Below are positions 1 to 62,581 of a stretch of 62,581 nt of DNA, one piece after another. This stretch comes from a virus. The notes under the pieces are model-generated. The model was given only the letters and a program-made list of their open reading frames with translations, had not been told where the DNA came from and ran no database searches. A program made the translations under genes and the position numbers. The stretch's first letter is position 1; every line of letters begins with the position of its first letter. The stretch lies in IMG/VR virus record IMGVR_UViG_3300045988_172680. The stretch is one strand, 5' to 3'.

Positions 1-113
1 AGCCGGTCCAGCAGCCGGTCCAGCAGCCGGTCCAGCAGCCGGTCCAGCAGCCGGTCCAGCAGCCGGTACAGCAGCCGGTACAGCAGCCGGTACAGCAGCC
101 GGTACAGCAGCCG
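1..113. repeat. 12-bp tandem repeat (CAGCAGCCGGTC / CAGCAGCCGGTA)n, about 9 units, inside the scaffold gene
   Basis: Visible directly. The same unit ends the window at 62527..62581. Confidence 0.9.
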
Positions 114-869
114 CCCATCGACCCTTACATGCTTATGGCCCAGCAACAGCAGCGCCAGGCTGCGCTTATGACGCAGCAGACGCAGCAGATACAGCAGCTC
201 GCGCATGAACGCGATAGTCTCGCCAACCAGTTGGCCGAGATGCAGAAGCGCAATGCTGAGTTCGAAGTTGCCAACCAGCAGCAGGCCATGTTGGCGAGTC
301 TCGACAACGCCGATGAGCTGAACGCTTTGGAGACGGTGGACCCTGCCGACGCCCGGCGTATCGCTGTTATGACAGCGCGTATGCTGAAGCAGCCTATTGA
401 TGACGTTGCGGCTGAAGTCAAGGCCCAGCGTGAGAACATCGAACGCAATCGTGTCGAAGCGCTCAACGCTACGCAGCAGGCACAGATAGCGCGTTACGCT
501 GGTGAAATCCTGCAAGTGCATCCTGATTTCTACAGCCTGTTCAATGACCAGGCTTTCCTGCAATATCTCCAGGAACCTGATGGTCTGAGCAGCCGGAGTC
601 GTGACCAGGCGGCTACGCAGGAGTTCTACGCCGGTAACACGCGCTATGTCATCGACATCGTGGACAAGTTCAAACAGAACCGTCCTGACAATGGCAAGGT
701 CACTACTGTGCCGCCTGTGCAGGTGGCGGGTGGGGCCGCTACTCCGGCGACTTCTTCTGCCGACAAACCCACTCTTACCTTGGCTGAACTCAACAGCCTG
801 TACCAAATGCGGCGGATTTCCCCGGATGAATACCGCACGCGGCTGAAAGAGCTGCGAGCCGCCGGATAA
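1..869 (+). CDS. Putative head scaffolding protein, 3' portion; the ORF continues in frame from 62395..62581 across the window junction
   Basis: In-frame continuation of the ORF starting at ATG 62395. (CAGCAGCCGGTC)n encodes a QQPV repeat, followed by a Q/E/A-rich predicted coiled-coil region. Lies between the portal and major capsid genes, as in T7-like head modules. Confidence 0.5.
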   Translation, partial: PVQQPVQQPVQQPVQQPVQQPVQQPVQQPVQQPVQQPPIDPYMLMAQQQQRQAALMTQQTQQIQQLAHERDSLANQLAEMQKRNAEFEVANQQQAMLASLDNADELNALETVDPADARRIAVMTARMLKQPIDDVAAEVKAQRENIERNRVEALNATQQAQIARYAGEILQVHPDFYSLFNDQAFLQYLQEPDGLSSRSRDQAATQEFYAGNTRYVIDIVDKFKQNRPDNGKVTTVPPVQVAGGAATPATSSADKPTLTLAELNSLYQMRRISPDEYRTRLKELRAAG

Positions 870-887
870 CCTTCAAGGAGCTTTTCC

Positions 888-1841
888 ATGCCTATTTTCC
901 CCAGCGCAAGCGGGTACACCGGCATTGAGGCCACACCTCTCGCCCGTGTCGACTACAGCGACCACATTCTGTCCCGCGTGTATGAAAACGACTGGCTGCC
1001 GCGTATCACGGCGTCTGAACTTCTGGAACCTGTGACCAGATGTAACCAGACCATCCAGCTCATGTATGCCCCTGAAGTGGGCCCGCTGCGTTCGTACCAG
1101 AAGAACCAGCAGCTTGTGCCCAACACTGTCAGCACGCAGGCGCGTTGTCTGAGCATTTGCTACATGGGCTATCAGGACATCAAGTTCGACTCCACCGACA
1201 TCAAGATGGCTTGCGAGCGCTGGCCCAGTTACGAAGAAAAACTTCTGGAATCCATGTACCAGTCGTATGTGGGCACCATGCGCACTTTCGTCCTGGGCCG
1301 CATGATGGCCGAAGTTTCTCCGCGCACGAGTCTCGACCTCGCTGGTATGAACCAGGACGTGAATCTGGGCAAGCCCGGCCAACCTGTGCATGTGACGCCG
1401 CAGAATCTTCCCAAGGTTCTGGCTGACCTCCAGCGCGTCCTCATCGAGTCCAAGCGCTGGGTCGACAATGAAATGTTCATCATCGTGCCGCCGCAGCTCC
1501 GCACCTATCTCGCCATGTCCAACTACAGCAACAGCCTGTACAGTTGTAACTGTGGCGGCATCGTGTCCGGTATGTGGGACCACCCGCTCATGGGCTTCAC
1601 GGTTATCGAATCCATCCATGTGCCTGTGGTGCGCGACCAGTCCGGTAGCCTCTGTTTCTTCATCCTCGCGGGCCATAAGGAAGCCACCGCGTATGCTTCC
1701 AACATCATCGAGGCCCGACTCAATACCAGCGACCCCAACAGCTTCGGTGTGCGGTACCAGTACCTCGTGGCCTGGGGCGCCGAAGTCATCTACCCCGATG
1801 CCCTTGCGATGGGCTACTGGACTTTCGACCCTATCAACTAG
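888..1841 (+). CDS. Major capsid protein, T7 gp10-like
   Basis: RBS AAGGAG upstream. 317 aa immediately after the scaffold gene. Motif correspondences with T7 gp10A: EMFIIVPPQLRTYL versus VFYCDPDSYSAIL, and PLMGFTVIESIHVPVV versus NVMGFEVVEVPHL. Confidence 0.65.
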   Translation: MPIFPSASGYTGIEATPLARVDYSDHILSRVYENDWLPRITASELLEPVTRCNQTIQLMYAPEVGPLRSYQKNQQLVPNTVSTQARCLSICYMGYQDIKFDSTDIKMACERWPSYEEKLLESMYQSYVGTMRTFVLGRMMAEVSPRTSLDLAGMNQDVNLGKPGQPVHVTPQNLPKVLADLQRVLIESKRWVDNEMFIIVPPQLRTYLAMSNYSNSLYSCNCGGIVSGMWDHPLMGFTVIESIHVPVVRDQSGSLCFFILAGHKEATAYASNIIEARLNTSDPNSFGVRYQYLVAWGAEVIYPDALAMGYWTFDPIN

Positions 1842-1853
1842 GAGAACCAGACA

Positions 1854-2675
1854 ATGGCTAACATCAATATGTTCCGAGGCGGTACGCCCGATTTCAAGGG
1901 TTGGTTCTGCCGGGGCGATTGGCCCGAGTTCAAGCCGCCTTTCAGCGCCCCTCATGCGGCCTTCACTCCCCCGTATGACTCCCATGCCGATGCTGCTTAT
2001 GGGCAGGGTTATCTCAACCTCCATTTCCCCCTGGTGCCCAATCTGGCGGATACCTACGGCCACAACTGGATGCGCACTGCGCTGAAGAAAGTTGCCGCTG
2101 TCGGTGATACCATCATGCTCAACTGGGTCCCGCTGCGGGCCTGGGTCGAAGCCATCCATTATGAAGTGTCTGCTACGGACAAAAATCTGGATGGTGTGTA
2201 CATCAAACCGTGCGCCATGCGTGTCTCGTGGGACTTCGCCACCGAAGACTGGAAGTACGAAGAAATCGCCGAGTTCGATACTGCTGTGACCAACAGCGGC
2301 ATCACGCAGTTCCCGCTGGGTACCCCCGAAGAAGGCGACAAGCTGTGGGGTCTGGCCCGCCTTGGTCTGCCCGAAGTGTCTTCCACGTCCAAATCGACCG
2401 TGCAGGGTGATCCCGGCAATGTGACCGGTGTGGAAACCACCACCGAATCCAAGTCTCTGGGCGCTCTGCCTTGCACCTTCGGGCATAACATGGTGAAATA
2501 CGACGAACAGGGCAATGCCACCGAAGGTCTTGACGAACACTACGGCGCGGTGCTGCTGGGCTACAAGTTCGTGGCCGGTGATGTGGAACGCCTCAAGACC
2601 GTGTGGAAGTCCAACATCGCCGTGTACATGTCGGCCAAGCTGTTCGCCTTCGAAGGCTCCACGCAGGTCGGCTAA
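1854..2675 (+). CDS. Hypothetical virion protein (273 aa)
   Basis: ORF with RBS, follows the capsid gene within the structural operon. Confidence 0.4.
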   Translation: MANINMFRGGTPDFKGWFCRGDWPEFKPPFSAPHAAFTPPYDSHADAAYGQGYLNLHFPLVPNLADTYGHNWMRTALKKVAAVGDTIMLNWVPLRAWVEAIHYEVSATDKNLDGVYIKPCAMRVSWDFATEDWKYEEIAEFDTAVTNSGITQFPLGTPEEGDKLWGLARLGLPEVSSTSKSTVQGDPGNVTGVETTTESKSLGALPCTFGHNMVKYDEQGNATEGLDEHYGAVLLGYKFVAGDVERLKTVWKSNIAVYMSAKLFAFEGSTQVG

Positions 2676-2687
2676 GGAGGAATTGCC

Positions 2688-2909
2688 ATGGCTAACGTCG
2701 CCAACACCAAGGCTACGGGTCCGGCGTCTAAGGACGCTGTTTCCGGCGGCAGTACCTTTACCCCTCGTTTCAAGGCGCAGACTGGCCCCATCAAGGAGCT
2801 GTCCAACAGTTCTGAAGATGCCCGGCGCACCATCATGGGGCTGCGGGTCGCCAGTACCGGCTTCGGTAACGACCCCGGCTCGGCTTTCCTGAAGAAGCCG
2901 TCTGCGTAG
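2688..2909 (+). CDS. Hypothetical protein (73 aa)
   Basis: RBS GGAGGAATTGCC then ATG. Small ORF in the structural operon. Confidence 0.4.
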   Translation: MANVANTKATGPASKDAVSGGSTFTPRFKAQTGPIKELSNSSEDARRTIMGLRVASTGFGNDPGSAFLKKPSA

Positions 2910-2947
2910 GTTCCATACCCTCCACCCATACAAAGGAGAACAGCACT

Positions 2948-3451
2948 ATGTATCAGCCTCCCGTCGATGCCACCCCTGTCCCGCCCCAGGACTTGCATAA
3001 CATCCTCGATGTCCGTGACACCACTGCGCGGCAGCAAGCCCTTTACGCCGCAGGTGCGAAGAACGCGGTTCCTCCGTTGCCGCGTTCTTCGCACCTGCGC
3101 AGCAAGAAGAACGGTATCGTCTTTCCTTGGGATGCGACACTGGCCGAGCAGCGTGACATCATGGAATGCTGCGATAGCAACGGCAACACAGACCCCAAGG
3201 CGTGGCTTGCCACCGTCAATCCGGCGGAATATACGCCTGCCGAACGTGACGCTCTGCTGGCCGAAGCGCAGGCCACGGTCATCAAACAGGCCCAGACGTT
3301 TTCTGGTGAGCATAAGCCCACGATGGAAGAAATCACGGCCTCGAAAAGCGTCGAAGAAGCTACCCGTATGCCCTACGCGGCCCAGCCTCTCGACACCTAC
3401 TACCACGGTATCGAGGCTGACATCGCGGCCCTGCTCCAGTCTGCGGAGTAA
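2948..3451 (+). CDS. Hypothetical virion protein (167 aa)
   Basis: RBS AAAGGAGAA. In the structural operon. Confidence 0.4.
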   Translation: MYQPPVDATPVPPQDLHNILDVRDTTARQQALYAAGAKNAVPPLPRSSHLRSKKNGIVFPWDATLAEQRDIMECCDSNGNTDPKAWLATVNPAEYTPAERDALLAEAQATVIKQAQTFSGEHKPTMEEITASKSVEEATRMPYAAQPLDTYYHGIEADIAALLQSAE

Positions 3452-3457
3452 TCTTCC

Positions 3458-4147
3458 ATGAAGGTATCTACCATCATCCTGGAAGTATCCCGGGACCTCA
3501 ATGACCAGGAACCCGGGTATGCCTTCACGCATTGGGTGTATTCCCAGTTGCAGTCTTATCTGGCCGAAGCCCTGCTCATGGTGAGCGAACGCTTCAGCGA
3601 CAGATTCATGCAGCACAAAATCGTGAAGCTGGTTCCTGGAGAAGTATGGCAGAAGACCTGCGATTGCGAGCGTATCGAACGTATCCTGGGTGAAGTCACA
3701 CGGGACGGGCAACAGATTCTCCGTAAGCTGTCCCGTGTGACCGATGATGAAGACAACACCTGGAGTGGCCCTGCTTCGCAGTGTCACAGCGGCGGGGCCC
3801 TTACCGGGTATTCCATCAGTGCCACGGTGGACAATATGTTTCGGGTATATCCCGGAGTATCGCGGTCTGACCGCGTCGACCACTATGTCCTCGTGGAGTG
3901 CTATGTCATCCCTGATGGGTACGATGACGACACCGATGTCCCTGCTGCACTCGTGCCTATGGTCAAGCAGTGGATGCTGTACAGGGCCCTGAGCATGGAC
4001 AGTGAGAACAACCCCACCATCACGCAGCTTGCGGCATCTCACAGAGATACCTATTTCAAGCTGGTCGAAGCTGAGACAGCCCGCAGACTGCTGGAGGAAA
4101 ATGCTGATGGTCGTGTACGAGCCGTTTCCAACAACGCCGCTAAGTGA
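3458..4147 (+). CDS. Hypothetical virion protein (229 aa)
   Basis: ORF contiguous with the previous gene's stop. Confidence 0.4.
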   Translation: MKVSTIILEVSRDLNDQEPGYAFTHWVYSQLQSYLAEALLMVSERFSDRFMQHKIVKLVPGEVWQKTCDCERIERILGEVTRDGQQILRKLSRVTDDEDNTWSGPASQCHSGGALTGYSISATVDNMFRVYPGVSRSDRVDHYVLVECYVIPDGYDDDTDVPAALVPMVKQWMLYRALSMDSENNPTITQLAASHRDTYFKLVEAETARRLLEENADGRVRAVSNNAAK

Positions 4148-4757
4148 GTTCCATGCCGAACTGCGGTTCGAATGGAAAGACCTTCCGGCGGAGCTGTTCG
4201 ATTATTACTTGCTCCGTACTGCCATCGAGATGTGCCGCAAGGCGCCCCTTGTGACGCGGACGGTGCGAATCAAATTGCAGCCTGGGGTCACTCGGTATGC
4301 AGTGAAATCGCCTGATGGGATGGAAATGACGGCCCTGACAGGCGTTTCGCATCATCCGACAAGCGGCGACAGTTGCCTCCATGATGTACGCAGAACTCTC
4401 GTAGCCACAGAAGAGTGGCCCCGTTTGCACGGGGACAAGGTCTGGTATGACCCTGACGAACAAGTTCTCCATGCGTGCATGTGCGACTGTGGCGGAGAAC
4501 TTCGCGTGTCCATGGGTGTGGTCCCTGGGCGCAATAGCTGCGCTCTTCCGAGCCAGTTCGAGCATGAACTTTTTCCTGCCCTCATCATGGGGACGCGTGC
4601 TTCCATCATGCTCATCACAGGTCGTCCGTGGACCAATCTCAAAGTCGGCAGCGAATTGTATGCCGAGTTCCGGCGTATGCTGGGCAAACTGGCCCAGGAC
4701 GCTGCCTTGCAAGGACAACGCGGAATCATCAAGATGGGGTTCGGCAGAGCCCTTTAA
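4107..4757 (+). CDS. Hypothetical virion protein (about 216 aa)
   Basis: Start trimmed to the ATG preceded by GGAGG. Overlaps the 3' end of the previous gene. Confidence 0.35.
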   Translation: MVVYEPFPTTPLSEFHAELRFEWKDLPAELFDYYLLRTAIEMCRKAPLVTRTVRIKLQPGVTRYAVKSPDGMEMTALTGVSHHPTSGDSCLHDVRRTLVATEEWPRLHGDKVWYDPDEQVLHACMCDCGGELRVSMGVVPGRNSCALPSQFEHELFPALIMGTRASIMLITGRPWTNLKVGSELYAEFRRMLGKLAQDAALQGQRGIIKMGFGRAL

Positions 4758-4776
4758 CCCCGGATAAAAACACGAA

Positions 4777-4811
4777 GGCCCCCGTTCCCATCAGGAAACG
4801 GGGGCCTTTCC
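4777..4811 (+). terminator. Rho-independent terminator
   Basis: GGCCCCCGTT, then loop CCCATCAGGAA, then ACGGGGGCC followed by TTTCC. Confidence 0.6.
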
Positions 4812-5033
4812 GCAAGCTCATAACGCGCACATGGCCGAGCGTACCAAGAGATGTGTGACGCGGTGAGACCCGTAAGGAAAGCCTCACCGCGTCGGCGGAG
4901 AACAGCACCATGTTCATCAGCCCGTCCGGCATCTCTGTCGTCGAAGCCCATTTAACCGCAGCGCCTCCGTAAAGTCAAGCGCTCTTTTCTTTTAAGTACG
5001 GATGCGGTATCACTTTCAACAGAGGTGACACTG

Positions 5034-6368
5034 ATGAAAGATAAATGTTCCCCCCGCATGGCATTCGATTGCGATGGAAGTATCCTTCAGGAATCGAAGG
5101 CCCCGTCTCGTTGCCCCGATTTTTCGTTGTGTCTCCCCTGGGGAGGACGTTTGTGGCAAGAGAACGGTTGCCTGAAGATGCAGCCCGGAACGCCGCCGCC
5201 TGATGGTACCTACGACCGCATCATCATAGCCGACGGATGTATCGTTGGTCTGGAGAAAGCTGACGTGGCGCTGTATGTGCCTCCGTCCTGTACGGAAGTT
5301 CCTGCCGATTGTGCATCGTCCGGTGAAGACGTTTCCATATGTGACGCTTCTACGCTGGCCGGTAATCTCTACACCTGCGATGCTTCTGGGCGTCCGTTGG
5401 TGCGGTGCACCATCAAGGGTGCGGACGGCATCGTCGTCAGCGGCAGCGGCACCACTTCTGACCCATACCGTATCAAGGCCAACATCTCTGCGGAGACGTT
5501 GCGCATCGTAGCTGGTAACAACGGCGTTACCGTTTCCGGCGCCGGGACTGCTGACGATGCTCTGGTCATTGCGCACAAGACCGGTGGTCTCAACACCACC
5601 GTGAACGGTATGCGCTTCGACCAATACGGTCATTTGGTGGAATACACGGAACCGACTACGTCTGGCACGGTGAATGCCCTCGTTCCTGGTGACGGTATAG
5701 ACGTATCCACTGACAACAAGACCGGAATCGCTACGGTCTCTCTGAGCAAACCGGCGAATGCGCTGGAAGGCATCTACCAGCTCGGTGGTTACGACATCCA
5801 GCTCGACCTCAAGAATCGTATTTTCAACCTGACGCAGAGCATCAACGTCCAAGCGCAGACGTATGCTTTTGGGCCTTTCAACGTGGAGCTGAACGCGCTT
5901 GGCTCTGTGGTGGCTATCGAAGATACGCAACGCCCTGATGCCATCCATACTCTGCTCCCTGCCCCTGCCGGAGACATCGTGCGGCAGGTCATCGGTTTCA
6001 CCTTGCGCACTGCCGTGCCCATCGTCATCGACATCTTGACCGTCGCGACCAGAGAATGGATTTCGCAGCTCCAGGTCCGGCTCGATGGTACGCCTCAGTC
6101 CAACATCCTGCGGTGCAGCACCACGGCCACGGCTGAGACTACTGTGAGTGGGACCGATGACCCGCATACAGCCGAGACCACGCTCGACTTTTCGTCCACC
6201 GTCCTTGCGCGTGTGCAGCCCGCCGGTGTGTGGATGGCAGGGGAGCATGAGCTCATCCTGCATTCGGATTCCGGGTTCCCTTCCGGGTATCCGGTGAGTC
6301 TTCATATACGCCCTGCTGGCGGCGTAGACTCTGTCAACAAGTACAAAGCTGAAGAACTCTGGGATTGA
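5034..6368 (+). CDS. Putative tail protein (about 445 aa)
   Basis: ATG with AGAGGTG RBS (the track ORF begins at an upstream GTG, 5025). Ser/Thr/Gly-rich beta-type composition. Follows the head genes as the T7 tail-tube genes do. Confidence 0.4.
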   Translation: MKDKCSPRMAFDCDGSILQESKAPSRCPDFSLCLPWGGRLWQENGCLKMQPGTPPPDGTYDRIIIADGCIVGLEKADVALYVPPSCTEVPADCASSGEDVSICDASTLAGNLYTCDASGRPLVRCTIKGADGIVVSGSGTTSDPYRIKANISAETLRIVAGNNGVTVSGAGTADDALVIAHKTGGLNTTVNGMRFDQYGHLVEYTEPTTSGTVNALVPGDGIDVSTDNKTGIATVSLSKPANALEGIYQLGGYDIQLDLKNRIFNLTQSINVQAQTYAFGPFNVELNALGSVVAIEDTQRPDAIHTLLPAPAGDIVRQVIGFTLRTAVPIVIDILTVATREWISQLQVRLDGTPQSNILRCSTTATAETTVSGTDDPHTAETTLDFSSTVLARVQPAGVWMAGEHELILHSDSGFPSGYPVSLHIRPAGGVDSVNKYKAEELWD

Positions 6369-6371
6369 CCC

Positions 6372-8051
6372 ATGAATATCACCCTCTCCAGTTTCGGCGG
6401 TATCATCCCGCGATTGTCTGACCATTCGCTGGCGCCGACCCAGGCGACCATGGCCCACGACGCACTGCTGCGCAATGGTCGCCTGGAAGCGTGGCGTGAA
6501 AAGCTCCCCCTGTATGATACTGTCGAGAATGCGCGGTCGTTCCATATGCACGGCTGCTGCATGGTGTCGTGGGCAGACAAAGTCATGGCTGCTGACCTCA
6601 ACCCTGACCACCTGTCGTTCTATATCACAGGACGTGAAGGGTATGGGCTCGAAGTCGTGGAACTCTCCAACTACCGTTCCTGCCAGCCTGTGTACTACTA
6701 TGCTGGCGTACCGGCACCGATGTATCCGCCTGTGGCCTCCGCACCTGAGCAGTGCAGTCGTGAAGCCGACGCCCGGGCCTATGTCTACACCTACGTCAAT
6801 GCCCGGATGGAAGAGAGCGCTCCGTCCCCGGCCAGCAATATCGTGCGGGTCGAAGATGGTAGTGGTGTGACGGTTTCGGGGATAGTCAACCCGCCCGAAG
6901 GTTACGGCATCAAGTGGGTGTATCTCTACAGAGCCGCCACCGGTTTCAGACCGGCAGACGGTAAGGTGCAGAAGAAGCTGACCGCGTTCTTGTTCGTCGC
7001 TGCCCTGCCTGTCGGGATGTCTTCCTTCATTGATACGACTGAGACAGCCTATCTCGGCGCCGCACTGGAGACCCAGGAAGACCGTATGCCGCCTGACAGG
7101 ATGCAAGGTGTGGTCTCTGTCCGAGACAGCATCCGGCTTGCCGGGTGGAGAAACAACAAGGTTTTCCTGTCGGAAGTTTTTCAGCCGCATAATTGGCCCG
7201 CGAAGTACGACCTTACTCTGGACCATAACATCATCCACATGGGGGAGCAGGATTTCAAGCTCTATGTCACCACCGATGGTTCCCCGTACATCATCGACAT
7301 ATCGAGCTGTGATGATACCAAATGCACCCCAGTCATCAGCATCGACACGCCGTTGCCTGACATCGGCTGTCGCTATGCCAATGCTGCTGTGATGACCCGT
7401 CACGGATTCATCTATGCCTCCACGATGGGTCTTGTCCTGCTCACCGGTACCGGCGCCTGGCATGTCATCACAAAGAAATGGTTTGGTGAACGAGACTGGC
7501 AACGCATCAAGCCCGATACCATCCGCATGGCGTACTGGGAAGGTTTCCTCTTTTTCGCTACGGATGTGGTGACGTTCATGCTGGATATTGACAGCGACCC
7601 CTTCGGCGATATGAAAGGTGCCGAGCTTGTCACATTGTCCGACAGACCGGTCGCATGTCTCACATCGAACACAGGTAAGCTCCTGCTGCTGGAAGATGAC
7701 AAGGTATGGGGCTGGGACAGTGCGGCGTGGTACAGGCCGTACATGTGGCGCAGCAGACCGCTTACGTCCGGTGGCGATGCCGTGGGCCAGAACAGTCTCG
7801 ATAATGCCGGACCCGCCCGTGGCGTCGCCTGGGCCCCCGTATCCTGCAAGGTGGGTGGCGGCCCTGTGGATGTGACCATCAAAAACCCCCACGACGGCGC
7901 CATGCTGGACAGGATGGTCAGGGAAGAAAAGCCTGTGCGCATCCAGCGTATGGGACGGCACCTTTGGTACACTGTGACGTTACGCGGAGTGGAGCCCGTA
8001 CACTTCATCGACATCGGCACAGCACATTTCACCGTCAACGACGGGCGCTAA
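6372..8051 (+). CDS. Putative tail/nozzle protein (559 aa)
   Basis: Large ORF contiguous with the previous gene. Position within the structural module. Confidence 0.4.
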   Translation: MNITLSSFGGIIPRLSDHSLAPTQATMAHDALLRNGRLEAWREKLPLYDTVENARSFHMHGCCMVSWADKVMAADLNPDHLSFYITGREGYGLEVVELSNYRSCQPVYYYAGVPAPMYPPVASAPEQCSREADARAYVYTYVNARMEESAPSPASNIVRVEDGSGVTVSGIVNPPEGYGIKWVYLYRAATGFRPADGKVQKKLTAFLFVAALPVGMSSFIDTTETAYLGAALETQEDRMPPDRMQGVVSVRDSIRLAGWRNNKVFLSEVFQPHNWPAKYDLTLDHNIIHMGEQDFKLYVTTDGSPYIIDISSCDDTKCTPVISIDTPLPDIGCRYANAAVMTRHGFIYASTMGLVLLTGTGAWHVITKKWFGERDWQRIKPDTIRMAYWEGFLFFATDVVTFMLDIDSDPFGDMKGAELVTLSDRPVACLTSNTGKLLLLEDDKVWGWDSAAWYRPYMWRSRPLTSGGDAVGQNSLDNAGPARGVAWAPVSCKVGGGPVDVTIKNPHDGAMLDRMVREEKPVRIQRMGRHLWYTVTLRGVEPVHFIDIGTAHFTVNDGR

Positions 8052-8066
8052 CAGGAGAACGACACC

Positions 8067-8537
8067 ATGGACTATCGCATCGACATTCTGGAACCCGACA
8101 AGGACATCAACATCGCCCTGGACGATTTGACGCGAGAGTTCGCCCCGCTTTACACGGCGTCCTGGGTCAACGAAAAGCAGCGCATCTACGGCAAGCCATT
8201 CGACATGAACGTGCAGACGTTCGCACAGCTCTGGTTCACCAAGGCACTGAAGATTTTCATGGCCTGGGATGAGCATGACAAGCCCGTCGGGTACCTCATC
8301 GGCATCCCGTTCCGCCCGCTGGCGTACAACTCGCAGGTGTTCCAAATCGAAGACTGGTACGCTGGCGGGGACAAGCTGTGTGAAGGGGAACTGTTCCGCT
8401 ACATGGAAAATGCCGTGCGTTTCATGGGTTGCGATGAAGTCTGGATTTCTCTGGGCGAACACGAACATGCCCCCAATCTGAGCATCCGTTGGCGCGAGGC
8501 TTCGCGCACCACGCAGATTCGCTACACCAACAGCTAG
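8067..8537 (+). CDS. Hypothetical protein (156 aa), possibly GNAT-like
   Basis: ORF with RBS GGAGAACGACACC. Weak GNAT-like beta-strand pattern (VGYLIGIP); function not assignable. Confidence 0.3.
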   Translation: MDYRIDILEPDKDINIALDDLTREFAPLYTASWVNEKQRIYGKPFDMNVQTFAQLWFTKALKIFMAWDEHDKPVGYLIGIPFRPLAYNSQVFQIEDWYAGGDKLCEGELFRYMENAVRFMGCDEVWISLGEHEHAPNLSIRWREASRTTQIRYTNS

Positions 8538-8552
8538 AAGAAGGTTTGACTT

Positions 8553-9284
8553 ATGGTCATGGCAAACAATACCGAGTGTAACCCCAAACGAGGCGTAAAC
8601 GATTCTGAACGTAGCCTTTTTGGGGAAATCTTGTCCGCTGCCGCTCTGGCTGCCGCGACCATAAGTGCCTACAAGGCTTATGACATCGCCATCCAAGAAT
8701 GGGAAATGGCAAAGAAATACTGGCGGATAGCCCAGAACTGGATGGACTACTACCAGAATGCCTACGCTCCCGTCGAAGACCAGGAGATAGATGAAGCTCT
8801 GAACCTGGAAGTGGCGGAACCCTTGTATGATATAGCGCGGGGGCGGGCCAGAACGAGCGCATGGATAGAGTTCCAGGGCAAGCTGCGTAAACCCATGCGT
8901 TGCCTGAGCCGGTACTGCACCGGTCTGCGTGGAGACATACTCACACAGGTGATGATGGCCCAGGCCGATGCCGTGGCTATGGCGGATGGTCTGGGGTATC
9001 GTAACGAGCGCGCCTATGTCGAGACGCGCAACGACGTACGGTTCGAGAAGATGCTGAATACGGCGAAACGTGGGCGTGACATCATCACAGATGTGGTGTC
9101 TCTCGGTGCCGCATCAGCGGGTATCTATGGAGACCTCCTTGACCAGACATGGCAGGGCCTTGTAGGCGCTGGCAAGTATCTTGGTTATGAACTGAACCGC
9201 AACCCGACGCATTATCCTACGACGTATCTCGCTGGTAATGTCGTTACGCAACAGCCTGCTCGCGAAGCGCCCAAAGGAGGGTAG
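8553..9284 (+). CDS. Hypothetical virion protein (243 aa)
   Basis: C-terminal motif HYPTTYLAGN is shared with the next gene, suggesting paralogy. Confidence 0.4.
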   Translation: MVMANNTECNPKRGVNDSERSLFGEILSAAALAAATISAYKAYDIAIQEWEMAKKYWRIAQNWMDYYQNAYAPVEDQEIDEALNLEVAEPLYDIARGRARTSAWIEFQGKLRKPMRCLSRYCTGLRGDILTQVMMAQADAVAMADGLGYRNERAYVETRNDVRFEKMLNTAKRGRDIITDVVSLGAASAGIYGDLLDQTWQGLVGAGKYLGYELNRNPTHYPTTYLAGNVVTQQPAREAPKGG

Positions 9285-9290
9285 TAACCT

Positions 9291-10199
9291 ATGGCTGAAT
9301 GCACTTGTGCCAACCCCCAAGCCGTAGCCAATGCCATCAATCAGGCGTCGAGCAAGGTCTCCAAAAGCATCGACGGCGCAGGCGACAAGATAGACAAGAC
9401 ATTACATGGGGCAGGCCATGGTGGTTCTTCTGGTGTTCTCGACACACTCAGGTTTTGCCACTGGGCCGCACCCGAATATGGTCCGGTGGGTGAGAATGCC
9501 TGGTCGAACTTCTTCAAGGCAGCGCAGATAGCCATTGCCACCCTGAACGCCACCATCCAGGGGCAGATAGCAGACAAGCAGCAGGACCTCGCTGAAGGCT
9601 ACTATCAGCAGGCAAAATACAAGTGGGACAGGTTCGATAAAAGGTATCGTCCGCTTGAAGAGAAACTGCTGCAAGAAGTCTCCACCGCGCCCGTAGCGGA
9701 GATGGATTGTCTCGATGACCGGGCCCGGGCGGAAGATGCCGTCAACAGTGCCTACGACACTGTCGGGGCATTTCTCTCCCGCAGGGCCAAGGCCGAACGG
9801 TTATGTATCGACCCGTCCATGATGGCGCGGATGTCTTTTGGTCGCAGTCTGATGCTGGTGGATACCGAAAACTACAACCTGCGCGACGACACCTGGTTCA
9901 TGGACTTCAAGAACGACCAGCGCTGGAACCGGCGCGGGAACGTCCTCAACCTCGGACGCAACCTTGGGTCGATGGCCATGAAATACGGGGATGTGGCACG
10001 TTCCCTGATGAACGACGTATCAGGTATCGCCAACAAGGCATTCGGCAGTATCGGCATGGCGTTGGGGTATTACGGTGCCAGATTCGATACCGTATATCCT
10101 ACGACCTATCTGGGCACTAACGGTCAAAGTGGCGGCATCGTCTCGCTCGCCGCCGGTGCTACAAATCCTGCCGCCCCGGGTGGTGGTCTCGCTATATAG
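9291..10199 (+). CDS. Hypothetical virion protein (302 aa), paralog of 8553..9284
   Basis: C-terminal VYPTTYLGTN. N-terminal MAEC matches the start of the 15501 gene. Confidence 0.4.
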   Translation: MAECTCANPQAVANAINQASSKVSKSIDGAGDKIDKTLHGAGHGGSSGVLDTLRFCHWAAPEYGPVGENAWSNFFKAAQIAIATLNATIQGQIADKQQDLAEGYYQQAKYKWDRFDKRYRPLEEKLLQEVSTAPVAEMDCLDDRARAEDAVNSAYDTVGAFLSRRAKAERLCIDPSMMARMSFGRSLMLVDTENYNLRDDTWFMDFKNDQRWNRRGNVLNLGRNLGSMAMKYGDVARSLMNDVSGIANKAFGSIGMALGYYGARFDTVYPTTYLGTNGQSGGIVSLAAGATNPAAPGGGLAI

Positions 10200-10210
10200 G
10201 AGCATGACAT

Positions 10211-10690
10211 ATGGACTTTGGTAATCTTTTCGCCGCCATCGGACGGGCCCTTCCCGGTTTCGTCGAAGGGGAACGGATGGCTGTGCAAGACAACTGGAAC
10301 GACCTGAACCAGTACAACAAGGTACAGGCAGGGCAACTCGAGAATGCCTTCACCGAACAGACGTTCAATCCCCGGATGCAAATTGTTTATGACGCCGCCC
10401 GCAATTCGGGGCTTGGTGTACTGAACAACCGCATGACCACAGCACAGAATATGACGATTCACCCTGCCATCATGGCCCGCAACTACTACGCCAGTCTGTA
10501 CGCGCCGCAAAATGCGCAGCTCGAACAGCAGTTGCTCGCCAACATGTACCGGCAGATGCCGGGTATGCTGGCCAGTGCCGGGGCTGCTGGCGGCGGGTTG
10601 AATCCCATGGACATCGCACTGTACCGTGCCCTGCTCGGTAGCGGTCTCGGCGGCGCGGTTCCTTCGCAGACTAACCCCTCTTCCATGTAA
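10211..10690 (+). CDS. Hypothetical virion protein (159 aa)
   Basis: ORF with RBS AGGAGCATGACAT. Confidence 0.4.
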   Translation: MDFGNLFAAIGRALPGFVEGERMAVQDNWNDLNQYNKVQAGQLENAFTEQTFNPRMQIVYDAARNSGLGVLNNRMTTAQNMTIHPAIMARNYYASLYAPQNAQLEQQLLANMYRQMPGMLASAGAAGGGLNPMDIALYRALLGSGLGGAVPSQTNPSSM

Positions 10691-10701
10691 GGAGTTCTAC
10701 C

Positions 10702-11679
10702 ATGCCTACTGTTGACCCTGCGATTGCCCGCGCTCTGGCGGAAGCCCGTGCACAGGCCATCTCCGAAGAACATCTCAACAACGTCATGGGGTCGCAGGAA
10801 TGGTATCTTCCTGTCGACCATCCTGCTATGCAGCTCGCCAACAGCGTCGCACAAGCTGCGGCTGCGCCCCCTGCTGGTGGTTATGTTGCCGCCCCTGTCC
10901 CCGGCATGGTCGCCACTCAGGCATCCGGGGCGCACTACTCTGCCCCCGGCGCGCGTGCCGGATACGAGGCCGCCGGGATGCCCCCGGTGATGCATCAGAG
11001 TAACCCGTATGCCACGGCAGCTTTTCGCACCACCATGGACCCCTACGGCAATGTCGGTGTCCAACCGTTGGTCGGATTCCCGTCGCAGTATCCGCATGTG
11101 GTGAACGGTGCTGTCATCGACCCCATGGTGCGAGAGATGCCCGGCATCATGCCGTTCATGCAGGTGCCTGCCGGTCCCGCTCTCCAGCAGGCTACCACTC
11201 CGGTACGGCGTGCCGCGCCTGCTGCCCCTGCGCAGCGTTCTACTGCGACCACTGCCGCTGCGCCCGCAGCACGCCGGGGTCTCAAACTCTCCGGGGAAGG
11301 TCCCTTCCCGCTCAAGGAAGAAGTGCGCACCACGGCTCCGGCACCTGCCCAGCCTGCGCCTGTCGAGACGGTGGTGTATCCTGACCGTCCTATCGACATG
11401 TCCTATGATGAAGGTGAAATCATGTCGCAGGCTATGGCCCTTGCCAGAGACCCGCGCACGGCGCAGGTTCTTGGCGGCTTACCTTCGGCCCGGGAGCTTG
11501 GTCAGCGGCTTGGGCCCACCTACGACCCCAATTCCACTGCTGCCACCTGGGGCCGTGTAGCGGCTGACATCGACCAGCTCCCGCCCTACATGCAATTGCC
11601 TGCCCTGCTCGCCGCTCTCCTGTCCGGTAAGGACTACATCCGGCAGCCGCAGCAGGCTGCGCCCACGGTGGCACAGTAA
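10702..11679 (+). CDS. Hypothetical virion protein, Ala/Pro-rich (325 aa)
   Basis: RBS AAGGAG. Low-complexity A/P-rich sequence. Confidence 0.4.
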   Translation: MPTVDPAIARALAEARAQAISEEHLNNVMGSQEWYLPVDHPAMQLANSVAQAAAAPPAGGYVAAPVPGMVATQASGAHYSAPGARAGYEAAGMPPVMHQSNPYATAAFRTTMDPYGNVGVQPLVGFPSQYPHVVNGAVIDPMVREMPGIMPFMQVPAGPALQQATTPVRRAAPAAPAQRSTATTAAAPAARRGLKLSGEGPFPLKEEVRTTAPAPAQPAPVETVVYPDRPIDMSYDEGEIMSQAMALARDPRTAQVLGGLPSARELGQRLGPTYDPNSTAATWGRVAADIDQLPPYMQLPALLAALLSGKDYIRQPQQAAPTVAQ

Positions 11680-11689
11680 GGACTAGACC

Positions 11690-11914
11690 ATGAGTATGCT
11701 TTTGGATACCATCAAAGGTGCTGAATCCGGTGCGTCTATTGTCGATAAGACGCAGTTCATGGACGACGAACAGTACCACCAGAATATGTATATGCTCGAA
11801 TCGGCTTTGCGTGAGCTTGGTCAAGACAGCACATCCAAAAGTGTCGTCTCTGGTGATGTCTCTCCTTATGATGCTGATTTGCGTCGCATCATCGAAGCCG
11901 TTACCCTGGAGTAA
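11690..11914 (+). CDS. Hypothetical protein (74 aa)
   Basis: RBS AAGGACTAGACC then ATG. Confidence 0.35.
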   Translation: MSMLLDTIKGAESGASIVDKTQFMDDEQYHQNMYMLESALRELGQDSTSKSVVSGDVSPYDADLRRIIEAVTLE

Positions 11915-11919
11915 ACATC

Positions 11920-14900
11920 ATGCCGCAGTTTTCCCTCCCCACTGTCAACATACGTCCTTTCGAAACCCCCGACTACACGAAGGACTTGAGGTCCTTGTCT
12001 ATGCTGTATGCCGCAATGGCTCGCGGACAGCGTGGTGGCGGTGCGGGAGGGGGACGCGGCGGCAGCGGCAAGGTGTATCATATTTACCGTGGTCTCGATG
12101 AACAGGGGAACCCCATCTATGAACCTGTCTATGGTGGCACAGAAAAACTGGCTACCCGAAACTTCGAGGCCATGACTAATGACAGGGCGAAGTTTGCTTT
12201 GTCGAACGACCCTGTCGTATCCAAGAAACTTGCCAATCTTCCTGAGCTGTCTACTGAAGGACAGGCAGAAGTCCTCGAATCCATCCGCAAAGAGGACATC
12301 CCTCGCCTCGAGAAGACGCTAAAAATCCCTGCTGCTGCACTCATACGCGAAGGTCTGGCCGAACATGAAGCGGCCCGTCGGCAGCAGTTGCGCTCTATCG
12401 AGGACAACGATTGGAGTTCGCTTTTCTCCCGCGTCAAGGAAGGTATCGCTACTTTCAGCGACAACCTGGACATGCTCGGCGCTTCTGCTGAGGAAAAGAA
12501 ACTCATCGCCCAGAGAGGTGAAGAGCGCAGACAGCAGGCTATCGCGGCCAATCCGTACTGGCAGGAACAGGAACGGCTGCGAGCCGAAGGGCGCCTCGGT
12601 ACGCTTGAGCATGTCGTGACCAATCCTCTCGACACCATGGCCGATACCATCGGCGACCTCGGCGCCGGTCTTGCCGGTGCTGTCGTCGGTGCCAAGACCG
12701 GCAGTGCCCTGGGCGCGACCCTTGGTCTCCCCGGCGCTGTGGGTGGCGCTGTGGGTGGCGCCTTGCTTGGTGGTCTCGCTGGTGTCCCAACGGGTGTCGG
12801 GAGCTATACGCGACGCGTGGTGAATGACCCCAACCTCAGTGACCAGCAGCAGATGCAGGCCATCGAGGCGGGCTCTGCCGGTGCCGGTCTGACTGGGTTT
12901 GCCGCGAATGCTCTGCCCGGTGGTGTCTTCGCCCGCAGCGCCTTGGCGCCTATCTCTCGTGGTGCGGCTGCTCTGGCCCAGCGAGGTATCGGCGGTGGCG
13001 CCATGCAACGGCTGGCTAACGCAGGTACGGATGTCGCATCGCAGGGGCTTTTGGCCCGTTCGGTGCGTGCCCTTCCTGCTTCCATGCTTGAAGGCGCCAT
13101 GATGAATGCCGGGCAGCAGTTCGGTGAGAACGTGGTCTTCAACCAGAATACCGGTCTGGCTGCACCTTTGTCCGAGAACGTCCTGGATGCGGCTCTCGCC
13201 GGTGCTGTGACCGGCGTGCCGTTCGCCCCGTTCAATGCTGCTCCGGCTACATCGCGGCGTCCCGTCGAACGGACGACAGACACAACGCAGCCTCCTGCCG
13301 ATGCTGCGGATTCTACCGCATCTCCTGTCGAACCCATCGGTCCGTCGGGTTCTAATGGTGCCGTTGTCTCCAATGCCGCCGAAGCGACAGACGTAACCGC
13401 AGTGAAGACGGCGGGTTCGTCCGGGTTCAAACCTTACACGGGGCGCAACAAACGGTATACCGGTATCAGTGACGATGTTGCCAGTATGCTGCGAGCGATG
13501 TTCACCGACACGCGTGCGGCTGCGGACAATTTCGCCACGGTACATCCCAATGACAAGGCTGACGCAAAGGCCAGTGCAAAATTCCGCAACGACCTCTACA
13601 TCGGGGACTACATCAACGGTCTGCTGAAATCCACCGGTATGTCCGTCGAACAGCTCAGGGCCGAAGTCAACAGCCGTGTCTCGATGCCGGGCTTCAACAA
13701 TGTTTTCAAGTCGCGGCGCGAACGTCAAATCGTCCAGGAAGTGGCGAGGCGCCTCAATGATGAGACGTACCTCAGCGACCTTTTCAACGACCGTCTCATC
13801 ACGCCCGAACATGTCGCTGCTGAACCCCCCAATGCAACGGGGCAACCCGCACCTGCGAAGGTACGTCAGACCGAAGCCGAACCTGTAGCCGAGCCGGTGG
13901 CAGAGACTGTGCAGCAGCCCGTGGCCGAGCCTGTGCAGCAGCCCGTGGGGGATTTCCTCCCCACTGCCGACATCAGAGCTATCCAGGATTACATCGGACG
14001 GTTCGGAAACGACTTGACGGAAGCTGAACGTGCGCAAGTCTGGGCCCGTATAGACGAATTGAACCCCGCCGACTATGCGGAACTTTCTCCCTGGTTCGAG
14101 CAACAGCTCGGACCGAACAAGTTGCGGGACAGTGCGGCCAGTCTGGCCGCAGAACTTTCCCAGGAGGACACCACCAATGGCGCAAACCCGACACGACCCG
14201 GTAAAAGAGGCAGCCGAAGCGAACAAGCTGCCGTCGTGGGAAATGATGGACCAGACGCAACGAACCGACCTGTTGCAGAAAGTATTGCTCCTGTTGTTGC
14301 AGGGGAACCCGGTACCGCGCCCGATGCTGGAACCGCTACCGCTGCCGCTCTTGCACAAGCTGTTGATGGCGGTTCGACGGTTGCAAAACGAGGGGATGCT
14401 GGGGCCCCGGCACAGACTGCCGGAACGACTGCGCCGGATGCGGGAGTTATTGTCCGCAAGAGGGCTCGAAAAGCCACGCCAGCCGACGGAGAACGAAGTG
14501 TTGGCGATGCAACCGCGCAGCCTGCAACAACAGGTGAGAGCACAGGAAGCCCTCGGACTGCGCGAAGCGCAGGGAAGAGCGATGGTGGGGATGCAGCAAA
14601 CGCTGGCCGCAACAAACGCACCGGGGCTGAGACTCCCGCACGGGACCGAGTAAATCCTTACGGAAAGCTGGATTTCTCCCGGGTAGATTTGAACGCGACC
14701 TCCAGTGCTGCGCTCTTCGACGACTTGATGTTGGGTAGAGCCTTGCAGGATTCCCTCGATGATGCGGAGAAAATCTTCGCCATCTCTACGGCGTCTGCTG
14801 CGCTGCATCCTCACGGTAACAGACACTCCACAGGTTTGTCCGCTCTCGGATGGTACGCGAGACAGAGAGGCGGGGAATTTCCTGTCATCAACGCTGACCT

Positions 14901-15489
14901 GGATGCTGTGTTGGGGACCATCGAGACACCTCCGGTGCCCGACTATTTCACGCAGGCATCGAAGGCTCTGAATGCTTCGACGACGAAGGAAGCCCGCAAT
15001 GCTCTCCAGCCGCTTATAGAGCAGCACCCGAAGGAAGCCGCACAGGCGGGTATCCTGGACGCCTTGCAGCGGGCCGAGAAAGCTCAGGCCGTGGCCGCCA
15101 AGGAAGCGGCCAATCTGGAAGCCCTGGAGTCTGAGCCGGTATCCCTGGGGGACATCACGGACTTCATCCGCGACATCCCCGAGCAGGTCATGCGGGACGC
15201 CTTCAACTCTCCCAAGCTCGACATCAACATGGGGTACGGCAAAGTCCTGCGCCTGTTGACCAAGGAAGCGAATCCCAGGCTCAAGCTGACAGACAAAGAA
15301 GTCCAGGCCCTCAACTATCTGCGTAAAAATACAGACCTGCCGTCCATCGACACGCGGGACTTTGCCGACATCCAGTCCAACTGGAAGTCCATGGCACATG
15401 ACCTGGGCTTCAATGTCAACAAGACAGACAGTTCCCTGACCACTGCCGAGGCTGTCAAGAAAGTCACCAAACGCGCACGGAAGTGCTGA
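11920..15489 (+). CDS. Large internal virion/ejection protein (1189 aa), putative
   Basis: Size and position as in T7 gp15/gp16. Contains a Gly/Ala-rich hydrophobic segment (GAGLAGAVVGAKTG...GGALLGGLAGV) typical of internal core proteins. Also carries an internal EPVAEPVAETVQQPVAEPVQQPV repeat. Confidence 0.45.
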   Translation: MPQFSLPTVNIRPFETPDYTKDLRSLSMLYAAMARGQRGGGAGGGRGGSGKVYHIYRGLDEQGNPIYEPVYGGTEKLATRNFEAMTNDRAKFALSNDPVVSKKLANLPELSTEGQAEVLESIRKEDIPRLEKTLKIPAAALIREGLAEHEAARRQQLRSIEDNDWSSLFSRVKEGIATFSDNLDMLGASAEEKKLIAQRGEERRQQAIAANPYWQEQERLRAEGRLGTLEHVVTNPLDTMADTIGDLGAGLAGAVVGAKTGSALGATLGLPGAVGGAVGGALLGGLAGVPTGVGSYTRRVVNDPNLSDQQQMQAIEAGSAGAGLTGFAANALPGGVFARSALAPISRGAAALAQRGIGGGAMQRLANAGTDVASQGLLARSVRALPASMLEGAMMNAGQQFGENVVFNQNTGLAAPLSENVLDAALAGAVTGVPFAPFNAAPATSRRPVERTTDTTQPPADAADSTASPVEPIGPSGSNGAVVSNAAEATDVTAVKTAGSSGFKPYTGRNKRYTGISDDVASMLRAMFTDTRAAADNFATVHPNDKADAKASAKFRNDLYIGDYINGLLKSTGMSVEQLRAEVNSRVSMPGFNNVFKSRRERQIVQEVARRLNDETYLSDLFNDRLITPEHVAAEPPNATGQPAPAKVRQTEAEPVAEPVAETVQQPVAEPVQQPVGDFLPTADIRAIQDYIGRFGNDLTEAERAQVWARIDELNPADYAELSPWFEQQLGPNKLRDSAASLAAELSQEDTTNGANPTRPGKRGSRSEQAAVVGNDGPDATNRPVAESIAPVVAGEPGTAPDAGTATAAALAQAVDGGSTVAKRGDAGAPAQTAGTTAPDAGVIVRKRARKATPADGERSVGDATAQPATTGESTGSPRTARSAGKSDGGDAANAGRNKRTGAETPARDRVNPYGKLDFSRVDLNATSSAALFDDLMLGRALQDSLDDAEKIFAISTASAALHPHGNRHSTGLSALGWYARQRGGEFPVINADLDAVLGTIETPPVPDYFTQASKALNASTTKEARNALQPLIEQHPKEAAQAGILDALQRAEKAQAVAAKEAANLEALESEPVSLGDITDFIRDIPEQVMRDAFNSPKLDINMGYGKVLRLLTKEANPRLKLTDKEVQALNYLRKNTDLPSIDTRDFADIQSNWKSMAHDLGFNVNKTDSSLTTAEAVKKVTKRARKC

Positions 15490-15500
15490 GGATAACAGAC

Positions 15501-18500
15501 ATGGCTGAATGTCCCAACGATACCGAGTTCCTGCGGGCCGGACTTGATAACCCCACGGGTTTCGGCCCGCAGCAGGCTTCCCGTATGGATAGTGCAGGGA
15601 ACCCTGCTGGCGATGAAGCACTCCATGCGGCACGAGAGCAGCGTGAGCGTGAAGACATCTATGCGTCTTTCGATGAGCTTTCTCGTAGTACCCAATACAC
15701 GGCGGAAGAACCCAGCGCTTCCGACCAGGCGGCTGCCCGCAAAGCAGCCGCCCGCATGGCGCGCATGAAAGAGCTGGCTGATGAAGCCGTGTCCAGGCGT
15801 AACGAAGAATTTGATGAAGCCGTTCGCATGGCGACGAACACCAGTCTTGGTGCTGCCTCGTGGTGGTTGAACTTCCAGAATGGTATCTACACGAAGTTCG
15901 TGAACATTCGCGGCGGCTTCGCCAAGTGGGCCAGACTCTTTGCTGACCAGGCCAACCGCCCGACGAACGAGAACACTCTCTGGCGCATCTTTGACCAGAC
16001 GCCTCAGAAAGTACGCGCACTGAATCTGCTCATGCGCGACCGTGTCGCGAGCTTCACACAATCGCTCGAACCTGTTGCCCGTCGTATAGGTTGGACGGGC
16101 AGCCTGGAAGACCTTGCGCGTGTTATGGGCCACTACGCTGTGTGCAGGCACATCCCGGAGACCAACGATTTGCTGCTCGGGCGCTGGATGGATGAAGCTG
16201 AAGACATCGTGAGCAAGGGCCCTGACATGAACGGCAGGGACAAGAAGCGTCTGATGGAGCTGGAGCGCAACATCGAACAGCTCGAAGACTTCATCGACGA
16301 AACTACCGACCTCCCCGAAGACCTCGTGTCCGCAGGTTACACCAACGGAGAGGCGCAGTTCGAGATGGACCGCATCCTGCGAGAGACCGGTCTTTCCAAA
16401 GAAGAAGCCGACACCATCGCTGATGGTATCTCCGGTCTTTTCGATATGGTGCTGGAAGAGCGCGTCAAGGCTGGTGTCGTCTCGCGAGAAGTGTTGGACA
16501 GCTTCCCCGGGTTCGAGCATTACGTCGCTATCAGAACCCGTGAAAGCAACCTGCTCGGTGTATCGAACGACAGCACGGCATACAACCCCGGGTCGTACTA
16601 CGCCATCCAGGGTCGGTCGTCCCGTCCTGACAGCGCGTATGACACGCTGTTCTTCTACATCAACCGGGCGGCGACCGAAGTCGGTTCCCGTGAGTTTGCT
16701 GTGAACATGTTCGCCGTTGCTGACCATCTGCTGGAGACCGGCGCTATCGACGCTTCTGGTATCAAGACCTACGATTACGCCTCCCTCATGCGGATGGCTC
16801 ACAGCACGAACCCCAAGCAGCGCGCCATCGCTGACCAGCTCCTTACCGGGGGTGGTATCGTGGCAGATGTACCTACGCCTACTGCTGACGGTGAGACTGT
16901 CATCAAAAGGCGTTACCTTCGCTTCGACCCCAAGTGGTCCCATGTGGAATCCGGTCTCACCGGTGAAATGCTCAACAATGCCATGTCCAGTGATTACAAG
17001 CTGGGCAGCGCCGGGTTGCCGGTCGAAGCTGCCGGGCGTTTCACCAGTCTTGTCAGCCAGCTCAATACGCGGTTCTCGCCTCTGTTCGCTCCGTTGTCCG
17101 GTTCTCGTGATGTGATGGAACGCGCATCCAACATGGTGAATCGTGACTATTATGCTGAAGACGGCACTCGCATTAAAGGCAGCTCTCTGGCAGCTAAAGT
17201 GCTGGCGAACACGCCGAGGACATCCAAAGCCTTGCTGGACATCATGCAGGGCAGGCTCGACGAATCGAATCCCATGTACCAATATCTGGATGAATACCGT
17301 CGCGGCGGTCTGTTCCAGAAATACATCCAGGGACAGCGGTCTCCGGTCGAAGAATCCGGGACCATCTCTGGACTGCCGGATGCTTCTTCCCGACTGGAGA
17401 AGACCATCGTCGGTTATGGGGGCCCCAGCGTAGCACGCTGGCTGAGAAGTCTCGGCACGTCGAAGAACCAAGTCATGCGTGTACTGGATGGCTGGAACGA
17501 CTTCTTCCAGAATGCGGGTGCTTTTGCCCAGTTCGTCACCCTGCGCGAAGCCGGAGTACCGGCAAGCCGTGCGGCCCGTGGCGTGCTGGAGATGATGAAC
17601 CTGAGCCATCGTGGTGAACTGACGCCGTACCTTCGCGTCCTGTTTCCCTATGTCGTACCCACTGTGGAATCTGGTGTGGCCCTGGCCCGCACCTTGGGTC
17701 TCGGTGCGCGTACCCCAGGTGACATCATCAAACAGGGGATGCGTGGATACATGGGCCTGCTGGCTGCCTACGGGGCGTATTCCATGTTGTACCCGCTGGC
17801 CCGGGAATCCCTTGGCCGGGATGAGAATGGCAAGTATCGTATGGATGCCATGTCGCTGTCCGAGCTGGTGCGCGGCATACCCATCGGCATGGGGTCTGAG
17901 GGAGACTTCGTCCGCTTCCCTGTCGGTTTTGGTCTGCCGCAGATAGCGGCCATGCTGTCCGTTGGTCAGGAACGTGTGGCGAGCGGTCTCATGTCTCCGC
18001 AAGACCTGGCCTTCGATACGCTGTTCCTCACGGTCAAGAACACTATGCCGGGCAACTGGCCCGACTATCGCTTCACGGAACATCCTGCTGATTATCTGGC
18101 AGCGTTTCTCTGCCCGCCGCCCCTGCGCCCCTTTGTCGATGTTGCCATCAACCGGTCGTATTTCGGGCAAGAGATAACCCGCGAGTCTTCCCAGGGTACG
18201 ACGGCGCTGTCATCTACGGGCCGAACGAATACCCCGGTCATCTGGCACAACATGGCGAAACGCCTCAACAGCGAGACCGGCATCGACTTCGCTCCTGAAC
18301 AACTGCGCTACATGGCGAAGAGCATCCTCACCGGTCCCCTGCGCATGGTCATGGGTGCCGTGGAAGACGAAGCCCTTTACAAAGGGTCGCAGAGCATGTC
18401 CGAATTTCGTGATATGCACCCGCTGCTGCGTGGACTTGGTACGTCCACATGGTTCGGGAATGCCGGGAAGTCGAGCCAGCTTTTGTACTACAACGCCAAG

Positions 18501-18824
18501 GATGAATACGAATCCCGCATCCGGCGTTCCGGTGTGAAGATAACGTCACCTGACCGCAGCGTCGACGCCGGAGCCTATCGTCAGGCCCAGCTCGAAAAAA
18601 TCGGTTTCACCCCGGAAGAGATTTCCGACTACATGCTCATCTGGGAAACCGACAAAGCGCTTCGGAAAAACGGCACGGACTTCAACAAGGAATACAAGGA
18701 CAGGTGGCTCGCGATGGAAGACTCGGAAGAACTGCGTACCGCATTCGCCAACCTTGAGCTTTCGTCCGGGAACCTATACGATGCAGCCGTAAGCGCGTTG
18801 AATTATTACCAGACGAGGGGTTAG
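15501..18824 (+). CDS. Large internal virion/ejection protein (about 1107 aa), putative
   Basis: ATG with GAGGATAAC RBS (the track ORF begins at 15483, overlapping the previous stop). Second giant protein of the structural operon. Confidence 0.45.
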   Translation: MAECPNDTEFLRAGLDNPTGFGPQQASRMDSAGNPAGDEALHAAREQREREDIYASFDELSRSTQYTAEEPSASDQAAARKAAARMARMKELADEAVSRRNEEFDEAVRMATNTSLGAASWWLNFQNGIYTKFVNIRGGFAKWARLFADQANRPTNENTLWRIFDQTPQKVRALNLLMRDRVASFTQSLEPVARRIGWTGSLEDLARVMGHYAVCRHIPETNDLLLGRWMDEAEDIVSKGPDMNGRDKKRLMELERNIEQLEDFIDETTDLPEDLVSAGYTNGEAQFEMDRILRETGLSKEEADTIADGISGLFDMVLEERVKAGVVSREVLDSFPGFEHYVAIRTRESNLLGVSNDSTAYNPGSYYAIQGRSSRPDSAYDTLFFYINRAATEVGSREFAVNMFAVADHLLETGAIDASGIKTYDYASLMRMAHSTNPKQRAIADQLLTGGGIVADVPTPTADGETVIKRRYLRFDPKWSHVESGLTGEMLNNAMSSDYKLGSAGLPVEAAGRFTSLVSQLNTRFSPLFAPLSGSRDVMERASNMVNRDYYAEDGTRIKGSSLAAKVLANTPRTSKALLDIMQGRLDESNPMYQYLDEYRRGGLFQKYIQGQRSPVEESGTISGLPDASSRLEKTIVGYGGPSVARWLRSLGTSKNQVMRVLDGWNDFFQNAGAFAQFVTLREAGVPASRAARGVLEMMNLSHRGELTPYLRVLFPYVVPTVESGVALARTLGLGARTPGDIIKQGMRGYMGLLAAYGAYSMLYPLARESLGRDENGKYRMDAMSLSELVRGIPIGMGSEGDFVRFPVGFGLPQIAAMLSVGQERVASGLMSPQDLAFDTLFLTVKNTMPGNWPDYRFTEHPADYLAAFLCPPPLRPFVDVAINRSYFGQEITRESSQGTTALSSTGRTNTPVIWHNMAKRLNSETGIDFAPEQLRYMAKSILTGPLRMVMGAVEDEALYKGSQSMSEFRDMHPLLRGLGTSTWFGNAGKSSQLLYYNAKDEYESRIRRSGVKITSPDRSVDAGAYRQAQLEKIGFTPEEISDYMLIWETDKALRKNGTDFNKEYKDRWLAMEDSEELRTAFANLELSSGNLYDAAVSALNYYQTRG

Positions 18825-18825
18825 G

Positions 18826-19416
18826 ATGATTCTGTCGCTCACCGAAGATGTCACCCGCATCGGTATCCGTATCAAAGACTGGCGTAACAATCGCATCTTG
18901 CAGGACTGGCGCAACGTCATACTGACCATCATGCCCGGGCAAGTCGACAATGATTGCGCCTGCGGGTGTCACGTCGGCGGAAGTCCGTGGTATCTGCACG
19001 GCTGCTGGCCCGGGCATCGCGTCGATGTCGATGTGGCGAATCCTGCACCGCCTGACTTCGCCCCTATCGTATGCAGAGCATTCTCCTGGGGAGAAGATGG
19101 CACTGTGGAGTTCCGTATCCCCGACGTGTTCCATACACTGCCTTGGGGACGCTACACCGGTGTGTTGCAGTATCACCCGGCACTCAACAAGCCACTCGAT
19201 TTCCGAATGCTCCGCACCCTCCGTGATACACCGCATCCTGTTGATTCTCCGTGTGTTCCTGACCTGAGTATCCATCCTCCGGTGCACCTGCCCCCCAAGC
19301 CGCTGTTTTGCGTTTTGGCGAGGTTCGATATAGACTACGGTCCTCGATGCAGTGAACACATTATCGACATGGCCCAGGTACAATTCATGCTTGGGACGTG
19401 TGACGAAGAGGTATAA
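18826..19416 (+). CDS. Hypothetical Cys/His-rich protein (196 aa)
   Basis: ORF begins immediately after the previous stop. Confidence 0.35.
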   Translation: MILSLTEDVTRIGIRIKDWRNNRILQDWRNVILTIMPGQVDNDCACGCHVGGSPWYLHGCWPGHRVDVDVANPAPPDFAPIVCRAFSWGEDGTVEFRIPDVFHTLPWGRYTGVLQYHPALNKPLDFRMLRTLRDTPHPVDSPCVPDLSIHPPVHLPPKPLFCVLARFDIDYGPRCSEHIIDMAQVQFMLGTCDEEV

Positions 19417-20007
19417 ATGGCACGGCACGACATCCCTTACGGTTGCGATGAAGGCTACCCTGTCAATCCCGTCATCGGTATCCCGCCCGGTGGCAAGGAT
19501 GGACAAGCTCTCATCTTTGACAGTTCTTCGCCTTGCCTCCTGCGGTGGGGCGAACCGCTGAAGGGCGACAAGGGTAACACCGGCAACACCGGTAAGACTG
19601 GTCCCAAAGGGGAACCGGGTTCCCCCGGCAAGCAGGGTCTCACCGGTCCTCCCGGCAAGCAGGGCCCTCCCGGCCCTCCCGGCCCTCCTGGTGAAACCGG
19701 CAGACAAGGTATCCCTGGGAAGCGCGGTCTGCGCGGGGTACCTGGCCCGAAGGGCATCCCCGGCCCGAAGGGCGACCCTGGCCCGCCCGGAAAGCAGGGC
19801 CCGGAAGGACGCCCGGGAGCTACCGGGAGAACCGGCTCCCCGGGCAAGCAAGGTCCTCCCGGCCCTCCCGGAACGAGTGACCATCGCGCACTGTCCAATC
19901 TCGACTACGCCAACAGCGGGCATATCGGATTCGCTTCTGAAGAAGCCCTTGCCAAACTCGAAAGGCGTGTAGTAGAACTTGAACACAGGCTTGCTGCAAG
20001 CAAGTAG
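19417..20007 (+). CDS. Collagen-like triple-helix repeat protein, putative fibre or decoration protein
   Basis: More than 35 consecutive G-X-Y triplets ([25 protein letters not shown]...) followed by a C-terminal coiled-coil tail. Confidence 0.6.
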
Positions 20008-20022
20008 ACAGGAGACACAGTC

Positions 20023-20625
20023 GTGTTCAAAAACAAGTATTTCGCCACATTCCTGATACGCAAGCTCGAAGCCAGCGACCTCGACCTGCCTATCGTCGGG
20101 AAGGCCAAGGCTGACCTTCTCGACCTGCTCAGTGGTGAAGACGACTACACCTACCTGTCCATCGTCGGCGACACCGACATGGAGACCGTGAAGGTGCGGA
20201 ATGACCACGGCACCCTGTTGCTGGAACGCGGTATCGGAGGCACCAAGCCCCAGACGTTCACATACGGCGCCTGTATCCGCACGGTTTCTCCCACTATCAT
20301 CGCCGCCATCAAAGACCTTGTGTGCAATTACACCTGCTGCGAAGGTCCGTGTGAATGTGAACCGGTGGAAGTCGGTGGTTATGCGCTCCCGGATTGTACG
20401 AAGGGCCAGCCGTGGATGGGGCATGTGGCGTTCCAGGGTTCGATGCCTATGACCCTGGGGGCAAACGGCGCTCCTGACTGGATGCAGGTCGAGACCAAGG
20501 CCAACACGGTCAAACTGTACGGCACACCGAACGTATCGGGACAGTTCTCCATGAGCGTGTGCGCCACGAACTGCAATGGTACGGCTGTGAGCAGTATCCC
20601 CATCACCATCGACATCGCCGAATAA
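20023..20625 (+). CDS. Hypothetical Cys-rich protein (200 aa), GTG start
   Basis: RBS CAGGAGACA then GTG. Last gene before the convergent terminator. Confidence 0.35.
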   Translation: MFKNKYFATFLIRKLEASDLDLPIVGKAKADLLDLLSGEDDYTYLSIVGDTDMETVKVRNDHGTLLLERGIGGTKPQTFTYGACIRTVSPTIIAAIKDLVCNYTCCEGPCECEPVEVGGYALPDCTKGQPWMGHVAFQGSMPMTLGANGAPDWMQVETKANTVKLYGTPNVSGQFSMSVCATNCNGTAVSSIPITIDIAE

Positions 20626-20675
20626 ACATTTCCGTCGTCCTGGTTTTACCTCCCGTTCCCCCAGGATGCCGGATA

Positions 20676-20740
20676 CAAAAAAAGCCCCCTCATGTCGACA
20701 CTCCGCCCGCATTGGTCGACATGAGGGGGCTTTCTTGTTT
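20676..20740. terminator. Bidirectional rho-independent terminator between convergent operons
   Basis: A 16-bp perfect stem (GCCCCCTCATGTCGAC, with its reverse complement GTCGACATGAGGGGGC) flanked by an A-run on the left and TTTCTTGTTT on the right. Confidence 0.7.
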
Positions 20741-20802
20741 CTATCTATGCCTGCTGTTCTTCTCGGCGATATGGATGCACTGCCACACGAATTCCGAATG
20801 GT

Positions 20803-21585
20803 TCAGTTCACCTTGCGATACTTCCCCAGCAGGTTGTGGTCCTGCTTGAGTGCCAGCCGGAGCGCCTCAATGACTTCCACATGGTGGATCTTGATGGTGC
20901 CGTATTGGCTGTCTTCCTTGATGCGCGGGGAGAGGCCCATCCTTTCCCCAAGCTGCGAGAGCTTGCGGCCCACCTGCGAGTACATGCCCGCGGACTCGTG
21001 GAACACCTCCAGCAGCCACGGGATGGCCTTCACCTGCTTGTAGTGCTTCCCCTCACCCAGCTTGTCGGCCAGAGCGTCGCGCTGGCGAATGGCTGCGGAC
21101 GCCGTGGCCATGCTGGTAGCTTCGCGTCGGCTGCCTATCTCGGCCTTGGTTCGCTTGTAGTAGTCCCGCTGCTCAAGGGCGAGCTGCTTTTCCTCTTCGA
21201 TGTCGGCAATCATACGCAGGGCGTCGGGGAAGGATTTCGGGACGCGGGGGAGATTCCACTGTCCATAGCCGCCGGTCTTGCGGATGCTGGGCAGGACCTC
21301 GTCGCAGAGCCAGCGACGAAACTGTTTTGCAGATTCCAGATGAGAACCGAAAATCAAGGCATACACGTCTTCTTCCGGGATGATTTTCATGGGCGTAGCG
21401 GTGGCCGTCATTTCAACGCCCCTGAAATCCTTGGCTTTTTCGCAATGCATGCGAATAGCTTGAGTCGTATCCACATACCCAAGCGCGTTGGCCACGTCCC
21501 GGGCCACGAACCACGGTTCACCGTTCACATCCACGACGCGCACGGCGCCGAACTCGGAATTCTCGAAAATCTTCATGTCGTTCAT
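20803..21585 (-). CDS. BRO-N domain antirepressor (KilA-C-like C-terminus)
   Basis: N-terminal MKIFENSEFGAVRVVDVNGEPWFVARDVANALGY is a classic Bro-N signature. Start trimmed to the ATG with an AAGGAGG RBS. Confidence 0.7.
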   Translation of the reverse strand: MNDMKIFENSEFGAVRVVDVNGEPWFVARDVANALGYVDTTQAIRMHCEKAKDFRGVEMTATATPMKIIPEEDVYALIFGSHLESAKQFRRWLCDEVLPSIRKTGGYGQWNLPRVPKSFPDALRMIADIEEEKQLALEQRDYYKRTKAEIGSRREATSMATASAAIRQRDALADKLGEGKHYKQVKAIPWLLEVFHESAGMYSQVGRKLSQLGERMGLSPRIKEDSQYGTIKIHHVEVIEALRLALKQDHNLLGKYRKVN

Positions 21586-21671
21586 AGATTGCCCTCCTTG
21601 GGAGCCCAACTGCATCCAATTTTGGATTGAGTAAATACACCGATTCAGTTGATAAGGACATCTTCCATGTG

Positions 21672-24600
21672 TTACAGGACTTTCACGTTTGCCGTAGCCT
21701 CAAGGGCTGGGGCATCCGTGATGTTGAAGCCCAACCGCTTCACGCTCGTGGCGTCCAGCCTGTAGCAGCGTGTATTGGGGAGCTGCATCCAGCCGATATT
21801 CTCACCAAAATTCTTGGTCGTATCTTTGGCTGTGATGCCTCTGTCTTCGAGACGCTTCCAGAGATTGGAAGGCGAATGCTTCTGGGCCTTGAGCCATTTG
21901 TGCAGGTCGGAACGCGAGATGTACAATTCCTGCGTCGCCAGCACGGCCCGCATGGTGATGTCCCTATTGTTGGGCAGACTCACGATGTACTTGTCCGGTA
22001 CCCCATGCGGCTGCTCGGGCATGGTCTTATCGCGATGATTGGCCCTGACCACCAGCATATTGAGCTGGCGCTCCATGAGGTACGTCGTCAGCATATGCAC
22101 GGGGTCAGACGTATTCGCTTCGGTGCTGCGACGGTTATGCGGAACGAAGACATTGATGACCCAGTTCTCCAGCGCATCCATGTCATAGTCCAACAGACCA
22201 TACTCCACAGCCCAGCGCCCGGCCTTCATCGCCATCGCCAAGGGGTAGCTCAGGAAGCGTTCCGAGTTGTCGAAGCCGTATTTACGACACCACGTCTCTA
22301 CCTGCTGCGTGAGCGTCGCCAGCCGGTCTCTGTGTTTCAAGACCTGATAGATGAACTCGGGCCCGGCGAGGCCGTAGTTCGTCTTGCAAGCATCCATGCA
22401 CGCATGGATGTATTCCTGCACTTCCGGCTTGTCGGCATACGAGGGGAAGTCGCACTCGTACTCCATCACGCGAACGATACTGGCCTCCGAATCCCCGGCA
22501 TGACGGGCAACGGCTTCCTTGATGCACTTGTTCGACGTGATGAACGTGACCGTAGACCACGAACCGGTGTCGACCATCTCAGCGCCATTGCTCTTGAGCT
22601 TCTGCTTCTCCTGATTGCCCATGAGGCTGTAGGCGAGGGCATAGAGGTCTTCGTCTTTCATGTCCGAAAGTTCGTCCATGTAGACGGGCAGATTGTTCAG
22701 CACGGCCATTTTCCGCATCCGCATGACGGCAGAAGAATTGCGCTGCACGAACTGCTCTTCAGGATGTCCCCAGATGGATGCAGCAGCGCACAACACCTGC
22801 GACTTGCCTTTGCCGGATGTGGTGCTCCACAAAGAGTAGGCAGCGGAACGCACGACGCCTGGGCCATAATGCATGAGCGGAGCCGCGAAGGACAGACACA
22901 TGGCGAGCTGGGCAGCAGGCTGGTTGAGGATACGGTACATCTGCGGGACGTACTTCCATTTGTCGAGGTCGCCCTTGATGGACAGTTCCTTCTTCGCCAG
23001 CTTTTCAGCCGAGCCTTTGTATACCATGTCGTGGATGCCGGTATCTGTGATGACACCATGGCCCACGCCAAAACCCAACGTGGGCTGGTTCGTCACGGGG
23101 TCGGTAATGTCCGTCCACCCGAACACATCCCGCGTCTGAATCTCTGTACTGTACCCGTTTTCCAAAACACTGCGAAGGTAGCTGTTCATAAAACTTGCAA
23201 ATATTTTAGGGGTGTACATGTCAAGGTTACACGAGAGGATGTTGGAAGAATTGAGCGCGGCCATAAGGCTCTGATTGCTTGCCAGCGTGGAAGCAGGCAG
23301 GCGCATCAGTTCGACAGCCCCATGCTTGTGACGTACTTCGAACCAATGCGAACGTTCGGAAACACCATTCGTGTATGTCCATTCCGACTTGATGTAATAG
23401 ACTTGGGATGTGGTGAGGATATGGTCTGTCGTCACCCACGAACCGTCGTCCTGTTTCTCTGACTTGTGCCAGATGCATCCTCTGTCATCCACGCTGTAGC
23501 GCTTGCTGCGGAACCCGACACGCGGGTGGTCGAAGACTTCCGGGATGACAAGACGCTGTTGCACGGGCTGCTGCACCGGCTGGGCCATGGGCTGCTGCAC
23601 AGGCTGAGGCGCAGGCTGGGCCATGGGCTGCTGCACAGGCTGAGGCGCAGGCTGGGCCATGTGCTGCTGCACAGGCTGGGCCACAGGCTGCTGCACGAAC
23701 GTTTCACCGGCATTCTGCGACTTCCGCCACAACTGCACAGGGGATGTGATTTTGCCCCAGTGCGGACATGTAGGACATACCCCGGGATTCAAGCTGTTGA
23801 AACGGTCGCACCGGGCAGGAGCGTCATCAGGGGCATGGTCGAACTTCGCGTCACAGTCGGCAGGGTTGTAGCGTTCCTTATCCAAAGCCGACACAGCATG
23901 GGCCCACTCCCTGCCGTCCACACAGCGCTTGAACACGGACATGGCGGCATACCAGTGCGGCTCTTGCCCCTTACCGGAGAAGAGCATCTGACGGCAGCCA
24001 CGCACTATGGGTTCGGACTTCGCCACCGGTGCGGAAGATGTGAACCCCATGCCATCGGAGAACAGAGCATTGCCGGTCAATGCCACAGGCTGCGGCGTCT
24101 GCGCGATGTTCTGAGGAACCGTAGGCTTGAGCTCCGCCTTGAGCTTGATGATGGCATCGGGATGTTTCTCCGCCATCGAAGTCAGCATGACTTCTACGAA
24201 CTTGTGCGGCTCCCATACCCAGCCGGTCTCCCGCACCACGGACACAGTGTTGCCGGTACCTTGATGGATGGTGCCCGGAAGACGCAACACACGAGCCGGG
24301 TCTTTGGTGCAAGCGGGGTCGGCCCACAGGTCGAAAGCGGCGCATTCCTTTTCCAGCATGAAAGCGACGCGGCGCCACCAGGAGACCGGCACAGGTTCAG
24401 ACAGGGCCCAATATACATGCAGGCCCTTACCGGAATGGATAATCCACGACGGATTGAGACCCGTCTCGCGCACGAAACGGTTCAGGCAAAAGGCTGCGAA
24501 CTGGATGGTAGGGTAGGAGATGCCTTGCTTGCCGACATCGAGGTCTACCCAGAAGGCTTTGAGGGTACGCGCATTCACCTGCTTGCGACCTGCCGCACCA

Positions 24601-24815
24601 TCAGCGAAAGAAGCGAGGGCGAAGTAGGCGTTGTAGCCCTGTGACGACAGGGAAAATCCTTCGGAGATTATGTCGTCGATACTGGGGCAAGGGCTCTGCC
24701 GACGGGAACCGTCTTTGATACCCAGAGAAAAATATGTGGGGAAGCTGAAAGAGTCTTCACGGGGAGGGAGCGGGGGGAGCAGACTCGAAAGGAAACGTCT
24801 TGTTTGCTGAAGCAT
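21672..24815 (-). CDS. Primase-helicase with an N-terminal PrimPol domain and a C-terminal D5/SF3 helicase
   Basis: PrimPol motifs NAYFALASF, FWVDLDVGK and SGKGLHVYW. A Cys-rich zinc element (CPTCPHWGK). A QQPV/QPAP linker. Walker A STTSGKGKSQ, and Walker B MDELSD in a D5_N/SF3-like region. Confidence 0.7.
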   Translation of the reverse strand: MLQQTRRFLSSLLPPLPPREDSFSFPTYFSLGIKDGSRRQSPCPSIDDIISEGFSLSSQGYNAYFALASFADGAAGRKQVNARTLKAFWVDLDVGKQGISYPTIQFAAFCLNRFVRETGLNPSWIIHSGKGLHVYWALSEPVPVSWWRRVAFMLEKECAAFDLWADPACTKDPARVLRLPGTIHQGTGNTVSVVRETGWVWEPHKFVEVMLTSMAEKHPDAIIKLKAELKPTVPQNIAQTPQPVALTGNALFSDGMGFTSSAPVAKSEPIVRGCRQMLFSGKGQEPHWYAAMSVFKRCVDGREWAHAVSALDKERYNPADCDAKFDHAPDDAPARCDRFNSLNPGVCPTCPHWGKITSPVQLWRKSQNAGETFVQQPVAQPVQQHMAQPAPQPVQQPMAQPAPQPVQQPMAQPVQQPVQQRLVIPEVFDHPRVGFRSKRYSVDDRGCIWHKSEKQDDGSWVTTDHILTTSQVYYIKSEWTYTNGVSERSHWFEVRHKHGAVELMRLPASTLASNQSLMAALNSSNILSCNLDMYTPKIFASFMNSYLRSVLENGYSTEIQTRDVFGWTDITDPVTNQPTLGFGVGHGVITDTGIHDMVYKGSAEKLAKKELSIKGDLDKWKYVPQMYRILNQPAAQLAMCLSFAAPLMHYGPGVVRSAAYSLWSTTSGKGKSQVLCAAASIWGHPEEQFVQRNSSAVMRMRKMAVLNNLPVYMDELSDMKDEDLYALAYSLMGNQEKQKLKSNGAEMVDTGSWSTVTFITSNKCIKEAVARHAGDSEASIVRVMEYECDFPSYADKPEVQEYIHACMDACKTNYGLAGPEFIYQVLKHRDRLATLTQQVETWCRKYGFDNSERFLSYPLAMAMKAGRWAVEYGLLDYDMDALENWVINVFVPHNRRSTEANTSDPVHMLTTYLMERQLNMLVVRANHRDKTMPEQPHGVPDKYIVSLPNNRDITMRAVLATQELYISRSDLHKWLKAQKHSPSNLWKRLEDRGITAKDTTKNFGENIGWMQLPNTRCYRLDATSVKRLGFNITDAPALEATANVKVL

Positions 24816-25035
24816 ACGCTGTGTCCTATGAAAAGAAGGTTTTCAGGGAGGAGGGAATCTCAGTAGAACCACCATTCAGTCTGGGCGGACACGAGGGTGC
24901 TTCAAGCCCTCATAAATCCAGACTTCCCTCGATTCCCGCCTCCGTGAAAACCTTCTTGTTCAGGTTGAGGCTCCATGAAGTGGTTGGTCGACCACCTCAT
25001 GGAGCCTATATAGCCGTCTACAAGTTGTCTGTCAA

Positions 25036-26385
25036 CTAGTAACCGGCAACATCAGCCAGAATGCCCGTGAGGGCATCAGAGGCTTCCTTGCTCACATTGG
25101 CCTGAATCGGAGCAGGCTGGGCAGCGGGAGCCGGGGCCGGAGCAGGCTGGGCAGCGGGAGCCGGGGCCGGAGCAGGCTGGGCAGCGGGAGCCGGGGCCGG
25201 AGCAGGCTGGGCAGCGGGAGCCGGGGCCGGAGCAGGCTGGGCAGCGGGAGCCGGGGCCGGAGCAGGCTGGGTAGCGGGAGCCGGAGCACCATCCAGCACA
25301 GCCGCAGCTCGGGACAGCATGTCATTCATACCAGAAGGCGCGGGCTGGGCCATGGGCTGCTGCACAGGCTGGGCCATGGGCTGCTGCACAGGCTGAGGCG
25401 CGGGCTGGGCCATGGGCTGCTGCACAGGCTGAGGCGCGGGCTGGGCCATGGGCTGCTGCACAGGCTGGGCCACGGGCTGCTGCACCGGCTGAGGCGCAGG
25501 CTGCTGCACCGGCTGGGACATGGGCTGCATAACCTGCGCACTGTTGCCGATATTGACCGCCGCAGGGACGGGCTGGATAGCACCGACACCATTGGGGGTA
25601 TAGGTCAGGATTTCGTTGACGCGCAGCATTTCAGTGATGCGCTCAGTGCTGGCCGTCTGGATTACAGACGTGTAAGTCTGGCTGTCAAGGTAGGACGGAT
25701 TACCGTTCTGGTCAAGGTTGGGACGGAACAGCATGACGCCGGAGACAGGGCTCTGCGGGTCAAGGATAATCTGGGTCACGAACATGGCCGGGTTGCAGCG
25801 GAAAACCCCAGGCTGGCTGTGACGGTCACAGAAGCCCTTGATGCCGCCCCAGCGATAGCTGTTGCTGCGCGGGTCAGAGTTGCCGTAGAGGCTGGTGCTG
25901 GTGATGTCCAGGACGACGGGACGTTCAAGGTCGAGGTAGAACTGCCCGTTCTGGTTGGTCATCAGGGCCCACACGGTACGTCTGGCGATACGGAAACCCC
26001 AGCGCTCCTGACCGTTGACGCTCACCTTCTGGTGATATTCAGGAGGAAGCGCGTCGGGGAACGTGTCAGCCGTAGGCATCATCCACACGAGGTCAGGGCG
26101 AGACGGTTCCTGCCCGGGAGCATACTGTCTGGCATACCACGAAGCGTAGTTGCAAGGCGCCACACCCAGAAGGACGCCAAAGACCTGACCGTTGGGGATG
26201 TCGACTTCCTGACGGTTCTCGATGAGCTTGAAGCTCATCTTCCCCGGCTTGAGGATACGCAGCCCGGCGCCGAAGCCAGAGAAAGCGTTGTCCATCAGGG
26301 TGTCGACGACACCAGAGAACTGCCCGTCGGCGAGCACAGGGGGCTGGTTATTGACGACGACAGGAACAAGATTGGTCTCACTCAT
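25036..26385 (-). CDS. Hypothetical protein with a long C-terminal QPV/PAPA repeat tail (about 449 aa); recombinase or SSB role suggested only by synteny
   Basis: Start trimmed to the ATG with an AAGGAGAAGAACC RBS. N-terminal domain about 300 aa, then QPVQQP repeats and PAPAPAAQ repeats. Lies between the Gp157-like gene and the primase. Confidence 0.4.
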   Translation of the reverse strand: MSETNLVPVVVNNQPPVLADGQFSGVVDTLMDNAFSGFGAGLRILKPGKMSFKLIENRQEVDIPNGQVFGVLLGVAPCNYASWYARQYAPGQEPSRPDLVWMMPTADTFPDALPPEYHQKVSVNGQERWGFRIARRTVWALMTNQNGQFYLDLERPVVLDITSTSLYGNSDPRSNSYRWGGIKGFCDRHSQPGVFRCNPAMFVTQIILDPQSPVSGVMLFRPNLDQNGNPSYLDSQTYTSVIQTASTERITEMLRVNEILTYTPNGVGAIQPVPAAVNIGNSAQVMQPMSQPVQQPAPQPVQQPVAQPVQQPMAQPAPQPVQQPMAQPAPQPVQQPMAQPVQQPMAQPAPSGMNDMLSRAAAVLDGAPAPATQPAPAPAPAAQPAPAPAPAAQPAPAPAPAAQPAPAPAPAAQPAPAPAPAAQPAPIQANVSKEASDALTGILADVAGY

Positions 26386-26806
26386 GGTTCTTCTCCTTGG
26401 TGAAATTGAGGGAGGGTTCTGCCACACGGCGAAGGCCGCATGACACGATGTAGTTATCAAAGGCTTCGCCTTCGAGACCGGCACGCTCGGCACGTTCTTC
26501 AAAGTTGCGGGCAGCGACACGCTGCTGCAACAGCAAACCGTCACTCAAAGCAAAGCCCTGTTCAGCATTCTCAACCATGCCGCGCAGCACGGCATAGGCC
26601 AGCGCTTCCTTGTCCGCTATTTCGTAACGGACCTTTTCCTTGACCACAAGACGGCCCACGCCATCTATCTTCATGGACGACGACCCGGCAGCAGCGAGTT
26701 CCAGCAGGATGCTGCGTTCAAGTTCCTTTTCCTGCTCCATGATGTCGGTGAGATTATCTTGGAGAGCCTTCTTCTTCGCCCGAATTTCGGACAATTCGGA
26801 CGCCAT
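26378..26806 (-). CDS. Gp157-like protein, putative (start uncertain)
   Basis: Coiled-coil N-terminus then IDGVGRLVVKEKVRYEIADKEAL..., resembling siphovirus Gp157. The track ORF begins at an upstream TTG (26851). The first in-frame ATG is at 26806. Confidence 0.3.
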   Translation of the reverse strand: MASELSEIRAKKKALQDNLTDIMEQEKELERSILLELAAAGSSSMKIDGVGRLVVKEKVRYEIADKEALAYAVLRGMVENAEQGFALSDGLLLQQRVAARNFEERAERAGLEGEAFDNYIVSCGLRRVAEPSLNFTKEKNHE

Positions 26807-27053
26807 ATTGCGTATAGTCTTCGACACGGTATTCTCCTTCGGCGCGTTCAAGCCATGCGATGAAGTCCTCTTTCTTGTAGTAGACCCTGGTGCGCATCTT
26901 GCTACAAGTGGGACCGGTGCCTCTGTAGTCCATCATCTCCAGTTGCTTGCGGGTGATGATGCCTTGGGTGAATTTTTCGACATCTTTGCGGGCGAAGAAA
27001 GGCGGCAGAACCTCGCGCAGATAGTCGATAAATTCCTGTGATTTTACTCTCAT
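26754..27053 (-). CDS. HTH DNA-binding protein (excisionase/MerR-like fold)
   Basis: The segment DVEKFTQGIITRKQLEMMDYRGTGP resembles a helix-turn-helix. Overlaps the 5' end of the next gene. Confidence 0.35.
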   Translation of the reverse strand: MRVKSQEFIDYLREVLPPFFARKDVEKFTQGIITRKQLEMMDYRGTGPTCSKMRTRVYYKKEDFIAWLERAEGEYRVEDYTQYGVRIVRNSGEEEGSPR

Positions 27054-27096
27054 GGTACTGTCTCCATAAAATGGATATATCTACACAGGTCTGTTG

Positions 27097-28746
27097 TCAA
27101 TCATTTCCTTTGACAAAAGCCTCGAACAGCCCGGCGATGTCCATAGCTTCCGAGTGTCCGGCTTGGAGCCTGCGCAATATACGGCGTTCGTCTTGCGATG
27201 CTACGATGTGGATGATGTTGATATTGTCTGCCTTCTGCCGCACGGAACTCAGGCGTTCGAGCGCCTGTGTATAGGCGAAGCCCCCAAGCAACAATGGGTT
27301 CGCGAAAATCATCGTATCCGCAGCAGACAATTCCGTACCGAAACCTACCGTCGTCGGATGACATACCAGAACATGAGGGTCTTTGGCGTTCTGGAAGTCC
27401 GACAGGATGGCAGCCCGCTTCTGACCGGTGACACTACCGTCTATGAATGCCGTCGTGTAACCTGCGGCCTCTATCTCTTTGGTGAGCATACGCACACCGG
27501 CGATGTAGGAACAGAAGATGACTACCTTGCGATTCGTCTCAGCTATGGCATCGAGTATCACCTGCGTCCTCGGAGCATGGTCGAGTTCGATGGCCTTCCC
27601 ATCACCGCCCTTGATGACCCCGAGGTATATCTGCATGAGACGCTGGAGAAGTACCCCACCATTGGCCGCCGTGATGACTTCCCCATTGGCCATGATGGTC
27701 AGGGCATCGACCCGCAGCTTGTCACGATGCCGCTCCTGTTCTTTGGTGAGCTCACAGCTCCGCACCTGTTCTGTGACGGGTGGCAAGTCGAGGACTTCGG
27801 ACTTCTTGAACCTGATTGCGGGCTGCATCGTGTTGAATATGGTCTGGCTCGCACTGGCCCGGGTGTCCTTTTGCCACGGCAGGCTGCCCCATTTGAACAT
27901 CACGAGGTCTTTCCATGCCGTCTTGGTAGTCACCGGCAGGCGCGTCGGCGTGACACACTTGACCATGCCGTACACAGCTTCAGGGTCATCAGCCGGAGAA
28001 CCGGTTATGCCGACGACACGCAAGTCTGCACGCACCCGCTGGCACAACTTCTGAATGGCCTTGCTCCGCTTGCTCTCGGGATTCCCGAGATGTGTCAGTT
28101 CGTCGATGATGACGGCACCGATACGAGAATCCCTGACAGCGTCTCGGAATGCTTTATCATCGAGACGTACCGACTCGTAATTGGTGACATAAAAATCAGC
28201 CGGACGCTGAAGGTCAGCAGCGCGCGTCGGGCCATGTACTATCTGCACGATGGCGTTGGGGAGCGTCTCCCTGATACCGTTGGCCCAAACGCTATGGATG
28301 GTGGTGTACGTCGTGATGATGAGGACACCACCGGTCAATGCGCGGCGCCGCTGAAGATAGTCCATAGCCAGAATGATGCTGCCTGTCTTGCCTAGCCTGG
28401 GCTCAGACAAGACATAGCTCTTGTCGTACAAAGTCAAGAAGGCAGCGGTAAGCAACTGGTGCTTGAGCGGCTTGAATTTTCCTTCGACAAGGGGCGTATC
28501 CGTGGCGTGATACATGGGCGAAGCACCTACGGTGTCGATACCCAGGTTTTGCAGGATACGACACCCTTCCTCTGTCCAGGGAAGCTGGATGAGCAATGCT
28601 CCGCCCGGCCTGTCCATCATCGCTATGGGAAAGGTCGAGATGGTGTTGAGGTTTTTCATGTGCGCCACGCTCACAGGGTCAGTCACCTCCGCCACCATCT
28701 GACCTTCCTCGGGGAAAACGACGAGGTTGTTGCCGAACTTGAACAT
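27097..28746 (-). CDS. SNF2-family (DExH) helicase
   Basis: Motif I LGKTG. Motif II DELTH. C-terminal helicase domain. Start trimmed to the ATG with a GGAG RBS. Confidence 0.7.
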   Translation of the reverse strand: MFKFGNNLVVFPEEGQMVAEVTDPVSVAHMKNLNTISTFPIAMMDRPGGALLIQLPWTEEGCRILQNLGIDTVGASPMYHATDTPLVEGKFKPLKHQLLTAAFLTLYDKSYVLSEPRLGKTGSIILAMDYLQRRRALTGGVLIITTYTTIHSVWANGIRETLPNAIVQIVHGPTRAADLQRPADFYVTNYESVRLDDKAFRDAVRDSRIGAVIIDELTHLGNPESKRSKAIQKLCQRVRADLRVVGITGSPADDPEAVYGMVKCVTPTRLPVTTKTAWKDLVMFKWGSLPWQKDTRASASQTIFNTMQPAIRFKKSEVLDLPPVTEQVRSCELTKEQERHRDKLRVDALTIMANGEVITAANGGVLLQRLMQIYLGVIKGGDGKAIELDHAPRTQVILDAIAETNRKVVIFCSYIAGVRMLTKEIEAAGYTTAFIDGSVTGQKRAAILSDFQNAKDPHVLVCHPTTVGFGTELSAADTMIFANPLLLGGFAYTQALERLSSVRQKADNINIIHIVASQDERRILRRLQAGHSEAMDIAGLFEAFVKGND

Positions 28747-28753
28747 GGTGCTG

Positions 28754-29365
28754 TTACTCCTTCGGCACAGCGGCGTGGACCTTAGCCAACGGCAGGACAG
28801 CAGGGACAGTAATGCACTTCTCCAGCGGCCAGCCTTCGGCCATACGCTTGCGGACAGCCTGCTCGGAGATACCGTGTTCAGACATACTGGAAAGCACGGT
28901 CTTGATGTCGGCGTCAGGGAAGCGATACAGGACGGCAGCCTCGAAGCTCTTGCCCTGCCGGGCGGCTCGCTCCGGGTCCCACCCACGAGAGATGCGACTG
29001 TTGAACTGCGCCTTGGTGATGCCGGACTGCTTGAGCCATTCCATGATGGGCATACCATAGCGCTTGTCGAGGTCTACGGACACAGCCCTTCTCGGCGTCT
29101 TCAATGCGTCTTCCATGGACCAGCCGGATGCCAGCCGGTTGCGCAACGTGAGGTAGTTGATACCGTGTTCCCGCGCCAGCTCTCGCAGGTTCGTCACACT
29201 TCGCCCATCCGGCGCAGTATATGCGGCACTGACTGTGTACGGCGCGGTGAAACTTTCTTCTATGGACTTCTCGTTACGCAGCCTGGCAAGGATGATTTTG
29301 GGCGGCACACCGAACTCGGTAGCGAGCTGCTGCAATGTTTTGGATGTGTCGATGTAAACCTTCAT
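28754..29365 (-). CDS. DNA-binding protein with four tandem HTH-like repeats
   Basis: Four repeats of about 45 aa. Three show the pattern G(I/V)..xxL..R(L/M)..GW.xE.A (LRELAREHGINYLTLRNRLASGWSMEDAL, IMEWLKQSGITKAQFNSRISRGWDPERAA, LSSMSEHGISEQAVRKRMAEGWPLEKC); the first is degenerate (LQQLATEFGVPPKIILARLRNEKSIEESF). Confidence 0.45.
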   Translation of the reverse strand: MKVYIDTSKTLQQLATEFGVPPKIILARLRNEKSIEESFTAPYTVSAAYTAPDGRSVTNLRELAREHGINYLTLRNRLASGWSMEDALKTPRRAVSVDLDKRYGMPIMEWLKQSGITKAQFNSRISRGWDPERAARQGKSFEAAVLYRFPDADIKTVLSSMSEHGISEQAVRKRMAEGWPLEKCITVPAVLPLAKVHAAVPKE

Positions 29366-29649
29366 ATGTTTTCCTCCATGAGCCTCGGAAGGTCTTCCAT
29401 ATTCTTTTCGTTGATGATGAGCGTGACACCTCCGGCATCCCGGATACGCGCCATCTCATACTCCTGCAATGCCGTGGTCTTGCCCCTGCCTGCTTTCGTC
29501 TCGATGGAAAAGAACTTCCCTTTGTGACAGACAAGAAAATCGGGGACGCCACGCTTTCCAAAAGCCGTGCCCAGGGGCATGGCGTACCATGCCCCAAGGC
29601 TGGTGAGGATGCTTTTGACCCTCGCTTTCACCTTGCCTTCAGGTGTCAC
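29362..29649 (-). CDS. VRR-NUC domain nuclease
   Basis: GVPDFLV...SIETKAGRGKTTALQ matches the VRR-NUC PD-(D/E)xK core (G.PD...E.K). Confidence 0.6.
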   Translation of the reverse strand: MTPEGKVKARVKSILTSLGAWYAMPLGTAFGKRGVPDFLVCHKGKFFSIETKAGRGKTTALQEYEMARIRDAGGVTLIINEKNMEDLPRLMEENI

Positions 29650-30104
29650 GAGAACAGCCTCTTGTACCAGGGACGGGAATCATTCTTGTTGTATTTGAAG
29701 ACTTTGAACTGTACGGCAATCAGGTCGTCGATGTTGAACGTGATGGACCCGTTGATGTCATAGTCAGCATAGGCAAAGATGGTGTAGGCCGTGACGTAAC
29801 CATAACGGTCAGACGCTGTGAGCACGATATCAGGGCGACGCATATCATAGCCAAGAGCGTCGATGATGCATTGGGTTCTATCCACCACAGGTTCGATGTT
29901 GAACGTCAGAGGTCTGCCGCCATGTTCCAGATACAGCAGGCATTCCATCTGTTTAGGGAAGTTCAGCCCGATATGCTTTCCGACCAACGCCTGATTACCA
30001 CCGGTCTGCGCCATGCGACATATGGCGTTGTACACATCACCGCTGTTATGCACGTCCCAACTTTCATGCACCCGAGTGCGCGGCTTGAATGTTTCGTGTC
30101 CCAT
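29646..30104 (-). CDS. Hypothetical protein (152 aa); position matches DUF2815-like ssDNA-binding proteins of related replication modules
   Basis: Sits between the Cas4-like exonuclease and the VRR-NUC gene. No diagnostic motif seen. Confidence 0.3.
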   Translation of the reverse strand: MGHETFKPRTRVHESWDVHNSGDVYNAICRMAQTGGNQALVGKHIGLNFPKQMECLLYLEHGGRPLTFNIEPVVDRTQCIIDALGYDMRRPDIVLTASDRYGYVTAYTIFAYADYDINGSITFNIDDLIAVQFKVFKYNKNDSRPWYKRLFS

Positions 30105-30107
30105 AAT

Positions 30108-30794
30108 TTACCTCATACATTTGGGTGTGTTGTTGAAGTCGCACCACCGGCAGAACTTGTTGGACGTGGGAGGGAAATGATTGTTCTTGAGCGCCTGCTC
30201 CATGTCTCCGAGCAGCTCCAGGACATCCTGTACCGGGGCCAGGCCGTTGCGGAAGTCAATGACGCCATCGACTTCTTCGCCGCTGTCCACATACCAATAG
30301 GCGTAGCGAACCACAGCACGCTGATACAAGATGTGCGTGAGCAAGCATTCGACCCTGAGCTGGAAGTCGTCGATGTCCCACTTCTTCCCAGTCTTGATGT
30401 CGATAAGCAAGGCGGGTTCTGCTGCATCGGCAGGGAGGACCAAGGCATCCGCCCGGGCCCTGATACGCGCATCATCATCCCACCAGCCAGTCTTGCCACC
30501 GTTCGCGTTCAGGACAAGCTCGTGTTCGGTGTACAGGGACGCCCCCTGAGACATGAGTCGACGAACTTCCTCGACGCAATCACGAACGAAGTCCACGTCA
30601 ATGGTAGCGTCCCAGGAAACATCATCACTCCAGCCGTAATGGAGCCTGCGCTGGATGGCGGTATGGATGGTCTGCCCACGGGACTTGGAACCGCTGGCTT
30701 TCCATTTGATTTCCTTGCTTATGGACTGCCCCCAGAAACGCAACGGGCAATCCCTGAAGGTCTGCATGTTGCTCGGGGAGTAAACGAAAGGCAT
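30108..30794 (-). CDS. Cas4-like / DUF2800-like PD-(D/E)xK exonuclease
   Basis: DIKTGK and QLRVECLLTHILY motifs plus a C-terminal Cys cluster (CRWCDF..C) typical of Cas4/RecB-family phage exonucleases. Confidence 0.55.
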   Translation of the reverse strand: MPFVYSPSNMQTFRDCPLRFWGQSISKEIKWKASGSKSRGQTIHTAIQRRLHYGWSDDVSWDATIDVDFVRDCVEEVRRLMSQGASLYTEHELVLNANGGKTGWWDDDARIRARADALVLPADAAEPALLIDIKTGKKWDIDDFQLRVECLLTHILYQRAVVRYAYWYVDSGEEVDGVIDFRNGLAPVQDVLELLGDMEQALKNNHFPPTSNKFCRWCDFNNTPKCMR

Positions 30795-30805
30795 GTGCTG
30801 TCCTC

Positions 30806-33331
30806 CTAGACGATTTCGAAGGTCGTCCCTATCTCCGCTTCACACGCCACAGGCAAACCATTGAGAGCAGGCGGGACTATGGACATGTAGTGGAGCATCT
30901 GCTGCTTCACATACTCGCCCTGCTCTTCCGGCACGACAGATGCCCAGGCGTCGTGGATGTTGCAGGCCAGCTTGATTCCGGCCTCATCCATCCGACAACC
31001 TTGATACATAATAACGTCAACGAAGGAAAGACCCTGAACGAGATTATTTGTAAACGCCCCCCCATAAATATGGGTAGGAATTTTGGAAGCACCCTTGTAA
31101 GTATCATAGAGGAACTGCCACTTTCCCCGGTCGTTACGCTCGGCACGCAGGCCGGGGTAGCGCAGGATGTAGCCGCTCGGGAACCGGACAGACGGCACAC
31201 ACAGGTCAGTCCTGGGGCCCACCGGCATGATGCCGAAGGTGTAGATGTCGTTGTTGGGACCGCCGAAGGTCCCGGATTCGCCACGCAGCATGGCCTCCAG
31301 AACATTCTCTGCCGTCTTCCAGAAGGCGACGATGTTGGGATGTGCTGCCCTGTAGATGCCGTGGGCATAACGAGCCAGCTCATGGTGACGGTCGAGGTCT
31401 TCGTGCAGGTGGATTCCCTGCCGCAGCAGCGTGTTGCTATATTTTGTGTGGCCTACACCGTATCCACAATTATGCACCATCAGTACCGTCCCCCCCTGAC
31501 GTATCAGGAAACGGTTGTTCGGGCCACAGTTCTTCAGGTCGTACACCTTTTGTATGCAATCGGTATCGGATGGCTCCGATTGCACACGCTGCTCTGTACT
31601 GAAACTACGAATGCCCTGTACGTCGTCAGCTTGCACTGAATCACCAGCCCACTGTTTGGCCGAGTTCAAATACAGGGGTTCGGCTATCAATTCGGCTGCC
31701 GTTCTCCATGAGGACCCGTCGAATACCAAATGGTCTGGAGTCATGTTTACCCCATCCACGTCAATTGTGTTCCTCAACCCGTTGTAAACTAGTCCTTCGT
31801 GTCTCACCCATGATACACCATCCCAGACTTTATCATTGGAATGGATTGTATCAATGCGTTTCCACCCCGTATCTGTCAATACCTCCACCGTACCCGCAAG
31901 ACACGACAGGATACCGGTCTTTCCGGTGTTACGGTACATTTTCATCTTCTTGTCGCCAGACTTGGCCCCAGCCTTGATGTCCTGCCACGGCACGCCGAAG
32001 ATGGTCTCGGCCAGTTCCGAATACGGGTCACGTCCTTCACGGAACTGCGTGAGCAGCCCGACCTCATTGGCCACGAAGGCCAGTCCCCGTGCTTCAATCT
32101 GGGAAGAGTCGCAGGCCACGACGACATGGCCTTCCGGGACCTTGATGGCTTGCCGGAGCTTGCGCTTGGAAGGGTCCCGCTTGCTCAGGTTTTGGAACTG
32201 GAGCTTGTCGGTCTTCGTCCCGGCGTCGGCGGAAGCACCGGCGGAGTACCGCCCCGTATGCGCCAGCCACGCCCCGAGCATGATGGGCAGGGGTTTATGC
32301 ATCCGGGCAAACTTGAGCAAGGTCTCAGCCCTGCTGCGGTCGATGCTGCTGTTAAGTTGCAACCGGGTACGCACGAGAAGCGCGACACGAGGGTCGGGAT
32401 GGTCTTGCATGAGGACGAAGTCCACGTCGGTCTTGCTGAAGGCATAGGTCATCACAGGCTGCATGTTCTCCAGCTCTTCAGCCGCTCCCGGAACCCCTGC
32501 ATCCGCAGCGAGCTGGAGCTTTTCCCTCTTGGTCTTGGTCTTTGCCGCACTCTCTTTGAGCGGCGGTTCAATACCCAGGGAGCGCAGCATACCGGCGAAC
32601 TTGTCAGCCGAACGCAGCGCAGCCAGCATGTCTGCGTTGGTTTGGAACGAGAACATGGCCATGAGTTCTTGCCGTGCCTTGTCCGCAGCAGCGTCGAGGT
32701 CGGACAGGTATTCCAGCAGCAGGTCTTCATCCAGCACGAACGAAGGCTCCGTAGCCATACGCGCCGTGATGGACATGAAGCGCAGAGCATCAGGCGTCAT
32801 GTAAGGCATCATGGCCTGAGCATTGCGATAGCATTGCCCGGCGTCGTCTTTACAGTATTGGATGAAGAACGCCCGCTCTTCCGGCTTGAAGTCGTCCGGC
32901 CATTGCTTGTGGTCACTGACGACGGTACCGGCAGCCTTGTGGCCGTTGCCGAGGAACTCGGTGAGGGCGGCATGGCTCTCACGACACACACGGGATAAGC
33001 CTGTCCACCGCATCATGGCGATGGTGTCCCATATTTTCCGGGGATGGAAGTCGAAGAACTCCGACAGGATGAGACTGTCGAAGCCATGCATGTTATGCCC
33101 GCACCAGGCAACATCATGCGCATCCAGATTTTTGAACGTCGTTTGTAGACGCTCATGCTCGACATCGGAACAGTCGACGCAGCAGGCGCCATTGGACATG
33201 GCGAAAGCGCAAAGCTGCGGAGCAAAGTTTTCGTTGCGGACATACTCGATGGGACCCATCTTCGACAGCGTGTACGTCTTGCTGTCCCAGTAGGTCTCGA
33301 AGTCTATGACGACAAGTGTGCTTTCAGGCAT
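30806..33331 (-). CDS. Family A DNA polymerase (T7-like, with 3'-5' exonuclease) interrupted by a mini-intein in motif B
   Basis: Exo I VVIDFETY. Motif A ACDSSQIEARGLA. Motif B MYRNTGKTGILS, then intein, then CGYGVG. Motif C NIHDAW. Start trimmed to the ATG with a GGAG RBS. Confidence 0.85.
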   Translation of the reverse strand: MPESTLVVIDFETYWDSKTYTLSKMGPIEYVRNENFAPQLCAFAMSNGACCVDCSDVEHERLQTTFKNLDAHDVAWCGHNMHGFDSLILSEFFDFHPRKIWDTIAMMRWTGLSRVCRESHAALTEFLGNGHKAAGTVVSDHKQWPDDFKPEERAFFIQYCKDDAGQCYRNAQAMMPYMTPDALRFMSITARMATEPSFVLDEDLLLEYLSDLDAAADKARQELMAMFSFQTNADMLAALRSADKFAGMLRSLGIEPPLKESAAKTKTKREKLQLAADAGVPGAAEELENMQPVMTYAFSKTDVDFVLMQDHPDPRVALLVRTRLQLNSSIDRSRAETLLKFARMHKPLPIMLGAWLAHTGRYSAGASADAGTKTDKLQFQNLSKRDPSKRKLRQAIKVPEGHVVVACDSSQIEARGLAFVANEVGLLTQFREGRDPYSELAETIFGVPWQDIKAGAKSGDKKMKMYRNTGKTGILSCLAGTVEVLTDTGWKRIDTIHSNDKVWDGVSWVRHEGLVYNGLRNTIDVDGVNMTPDHLVFDGSSWRTAAELIAEPLYLNSAKQWAGDSVQADDVQGIRSFSTEQRVQSEPSDTDCIQKVYDLKNCGPNNRFLIRQGGTVLMVHNCGYGVGHTKYSNTLLRQGIHLHEDLDRHHELARYAHGIYRAAHPNIVAFWKTAENVLEAMLRGESGTFGGPNNDIYTFGIMPVGPRTDLCVPSVRFPSGYILRYPGLRAERNDRGKWQFLYDTYKGASKIPTHIYGGAFTNNLVQGLSFVDVIMYQGCRMDEAGIKLACNIHDAWASVVPEEQGEYVKQQMLHYMSIVPPALNGLPVACEAEIGTTFEIV
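31469..31903 (-). mobile_element. Mini-intein (145 aa, Hint domain only) inserted in DNA polymerase motif B
   Basis: Block A CLAGTVEVL (Cys1). Block B MTPDHLVF. Blocks F/G VYDLKNCGPNNRFLIRQGGTVLMVHN. The +1 extein residue is Cys (CGYGVG). No homing-endonuclease domain. Confidence 0.8.
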
Positions 33332-33378
33332 GATGCATCTCCAAAGGGAGGGGCTGCTGCCCCTCCCTCGCATACTGG

Positions 33379-34053
33379 TTAGACGAAGTATTCCTTGAAG
33401 GTGGGGTTCTGCGCAGGGAACTTGACGTTGACCTGCTTGCGCTGCTCAGGCGTCAGGTCGGTGACGAACTTGATGAATCCCTCGGGCAGATTGGACATGG
33501 TCGCAGCGTCGCCGATGTTGTTACGCATCGTATCCATGGCATACAAGGCGAGTCCGACGTTGTTACCGGTGAGCGGCCACCCCTCGATATTCAGCGGCAC
33601 GAACTCATCCTGCTCACTGTCGTAAGTACACAGCAGAGTCCCCGTAGACTGGGCAGCAGGCGCCGGGTCAGTAAGCTGGGCAGCGGGAGCCGGAGCAGGC
33701 TGGGCCACGGGAGCCGGAGCAGGCTGGGCCCCGGGAGCCGGAGCAGGCTGGGCCCCGGGAGCCGGAGCAGGCTGGGCCCCGGGAGCCGGAGCAGGCTGGG
33801 CCCCGGGAGCCGGAGCAGGCTGGGCCACGGGAGCCGGAGCAGGCTGGGCCCCGGGAGCCGGAGCTTCGTCATCGGCCTTCTTTTTACGCGGCGCACGTTT
33901 CTTCGGAGCCGCAGCCTTCAGCGCTTCGACTTCTTCCCGAAGCGCCTGGACATCCGCATTCAGCGTCTTGATGCGGTTGTTCATCTTGGGAAGGATGATT
34001 TTGAGGATGACCTCGATGGGAGGCATGTTCTGTACGTCTTCTTGGATACTCAT
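33379..34053 (-). CDS. Hypothetical protein with a (PAPGAQ/PAPVAQ) repeat linker (224 aa)
   Basis: RBS AAGGAGGGTATAG. N-terminal coiled coil, Lys-rich, then 30-bp DNA repeats. Confidence 0.45.
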   Translation of the reverse strand: MSIQEDVQNMPPIEVILKIILPKMNNRIKTLNADVQALREEVEALKAAAPKKRAPRKKKADDEAPAPGAQPAPAPVAQPAPAPGAQPAPAPGAQPAPAPGAQPAPAPGAQPAPAPVAQPAPAPAAQLTDPAPAAQSTGTLLCTYDSEQDEFVPLNIEGWPLTGNNVGLALYAMDTMRNNIGDAATMSNLPEGFIKFVTDLTPEQRKQVNVKFPAQNPTFKEYFV

Positions 34054-34065
34054 TCTATACCCTCC

Positions 34066-34278
34066 TTATGGATTTGTCTCGTTATCTAACATTTTATATG
34101 TGCTGTCAAGCCCGCTCCACATGACAGCGAGGGCCGCATCCAGGATTTTACCTTCATCATCGGACACTTTCACCAGCAGCCGGGCCCGGGTCATCCAGCG
34201 CGCCGCTGTTTCGCGGCGCTCCTGGATGAAGTCCCTGTTGTGTTGGTGAAACAGTCGCCAGAAACGCTGCTTCAACAT
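34066..34278 (-). CDS. Small protein (70 aa) translationally coupled to the HicA-like gene; possible antitoxin partner
   Basis: Strong RBS GGAGGAAAG inside the 3' end of the upstream gene. The ATG lies 3 nt after that gene's stop. Confidence 0.3.
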   Translation of the reverse strand: MLKQRFWRLFHQHNRDFIQERRETAARWMTRARLLVKVSDDEGKILDAALAVMWSGLDSTYKMLDNETNP

Positions 34279-34481
34279 CTTTCCTCCAGCTTCCGCACCG
34301 TGGCTTTGAAGTTCTTCAGCTTCCTCGACAGCTTCCCTTCCTTGCTGCTGGTAGCCATGTTGATGATGGAACCATTGTCGTGCTGCAACTTGATGTGTTT
34401 GTTGTGACTGACCAGTCTCCACCCACGACCGAGCATGTCCTTGATGAAGCGGTTCACATCCTTGTTGGTGTTATACTTCAT
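34272..34481 (-). CDS. HicA/YcfA-like small protein (69 aa), putative toxin
   Basis: FIKDMLGRGWRLVSHNKHIKLQHDNGSIINMATSS parallels the HicA pattern (GW.lv...gsHh....p.G..itvp). Confidence 0.35.
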   Translation of the reverse strand: MKYNTNKDVNRFIKDMLGRGWRLVSHNKHIKLQHDNGSIINMATSSKEGKLSRKLKNFKATVRKLEERC

Positions 34482-36327
34482 ATGCCCGCACCATTCCCTT
34501 GCGGAGCATGTCACACATTCCGTCCGCCAATTCGTGGATACTGTTGACGATAATGCTATGGGCGCTGTCCATGAAGGTATTGATAGCCTTCGTCTGCAGC
34601 CCGATGCCGTAGACCTCGATGCCGGAACGCTTCGCCAGATTGAGAGCCATGGTCACAGACCCGACATTGTCCGGGAACCCGTCGGTGAAGAACAGGATGA
34701 TGCGACGCACGTCAGGGCCGTCGGAAAACTGCGACGTGAGTTCGACAAGCGATGCCCCGAGCGGCGTACCGCCGACGGCAGACAAGATGACTTCATGTAC
34801 GGGGCCGCCATAGTCAGACATGACGAACATTTCTCCGTTGGAGAACCCGCTCAGAGAAGACTTGACCCCCGGCAGAGCCCGCAGCGCCTTGAGACAACCG
34901 AGAGCCATGCACTGCGCCATTTCGTTGTTGGTATACTTGTCGTAATTAGGTGATTCCATGCTGCCGCTGGCGTCGAACAACAGGGCTACCTCAGTTACAC
35001 GGCGCAACCGCTGCACTTTTTTGGAAAAAATCCTGCCGTCCCCGACGGACGCCCGATGCAGCACATGCGCATCCAGGCGAGCGCCGCACAGGCCGGTGCT
35101 GTGCCGTACCAAGGTCATGGTCTGCAACACGTCGGCAAGCCTGCCGTAAAGGTTGTACATCACAACGTCCATGTCGCCCCGTTGCTCAGGACTCAGCGCG
35201 TGTACATGACTGCGATCGGTGATATACACAGGCTTGCCGTCAGCCAATGCGTCCATCTTGTGCTTGTCGAGCAGCTTGTCCAGTCTCTCCGCAGTATGAG
35301 AGAACATGGAATAATCCATGAACGCCAGGTCTGCATCGGAGATTTGGTTGTTGTCTTCAAGCGAGTCCGTCATAGCCCGCACAGCATCCAGGAAACGCCT
35401 ACGGATATTACCCTTATCATCCCGTTGCATATCATACAAATCAGACGACATAGCGGAAACAGCCATGGTACTGATAACAACAGACTTCTTCCTCGAAGCA
35501 TTCGCATTCTTCGAGGAATCGCCGGTGTCACCAGACGAGGAATCGCTTGTGTCACCGGAAGATGTTCCGTTGCTGTTGGTGCCTTGTGCCGTATTCGTAT
35601 AGTCTTCAAGGACTTCGATGACGATACGGATAAACTCCCGGGCAGCACGCTCCACGTTCCAATCCTGCACGAAGATGTCACCGATGCCCCACACAGCGTC
35701 CAGATGACGGGTGTATTCTGTGTAGTCTTCGACCAGAACATCGGCCTTCATGTCATCGTACAAGAGCTGGGCAGACTCTTCCAGCGCCGGATTTATGAGC
35801 GACCTGACACGCATGAACAGGAGACTGTAGAGTCTTCCGGCCATACCATCGCCCATCATCTTACTCACAGAGCAGCAGTCCTGGAACAGATACTCGCTCA
35901 ACTTATTGAGGTTCGTTCTGGAGCCTGGGAAGTCAATGCCCATGAGCCGTTCGATACGCACGTCTTCAAGAATACTGACAACCATAGAGGCATAATCATG
36001 GAGAAAATCTTTGAGCGTGACTGAAGCCCCTGGCTTGTATCGCAGGCAGTCAGCCACGACAGACCTGTACATGTTTACATAGGTCTCGAAGTCCGTAAAC
36101 TTGACGTGCCCGCATTCATGGTCGATGTAGCCGCGCAGGTAGCGCCACTGTTCCTCAGTCATATACGGGGAGAAGGGGACTTGCAGGACATAGCCGTCTT
36201 TGTCCTTCCGGCACCATGCCGGTGCATCGAACTTGTCCGCTATTGAGCAGACCCCGGGCTGAATCTTGCTTCTGTACTGTGCCGACATCATACGACATAG
36301 TAACACAACATCTAATATATCATACAT
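34471..36327 (-). CDS. vWA-domain protein (CobT-like)
   Basis: C-terminal von Willebrand A/MIDAS motif LLFDASGSM...TDG. Start trimmed to the ATG with an AAGAGGTGA RBS (the track starts at an upstream GTG). Confidence 0.55.
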   Translation of the reverse strand: MYDILDVVLLCRMMSAQYRSKIQPGVCSIADKFDAPAWCRKDKDGYVLQVPFSPYMTEEQWRYLRGYIDHECGHVKFTDFETYVNMYRSVVADCLRYKPGASVTLKDFLHDYASMVVSILEDVRIERLMGIDFPGSRTNLNKLSEYLFQDCCSVSKMMGDGMAGRLYSLLFMRVRSLINPALEESAQLLYDDMKADVLVEDYTEYTRHLDAVWGIGDIFVQDWNVERAAREFIRIVIEVLEDYTNTAQGTNSNGTSSGDTSDSSSGDTGDSSKNANASRKKSVVISTMAVSAMSSDLYDMQRDDKGNIRRRFLDAVRAMTDSLEDNNQISDADLAFMDYSMFSHTAERLDKLLDKHKMDALADGKPVYITDRSHVHALSPEQRGDMDVVMYNLYGRLADVLQTMTLVRHSTGLCGARLDAHVLHRASVGDGRIFSKKVQRLRRVTEVALLFDASGSMESPNYDKYTNNEMAQCMALGCLKALRALPGVKSSLSGFSNGEMFVMSDYGGPVHEVILSAVGGTPLGASLVELTSQFSDGPDVRRIILFFTDGFPDNVGSVTMALNLAKRSGIEVYGIGLQTKAINTFMDSAHSIIVNSIHELADGMCDMLRKGMVRAYEV

Positions 36328-36435
36328 AGGTGTCACCTCTTACATGTTTCAATCCACAGTCGCCCCCGTCCGCCGACTGACTCCGTAGCCGACGGATAGG
36401 GGTCGTGCGGATTGGCCCTCCCTGAAGGGAGGATG

Positions 36436-37374
36436 TCAAATGAAGTCAGCGAGAAGGGCAGCGAGACTGTCGTCGGCAGCGGTGGGCTGGCTGGTGACGA
36501 CGGGGGCCACAGGCTCGGGCGTCTCCACGGGAGCAGCAGGCTCAGGCATATCGAGACTGTCCTTCTCGAAGTCATAGATGCGGGTCTCCTGTGTCACGGC
36601 GGCCACGGCCTCGGGCGTGGAGAGCCCGGTCAGGAAGGCACGCACGACATTCACGTCGGTGCTGTTGACCACGATACTGCGGAGCAGATGGGCCAGATGG
36701 GCAAAGCCGGGATGCACGAAGAACATGTTGTCACACCGGTCGGCGAGGGTGTCGAGGCAGCAGAAGGACTTGCTGGTCACGGGCGTCGTGCGGTCATCGC
36801 CAAACACCTGCTCCCTGATGCGGGCAATCTCGGCGGCGATGGTGGCGGCAGCCGTTGACGGAGCCTCGGAAGTCGCATCCCGGGCATCGTAGTTCTCGGT
36901 CTGCACCTTGAGGACGTAGTACCTGAACGCGAACTTCTTCCCGATGGCCGTGCTGTCGGGCAAGGCGGCACGGATGATGCCCTCCCATTCAGGGAATTGC
37001 TGGAGCCAGTTCGACGCCCCATCCTCATAGGTGGAGATGAACGTACCGACGCTGCGGTCGAACTCTCCGCGCAGCTTGTCGAGCTCGGCAGTCAGGTTGT
37101 TGAGGACGCCATTGTCCACCAGCCAGCCTCCCATGCAGCGCACACCGTACTGGTCGCAGGTGCGGAACGCCCGGGTCTTCGCCGTGTTGAAGGGGCGCAA
37201 CGCCTGGGGGTCGAAGATGCGCTTGGAACCGAGTGTCGCCAGCGTCTCGGGCGGCATGTCTACCACGGCATCGGGGATGTCTTCGGGGGTGAGGCGGGCC
37301 TTGCCCGTCCAGATGGAGATGTCCAGCTTCAGGTACACGCAGTTGTTCATGTAGCTCACGTTGTTTTCGGCCAT
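36436..37374 (-). CDS. DUF3150-like protein (312 aa)
   Basis: RBS AGGAGGAAAG. Proteins of this family commonly sit with CobS/CobT-like pairs in phages and plasmids. Assignment from memory only. Confidence 0.3.
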   Translation of the reverse strand: MAENNVSYMNNCVYLKLDISIWTGKARLTPEDIPDAVVDMPPETLATLGSKRIFDPQALRPFNTAKTRAFRTCDQYGVRCMGGWLVDNGVLNNLTAELDKLRGEFDRSVGTFISTYEDGASNWLQQFPEWEGIIRAALPDSTAIGKKFAFRYYVLKVQTENYDARDATSEAPSTAAATIAAEIARIREQVFGDDRTTPVTSKSFCCLDTLADRCDNMFFVHPGFAHLAHLLRSIVVNSTDVNVVRAFLTGLSTPEAVAAVTQETRIYDFEKDSLDMPEPAAPVETPEPVAPVVTSQPTAADDSLAALLADFI

Positions 37375-37386
37375 GGTGCTTTCCTC

Positions 37387-37707
37387 CTAATTGTTGAAAC
37401 TGTCCCTGATGATATGGGCCGCAGTCTTCAGCGTGCACACGCACTCGCACTCGGACACGGCCCGCGTACCGTTGAGCCTTTCGTTCTTGCTGGCGATGCC
37501 GTGACGGACAAGCGGAACGAGCTTGTCCCACAGCTTGATGGGGATGTCGTTGAAGTGAACGTCCTTCGACGCCCGGATGATGTCTTCACCGATGCACGTC
37601 CGCACGACTTCCGTCACATACGGCGTCACGAACTGGCCGTAGTACAGATGAAAGGCTTCGATGCTGTCGCCGGTACGGGAAAGTTCCAGATATTCTTCAT
37701 GCGTCAT
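37387..37707 (-). CDS. Hypothetical protein (106 aa)
   Basis: ORF contiguous within the operon. Confidence 0.35.
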   Translation of the reverse strand: MTHEEYLELSRTGDSIEAFHLYYGQFVTPYVTEVVRTCIGEDIIRASKDVHFNDIPIKLWDKLVPLVRHGIASKNERLNGTRAVSECECVCTLKTAAHIIRDSFNN

Positions 37708-37717
37708 CGTCGTACCC

Positions 37718-38251
37718 TCACATGCTGCGCTTGATGTCTGCGATGGCCGACCAAGCGGAGGCCACCATGCGCTGGATGATGCGGGTGCTGTTATCGAGCA
37801 GGAACTCTTCGGCCTGGGCCACGGTCATGCCGAGCATATCGGCCACATCCTCAGACGTGATGACGGGCGGTCGCAGAGAGTACGTCGTCGGCGCAGGCAC
37901 GGCGGTCAAATCCTTCCACTCCAGCCTGTGCACGGAGATGATATTGAAGTCCCCGTACAGGTCTCCCATGTAGTCGGTATCGCCCGTCTCTTCGACGCGC
38001 TTGAACCTGTAGTACGCCTCGGGCATCGAGTTCAGGATGCCCATGAACATGTCGATGGCGTCGTCACAGTACCACTTGATGTCACGCCAGCACAGCAACC
38101 ATTCGTTCTGGCTCTCGGCCTCTTCGTCGGCCCAGCCGAGGAACTCCAGAATATCGTTGCGCATATCCTTCTCGATATTCTCAAGCTGCGCGTTGAAACA
38201 TTCCAAGCCCTTGCTGTTCAGCACCAGGGCGGCGTCACTGTACACACCCAT
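37718..38251 (-). CDS. Hypothetical protein (177 aa)
   Basis: ORF contiguous within the operon. Confidence 0.35.
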   Translation of the reverse strand: MGVYSDAALVLNSKGLECFNAQLENIEKDMRNDILEFLGWADEEAESQNEWLLCWRDIKWYCDDAIDMFMGILNSMPEAYYRFKRVEETGDTDYMGDLYGDFNIISVHRLEWKDLTAVPAPTTYSLRPPVITSEDVADMLGMTVAQAEEFLLDNSTRIIQRMVASAWSAIADIKRSM

Positions 38252-38352
38252 GTTGAATCCTCCATGTTTTCAGCCCTTTATATATAGGCGGCTGGTCGTC
38301 TATGAATCCGGCCACGGCCCCGCACGATGGGAGCCATGGCCGCATGTCTCAC

Positions 38353-38904
38353 TTACACCGCATCGGCATGGCGCACTTCAGGCACACCGGGAAGGCGGAG
38401 CTGGTAGGGACGCACGGCGTCCAGCCTGTCGAGTTCGGCGAGCGCCGTCTGCACGGCGTTGACGTAGCCGTACACACCTTCGTCCGTCTTGATGCGGACG
38501 TTCGTCCCGCGCTCCCTGTACACCAGCGTGTACACCTCGCCGTTGAGCCAGGCATCATAGTCTTCGACGGCATCATTCACGGCCTTGAGCATGGCCTCCG
38601 GCGAACCTGCGAAGGCGAAGATGTCGATGTCCACGACGCCTATCTGCCACGCATCCGGCCCGGCCCCGGCGAACGGCGTCAGGCTGATGTGCACGGCGCT
38701 GTGGTCCATGACGTAGAGCGGCAGGTGGGCATGGTTCGGCATGGGGGTCTGCGAGCGGTGCCAGGTCTGTTCGTCACCGATGCCGTACCTGTTCGGCGCG
38801 CAGATGATACGGATGGCCGGGTGTGCGAACGTCCTCGGGTCGTCGGCGAATTCATCGGGACGGAACTCGACCTTGTGCCGCAGGGAATATTCGGTATGGA
38901 TTGC
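38353..38904 (-). CDS. Hypothetical protein (about 183 aa)
   Basis: Start trimmed to the ATG with an AGGAGG RBS. Confidence 0.35.
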   Translation of the reverse strand, partial: AIHTEYSLRHKVEFRPDEFADDPRTFAHPAIRIICAPNRYGIGDEQTWHRSQTPMPNHAHLPLYVMDHSAVHISLTPFAGAGPDAWQIGVVDIDIFAFAGSPEAMLKAVNDAVEDYDAWLNGEVYTLVYRERGTNVRIKTDEGVYGYVNAVQTALAELDRLDAVRPYQLRLPGVPEVRHADAV

Positions 38905-38917
38905 CATGGTCGTCCTC

Positions 38918-39877
38918 CTACTTGCTGATGTCGAACACACGCTGGACAAGTTCATCCAGCACACGCCTGCCGCCTTCCCCGCACCTGTTGCCCAGCGCTC
39001 TCGTGAGCGCATAGGCGACGGGGGATTCACCGGCACGCATGGCCTGCGGCCTGCACGCCTCCGTCCACGTCGCCCACCTGAGCAGCGTGCGGGTCGAGAA
39101 GGTCATGCCTTCGAGGGCTTGGGCCCGGGGCACATCGCTGGGCAGCTTCGACTGGTCGCGCACCATGCCCGCCAGCCGAACCATGCCCTTGCGCCGTTCT
39201 TCCGGCAGCGACGGGGCGCGACGGGCAAGCAGGCGCAGCTCCGCGACTTCGGGCAGGAACGTGGCCTCAAGCACCACGAACCTGTCCATGAAGGCGGCAT
39301 TCAGCCTGAGCGTGCCCTGATACCTGCCCGACATGTCGCCGTCGCCGAAGGTGTTCGCCGTGGCGACGAACCGGAATCCGGGATGGGGCATGACAGTCTC
39401 GCCCGTGTCAGGGATGCACAGGGGAGCGCCATCGAGGACAGTGTTCAGCCCCGTCGCCGTGCCCGGGTCGAGCAAGTCCACTTCGTCGATGAGGAAGATG
39501 CCGCCGTGCCGCATGGCCGAAGTCAGCGGGCCGTCCACCCAGACAGTGGCGCCGTCCTTCAGGGCGTGGTGGCCGACAAGTTCGGGAGTCTCCAGCCTGC
39601 TGTGCCCCGTCACCTCATAGACAGGGTAGAGCAGGCGGGACGCGAGCTGCCGGATAAGGCTTGACTTGCCGCAGCCGGTCGGGCCGCCGACGTACAACGG
39701 TTCGGGCTTCTCGCCGCACCACCACAGGAACACGTCCCGGGCCCACGCCGGGTATTCATAGTCGGCCACGCAGGCCGGAGCCAGCGGATGCACAGGGTCG
39801 CCGGTGAAACCGGGAACCAGCTTGCCTGACTTCTTGCCGGTGAAAATCTCACCGAAGTCGTAGAGACAATATTCCAT
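38918..39877 (-). CDS. MoxR/CobS-like AAA+ ATPase
   Basis: Walker A GGPTGCGKSS. Walker B IFLIDEVD. Start trimmed to the ATG with a GGAGG RBS. Confidence 0.65.
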   Translation of the reverse strand: MEYCLYDFGEIFTGKKSGKLVPGFTGDPVHPLAPACVADYEYPAWARDVFLWWCGEKPEPLYVGGPTGCGKSSLIRQLASRLLYPVYEVTGHSRLETPELVGHHALKDGATVWVDGPLTSAMRHGGIFLIDEVDLLDPGTATGLNTVLDGAPLCIPDTGETVMPHPGFRFVATANTFGDGDMSGRYQGTLRLNAAFMDRFVVLEATFLPEVAELRLLARRAPSLPEERRKGMVRLAGMVRDQSKLPSDVPRAQALEGMTFSTRTLLRWATWTEACRPQAMRAGESPVAYALTRALGNRCGEGGRRVLDELVQRVFDISK

Positions 39878-39878
39878 G

Positions 39879-40208
39879 TTACACCTCCACTTCCACGACT
39901 TCGTTCGTGCTCTCCAGCACCCTGTCGCCGTAGTGCCATTCCCAGTTCTTGCGGAACCAACGGCTACCCAGCCCCAGGGCCAGCATGACGGCATTGAGCC
40001 GGGCAGCCGTCGTCATGGTGCCCCACCCAGCCATCGTCAGATGCATCCCACGGGACGCGGAGTTCTCGCCGATGACGTGGCCGTGCAACTTCAACACGGC
40101 GCAGGAGGGGAAAGTGACGACGACTTCCGTGTTGTCCCGGCGGAAGGGACGGCGCTCGATGAACGCCTGCGCGGCGGCCTTGGAAATCTTGTTGTTTGGT
40201 CTACACAT
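39879..40208 (-). CDS. Hypothetical protein (about 109 aa)
   Basis: Start trimmed to the ATG with a GGAGAAG RBS. Confidence 0.3.
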   Translation of the reverse strand: MCRPNNKISKAAAQAFIERRPFRRDNTEVVVTFPSCAVLKLHGHVIGENSASRGMHLTMAGWGTMTTAARLNAVMLALGLGSRWFRKNWEWHYGDRVLESTNEVVEVEV

Positions 40209-40366
40209 GGTGGTGCTTCTCCATATAGCCTGCCCAAGTGGCAGGGTCAGCGGGGTTGAGGTCAGGGTCGTCCCATGAAACGGGGACGATGAACGCGCCG
40301 GGCTGCGCCAGACGCAAGGACTCAAGGTCGAGAAAGACTTCACCGGTCACGAGGTCGAGGAAGGGT

Positions 40367-40771
40367 CTACGCATGGCCGCACCTGTCATCATCGGACATG
40401 TCCGGGATGATGCTCGACGCCAGCATGGCCAGCGGCTCACGAACATCGGAGAAGGCCCCGGCTTCGACGCCGACCTTGAGCAGTCTGTCGCACATAGCCA
40501 AGATGATGGCGCCGGTAACTTCAGGTTCGGCATGTCCCGTCAGCAGCAGGCCAGCGTCGAAGTCGTCCTGCGTCATAGCGTCAGCGCTGGAAGCAGCCGA
40601 GACAGCGCCCCAGCACACCAACACGAGTTCGTTGGAGGCTTCACTCTTCGGCGTGGTGACGACACGGGAATGGTGAAGTTCTTTTGTGAGGTCAACATCT
40701 TCATGCCCCGTTACCTTGGCAATGCCCCGGTAAGTTTTTTCCATCAGCACACGGATGTCAGACAATTTCAT
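40367..40771 (-). CDS. Hypothetical protein (134 aa)
   Basis: RBS AGGAGAAAG. Confidence 0.4.
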   Translation of the reverse strand: MKLSDIRVLMEKTYRGIAKVTGHEDVDLTKELHHSRVVTTPKSEASNELVLVCWGAVSAASSADAMTQDDFDAGLLLTGHAEPEVTGAIILAMCDRLLKVGVEAGAFSDVREPLAMLASSIIPDMSDDDRCGHA

Positions 40772-40816
40772 AGTGCTTTCTCCTGAAAGCCCGGCCCCAA
40801 GAGGCCGGGGTAAAGG

Positions 40817-41104
40817 TTATTCAGCCAGTGTCAACTTGCGCCACGCGGTCAGCACCTGTTGCACGGTGCTGTTGTTACGCGGATGCTGCACGAGGTAAAG
40901 ATTACCGTCGTGCCATTCGAACGCCACGATGGGCGGGAACCAAGATTCTTCGTCGAGCTGTTTCCAGATTGCCGCCTGCAATTCATCCGGCGTTACCGGA
41001 TTGCAGGGAAGGCTTGCCGGATACATCACCTCGACAAGCCGCCATGCCGCACGTCCTTTACGGGTCTTACTGGCGTTGAGGATACGATACAATTTCACGG
41101 CCAT
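40817..41104 (-). CDS. Hypothetical protein (about 95 aa), first gene of the leftward early operon
   Basis: Start trimmed to the ATG with a GGGAGG RBS. Confidence 0.35.
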   Translation of the reverse strand: MAVKLYRILNASKTRKGRAAWRLVEVMYPASLPCNPVTPDELQAAIWKQLDEESWFPPIVAFEWHDGNLYLVQHPRNNSTVQQVLTAWRKLTLAE

Positions 41105-41229
41105 TTTGTGTGTCCTCCCTCGACACTTTTTGAGGTTGAAGAACAAAGTGAGTAGCCTTGTGCGAGTAAGAAGGTAGAGAAGGTGAGGAAGGCTACTCAC
41201 AAAAGATTGAAAGTTTTACGGCTCTGCGG

Positions 41230-41460
41230 GATAAAACGGCCAAGATTTGAGGAAGGCGAAAAACAACACAAAAAACATATGCAAAAACGAAAAACACGCA
41301 ACATTCTCAACCCGCGAAAAATCCCCAGAAAAAGCCCCAAAATCGGCAGAAAAATTCAAAAGAAATTTCTTCTGTGAGAAGGAAGAATATATATAATATA
41401 TATATAATATATAATATATTATTATTATTGTATTTTTTCTTTTCTTCTCCCTTGCTGTTT
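41230..41460. promoter_or_regulatory. AT-rich, A-tract/(TA)n-rich region; possible DNA-unwinding element and early promoter region
   Basis: Oligo-A tracts (aaaaacaacacaaaaaac, aaaaacgaaaaac) and atatataatatatatataatatataatatattattattatt, in an otherwise high-GC genome. Confidence 0.4.
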
Positions 41461-41509
41461 GGGGACATGCAGCTTTTGCAGGAATCTTCACAGCAAAATG
41501 AAAGTTTAC

Positions 41510-41691
41510 TCTCTCGCGTAAGTCAAACTGTGAAACTTTTGCGCGTAGGTAGAACTTTCGCGAGTGTTCATCGTTTTCTCGCAACTTTTTTCTTGCATTG
41601 TTGCATTTTTTTGCAGCACTCTCGCGAAAGTTTCACCTACGCGCAAAAGTTTTACACTTCATCTTTCGCGAGTGCGAAACTTTCGCGAGTG
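41510..41691. promoter_or_regulatory. Cluster of CTTTCGCGAG(TG) boxes with a 37-bp imperfect inverted repeat; operator- or iteron-like
   Basis: Boxes sit at about 41510, 41555, 41617 (inverted), 41664 and 41680. The inverted-repeat arms are 41530..41566 and 41617..41657. The revcomp of the second arm is GTGTAAAACTTTTGCGCGTAGGTGAAACTTTCGCGAGAGTG, against the first arm GTGAAACTTTTGCGCGTAGGTAGAACTTTCGCGAGTG. Confidence 0.5.
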
Positions 41692-41791
41692 TGAAAATCA
41701 GGTAAAAATCATGGAAAAATAACACTCGAAAAAGTATATTTTCTTTTTGAGAAATATTCTTAAATTTAACGTAAGTTGTTTTTTGCTTCGC

Positions 41792-42005
41792 CTTCTATGA
41801 GTATTCCTGCAAAGGCGCACACGGCATGTCGTACAACTTCCGTAAGTATTCCTGCAAAGGCGCACACGGCATGTCGTACAACTTCCGTAAGTATTCCTGC
41901 GTAGGCGCACACGGCATGTCGTACAACTTCCGTAAGTATTCCTGCGTAGGCGCACACGGCATGTCGTACAACTTCCGTAAGTATTCCTGCAAAGGCGCAC
42001 ACGAC
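41792..42005. repeat. 45-bp tandem direct repeat, about 4.5 copies
   Basis: Unit CGTAAGTATTCCTGC(AAA/GTA)GGCGCACACGGCATGTCGTACAACTTC. Copies start at 41801, 41846, 41891, 41936 and 41981, the last truncated. The in-frame ORFs across it are repeat artefacts. Confidence 0.85.
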
Positions 42006-42252
42006 GTAATAGTTTAACGCCATGTGCCAGTCAAACATGGGCCGCTATGTCTGACTTGCACACGCAGTATGCTTGTCAGACATCGGCCCTTTGTGTCGTG
42101 TCTTCACACCACACGACACTTGCCGCACACGTTCACACTGGACGCGCCAGATTACTGGAGCGCACCACCATGTGCGGTTCCATCGTTTACCTATCACTCA
42201 GGCGGGTATCCCAGCCATAGGGGCACCACATGGAAGCGGGAGGGCTGCGTTT

Positions 42253-42924
42253 TTATTCTTCGTAGAATTCCTTGAACATGGTCTTTACAATCTTGAGCGC
42301 ATCCTGAAGTTCGGAATATCCGCGCTCACCGGCACGCTTGGCCGTCGACGACTTGTTGTTACGGCGTGCCCAGTTGAGCAACGCCAGCAGCTCCCGCTCC
42401 GAAGCGGTCAAGCCGTCTTCCTTGATGTACTTGGCCTCGGCTGTAGGCGCGGACAGGAAGTCCGCGAAGTCAGGGTGCGCCAGCGCGCGGCGTGCCCGGG
42501 CAAGTTCTTCCTTGGCCTCGGGGCTGATCTTTTCGGCAGCCCATGCGAATGCATCGCCGCCGTTCTGCTTCCTCTCCTGCGCATCGGTGAGGCGCAGGAT
42601 GGACTTTGACCGCGCAATCGTGGGCTTGCCCTTGTCATCGGCAGCGAGGCCGCCGAACAGGCCAAGCGCATACTTGGTCAACTGCGCCGTGCAATTGACG
42701 TGGCACGCCTTGAAGGCGGCGTGTGCGGCGTTCAGGTAGCCGAGACTTGACCGATGCGCCGCTTGCCGGGCAGCGGCCAGCGCAATGCGGGCAGCGGCCT
42801 TTTCAACGGCGGCACCGGCGGCCAGCAGTTCGTCGACATAGGTCTTCCAGACCTTCGCCGTGGGCACGGCGCTGGGCTTGCTGGTCTGGGTCTGGGTCTG
42901 GGTCTGGGTCTGGGTCTGGGTCAT
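42253..42924 (-). CDS. Hypothetical protein (223 aa) with an N-terminal (TQ)7
   Basis: RBS GGAGG. (GGTCTG)7 hexanucleotide repeat directly after the start codon. Confidence 0.4.
   Translation of the reverse strand: MTQTQTQTQTQTQTSKPSAVPTAKVWKTYVDELLAAGAAVEKAAARIALAAARQAAHRSSLGYLNAAHAAFKACHVNCTAQLTKYALGLFGGLAADDKGKPTIARSKSILRLTDAQERKQNGGDAFAWAAEKISPEAKEELARARRALAHPDFADFLSAPTAEAKYIKEDGLTASERELLALLNWARRNNKSSTAKRAGERGYSELQDALKIVKTMFKEFYEE
42882..42923. repeat. (GGTCTG)7 hexanucleotide microsatellite in the coding 5' end
   Basis: Visible directly. Confidence 0.85.
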
Positions 42925-43189
42925 GGTAGTACCTCCATTTCCAGCCCTTCCCGCTTCCGTGTGGTGTCCCTATGTCTGGCCTGCGCTGTGCCGGTGCATC
43001 CGTGCCCCTTGCGTGGTCTTCCGGCGGGCACCTTGCCCCCTGTCGACGTGGCACGATGGCAGACGCGAGGGGGGCGCTTGTGGGCACCTAGGCGCTGGGA
43101 GGCGCAAGGCAGATGGGCGGGCAGGCCGCATTGTCAAATAGCGAGGCAGGGGAGGCTTTCCGCTAGGCGGTTCCTTCTTCCTGTTAAGG

Positions 43190-43220
43190 TTATACTGGCA
43201 CAGATAAGGGGGGCTGTCAA
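43190..43220 (-). promoter_or_regulatory. Candidate sigma70-like promoter for the 42924 gene (TTGACA, about 18-19 nt, AGTATA)
   Basis: On the minus strand, a perfect -35 TTGACA (43220..43215) and a weak -10. Spacing is marginal. Confidence 0.25.
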
Positions 43221-43283
43221 TAACGTATTTTATATACAGGGAAGTTCAATGATTTCAGGTACTTAGGCGGTGGTCTGGGCGCG

Positions 43284-43325
43284 AGGTGGGTGGCGCGTTC
43301 GGCGAGGTGGGTGGCGCGTTCGGCG
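43284..43325. repeat. 21-bp tandem repeat (GAGGTGGGTGGCGCGTTCGGC, two copies plus a degenerate third) in the divergent intergenic region
   Basis: Visible directly. Confidence 0.7.
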
Positions 43326-43532
43326 AGGGCCGGGTGGGTTTGGACGGCGGTTTCGCTGACCTGTAGAGAAAACATATACTCTGTGCTGCGCTCACAACCT
43401 TCTCCACCTTCGTAACCCTCCCACTATGCATCACTATTTCAAATTACTTCCTCCCCCTTACCCCACCCCATCTGGACAGGCCCCCACCCTCGAATATCTT
43501 CGCGTCTGTCGGGAAAAATTTTTGTTATCTCC

Positions 43533-43561
43533 TTGCTGTATTGCTGCTGTTGTTGTATATA
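43533..43561 (+). promoter_or_regulatory. Candidate sigma70-like promoter (TTGCTG, 17 nt, TATATA) upstream of the exonuclease gene
   Basis: -35 TTGCTG, a 17-nt spacer and -10 TATATA, about 25 nt upstream of the AGGAGG RBS and ATG at 43586. Confidence 0.4.
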
Positions 43562-43585
43562 CCTCTGAAACACCAGGAGGCATAC

Positions 43586-44260
43586 ATGAATAAGGAAGGA
43601 TATGGTATCGAACGGGGGTGGCTGACCGAACACATACGCGTGGACCACACTCTGTCGCATGTGGTCATAGACATCGAAACCCTCGGGCTTGGTCTCAGAC
43701 CTGTCATCATCGCCATCGGTGCCGTGGCCCTCGACGAACACTACGAAGTCATCGGCAGGTTCTATCGTGCCGTTCGTGGTGACGACCAGCCGGGCCGCAC
43801 CATGGATTATGATACGGTACGGTGGTGGGCCCTGAAGACCAGTCCTGCCGCACGGGAAGCGGTATTCCATGCCGATGCTTATGCCCTGCGGCGGGCAGTG
43901 GTAAATTTTGTGGATTGGGTCATGCCGGACCCTGACATGATGTCCTTCGCCGATGTGCAGTTCTGGGGAAAGGGACCGGAGTTCGACAATGTCAACTGGC
44001 GCGATGCGATTGCGTGCTATGATGATTCCGATTTCTTGTCGAAGGTGTGGACATACCGGAACAACCAGTCGCTCAGGACCGTAGAGCGCATGGTGAAGTC
44101 CCTCGGTATCACCGTCGAAGTTCCTGATACTGCCATCGCACATCATGCTCTGTGCGATGCGGAGTGGGAAGCCGAGTATTTGCGGCAGGCCATGCACAAG
44201 ATTCTGGCTCTGGCTTCTAAGCCCCTTTTTGCCGTGGAGGCCGTGGACTATGACGTATAG
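43586..44260 (+). CDS. DnaQ-like 3'-5' exonuclease (DEDDh)
   Basis: Exo I VIDIETLGL. Exo III HHALCDAEW. Start trimmed to the ATG with an AGGAGG RBS. Confidence 0.6.
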   Translation: MNKEGYGIERGWLTEHIRVDHTLSHVVIDIETLGLGLRPVIIAIGAVALDEHYEVIGRFYRAVRGDDQPGRTMDYDTVRWWALKTSPAAREAVFHADAYALRRAVVNFVDWVMPDPDMMSFADVQFWGKGPEFDNVNWRDAIACYDDSDFLSKVWTYRNNQSLRTVERMVKSLGITVEVPDTAIAHHALCDAEWEAEYLRQAMHKILALASKPLFAVEAVDYDV

Positions 44261-45014
44261 CCTGGCGGGACAGACCATCACCGCTCCTGACGCGGGTGGG
44301 CATGGCCTGGATATGAGCAACGGGCAGGACTGGCTGGTGGAGGATTGCCTCATCGACCTGTCGGCCTGCCCGCTGGATAAGCTGGATGAGGCCGTGGGCG
44401 TGACCTGGGGCAGCAGTGCCGTTTTTCGACGCTGTGTCATCCGGGGAGCGGGCAAGCTGGTGCTGTGCGGCTCCGGGGATACGGATAAAGTGAATATTGA
44501 ACGCGGCAAGACCGTCATTTTCGAGGACTGTATCCTCGAAGACTTCGGGCGGCGGGGACCGGAAGCGCAGTCCGGTATGCGGGTCATGTTGCGAGGCTGC
44601 CTGATTCGCAATTGGTGTGCTCCAGACCGTTTCGACGTGCGGTCCTTCGGGGCCTGGGCGCATCACGGCGGCAGCATCGAGGCCGTGGACTGCGTCTTTG
44701 ACCAGCCCCGTGCTTGGCGCGGCTGGCATATCATGGTGAGGGACTGGCTGGCCCATCTGGGGCAGGCATGGAACGACGAAGGCCTGCGCGGCCTGTTGCG
44801 TCCGGCCAACTGGCTGCCCGGTGTCTGCCGGGGACTGGTGGCCACAGCGGGAGGACAGGTCCGGGCCGAGAACTGCCATGCCACACGCTGGTGGATACGT
44901 CTTGAAGGGCACCGTGGCCCGCGTATGGGCCGCAGCCAGGCGCAGGCGCTCATGGCCAGGAAAATTCGCAGCGAAGCACATTCTCCTGTTGACGCCGAGG
45001 CTTCTTCCGAGTAG
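44250..45014 (+). CDS. Right-handed beta-helix repeat protein, putative (about 254 aa)
   Basis: Periodic motifs of about 22 aa (AVFRRCVIRGAGKLVLCG, TVIFEDCILEDFG, RVMLRGCLIRNWC, IEAVDCVFDQP). ATGA-type overlap with the upstream stop. Confidence 0.35.
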   Translation: MTYSLAGQTITAPDAGGHGLDMSNGQDWLVEDCLIDLSACPLDKLDEAVGVTWGSSAVFRRCVIRGAGKLVLCGSGDTDKVNIERGKTVIFEDCILEDFGRRGPEAQSGMRVMLRGCLIRNWCAPDRFDVRSFGAWAHHGGSIEAVDCVFDQPRAWRGWHIMVRDWLAHLGQAWNDEGLRGLLRPANWLPGVCRGLVATAGGQVRAENCHATRWWIRLEGHRGPRMGRSQAQALMARKIRSEAHSPVDAEASSE

Positions 45015-45452
45015 GTTCAGCCAACAGCAAGACGATGCGTCGTTTGCTGTCGGGTGACTGCACACCCGATGTGTTTCTGGGGTACTCGACCGGACGCCGA
45101 CCCCGAAACGCCGAACTTAAAATCCCCGCCCCATACCGCCTGCGGTTGAGCTGATGGGGCGGGGTGCCATATTTTACGGCTTGACACGGACAAACGCCGC
45201 TGCAATATTGATATTTGTACCCCGGGGGCATCTGTAGACGGACGGCCCCGCCAAAAGAAAAGGCACGCTGGATACGGCTTGCTGTTGACTATGGCGCGCC
45301 CCTGGGGTACAACTACATCACCTGAACGCTGTCCCGGGTGAAACAAGGGTGATACGCCCGGGGTGTTGCAGGGACCGGATACATTCCTGTGAAGTCAGTC
45401 GGCGAACGCGGCGACTGTGGATTGAAACCTGGTGAGCCACACCTTTCAGAAC

Positions 45453-45484
45453 CCTCCCGTTCTCCGACGCGGGAGGGTTTTTTG
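45453..45484 (+). terminator. Rho-independent terminator
   Basis: CCCTCCCG, loop, CGGGAGGG followed by TTTTTTG. Confidence 0.65.
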
Positions 45485-45537
45485 TTGACCTTTGCAACTT
45501 ACTATGCTTTACTATGCATCACAACAAGGAGGAAGAT

Positions 45538-46053
45538 ATGGCTGTCATCATCCCGTGCAGGCTCAAACTCTCGGGAGCGAAGGTCCCGTGTCGCATGAGC
45601 GGCGGCGCCGTGGGGTTCGACCTTTGGGGTGCGAAGCTCACACGGCGGAATGGGGTCTACTGTTTCGATACCGGTGTGGAGATGGAGTTGCCCGTGGGGT
45701 TCGCCGGTTTGCTCGTGGCCCGCAGTTCTGTGGTGTGTTCCGGTCTGGAGATGATGGGCAGCGGTGTCCAGGTCATCGACCCTGATTATCGGGGCACGGT
45801 GAAGGTGTTGTTCCGCAAAGCGGACAGTGTGCAGGCCAGAGGCGCCGCGTCGCTCCTGCGCAAGCCGACTGTGGCCTACTATGAGGGCCAGAGAGTGGCG
45901 CAGCTCATCATCGTGCCGACCATCATGGCTCCGGCGCTCGTGGTCGCCGACATCAACAAGGGTCTCAGCATCGACGTTGAGTTCGCCGTGGTCGAGGAAT
46001 TGTCGCACACCTACAGGGAAACGAAGGGCTTCGGGTCCACGGGAGGCGACTGA
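45538..46053 (+). CDS. dut: dUTP diphosphatase (trimeric dUTPase)
   Basis: Motifs GAVGFDL, ARSS, GVQVIDPDYRG and RETKGFGSTG. RBS AAGGAGGAAG. Confidence 0.75.
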   Translation: MAVIIPCRLKLSGAKVPCRMSGGAVGFDLWGAKLTRRNGVYCFDTGVEMELPVGFAGLLVARSSVVCSGLEMMGSGVQVIDPDYRGTVKVLFRKADSVQARGAASLLRKPTVAYYEGQRVAQLIIVPTIMAPALVVADINKGLSIDVEFAVVEELSHTYRETKGFGSTGGD

Positions 46054-46349
46054 TGCTGACACTGTCGGAATATCGCATCCTGAAGGCCGTGGCTGACCTG
46101 CCAAGGGGTCAGGCGTTCGGCTATGTGCTGGGTCTCAGGGCATTCGCGTCGTTACCGCCCAGGAAACCTTCCGCGCGGTATCGGCAGGGTATTGCCATGC
46201 GGGCCTGCGCGATGGCCAACAAGCTGTGTGGCAAGGGGTTCCTCATGCGCATCGGACTGCCCAGACATCGCGGCAATGTGCGTGGGTATTACCTTTTGAC
46301 CCCGGATGGAGAAGCTGTGCTGGCTGCATGGCTCAAGGAGGACAACTGA
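46053..46349 (+). CDS. Small putative winged-helix DNA-binding protein (98 aa)
   Basis: ORF with overlapping stop/start. Basic, with an HTH-like segment. Confidence 0.3.
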   Translation: MLTLSEYRILKAVADLPRGQAFGYVLGLRAFASLPPRKPSARYRQGIAMRACAMANKLCGKGFLMRIGLPRHRGNVRGYYLLTPDGEAVLAAWLKEDN

Positions 46350-46350
46350 T

Positions 46351-46992
46351 ATGCGTGTTCGGCTGATGAAAGAGTTTGGGTACGAAGAGGCCCTGTTCGG
46401 TATCGGGCTGTCGTATGGGAAGGTGTCTGGGTATGCGACGCCTGAAGAGGCCCAGCAGCATGATGCATGGTCCAGGCTGTGCGAACTGGCGCCGCAGCTC
46501 GCGTTGTACGGCGTCGGTGGCCACGACAAGTTCCTGCGTCAGCTTGGTGTCATCCTCGACATCACGGCGCCGCTGTACTGGTGGAAGCAGATGGACACCT
46601 ACAAGGTGTCCACCGTGGCCCAGTCCGAGTCCACGATGCACACGCTGATGAAGAAGCCTGTCACGAAGGATTGCTTCGAGTTCGGGTATGTTCCTGATTT
46701 TTACATCGACTTCCTGGAAGACTTGCGGAAGCACAAGGATTTCAGCAAGCTCAACGCCTGTCTCCCGCAGAGCTGGTTGCAGCGTCGCATCTGGACGGGG
46801 AACTATGCGGTCCTGAAGAACATCATCTTGCAGCGTGAGAACCACAAGCTCCCTGAGTGGAAATTTTTCTTCGACGCGCTTTTACCTACCCTGAGTCATC
46901 CTGAACTGTTACCTGTGCGACATTCTTTAAGCAGGGCCGACACTACGGCGAAAGCCTCTGCTGAGGATGAGACACTTTCCGGGAAGGGTTAA
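46351..46992 (+). CDS. ThyX-family (flavin-dependent thymidylate synthase-like) protein with a non-canonical active-site motif
   Basis: Aligns to the ThyX core: GHDKFLRQLGVILDITAPLYWWKQMDTYKVSTVAQSESTMH against [40 protein letters not shown], and LPQSWLQRRIWTGNYAVLKNIILQR against [24 protein letters not shown]. The canonical RHR is replaced by TYK. Confidence 0.45.
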   Translation: MRVRLMKEFGYEEALFGIGLSYGKVSGYATPEEAQQHDAWSRLCELAPQLALYGVGGHDKFLRQLGVILDITAPLYWWKQMDTYKVSTVAQSESTMHTLMKKPVTKDCFEFGYVPDFYIDFLEDLRKHKDFSKLNACLPQSWLQRRIWTGNYAVLKNIILQRENHKLPEWKFFFDALLPTLSHPELLPVRHSLSRADTTAKASAEDETLSGKG

Positions 46993-46995
46993 TCC

Positions 46996-47187
46996 ATGTC
47001 TCGTGTGTACTGGGTAGTGGCCTTCGCCGTCGCTCTTGTTGTTTTCGGTGTCGTGACCGATGTGTTCGGTGTGCTATATACGCTGTCCATTATGCCGGGA
47101 TGGGTCCAGGCCGGGGCCGTTGTTCGCATCGTCCTGATGCTGATATGGCTCGTGGTCATAATCTCCGACTTCCTGGAGAACAGATAA
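46996..47187 (+). CDS. Small membrane protein (63 aa, two TM segments)
   Basis: Hydrophobic segments VVAFAVALVVFGVV and IVLMLIWLVVIISDF. Confidence 0.4.
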   Translation: MSRVYWVVAFAVALVVFGVVTDVFGVLYTLSIMPGWVQAGAVVRIVLMLIWLVVIISDFLENR

Positions 47188-47627
47188 TGAACGTATTGGA
47201 TGTTAAGACACAAGAGTCTTTGTCCCGTGTTTTGCGTAAAGTGAAGACTTCTGACAAGGATTACGAAGTCTTCAAGAAGACCTTTATGCGTGTCGTGGAG
47301 ATGCTTGGACTCACTCAGTACGAGTACACTTTCACGAAGCTCAAGAACTGCGACGACGATGCCGGTGTCACGTTTGAAAAGTTCGGTCCAGGGTGCATCG
47401 TCCATCTGGCGGATGAAGTATCCTCGTTCATCCATAAGCGCGGGATGAAGTCCCTGGCCGTTCATGAGGCGCTGCATGTGCTTCTTCGCCCTTATGATGT
47501 ATGGCTTTTCCCTGCAGACGGCGAAGAAATCCTTACCGGTTCCGAGCAGCACACGATTCGTATGCAGACCATTCATGGCACTATCCAGCGTCTCGTTCCT
47601 GTCATACTCGCCAGTCTGGAGGAGTAA
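47187..47627 (+). CDS. HExxH-motif protein, possible SprT-like zinc metallopeptidase (146 aa)
   Basis: AVHEALHVLL carries an HExxH motif. TAATG overlap with the upstream stop. Confidence 0.3.
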   Translation: MNVLDVKTQESLSRVLRKVKTSDKDYEVFKKTFMRVVEMLGLTQYEYTFTKLKNCDDDAGVTFEKFGPGCIVHLADEVSSFIHKRGMKSLAVHEALHVLLRPYDVWLFPADGEEILTGSEQHTIRMQTIHGTIQRLVPVILASLEE

Positions 47628-47633
47628 ATTACG

Positions 47634-47837
47634 ATGAGTTGGAAATTCGCAGTCAAGGTTATGGCAGGCCCGAAGACATATATCATCGAGGCCGAAAATT
47701 ATGAGGAAGCATTTGCCAAGGCGCGTGATATGCTGCCTGACGAATGGAAGCGTCTTGATGACGATGACATCGACATGGAAGCGCGTAGTGTCAGTGAAGC
47801 TGACTTTGTTGATGGAAAATATCTGGAGAGATACTGA
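47634..47837 (+). CDS. Hypothetical acidic small protein (67 aa)
   Basis: ORF in a low-GC stretch. Confidence 0.35.
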   Translation: MSWKFAVKVMAGPKTYIIEAENYEEAFAKARDMLPDEWKRLDDDDIDMEARSVSEADFVDGKYLERY

Positions 47838-48000
47838 TGCCTAAGTACAAAGTTCTTATTTCTCCGAACTCTATTCTCAACGAAGAAGAGTATGAAATCG
47901 AAGCCGAAAGTGAAGATATGGCTAAAGATTTTGCTGCCGAGAAGTATTTGCGGGACAGGGCTTCCAGTATGGAATTCGATTTCGAAGTGGAGGAAATATG
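47837..48000 (+). CDS. Hypothetical small protein (54 aa)
   Basis: ATGA overlap with the previous stop. Below the track's minimum length cutoff; read directly from the sequence. Confidence 0.3.
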
Positions 48001-48234
48001 AAAATCTTCATCATCGTCCCGCTCGATTTCAAATTTTCTACGCTGTCTACTGTCGGGCAGCAGTTTGAAAAGGTGGAGCGGGAAGGGCTCAAGCGCCCGC
48101 GTCGAAGCAGGAACCCGCCTGTGGCGCGGCTCGTTAGAGCCGCTACCGATAGGAATCCCCCGACTTTAGGCGGGGGAGGATGTCAAGTGATACAGCGTCT
48201 CGTAGGCGCCATGCTGTGAACAAAGGAGACGACT

Positions 48235-48420
48235 ATGCCCGAAGAAAAGAAGATGACCAAGAAAGCTGCCGGGTGGAAGAAGCATGCCAGGATTGAAGCA
48301 TGTACGACATGCAAGCACTACCGCCGCTTGGGAAATTATGGTGAGAAGCCTACCTGCAACAAGTTCGGTTTTCGTACCGTAGGCTTCGCCATCTGCGACC
48401 ACTTCGAGATGGACGTGTAA
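48235..48420 (+). CDS. Zinc-ribbon small protein (61 aa)
   Basis: RBS AAGGAGACGACT. Two CxxC-type pairs (CTTC...CNKF...CDHF). Confidence 0.4.
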   Translation: MPEEKKMTKKAAGWKKHARIEACTTCKHYRRLGNYGEKPTCNKFGFRTVGFAICDHFEMDV

Positions 48421-48553
48421 GGGATACTCGACACATATTTAGGGAGGTGATGTGTTATGTTTACGCCGGATACTATCGGTCGTACATAGGGAGTGGGGGG
48501 AGCGCATCCACGAAAACACGCTATACAGAAAGAACTGGATGAGTTGTGAACGA

Positions 48554-48582
48554 AGCCCCCGCTCGTGCGGGGGCTTTTTGTT
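48554..48582 (+). terminator. Rho-independent terminator
   Basis: AGCCCCCGC, loop TCGT, GCGGGGGCT followed by TTTTGTT. Confidence 0.7.
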
Positions 48583-48796
48583 CTAGTCGCCGATGTACAT
48601 GACTGCGGCCAGGGCGTAGTACGGCGGAAGGGAGCGTTCCACAGAGACAGCCCCTTCAATGGGGTGAGTATGGGGCTGGGAACCGTCTGTGGCATCCGTT
48701 ATGGACACTCGGTATTATCCCTTGTATAGTCGTTTTATGTAAGTAAATCCTGGCGTGTTGGGTGTTTCGTCTGGTAACTGTATAAGGGGTGTAAAT

Positions 48797-49198
48797 ATGG
48801 ATTCTTTTTATGTCGCAAGTGATTACGTGGATATGACGCCGGAACCGGCCTCCCTTTCCATGCATATCGAACTTGCCAAAAATGACTGTAACGGCAGCAC
48901 TCCCAAATATTTCGTTGATTTGGGTACTGTCACTACGCCTGTTCTTGCTGCTGGACAGGAGTGGCGTCAGAATGACTACGACTTCCATGCTCACCATACC
49001 GAAGAAGACTGCCGCCATGGTATGCGTGTGACGTACAAGGGTAAGCAGTACACGGCATATTATGCTTCGCGTCCCGGGTATGCGCCGTACCAGTATGACC
49101 TGGTTACTGATGATGGGACTAAGGTGCATCTCACGGCGTTTAGCGACAAGGGGTGGATTAAGGGCCGCCCGCTGGTCATCACACGCGGAAAAGTGTAA
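48797..49198 (+). CDS. Hypothetical protein (about 133 aa)
   Basis: Start trimmed to the ATG with an AAGGGG RBS. Confidence 0.35.
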   Translation: MDSFYVASDYVDMTPEPASLSMHIELAKNDCNGSTPKYFVDLGTVTTPVLAAGQEWRQNDYDFHAHHTEEDCRHGMRVTYKGKQYTAYYASRPGYAPYQYDLVTDDGTKVHLTAFSDKGWIKGRPLVITRGKV

Positions 49199-49210
49199 AA
49201 GGAGGTTTAT

Positions 49211-49612
49211 ATGTTCCGTTATTTCTTCATTGTCGTGGCCCTCACGGCCAGTCTGGTGGGCTGCGCGGCCCAGGATGAAATCCCGCTCACGGCATATAAA
49301 ACGCTGGAGACCAGCGCCATCACCTACGACACGGTGATGACTGCTGCCAGTGACATGCATTCGCAGGGCAAACTCCAGGATGATGACTGGGAGAAACTCA
49401 AGGATGCCGCCCTGGTGTATTACGATGCTTACCAGGTGACGGTCAGCGGTCTTCTGACCTATATGCGGGCTTCTGAGGGGCTTTCGTCCCCGGGTGCTAT
49501 GGAACGCGACAATCTCAAGGCTCTTGTCGATAAGATGACCAAGGACCTGCAAGAACTTCTCAAGGCCGCCATCGACCTCGGTGTCGATGTGAAGGAGGTC
49601 AGCCATGAGTAA
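49211..49612 (+). CDS. Lipoprotein (signal peptide plus LVGC lipobox), possible lysis-associated spanin component
   Basis: MFRYFFIVVALTASLVGCAAQ. Immediately upstream of the endolysin. Confidence 0.45.
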   Translation: MFRYFFIVVALTASLVGCAAQDEIPLTAYKTLETSAITYDTVMTAASDMHSQGKLQDDDWEKLKDAALVYYDAYQVTVSGLLTYMRASEGLSSPGAMERDNLKALVDKMTKDLQELLKAAIDLGVDVKEVSHE

Positions 49613-49771
49613 CTCCATCGACATCAAACTGGTGCTGCAAATTCTTGAGCTGGTTTCCGTCTACGGGCTCCCTGCGGTGCAAGCCATCATCGAAACATGG
49701 AAAAAGGATTCCGTGACTATCGAAGATGTTGAACAGCTCAAAGCATTGCTGAAGCATCCTGACGAATATTG
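49604..49771 (+). CDS. Small protein (55 aa) overlapping the lipoprotein gene's 3' end
   Basis: ATGA overlap. Below the track cutoff; read directly. Confidence 0.25.
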
Positions 49772-49881
49772 ACACCGGGGACACCCGGTTGTAGTAAGAC
49801 AAAAGAGCGGGCGAGTGCGTCTTTCCGGTAGGATACCCCTGGAAAGCGCGCCGTCCGCTTTTTTCTAGGAGGTTGCCCGTT

Positions 49882-50370
49882 ATGCGATATGGACCTATTC
49901 CCGGGGCCCCGAATTTCACCTATGAAGAGCTCCTGCACTCGGACACTGCGGTGCGTGAGGGTATCCAGAATATTCCCGATGACCCGGATGTTTGGGACAA
50001 TATGGAGTATCTGGCAAGAACTGTCCTGCAGCCTGTGCGAGACCGGTTCGGTCCTATTCGGGTGACTTCCGGGTATCGTAGTTCCGCATTGAATAAAGCG
50101 ATTCCAGGCTCTTCCAAAACCTCCCATCATTGTTCTGGTGCGGCTGCTGACATCGAGCCGGTGTCGGCGGATGTATCGCTGCGGGACATCTTCGCTTTTA
50201 TCGCTGAAAATCTGCCTTTCACTGAACTCATCGCAGAGAATCTCCCTGGAGGGTGGATTCATGTGGCCATTGTGCGCGGGCGTGAAGATGAGCGGGCTGT
50301 GAAATTCAAGCGCGTGGGTGGTCTGGTTCGTCGGTCCAGCTACGGCGAAGTCATGGCCATGTCGTGGTAA
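49882..50370 (+). CDS. Peptidase M15 family endolysin (L-alanyl-D-glutamate peptidase-like)
   Basis: Motifs SGYRS...SSKTSHHCSGAAADIE...WIHVA. RBS AGGAGG. Confidence 0.65.
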   Translation: MRYGPIPGAPNFTYEELLHSDTAVREGIQNIPDDPDVWDNMEYLARTVLQPVRDRFGPIRVTSGYRSSALNKAIPGSSKTSHHCSGAAADIEPVSADVSLRDIFAFIAENLPFTELIAENLPGGWIHVAIVRGREDERAVKFKRVGGLVRRSSYGEVMAMSW

Positions 50371-50377
50371 ACAAACT

Positions 50378-50941
50378 ATGTCCGGTCCGCAACTTATGAG
50401 TATCCCTCCTGTTTCTCCTGACACCATCACAGGGCGCAGTAGTACCTATTTGAATCTGCTTGTTGAGTTGTGGCCGCTCATTGCAGGCGCCTTCGTCATT
50501 GCTATGTACCAGGGTTGGCATGGCGTGAAGCGCAGCTATCTACATCGAGATTTTTGCAGCGTTTTTTTCAATATCCTGTTTTCCAGCGCATTTATGGCTA
50601 TTGTGGCCGTAGGCGTGACATTGTGCCTACCTCTTTTTGGTCTTACACGGTCTCCTGAAACGGACCTCGGCGTCACGATTTTTCTCTCTGCTGGGGGTAT
50701 GAAAGCTGTTGACGCACTTATACGGTGGAAATCTGGGTATAAATTCATCGACATGATGGACGAAGCAGACATTAACGAGCTGCGTAAAAAGATGACGCCA
50801 GCGCAGCGTGAGCAGCATAAACAGCAATGCCCTTTCCAGTCTGACTGTGCCCGATGCATGATGACTTGTTGCGGGTGTAAAGGAGACACCAATGGCGACG
50901 AAACCTATGAAGCGCCCCATTGTTCGCGACGCGGCGAATAA
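50378..50941 (+). CDS. Holin-like membrane protein (three TM segments, Cys-rich C-terminus)
   Basis: TM segments LLVELWPLIAGAFVIAMY, FFNILFSSAFMAIVAVGVTLCLPLF and GVTIFLSAGGM. Directly downstream of the endolysin. Confidence 0.4.
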   Translation: MSGPQLMSIPPVSPDTITGRSSTYLNLLVELWPLIAGAFVIAMYQGWHGVKRSYLHRDFCSVFFNILFSSAFMAIVAVGVTLCLPLFGLTRSPETDLGVTIFLSAGGMKAVDALIRWKSGYKFIDMMDEADINELRKKMTPAQREQHKQQCPFQSDCARCMMTCCGCKGDTNGDETYEAPHCSRRGE

Positions 50942-52433
50942 GCAATTCACAGAACTTCCTGATGGGCAGTTCGTCGACGTATCGGCCATCCCTTTGGATG
51001 GTGCGGATTCTTCTGGGGCCCCGAATCTGCTGAAACACGCCCCTGATGGACTGGCTGTTTATGCCAGTGATTGTATTTCCTCTGAAAAGGGGAATGCTTT
51101 GGAAGTGCGTGGGGGCAAGATGTATGTCCCCGATATGTCCGCTACGGCTGATGTGCTCATTTCCAAAGATGACGGAAACAAGCTGAAGCTCGGTAGCGAC
51201 AACGGGCTGTTTGTTTCCCAGACCGTTGTCTCTGTGGATACTGATAACCTGGTCACGGTCGGAAGTGATGGCGGGGCGAAGCTCACGCCTAACGACATGT
51301 TGTCCAATGGACACACCAATCTGTTGACCATCGACCCTGTCGACAGAAAGATCATTCTGACCAAGGAAAACATCCAGGACAATCTCCCCGTCATCTCTCA
51401 GGATGAGGGGAACCTGGTACATCCCGGTTCTGACAAGGGCGTGTACCTGTCCATGGATGACCTCTTGAATCGGGACGATGCTATCCTGTACGAAGACAAG
51501 GACGGGCGCATTTCCTCCGGGCTCTCGCTGGCGTATTCGCCTGACACCGGCAAGCTCGACATTCTGGGCCATGATGGTCAGACTGTGATTTCCACGGTCC
51601 GCGTCCCCGGAGCAAGTTCTTCGCTCAAGGGTGTTTACCTCGTGGTTGGTATGCCCAGTGAGAGCGGTGAGGACATCGAGGGCGACTACCATTTTTCGCT
51701 CATGTTTGCCCAGGCCGATGGCGTCTGGGGCGACCCTGTCCCGGCCACGGTGCGGACGCATAAAAGCGCAGCCGTGTCGACCAGTATCGAGTCTGTGGCG
51801 GGCATGGGTGCTGTCCGGGTTCGCGGTATTTTCAACGGGCAGACGGCAGAGCAGTTTTTCATCGACGGTACCGCAGCACTCCAGTTTGCTGACGGCACCC
51901 GTATTGTCGTGACGCCGGAGGCCACGCGGCTTGAAGTCATTTTCGAGCCTGGAGTTGGGCTCATTCCGGGAACTTATCTGGTCTTCGTGTATGCACTGGC
52001 TGTCGGTACTGTGCAGGACGTTTATGTGGATGTGTCGGCTCTTGTCGACATCTACAGGGCCGGGTGTGGTATTGACATCAGCGCCAGCCGGGAAGTGTCT
52101 GTGAAGCTCCATCCCGAGGGGGCTATCAAGTGTGACCCTGTGGGCGGTATCGGCGTCTCTCCCGGTGCCGGTCTGGCGCTCAAGGACAACAACCTTGTTC
52201 TTGACCTGGGTACGGGCGAAGACAGTCCTGTCGTGATTAACCCCGACGGTTCCATCGGGATTGACTGTTCCAAGTTGCTTTCCGCTGACAGTGATAACGT
52301 GCTTCGCCTTGGCTCGGACAAGAAGCTCAAGGTCGTTGTCGTGTCTGCGGATAAGGACAACCTTCTGGTGTCTGGCTCGGACAAGGGCGCCTATACGCCC
52401 ATGGACCGTGGGGATATGCCGGCTACTGTGTAG
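50892..52433 (+). CDS. Tail fibre protein (513 aa)
   Basis: RBS AAAGGAGACACC. Beta-rich with repeated SDxxN(L/V)...GSDxxL motifs. Paralogous to the next gene (EGDYHFSLMFAQADGVWGDPV against EGDYHLTLIFRDQNGAWSDAV). Confidence 0.55.
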   Translation: MATKPMKRPIVRDAANKQFTELPDGQFVDVSAIPLDGADSSGAPNLLKHAPDGLAVYASDCISSEKGNALEVRGGKMYVPDMSATADVLISKDDGNKLKLGSDNGLFVSQTVVSVDTDNLVTVGSDGGAKLTPNDMLSNGHTNLLTIDPVDRKIILTKENIQDNLPVISQDEGNLVHPGSDKGVYLSMDDLLNRDDAILYEDKDGRISSGLSLAYSPDTGKLDILGHDGQTVISTVRVPGASSSLKGVYLVVGMPSESGEDIEGDYHFSLMFAQADGVWGDPVPATVRTHKSAAVSTSIESVAGMGAVRVRGIFNGQTAEQFFIDGTAALQFADGTRIVVTPEATRLEVIFEPGVGLIPGTYLVFVYALAVGTVQDVYVDVSALVDIYRAGCGIDISASREVSVKLHPEGAIKCDPVGGIGVSPGAGLALKDNNLVLDLGTGEDSPVVINPDGSIGIDCSKLLSADSDNVLRLGSDKKLKVVVVSADKDNLLVSGSDKGAYTPMDRGDMPATV

Positions 52434-52501
52434 TGCGGCCACCTGAGTAACATTGATACGGCCTGGACATAGTGCCCGGGCCTCAAACTATGGAGTGATT
52501 T

Positions 52502-53860
52502 ATGGCTCGCAAAACTCCCGACGCTATCCAGCAGTATCGTGGTACGACTGCGCAGCACGCCGCGTACACCGGCAAAGTCGGCGAACTGACTGTCGATACC
52601 GATAAGAAGGTTGTGGTCGTCCACGACGGTTCCACTGCCGGTGGTATTCCTATGGCCCGCGAAGACCGCAAGGTCACTGGCGACACCCACCTGAAAGTGA
52701 ACGGTTCCACCGAGGGCACTCTCGCTGGTGACGTGACGCTCACTGTGGACATGACTTCCCTGGCTACCGACCTGGTGTCCACCGACGCCAACAACGGTCT
52801 GTCCGTCGGTTCCGACAGTAAGCTGTATGCTAAGGCCCCTGACGCCGATCTCATCATCCGTGCCGGTGACAAGATTCTGCATGATGCCGACGGCAAGGTC
52901 GCCGCTGACCTCAGCATGACCTACGACCAGCCCTCCGGTAAGCTGAAACTCATCGGCCATGACGGTTCCACCGAAGTCGCCAACGTGACCATCCCGTCCA
53001 GCACTTCCGTGCTCAAGGGTGTGGAACTGACGAACGGTAAGCCTGATGCTGGCGGTGAAGAGGTCGAAGGTGACTACCACCTGACCCTGATTTTCCGTGA
53101 CCAGAACGGCGCCTGGTCTGATGCTGTGGGTGTCCAGGTGACGACCACCAAGGGTTCCGCCGGTAGCGCCGAATATTCCACTGAGCTGGCCGAAGGCGGC
53201 ACCTCGGTCGCTGCTGTGCGTGCTGTGTTCAACGGCGACGACAAGACCGTGGAAGGTGGTTCCAGCCCGGCCACGGTGACGTTCGATGACACGTCGTCCG
53301 CCTCTGTCCCGTTCGCTGTCAGCGGTACCACGGTCAGCGGCACTGTCAGCTTCACGCCCCAGGTGGGCCTGAAATCCGGTGTGTACCTGCACTTCATCTG
53401 GGCCCTGTCCGATGGTTCCGTGGCCGACACCTATGTGGATGTCACCGACCTCGTGGATGTGTACACCGCCGGTCAGGGTATCACCATCGCCGGTCATACC
53501 ATCTCTGCCAAGCTGGGTACCGGTATCAAGTTCGACGAAAGCGGCAACATCGTGGTGGACTTCACCAACACGATTTCTTCCGACGCTGACAACGCTATCA
53601 AGGCCGGTGCCGACGGCAAGCTGTCCGTGAAGGTCGTGTCTGCTGATGCCGGTAACGTCATCAAGACCGGTACTGACAAGGGTGCGCTGCTGACTGAAAA
53701 TGACCTCAAGACCCCGGTCGAAAGTATCGTCACTGATATGGTTACCAACCCGGAAGGTTCTCTGGGCTGCTCCATGATTTCCGCTACTGCGGGCAATCAG
53801 ATTCAGTGCGACAATGGCAAGCTGATGGTCTATTCCGACTACGGCACCATGGACGCCTAA
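52502..53860 (+). CDS. Tail fibre protein (452 aa)
   Basis: The N-terminal IQQYRGTTAQHAAYTGKVGELTVDTDKKVVVVHDGSTAGG is a conserved phage tail-fibre N-terminal motif. Paralog of 50892. Confidence 0.6.
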   Translation: MARKTPDAIQQYRGTTAQHAAYTGKVGELTVDTDKKVVVVHDGSTAGGIPMAREDRKVTGDTHLKVNGSTEGTLAGDVTLTVDMTSLATDLVSTDANNGLSVGSDSKLYAKAPDADLIIRAGDKILHDADGKVAADLSMTYDQPSGKLKLIGHDGSTEVANVTIPSSTSVLKGVELTNGKPDAGGEEVEGDYHLTLIFRDQNGAWSDAVGVQVTTTKGSAGSAEYSTELAEGGTSVAAVRAVFNGDDKTVEGGSSPATVTFDDTSSASVPFAVSGTTVSGTVSFTPQVGLKSGVYLHFIWALSDGSVADTYVDVTDLVDVYTAGQGITIAGHTISAKLGTGIKFDESGNIVVDFTNTISSDADNAIKAGADGKLSVKVVSADAGNVIKTGTDKGALLTENDLKTPVESIVTDMVTNPEGSLGCSMISATAGNQIQCDNGKLMVYSDYGTMDA

Positions 53861-53977
53861 GCGTTTTCATCGAGGGTCCAGCCCTAGAATCACCCTGGCT
53901 GGACCCTCTTGTTCGAGAGGGTAGTTTTCTATACGTCCCCTCCTAACGCAGTATGTAAAGAGGTAGGTATAACACAT

Positions 53978-54544
53978 ATGGCGAGAAACAACTCCAGTCC
54001 TATCCAGCAGTTCAGGGGGACGACTGCCCAGCACAAAACATACAAGGGCCTCCCCGGTGAGCTCACCGTCGATACGGATAAGAATGTCGTTGTCGTCCAT
54101 GACGGTTCGACTGCTGGTGGTCATCCCCTGGCCAGTGCTAATGCATTGAAGGTCGCGTATGACAAGGCCGTTGAGGCAAAAGATACTGCTGATGCAGCTC
54201 TCCCCAAAGCCGGTGGAACCCTGACCGGGGCTGTTGTAGAAAACCTTCTTCCTCTCTCGGGCACGTCTGTATCTCTCGACCTGACAGCCACCAATAACTT
54301 CACCCATAACGTGACGTCTGATACCACATTCACGGTCATGGCCAATACCGGCAACTCCTTTCAACTCGGAACTCTTGTTCTGACCAATGGTGGTGCGCAT
54401 AATGTAACGTGGCCGTCCTCTTTCAAATGGGCTGGCGGAACGCCTCCGTTGCTTATGGCGAGCGGTATCGACGTGATAACCTTCTTTACCATTGATGGCG
54501 GCAAGACGTATTACGCAGTGCAAGCCATGACGGGGATAGCCTAA
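53978..54544 (+). CDS. Short tail fibre/collar-like protein (about 188 aa)
   Basis: The same N-terminal motif (IQQFRGTTAQHKTYKGLPGELTVDTDKNVVVVHDGSTAGG). Start trimmed to the ATG. Confidence 0.5.
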   Translation: MARNNSSPIQQFRGTTAQHKTYKGLPGELTVDTDKNVVVVHDGSTAGGHPLASANALKVAYDKAVEAKDTADAALPKAGGTLTGAVVENLLPLSGTSVSLDLTATNNFTHNVTSDTTFTVMANTGNSFQLGTLVLTNGGAHNVTWPSSFKWAGGTPPLLMASGIDVITFFTIDGGKTYYAVQAMTGIA

Positions 54545-55275
54545 TGCTCGGAAGACATCTAGTACGATTTACGGCTGCTGAGTATAAACCGCTATCAGAA
54601 TACATACCATCAGACATACCGGATAGTTATTATGTGGTTGTATCTGATGATGAATTATTGATAAGAAAATCCTTCAGTATGGAGTTACCACCAGCTAAAT
54701 ATTTTTTTGCTGGATGCGGTGGGGGTGGAAACTCTGGTGGGAATGGAGACCGTGGCTGGAATAAGGTTCGTGGTGGTGGGGGTGGTGGTTCGTCTCCGTT
54801 AGTAAAGAAAGATAACTATGTAATAAACACAGAAAAATTATTTTCTTTCACTGTCGGTAACAATACACAGCAAACAGCAATTGCTATAGGTAGGAATCAA
54901 ATACTAGTAGCGTCTGCTGGTCCAAGCGGATCGAACGAGACGCCGGGCGCTGGTGGTGGTTATGGCGTAACTAGCGGAAACCGTGGCGGTGACGGAACGA
55001 CATATATTTCTGGTTTGCCGGGCGGGGGAACTCAAGGAACCTATTCTGATACTGGTGGTGGTGGAGGCGGTGCCGGAAGTCAGTTTCCGTATGTAATCGA
55101 AGTCGGAAAAACTGTAAAAGCACAAAATGGTTCTGGTATAAGGCCATCCAACGGTTATGGTGGTACTGGCTTTGGAGCTGGTGGTGGTGGTACACATGGG
55201 TGCTATGCTTACAATTGCGCAGGAAAGGTTAGTGCCGGCGCTCCGGGCGCTATATATATAAAACGGTACAAGTAG
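54544..55275 (+). CDS. Glycine-rich tail fibre-tip-like protein (243 aa), low-GC gene
   Basis: Runs of GGGG(N/S)GG and G-x-G repeats. Local GC is markedly lower than the genome (about 35-45% by eye). Confidence 0.45.
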   Translation: MLGRHLVRFTAAEYKPLSEYIPSDIPDSYYVVVSDDELLIRKSFSMELPPAKYFFAGCGGGGNSGGNGDRGWNKVRGGGGGGSSPLVKKDNYVINTEKLFSFTVGNNTQQTAIAIGRNQILVASAGPSGSNETPGAGGGYGVTSGNRGGDGTTYISGLPGGGTQGTYSDTGGGGGGAGSQFPYVIEVGKTVKAQNGSGIRPSNGYGGTGFGAGGGGTHGCYAYNCAGKVSAGAPGAIYIKRYK

Positions 55276-55283
55276 GTGACTAA

Positions 55284-56231
55284 ATGATATATTACAATCC
55301 AGCTACGAAAGAAACACTGTCTTACAAAGATGTGTGTTTGCTCTACAATACATCGTTTTCCGCCGCGTCCGAAGTTCTGGCCGAAACCTGGCATAAGGTT
55401 CACGAGACAGACTTCCCTGCCCCCGAAGACGGATACCGTTTTGAGCCCGGAGAAGTAGCCCTTGTTGACGGGAAGTACGTCAAAACGTGGAAAAAGGTTC
55501 CCCTGACTGCTGCAGAGATACAAAACGAGGCTCTGACTACTGCCAGTTCTCTTCTGAATCCGCGCTTGGTCAGGTCGTATGTCCAGACCGCGACATTTGG
55601 GACGGCTGAACTTGCCCTGTTTGTTAAAGCTGGGATGTTCGTCGAATGGGCACCTGACACACAATACAACAAGGGCGCACGACTGGTGTGCGACGGTATC
55701 GTCTATGAAGTCCAACATGATGTACTGTCCGTCGAAGCCCAGCCCCCGTTTGCTGAAGGTATGCGTACCGTGTACCTTCCGCTCTATACGGACAGCAACA
55801 ATCCGCAGCATGTAGAACCGACACTGGATGAAGTCAAAGCCCGCAAAGTCGCCACCATCGACGTCGAGACCTCTTCCGCCATCATGGCTGGGTTCGAGTG
55901 CGAGGCCGCCCCGCCGGATACCGGCACGCCTGAGTTGCTGCACTTCTCGTACGACGAGTTCGACCAGCAGAACTTCGCCGACGCGGCTGTGTCCATGCAG
56001 CTCGCACCGGCCAGCGATGGCGGTATCCCCACAACCACGCCCTGGAATGCCTACCGTAACCACACGGTGGACAGCAAGGGCGATTTGGTGATTTTGCAAC
56101 TGACCGCCGAGACCTTCCTTCCCATCTACGCGGCTGCGTTGAACCACAAGGCGACGAAAATGGCTGAGGGCGGGCAGCGTAAGGCAGCCGTGGCTGTCGC
56201 GCAGACCGTGGAAGAGGTAGAGGCTGTCTGA
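55284..56231 (+). CDS. Tail fibre assembly-like protein (DUF4376-like)
   Basis: The N-terminal MIYYNPATKETLSYKD is typical of tail fibre assembly or chaperone proteins. Follows the fibre genes. Confidence 0.4.
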   Translation: MIYYNPATKETLSYKDVCLLYNTSFSAASEVLAETWHKVHETDFPAPEDGYRFEPGEVALVDGKYVKTWKKVPLTAAEIQNEALTTASSLLNPRLVRSYVQTATFGTAELALFVKAGMFVEWAPDTQYNKGARLVCDGIVYEVQHDVLSVEAQPPFAEGMRTVYLPLYTDSNNPQHVEPTLDEVKARKVATIDVETSSAIMAGFECEAAPPDTGTPELLHFSYDEFDQQNFADAAVSMQLAPASDGGIPTTTPWNAYRNHTVDSKGDLVILQLTAETFLPIYAAALNHKATKMAEGGQRKAAVAVAQTVEEVEAV

Positions 56232-56494
56232 TGTCCGGTTACTTCCACAACCTGCTCGTGGCTTGTGACCAGTTCCTCAATACCCTGTTGGGCGGCTGGC
56301 CTGATGAGACACTGAGTTCCCGCTGCTGGCGCTGGCACAAAGACGGCGTGCGCTCCTGGCCCTGCCGTCTCATCGACATACTGTTCTGGTGGGACAAAGA
56401 ACAGCGCGGCGGGACATTCATTCGTCACTGCGAGTTGAGTTGGGAGAGCGAACGCGACGGGCGACAGTTACCGCCACACTGTCTTCGTAAGTGA
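56231..56494 (+). CDS. Hypothetical Trp/Cys-rich protein (87 aa)
   Basis: ATGA overlap with the upstream stop. Confidence 0.3.
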   Translation: MSGYFHNLLVACDQFLNTLLGGWPDETLSSRCWRWHKDGVRSWPCRLIDILFWWDKEQRGGTFIRHCELSWESERDGRQLPPHCLRK

Positions 56495-56581
56495 ATGGAA
56501 TGGTGAATCAGTCCTATGTGGCGGCCCTCGTTCGCTTCACTGCGTAAATTAGCGGATTTCCCGCTGATTACATAAGCCTGC

Positions 56582-56610
56582 AAGGGGAGGCGTATGCCTC
56601 CCCTTTTTAT
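56582..56610 (+). terminator. Rho-independent terminator
   Basis: AAGGGGAGGC, loop GTAT, GCCTCCCCT followed by TTTTTAT. Confidence 0.65.
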
Positions 56611-56627
56611 CTTGGAGACTCAGCACC

Positions 56628-57080
56628 ATGAATGAACCTTTGAAGAATCAGGTACGTTGGCCGTCTCTGGCTCGCGACCTCGCTATTTTGCAGGTTCCCG
56701 ATAGTCCTACGAACATCAAGTCCATTCTGTCTGAATATGGTCTCACGAAGCAGGAACTTATGGACATCCTGCATAATCCCTATTTCCAGCAGCTTTTTCA
56801 GGGGAGTCTGGAAGAGGTCAAAAATCAGGGCAGCAAAGCTGGGGCAAGATACAGGGCCCTGACGCTTTCTCAAGCGCTTTGGGAAAAATTGTTCCGTGAT
56901 GCTTACAGCGGAGAGATGGACTCCCGTGATGCGCTGAAACTTCTTGATATGCTGGTCAAGGTGGCGGGTCTCGCGGATGCAAAGGAGACCACGCAGGTGA
57001 ATACCCAGGTCAATGTCGCTGTACCTCTTCCGTTGCCGAAGGGTGTAGCCAAGGTGGCCCATGCGCTGCCTGTGGAGTAG
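56628..57080 (+). CDS. Terminase small subunit, putative
   Basis: 150-aa protein immediately upstream of TerL, helical and basic. RBS GGAGACTCAGCACC. Confidence 0.45.
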   Translation: MNEPLKNQVRWPSLARDLAILQVPDSPTNIKSILSEYGLTKQELMDILHNPYFQQLFQGSLEEVKNQGSKAGARYRALTLSQALWEKLFRDAYSGEMDSRDALKLLDMLVKVAGLADAKETTQVNTQVNVAVPLPLPKGVAKVAHALPVE

Positions 57081-57083
57081 ACC

Positions 57084-58592
57084 ATGTTCAACTATGTTCC
57101 GTCTCCTACCGGTATGCTCCTGCATAACTGCGACAAGTACCTCAAAATGATTGTCGGGCCCTATGGGTCAGGGAAATCGTGCGCCTGTGTTGCAGATGTG
57201 CTGACGTGTGCGTGTGCCCAGAATCCTGCCCCAGACGGTGTACGATATGTCCGTGTCGGGGTCGTGCGTTCGTCTTATCCCGAACTCATCGCCACCACGC
57301 GCAGGTCGCTTATCGAACTGCTGCCCGCTGAATATGGTACGATTGCCAGTTCTGGTGCTCCTGTGCGCGGGTTCTATTTCATCCCTCTTCCTGATGGTAC
57401 CAAAGTCTCCCTCGAACTGGAGTTGTGGGCACTCAAGACGGCTGATGATGCCCCCAAGCTGCGGTCTGCCAACTGGACTTTCGCCTGGCTCAATGAAGCT
57501 ACGGGTTGTTCGCCCGAAGTGTACAACGCTGTCACAGGACGTATCGGACGTTACCCGTCTCAGGACCTCGGTGGTATTTCATGGGGCGGCACCATCATGG
57601 ACTTCAACCAGCCCGAACCCGGCTCCTGGCTCGATGAGTACATCCGCAACCCGCAACCCAACTGGGCAGTGTTCAGGCAGCCCCCCGCTGCCTTCAAGCA
57701 CGTCGATGAAGTCACGGGTGCTGTGACCTACGAGGTGAACCCGGATGCCGAGAATCTGCGTAATCTGGGTGCCAGAGAAGAAGGGGACCCGGACGATTTC
57801 ACGCCCGAACAGCAAGGTATGCGGTATTACCGTAACCAGATAGATGCCTTGCTCAAGACCGGGCGCACGGACATCATCGACAACCAGTATTGCATGCTGG
57901 ACGTGCCTATCGTTGATGGCAAGCCGGTCTACTCGAATTTCAACATCAACATCCATGTGGCGGCGGAAGCGCTGGAACCGCGTCCTTTCCAGCCCATCAT
58001 CATCGGTGTCGACCAGTCCGGTATCCATCCTGCTGCGGTCATCTTGCAAAACATCAATGGGACCTGGTGTGTGCTCGATGAATTGTATGCTGATAACGAG
58101 GGGTTCGAGAATTTCCTGCATGGTATGCTGATACCGCTGCTGCGTGGAAGATACAGCACGAATCCTCTAGTTGCTGCCATCGACCCGAGTAATACTCGGG
58201 ATTCATGGCAGGCTGTCACTCCCAAACAGCGTTTTGCTGATGCCGGTATCAAGGCTGTGACGGAGTTGACGAACAATCCCAAGGTACGCATCCAGACTGT
58301 TGAGCATATGCTCAACCAGCGTGCTGGTGGGTTGCTCATTGACCCAGCTTGTCGGATGCTTATTCGCGGTTTCTCGCATGAGTACAGGTACCGCAAGTTG
58401 CGCGCTTCCGGGACGATGGGTTCTGTATACACGCCGAGCCCGGAAAAGAATGATGCGAGTCATGTGCACGATGCGTTACAATACGCAGCACTTCTCATCC
58501 AGCGCGGTGACAACATGGACAAAGACACGACGATGCAGAACGTCAGGGACGAACTCATACGCAGGCGCAGTTCTTTGTCCAGCGTCGTGTAA
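57084..58592 (+). CDS. Terminase large subunit
   Basis: Walker A IVGPYGSGKSCA. ATPase N-domain and nuclease C-domain architecture. 502 aa. Confidence 0.8.
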   Translation: MFNYVPSPTGMLLHNCDKYLKMIVGPYGSGKSCACVADVLTCACAQNPAPDGVRYVRVGVVRSSYPELIATTRRSLIELLPAEYGTIASSGAPVRGFYFIPLPDGTKVSLELELWALKTADDAPKLRSANWTFAWLNEATGCSPEVYNAVTGRIGRYPSQDLGGISWGGTIMDFNQPEPGSWLDEYIRNPQPNWAVFRQPPAAFKHVDEVTGAVTYEVNPDAENLRNLGAREEGDPDDFTPEQQGMRYYRNQIDALLKTGRTDIIDNQYCMLDVPIVDGKPVYSNFNINIHVAAEALEPRPFQPIIIGVDQSGIHPAAVILQNINGTWCVLDELYADNEGFENFLHGMLIPLLRGRYSTNPLVAAIDPSNTRDSWQAVTPKQRFADAGIKAVTELTNNPKVRIQTVEHMLNQRAGGLLIDPACRMLIRGFSHEYRYRKLRASGTMGSVYTPSPEKNDASHVHDALQYAALLIQRGDNMDKDTTMQNVRDELIRRRSSLSSVV

Positions 58593-58631
58593 GATTGACG
58601 CCCAGGTGTGTGATTTGATAGGGAGAAAGTT

Positions 58632-60608
58632 ATGAGCGACGCTATCAACTGGATGCTGGAAATCGAGGACGTGAAGGAGAAATCCCACGACCCGCTGGCC
58701 GATGCCGTCATGGACAGGTTCAATGGCGCTGTGTCGTGGCAGTCTACTGAGCTTGTGAATGGCAAGCCTCTTCGCACTGTGCTTGAGAACTGCTGGAATC
58801 AGCAGAACGGCATCATGTCGTGTGATACGCAGGAACGCGCCAAAGCTCTTGGTGTCGATGCTTACATCAACCTGACTGCTCTGAAAGCCGACATCGCCAA
58901 CTCGTACCTCAATGACGCCATGACAAGTTCCGGGGATGCCTCGCTTCCCTGGACTGTGGTGCCCACGCCGCGTCCCGATATTTCTCCTGTAGCCCAGGAT
59001 GAGATTTTCAACGAGATAAAAGCGCAACTCCAGAGTGGTAGTTTCGAAGATGCTTCTCAGCTCATCGAGGCTATCCGGCAGCAGAAGCGTGAGATGCATT
59101 TCAAAGAAACGGAAAAGGCGAAGAAATCTGCCGACGCCATGATGCTTCTGCTGGCCGACCAGTGTGCTGAAGGCGGATTCAATCGAGCTCTCACCGACTT
59201 CCTGCAATGGTTCCCCATCTATCCTTTTGCAGTTTTCGCTGGCCCCTATATCACGCGGGCCCCGCGTCTCGTATGGGGCAAGAATAAGCCGCGTATTGAT
59301 ACGGAAGTCTTTCCGACATTCCGCGCCATAAGTCCCTTCGACTTTGCCTACAGTCCTGACAGTCCTGATACGCAGCGTGGGACATGTATTTTTACTCGTA
59401 CCCGTTGGACACGGCGCGAGTTGTTGAATGCCTCCAAGCTCGACGGTTACATCGCGGCCAACATCAAGGACATTTTGAAGCAGGCTGACGACCCCAATGT
59501 AGACTTCAACCTGAGCTGGTTGTCTCGGGCCCCGGATGAAGGACAGCGCAATATGGCGTTGTGGTCTTCTAACGTGAGCCCTATCGAGGTCCTGACCCAC
59601 TACGGGCTCATGTCTGGCAGGGAACTGCAAAAATATGACATCCAGGGCCTCGATGATGGCGACTTCTACAACTGCCAGATTTCGTTGGTCCAGGGGCGCG
59701 TCATCGAGGTGAGGGTCTTCTCCGACCCCAAGATACAGACGCGCCCGGTCTATACCGCGAGTTTTTATCGTACTGGCGGAGACCGTATTGCCGGTGATGG
59801 TATCGCCCAGCGTTTGCGCGACATCGAACGTGCTTACATGGCGAGCCTTATGTATCTCATGCGCAATGCGGCCAATGCTTCGGCGCCTATCTGTGAAGCA
59901 GACTACAGGCGCATCGCGTCGTATATCGGCAAGGGTGAGCTCGGGCAAATAGTGCCCGGGAGTCTTTACTTGTCCGACTCTGACCTGGGCAACAACAACA
60001 TGCCCGCATTCCGCTTTACGAATATCCCTTCCAATATCCCGGCGTATGCACAGCTCATGGAAATGTTCATGCAGCTTGCTGACCGTGTCACCAATATCCC
60101 TGCGGCACTCCATGGTGAGGCTGTTGGTTCCGGGGCCATGCGCACGTTCCGTGGCATGTCCATGCTGCAAGGCAATGCCACTAAGGCCCTCCATGCGGCA
60201 GCAGACAACATCGCCTACGGTGTCTTCAAGCCGCTTGGGGAATTGCTCTATAATACCAACATGTTGTTTGCCAAAGACATGGAGGTCAAAGGCGACAGCC
60301 ATATCATCACGAAGGGAGCTGAAGGGCTGCTCAAGAAGGAGATGGAAAAGCAGTCGGCCATGGAGATTCTTCAGACTGTCGGTGCCGCAGCCGGTGCGCT
60401 CGGTCAGGCGGTCAATCTGGCCCCTGTAATCTCCTGGAGTCTCAAGACACTGCTTGGTACTATGGGTGTTCCCGACAATGTTCTGGGCCAGATGGAGCAG
60501 ATGTCACCGATGGGGGTCATGCCGGGAGCTGGGTCTGCTCCCAATCCGGCGCCGCCTTCGCCCACCGGTGCTGGTGTTACGGCTGACATCACAGGAGGTG
60601 AAGCCTGA
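58632..60608 (+). CDS. Portal protein
   Basis: 658 aa immediately downstream of TerL. A long alpha/beta protein with a Gly/Pro-rich C-terminus. Position as in T7-like genomes (gp8). Confidence 0.65.
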   Translation: MSDAINWMLEIEDVKEKSHDPLADAVMDRFNGAVSWQSTELVNGKPLRTVLENCWNQQNGIMSCDTQERAKALGVDAYINLTALKADIANSYLNDAMTSSGDASLPWTVVPTPRPDISPVAQDEIFNEIKAQLQSGSFEDASQLIEAIRQQKREMHFKETEKAKKSADAMMLLLADQCAEGGFNRALTDFLQWFPIYPFAVFAGPYITRAPRLVWGKNKPRIDTEVFPTFRAISPFDFAYSPDSPDTQRGTCIFTRTRWTRRELLNASKLDGYIAANIKDILKQADDPNVDFNLSWLSRAPDEGQRNMALWSSNVSPIEVLTHYGLMSGRELQKYDIQGLDDGDFYNCQISLVQGRVIEVRVFSDPKIQTRPVYTASFYRTGGDRIAGDGIAQRLRDIERAYMASLMYLMRNAANASAPICEADYRRIASYIGKGELGQIVPGSLYLSDSDLGNNNMPAFRFTNIPSNIPAYAQLMEMFMQLADRVTNIPAALHGEAVGSGAMRTFRGMSMLQGNATKALHAAADNIAYGVFKPLGELLYNTNMLFAKDMEVKGDSHIITKGAEGLLKKEMEKQSAMEILQTVGAAAGALGQAVNLAPVISWSLKTLLGTMGVPDNVLGQMEQMSPMGVMPGAGSAPNPAPPSPTGAGVTADITGGEA

Positions 60609-60862
60609 TGGAATTGCTGAACACGCCCTCCCCCAAGAAAGGGACCTGGGCGTACAAGTTTGTGGCCTGGTTTTGTAACAACGTGAATTTTTGTCACGGG
60701 TATCTGTACGACACGGATATTGAAAAACCGGACAATAAGATTTACAACGTTATCTATAGGATGTGGTTGTTCCCGTTCAAACAGAACGATTGCATCTGCT
60801 GCAATACTGTTCGCGGGCTCATATACGGGGCTATCCTCGGTTACATGATGGGGAGTTTCTGA
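60608..60862 (+). CDS. Small hydrophobic protein (84 aa), low GC
   Basis: C-terminal GLIYGAILGYMMGSF. ATGA overlap. Confidence 0.3.
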   Translation: MELLNTPSPKKGTWAYKFVAWFCNNVNFCHGYLYDTDIEKPDNKIYNVIYRMWLFPFKQNDCICCNTVRGLIYGAILGYMMGSF

Positions 60863-61323
60863 TGGCTGTTGTACCTCTTTGGACACCTGAAAATACGACC
60901 GTCTTGTCCTCGGTCTTTACTGTCCACCCGGGTAAAGTGGTCGTCTTGTGGGCATCTGGATTCAATGCTTACAAATTCCGCGTCGAGAATGAAGCGGCTA
61001 CGCCCATGCAAGCCTGCCTGCACCGCATCATTCACGATTTTACAGGTTCCAAGTTGCCTGCTGTCAAGGACAAGACACAGAGTTGCAGTGGATGGGTAGT
61101 CGATGTCGCCAACATTTCGAGCGAACTCGTGGCTGACATTGCTGTCAGCACGCTGAATTGCATGTGGAGCCTGTCTCTCTGTAACAGTGTCATGGCTGTC
61201 GGTATTCCTGGTTCCTACCAGCTCGAACTCAACGATGCCACCATGGTCGGAAAGGCCAATGTCTATGCTGACCTGTACGACATCGGACAGGTGTATGCAC
61301 CGGAAATTTTCATAGGAGGCTAA
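60862..61323 (+). CDS. Hypothetical protein (153 aa)
   Basis: ATG overlapping the upstream stop (TGATG). Confidence 0.35.
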   Translation: MAVVPLWTPENTTVLSSVFTVHPGKVVVLWASGFNAYKFRVENEAATPMQACLHRIIHDFTGSKLPAVKDKTQSCSGWVVDVANISSELVADIAVSTLNCMWSLSLCNSVMAVGIPGSYQLELNDATMVGKANVYADLYDIGQVYAPEIFIGG

Positions 61324-61324
61324 T

Positions 61325-61702
61325 ATGGCTCCTGGTTGTGGTCCTATCGAATTTATTCAGGGTGGCACCATCATTGATGCCACTATCACATCCTCCAACA
61401 TCCAGAACAGCCCTATCTCTGGTTCTGTTCTCAGCGGGTGCACGCTGACCAATCTGGTGTCTATCGACGAAGCCAGTCTGCGTACCATCATCAACGCTAT
61501 GACCAAATTGTCTGCTGATGAGCTGCGTCCTCTGGCCGATGCACTGAATCGTGCTGCTTCCATCGAAGCTGCCAATGCGCCTACTGAACAGGATGGTGCT
61601 ACTCTTGGTACTGTGGTCATCGGCGACCGCGCTACTCTGCTGGGTAAACCGTCTTCCTGGGTGAAGCTCGGGGGCAAATCGCTTCCTGCCTACGACGCTT
61701 AA
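61325..61702 (+). CDS. Hypothetical protein (125 aa)
   Basis: RBS AGGAGGC. Confidence 0.35.
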   Translation: MAPGCGPIEFIQGGTIIDATITSSNIQNSPISGSVLSGCTLTNLVSIDEASLRTIINAMTKLSADELRPLADALNRAASIEAANAPTEQDGATLGTVVIGDRATLLGKPSSWVKLGGKSLPAYDA

Positions 61703-61714
61703 AGGGGGTGCGTT

Positions 61715-61966
61715 ATGGCGACAGTGTTTTCTTGCGCGGAAATCCCTACCGAAAGCGTGTGGGATAAGGCACGGAAGAAAGCCCAAAATCCGGGTATGCT
61801 GGTTAAGGACAATCCGTTTTTGGCGGAATCTGCTGACATACCGGAATCGGGGTATGTGCGGCGCAACATGCAACGTTTGCGTGATGACCAGCATATGCGT
61901 GAATGCCCTTACAATGGGCATGTGTATGCTGGTATCATGGATAACATGCGTTATGGAGGTAAATGA
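61715..61966 (+). CDS. Hypothetical protein (83 aa)
   Basis: RBS AAAGGGGGTG. Confidence 0.35.
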   Translation: MATVFSCAEIPTESVWDKARKKAQNPGMLVKDNPFLAESADIPESGYVRRNMQRLRDDQHMRECPYNGHVYAGIMDNMRYGGK

Positions 61967-62148
61967 TGGGATGTTCTCGTTGCGGTGGTAACTCCCCGCG
62001 CAAGCCTGCGGTTCCCCCGTCCAATGTCGGTATCAATGCCGGTCGTCCCGGTACGGTTATGAATCCTCAGCGTCGACCGTCTGACGACAACAAGTCTGTT
62101 CGTGACACTATCAACGGACTGCGTTATGTCCCGTCTTCTGGCAATTAA
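61963..62148 (+). CDS. Hypothetical basic protein (61 aa)
   Basis: ATGA overlap. Cys pairs at the N-terminus. Confidence 0.3.
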   Translation: MMGCSRCGGNSPRKPAVPPSNVGINAGRPGTVMNPQRRPSDDNKSVRDTINGLRYVPSSGN

Positions 62149-62383
62149 GGGCGACAAATCCGCAGGCGATAACCTTTTGGCTACGCTTGCTGCGAATCAG
62201 GGTGCGCTTCTTTCTCTGGTGGGGTTGTTCGAAACCGCGCTGGAAAAAGAATCCACGGAGTGCGACGCCCTTGCACATGCGGCTCTGCTCGATGAGCAGA
62301 AAAAAGGTTCGGGGTGTATGGCTCTGGGGCGCGTTCTGATGCTTCAGGATATTGTCACCACCCTGAAACAGTACATCAAGTAG
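62102..62383 (+). CDS. Hypothetical protein (93 aa; start uncertain)
   Basis: Overlaps the upstream gene. An alternative ATG lies at 62126. Confidence 0.3.
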   Translation: MTLSTDCVMSRLLAIKGDKSAGDNLLATLAANQGALLSLVGLFETALEKESTECDALAHAALLDEQKKGSGCMALGRVLMLQDIVTTLKQYIK

Positions 62384-62394
62384 GAGAAAGCACT

Positions 62395-62581
62395 ATGTCC
62401 AACAACCCTGCGGCACCTGGCGGCAATACTTCCGTCTCTTCTGCCTTTACGCGTACTCCTGGTATGGCACAGGTTTTTCGTGACCAGTATGCCAGAGCAG
62501 AAGCGGCTGCGACCCAGTCCGAGTCGCAGCAGCCGGTCCAGCAGCCGGTCCAGCAGCCGGTCCAGCAGCCGGTCCAGCAGC
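62395..62581 (+). CDS. Putative head scaffolding protein, 5' portion (continues at 1..869)
   Basis: RBS GGAGAAAGCACT then ATG. The ORF runs off the window end in frame (62 codons plus 1 nt). The remaining 2 nt of the split codon and the rest of the repeat are at window position 1. Confidence 0.5.
   Translation, partial: MSNNPAAPGGNTSVSSAFTRTPGMAQVFRDQYARAEAAATQSESQQPVQQPVQQPVQQPVQQ
62527..62581. repeat. 12-bp tandem repeat (CAGCAGCCGGTC)n continuing into position 1
   Basis: Visible directly. Confidence 0.9.

Follow-up and report, generated by a model that had tools for sequence, protein, structure and literature searches.

A 145-residue segment encoded in frame within the O-helix (motif B) of a phage family A DNA polymerase is, with a probability that we put at about 90%, a class-1 mini-intein, and it is predicted to leave the polymerase by protein splicing. 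The gene lies on the minus strand of a 62,581-nucleotide stretch of DNA (the window), one strand of IMG/VR virus record IMGVR_UViG_3300045988_172680; positions are window coordinates, and the features are collected in Table 1. At this single site, one phage population holds empty alleles, full alleles of two diverged types, partly deleted alleles, and mini alleles, with occupancy tightly linked to the flanking extein residues, a sequence-resolved natural snapshot of the homing cycle.

The polymerase gene and its insert

The open reading frame at positions 30806 to 33373 (minus strand) has 855 codons when counted from its first ATG in the ORF list. We set the start of the polymerase at the methionine of MPEST (33331), as in homologues P0001 to P0120; the in-frame ATG at 33373 lies upstream. 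The insert corresponds to residues 491 to 635 in the 855-residue numbering and to residues 477 to 621 of the 841-residue precursor, with its insertion point between Ser476 and Cys622. The open reading frame matched Pfam DNA_pol_A (PF00476; E = 1.6e-14, 54 to 56 bits against a cutoff of 34.3) and PHROG 17, "DNA polymerase" (E = 1.2e-46), and a match to PHROG 7766, also "DNA polymerase," covered polymerase residues 659 to 831. A protein search identified the Pseudomonas phages phiR18 and KPP25 as the nearest isolates, at just 29% identity, and megablast of the gene against isolated phages gave no match. The N-extein aligns to Klenow and Taq as far as motif A. Motif B (R-N-T-G-K-T-G-I-L-S, continued beyond the insert by C-G-Y-G) was placed by manual alignment to Klenow R754, K758, F762, and Y766, as the automatic Klenow alignment ends just short of the motif. 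With motif A (DxSQIE), motif B (RxxxKxxx[FYL]xxxYG), and an HDE-like motif C all present, the host protein is, as judged from its sequence, a divergent family A polymerase with Pol A palm and fingers.

The first-pass annotation had proposed a 145-residue in-frame insert splitting motif B, and both its coordinates and its translation proved exact. The N-extein ends in …YRNTGKTGILS, the insert reads CLAGTVEVLT…TPDH…VYDLKNCGPNNRF…VLMVHN, and CGYGVG follows. Polymerase alleles of 696 residues (e.g., P0069), which are 95 to 98% identical, lack exactly these 145 residues and run contiguously from …YRNTGKTGILS into CGYGVG…, so that an in-frame insertion at a conserved site has uninterrupted, intein-free homologues at that very site. 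When the insert was removed in silico, the Pfam DNA_pol_A match bridged the junction (residues 378 to 489 of the 696-residue form); with the insert present, the match ended short of it. Removal of the insert restores motif B, as had been anticipated. The G+C content of the insert is 50.3%, versus 58.0% for the remainder of the gene, and a dip is seen at 31500 to 32000. The insert is evidently not a chance pattern.

The mini allele was seen again in other samples, with P0001 standing for 49 member sequences and P0002 for 33. Between two mini alleles, that of the window and L085, the N-splicing part carries 9 synonymous and 3 nonsynonymous codon changes. At extein residues +7 and +8, HT is present in 65 of 66 occupied alleles but in just 2 of 51 empty ones; HH, HV, and YV also occur there in empty alleles. 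Separately, a group I intron or other RNA element was considered and rejected, as no Rfam family or tRNA was found anywhere in the window.

Table 1. Features of the interrupted polymerase gene, in window coordinates
Feature	Position	Strand	Details and basis
Family A DNA polymerase precursor gene (predicted)	30806..33331	-	841 codons + stop; start at MPEST methionine
N-extein, 476 aa	31904..33331	-	Translation; 3'-5' exonuclease-like N terminus, motif A (…VVACDSSQIEARGLA…), first half of motif B
Predicted class-1 mini-intein, 145 aa (435 nt), CLAGTVEVLT…GGTVLMVHN	31469..31903	-	Coordinates, intein-free alleles, fold, profile match
Block A, Cys1 nucleophile and first beta-strand (CLAGTVEVLT)	31874..31903	-	Conservation in relatives
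Block B, T55-P-D-H58 (TxxH)	31730..31741	-	T55 and H58 invariant in alignment A1
Linker, residues ~86-117	31553..31648	-	DNA alignments with L001, L087, L086, and L085; six-frame translations
Block F, V120-YDLKNCGPNNRF-132, conserved Asp122	31508..31546	-	Conservation in alignment A1
Block G (LMVH144-N145) and Cys+1 (first C-extein residue)	31466..31483	-	Conservation in relatives
C-extein, 220 aa + stop	30806..31468	-	Translation; second half of motif B (CGYGVG…), YGGAFTNN-LVQGLSFVD motif, motif C (…NIHDAW…)

Splicing residues, fold, and alternative readings

The insert keeps the full canonical splicing set: Cys1, Thr55 and His58, Asp122, His144-Asn145, and Cys+1. Cys1 was found in 202 of 205 related copies and is invariant in a 60-sequence alignment of relatives (A1), in which V8 and T10 of block A are nearly invariant, as are R131 and F132 of block F; D122, G127, and N145 are invariant, and H144 is at least 90% conserved. 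Automatic parsing of the 205 copies recovered 149 that end in HN and 152 with a Cys at +1. The assignment to class 1 with these residues, which had been put forward from the open reading frame, is supported by the exact-deletion alleles, a Hint-fold model, profile matches, and conservation.

We considered whether the element might be a decayed, splicing-incompetent relic that leaves the polymerase dead, in which case the phage would be defective or would depend on a second polymerase for rescue. Deletion of the endonuclease gene, a late stage of the homing cycle, would suit such a relic, and in block F the window intein has Asn (NNRF) where the type-B sister intein has His (NHRF). Every catalytic residue is intact, however, as is the precursor open reading frame; the two mini alleles differ mostly synonymously (9 versus 3); the allele occurs in several samples, on contigs with a normal gene neighborhood; and no second polymerase was seen in the examined part of the window around the gene. 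Decay thus has a slim chance of being correct, although it is the best placed of the alternatives to the mini-intein.

A structure predicted by AF2 with the family alignment (87 rows) had a pLDDT of 92.6 and a pTM of 0.85, with the lowest confidence at residues ~91 to 120 in the linker region (pLDDT block means of 67 to 83); a single-sequence run (pLDDT 39) was uninformative. A Foldseek search of the PDB with the model returned inteins or Hint domains almost exclusively among roughly the top 45 matches, at TM scores of 0.5 to 0.6 and mostly with a probability of ~1.0; they include 7cfv, 6rix, 6zgq, 6frh, 6qaz, 2in9, and 4kl5. The modeled fold is the horseshoe beta fold of the Hint superfamily. 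The family profile aligned with the Spl DnaX mini-intein (7cfv) along its whole length (E = 1e-5) and also matched the Neq Pol split intein (NEQ068; E = 2e-5). With the insert sequence alone, phmmer reached only NEQ068 in the PDB, and weakly (E = 0.26).

The check proposed with the first-pass annotation, a search with Hint profiles, was run on Pfam and NCBIfam and gave no intein or Hint match for the 145 residues at E ≤ 1; a single one of 60 relatives touches PF01079 (E = 0.007). This silence as a sign of absence was rejected once the profile and fold searches had succeeded, and the miss reflects the limited sensitivity of the curated models and does not bear on a defining biochemical feature. 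Since both libraries are blind to the clade, the lack of a Hint match is an unreliable guide, and its use would have led to the wrongful dismissal of a real intein.

The same silence, together with the frequency of lineage-specific insertions in divergent phage PolAs, could be taken to favor a lineage-specific, nonsplicing element of the polymerase fingers, a loop or a domain, kept in the mature enzyme. Against this, the insertion point falls within the O-helix, after the motif B Lys and before the YG, the insert differs from the gene in G+C content as foreign DNA would, and it is precisely absent from near-identical alleles. It has a Hint fold that matches almost only inteins and Hint domains, all splicing residues are present and conserved across hosts and insertion sites, and homologues of the insert are found in unrelated proteins as well as at further polymerase motifs. 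We regard a retained loop as very improbable. Equally improbable is a cleave-only Hint-type autoprocessing domain, of the bacterial intein-like or hedgehog type, yielding a two-piece, unligated polymerase: BIL2, Vint, and hedgehog Hint domains do appear among the lower-ranked Foldseek matches, but the top matches are true inteins, the full intein set with terminal HN and Cys+1 is a combination absent from BIL and Hog domains, the insert interrupts a single helix that needs continuity, and the intein-free alleles show both exteins to be one protein.

If the mini-intein splices as predicted, it would do so by the standard class-1 route. The polymerase would be translated as a precursor; Cys1 would form a thioester at the Ser-Cys1 bond, attack by Cys+1 would give a branched intermediate, and cyclization of Asn145, aided by His144, would release the intein. 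An S-to-N shift would then join …GKTGILS to CGYGVG…, giving the active 696-residue enzyme with the predicted ligated-junction peptide …TGILSCGYGVGHTK.

An out-of-frame HNH gene in larger alleles

The first-pass annotation had also called the element a mini-intein lacking a homing-endonuclease domain, and this was borne out: PHROG and HNH-profile searches of all six frames of the element gave no endonuclease match, and in the rest of the window an HNH signal was likewise absent, bar a weak repeat match in an unrelated open reading frame. In larger alleles at the same site (311 to 386 residues), the +2 frame encodes an HNH homing endonuclease, with the polymerase/intein frame merely open. The nested open reading frames span L001:1881-2945 and L002:4521-5489, and a +2-frame ATG falls at the S-W codons of the intein. 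PHROG 374, "HNH endonuclease," matched this frame with E values of 9e-26 and 1.5e-34, and the architecture is seen in sister alleles L001, L002, and L006 to L008. Pfam identified no HNH family in the nested proteins; their assignment as HNH rests on PHROGs and a weak match to I-HmuI. An in-frame endonuclease domain in the large alleles was considered and rejected, as the frame-0 centers have no Pfam match and are dissimilar between the two types, of which type B comprises ~60 alleles of 1073 residues. The codon position that varies most switches in the center of the intein: differences between L006 and L008 at intein-frame codon positions 1, 2, and 3 number 1, 1, and 9 in the N-splicing part, 6, 30, and 7 in the center, and 0, 0, and 5 in the C-splicing part.

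The nested gene lies where the window intein has its linker. In the window, frame +2 has stops at this position, and DNA alignments indicate that the 3' part of the linker is a diverged remnant of the tail of the nested HNH gene. At the DNA level, the alleles form a deletion series of 386, 311, 151, and 145 residues, followed by the empty site. Comparison thus shows that the window intein arose by in-frame deletion and still has a short remnant of the nested gene. Because it keeps only this remnant, it is a degenerate descendant and not a current member of the nested-endonuclease group, whose complete form is found in the sister alleles; as a deletion derivative, it is an unexceptional member of an architecture described only recently and supposed to be rare. 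Out-of-frame endonuclease ancestry was beyond the reach of an annotation made without sister alleles.

The family to which the intein belongs is large. An exhaustive search of representative metagenomic proteins gave 2568 representative relatives at E ≤ 1e-3. The motif B site (GKxxxLx, then C…HN, then CGYG) was found repeatedly in many unrelated metagenomic PolAs, and the family recurs at several polymerase motifs and in unrelated proteins. The suggestion that inteins in motif B of phage PolA are rare is unsupported by these numbers; we found no description of the recurring site in the literature searched. In an IMG/VR sample that was seeded with one degenerate block F DNA pattern and drawn from up to 120 stretches, and is thus not an unbiased census, the HNH gene was out of frame in 62 of 62 long family members and in frame in none of the 62. 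Among 149 representative proteins, just 1 had an in-frame HNH. A split layout, in which an IntN open reading frame, an HNH open reading frame, and an IntC open reading frame follow one another, characterizes at least 12 loci of the same family.

In this family, the out-of-frame endonuclease architecture, published only recently and called rare, seems to be the norm, which makes the model of a splicing domain first and an endonuclease gene later experimentally tractable. The mini-intein should no longer be able to home unaided; its persistence may reflect the rarity of precise loss together with splicing that keeps the polymerase working, and it may hitch-hike on the HNH enzyme from full-length alleles in co-infection. 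Co-circulating full-length alleles have the same insertion site and flanking extein sequence, and the mini-intein therefore may not be a dead end: it could be copied when the HNH enzyme cuts empty genes. We tentatively raise the possibility, as a reading that we think has the odds against it, that the mini-intein is a nonautonomous hitch-hiker copied into empty polymerase genes when a co-infecting phage supplies the out-of-frame HNH enzyme, and that its clade is the first large intein family with an endonuclease obligatorily nested out of frame or split off. If so, the step in which a free-standing endonuclease invades a mini-intein would be a stable, widespread state and not a rare accident.

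For annotation, the polymerase is best described as one gene with a predicted intein, neither a fusion nor an oddly long enzyme. As standard domain libraries miss the whole clade, many metagenomic PolAs are probably mis-measured or misaligned across motifs A and B and the QG-AAD-like motif. Small phage mini-inteins with Cys1 and Cys+1 are also candidate parts for protein engineering.

Comparison with known inteins and homing endonucleases

The best sequence-profile and fold matches of the window intein are solved class-1 mini-inteins and splicing domains (Spl DnaX 7cfv, MchDnaB-1, Ssp DnaB, gp41-1, and Mtu RecA). With these it shares the horseshoe Hint fold at ~130 to 150 residues, Cys1, the block B TxxH, the block F Asp, the terminal His-Asn, Cys+1, and the absence of an endonuclease domain. 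It differs from them in its identity of only 10 to 19%, its invisibility to Pfam and NCBIfam, its host site in the O-helix of a family A polymerase, and a helical segment of the family's own after block B (model residues 69 to 90).

In the PDB, the window's intein family is matched best by the solved DnaX mini-intein, and the DnaX inteins with an out-of-frame endonuclease offer a close parallel. Full-length forms in both systems carry a +2-frame endonuclease between the splicing domains, the open intein frame reads as disordered filler, and both show full, mini, and empty alleles in one population and frame-dependent purifying selection. The DnaX endonuclease is of the LAGLIDADG type and its host is the bacterial Pol III tau/gamma subunit, whereas the window family has an HNH enzyme and phage PolA as host, and the window itself holds the mini form only.

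Noncanonical inteins of actinobacteriophages have been reported with an endonuclease VII-like gene in "frame 3" and described as rare, 63 of 784 (bioRxiv 10.1101/2025.01.02.630785), and ShiLan has an in-frame insertion with a hidden HNH that is not a recognized intein (PMC11855218). The out-of-frame type has been proposed to originate when a free-standing endonuclease gene invades a mini-intein (bioRxiv 10.1101/2025.01.02.630785; PMC11855218). In contrast to those cases, all of the sampled long copies of the window clade (62/62) are out of frame, and its hosts are mainly family A polymerases of uncultured phages.

"Fractured genes" (Dassa et al. 2009, PMC2677866) consist of split inteins whose halves flank a free-standing, VSR-like endonuclease gene. 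The present family resembles them in having an unfused endonuclease gene at the intein's endonuclease site; unlike them, the window and its close relatives have a continuous intein frame for which cis splicing is predicted, and the enzyme is HNH and not VSR-like. The nested-gene profile matched a single solved protein, I-HmuI (PDB 1u3e); this very weak match (E = 0.24) falls exactly on the HNH motif. I-HmuI is the HNH homing endonuclease of a group I intron in the family A polymerase gene of phage SPO1, and likewise belongs to a mobile element of a phage PolA; it is intron encoded rather than nested in an intein, and in place of the first His of its motif (DH), the nested HNH family has an invariant Arg (DRIDNNGNYEPGN).

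The motif-B insertion in the phage polymerase

Translation and indexing of the polymerase reading frame placed CLAGTVEVL…LMVHN at residues 491-635 of 855 codons, between …YRNTGKTGILS and CGYGVG, exactly the coordinates and residue strings reported in the first-pass annotation. All homologues share a start at MPEST, which gives a precursor of 841 aa; the longest ORF begins 14 codons farther upstream (MRGRGSSPSLWRCI), an extension that is probably untranslated. A search of ∼5.8 billion proteins yielded 120 polymerases, 90 to 98% identical, which were sorted by length. Those of 696 aa lack the insert (…GKTGILS/CGYGVG…; slashes mark junctions), and those of 841 aa have the identical 145-aa insert; inserts of 151, 311, and 377 to 386 aa account for the classes of 847, 1007, and 1073 to 1082 aa, respectively. 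Inserts in the last class fall into two diverged types, CLAG…MVHN (type A) and CFAGDTEVL…WCHN (type B). Subtracting 145 from 841 gives 696, and the junctions also coincide in the DNA. The insert is compositionally foreign (50.3% G+C versus 58.0%), with a dip visible in the local profile; large inserts have 46.8 to 49.7% G+C, compared with 57.6 to 58.1% in their exteins (the host polymerase parts).

When the insert was removed in silico, the Pfam polymerase match spanned the junction. Automatic alignment to Klenow stops just upstream of motif B, so placement relied on manual reading and the known motif: R-N-T-G-K-T-G-I-L-S/C-G-Y-G corresponds to R754…K758…F762…Y766-G767, which puts the insert inside the O-helix, one residue past the 762 position (Leu here). 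One 696-aa empty allele, P0071, has an altered motif B, …GKSCVLSCGYSVGHH… in place of …GKTGILSCGYGVGHT…, and may be a target-site variant.

The insert matched no Pfam or NCBIfam model, so the profile search for Hint or intein domains proposed in the first-pass annotation came back empty; phmmer against the PDB found the Neq Pol split intein, and that only marginally. Among 1.84 billion representatives, an exhaustive HMMER search identified 2568 relatives at E ≤ 1e-3 (1259 at E ≤ 1e-10), and the best 149 of these proteins were parsed into 205 intein copies. Cys came first in 202 of the 205; by automatic boundary parsing 149 ended in HN and 152 were followed by Cys, counts that are lower bounds, since boundary offsets explain many of the rest. 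Copy lengths were bimodal (∼110 to 170 or ∼250 to 350 aa). A 60-sequence alignment shows no variation at C1, T55, H58, D122, or N145 and almost none at H144, R131, and F132; its profile matched the Neq split intein and, over the full length, the solved Spl DnaX mini-intein (E = 1e-5). AlphaFold2 modeled the insert with a pLDDT of 39 without an alignment and of 92.6 (pTM 0.85) with 87 family rows, and the first ∼45 Foldseek matches of the model in the PDB were inteins or Hint domains. A group I intron was rejected: the window contains no Rfam family at the gathering threshold, group I introns included, and no tRNA gene. Given the exact empty alleles, the Hint-fold model, and the conserved catalytic residues, we assign the insert to the class-1 inteins with high confidence; it is a mini-intein, as first proposed, because it has 145 aa and carries no endonuclease signal in any frame. 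The intact catalytic set, together with 9 synonymous versus 3 nonsynonymous codon changes in the N-splicing part between the window and a second mini allele (L085), supports the prediction that it splices.

The polymerase shares only 29% identity with its counterparts in Pseudomonas phages KPP25 and phiR18, and the source phage is of an uncultured lineage of about 62 to 65 kb. PolA, a PD-(D/E)XK nuclease, two small ORFs, a helix-turn-helix (HTH)-repeat protein, and an SNF2 helicase form a neighborhood kept in all related contigs (60 to 65 kb). The HTH-repeat protein has four or five HTH-like repeats (…GINYLTLRNRLASGWSMEDAL…) with weak, subthreshold matches to the C-terminal DNA-binding part of the HNH profile and to several HTH Pfam families; it lacks a nuclease motif. 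The small gene directly upstream of the polymerase contains a repeat encoding a Pro/Ala-rich (Q)PAPAPGA(Q) array, with local G+C up to 0.73.

Coordinates of features in the window and of nested ORFs in sister alleles
Feature	Location	Strand	Remarks
Family A DNA polymerase ORF	30806..33373	-	Pfam PF00476, 54 bits; PHROG 17 'DNA polymerase'
Upstream extension of polymerase ORF	33332..33373	-	14 codons
MPEST start	33331		
Mini-intein	31469..31903	-	145 aa
Extein residues +7/+8 (His-Thr)	31445..31450	-	downstream of intein
24-nt tandem repeat	33675..33864		7.9 copies, 96% match; within ORF 33379..34053 (-)
HTH-repeat protein	28754..29365	-	203 aa; between VRR-NUC-like gene and SNF2 helicase
Nested HNH ORF, frame +2	L001:1881-2945		sister allele
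Nested HNH ORF, frame +2	L002:4521-5489		sister allele

An HNH gene nested in the larger alleles

An in-frame endonuclease domain, expected beforehand in the large alleles, was ruled out by the contents of frame 0. The polymerase frame is open throughout the full-length alleles L001 (386 aa) and L002 (377 aa); the ∼240 residues at its center match no Pfam family and are mutually dissimilar. Frame +2 holds a 320- to 360-codon ORF that is conserved between the two and matches PHROG 374 'HNH endonuclease' (E = 9e-26 and 1.5e-34). The layout is identical in a third, more distant phage lineage (L006 to L008). Differences between L006 and L008 at intein codon positions 1/2/3 number 1/1/9 in the N-splicing part, 6/30/7 in the center, and 0/0/5 in the C-splicing part; the HNH wobble position coincides with intein position 2, and this substitution pattern shows a switch of selection to the HNH frame in the center. 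Among 50 free-standing HNH relatives, none of 100 alternative forward frames was free of stops (median, 13.5); HNH coding does not by itself keep the host frame open. The intein Ser-Trp codons form a conserved ATG, a candidate start for the nested ORF, with GGGATGG (Trp-Asp-Gly codons) upstream.

No Pfam HNH model matches the nested family in our alignment of nested and free-standing relatives, where the HNH-like motif reads DRIDNNGNYEPGN. The sole solved relative, I-HmuI, an HNH endonuclease encoded by the intron in the SPO1 polymerase gene, matches very weakly (E = 0.24), at the HNH motif; it has the first His of the motif (DH) where the nested family of putative nucleases has an invariant Arg.

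Alleles at the motif-B site

Compared at the DNA level, with every deletion a multiple of three, the alleles read as a deletion series: the full form (L001), a 225-nt deletion within the HNH gene (L087), 151 aa (L086), 145 aa (L085 and the window), and the empty site (L004). The linker of the window intein retains a diverged remnant of the HNH gene tail. Among the 120 close alleles, His-Thr stands at extein positions +7/+8 in 65 of 66 genes with an intein versus 2 of 51 without one; empty alleles otherwise read HH, HV, YV, SA, or other pairs. This linkage suggests either coconversion during homing or selection of cleavage-resistant empty sites, both of which predict the same pattern. The whole homing-cycle series is displayed at this site within one phage population.

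Extent of the family and relation to known inteins

In IMG/VR, 551 proteins are related to the nested HNH protein. The majority are free-standing, and several lie out of frame inside 900- to 1150-codon ORFs, which encode PolAs of other lineages and a probable large terminase. A degenerate block-F DNA pattern found at least 120 viral stretches (IMG/VR loci L088-L207), a sample biased by its seed, so that percentages from the matches listed are only indicative. Among those matches were 69 contiguous copies, 7 of them minis and 62 longer than 170 aa. Each of the 62 had an HNH-profile match in an alternative forward frame (E = 1e-13 to 1e-71; frame +1 in 49, +2 in 13) and none in frame; motif-B copies used +2 and other sites +1. 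At least 12 further loci are split (including L110, L116, L162, L147, L095, L129, L140, L145, L105, L093, and L120): a first ORF stops past the N-splicing domain and overlaps an HNH ORF, after which a separate ORF opens with the C-splicing domain. Of 149 representative proteins, only 1 had the HNH in frame. Insertion recurs at motif B ('GKxxxLx/C…HN/CGYG' and 'GK[TV]/C…HN/C[IV]LGLG'), motif A ('DxSQIE/C…SN/CR'), and 'YGGKLxEN/C…HN/CxQAxARD', and metagenomic family A polymerases often carry two copies (representative proteins P0121-P0269). In the window polymerase the YGGKLxEN-type site (…YGGAFTNN-LVQGLSFVD…) is unoccupied. The window intein belongs to a large clade undetected by Pfam, in which the endonuclease gene appears to lie systematically out of frame or to be split off; with 2568 relatives of the intein and the recurrent polymerase sites, the initial view that such inteins are rare is not supported.

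Our literature search, which cannot prove absence, found no description of inteins in motif B of family A polymerases, the site of the window's class-1 mini-intein; the more interesting result is the out-of-frame or split-off endonuclease gene of its relatives. Out-of-frame or antisense endonuclease genes in inteins have already been described, an idea that later papers credit to Gorbalenya 1998. Three cases were documented recently. Actinobacteriophage inteins carry an endonuclease VII-like gene in 'frame 3', with noncanonical forms termed rare (bioRxiv 10.1101/2025.01.02.630785), and the ShiLan insertion contains a hidden HNH (PMC11855218). In a cyanobacterial dnaX intein, where selection depends on the frame and full, mini, and empty alleles coexist, the +2 frame holds a LAGLIDADG gene (bioRxiv 10.64898/2026.09.14.751524). 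The split IntN/HNH/IntC loci of the present family resemble the 'fractured genes' of Dassa et al. 2009 (PMC2677866), in which a free-standing endonuclease gene separates the two halves of a split intein.
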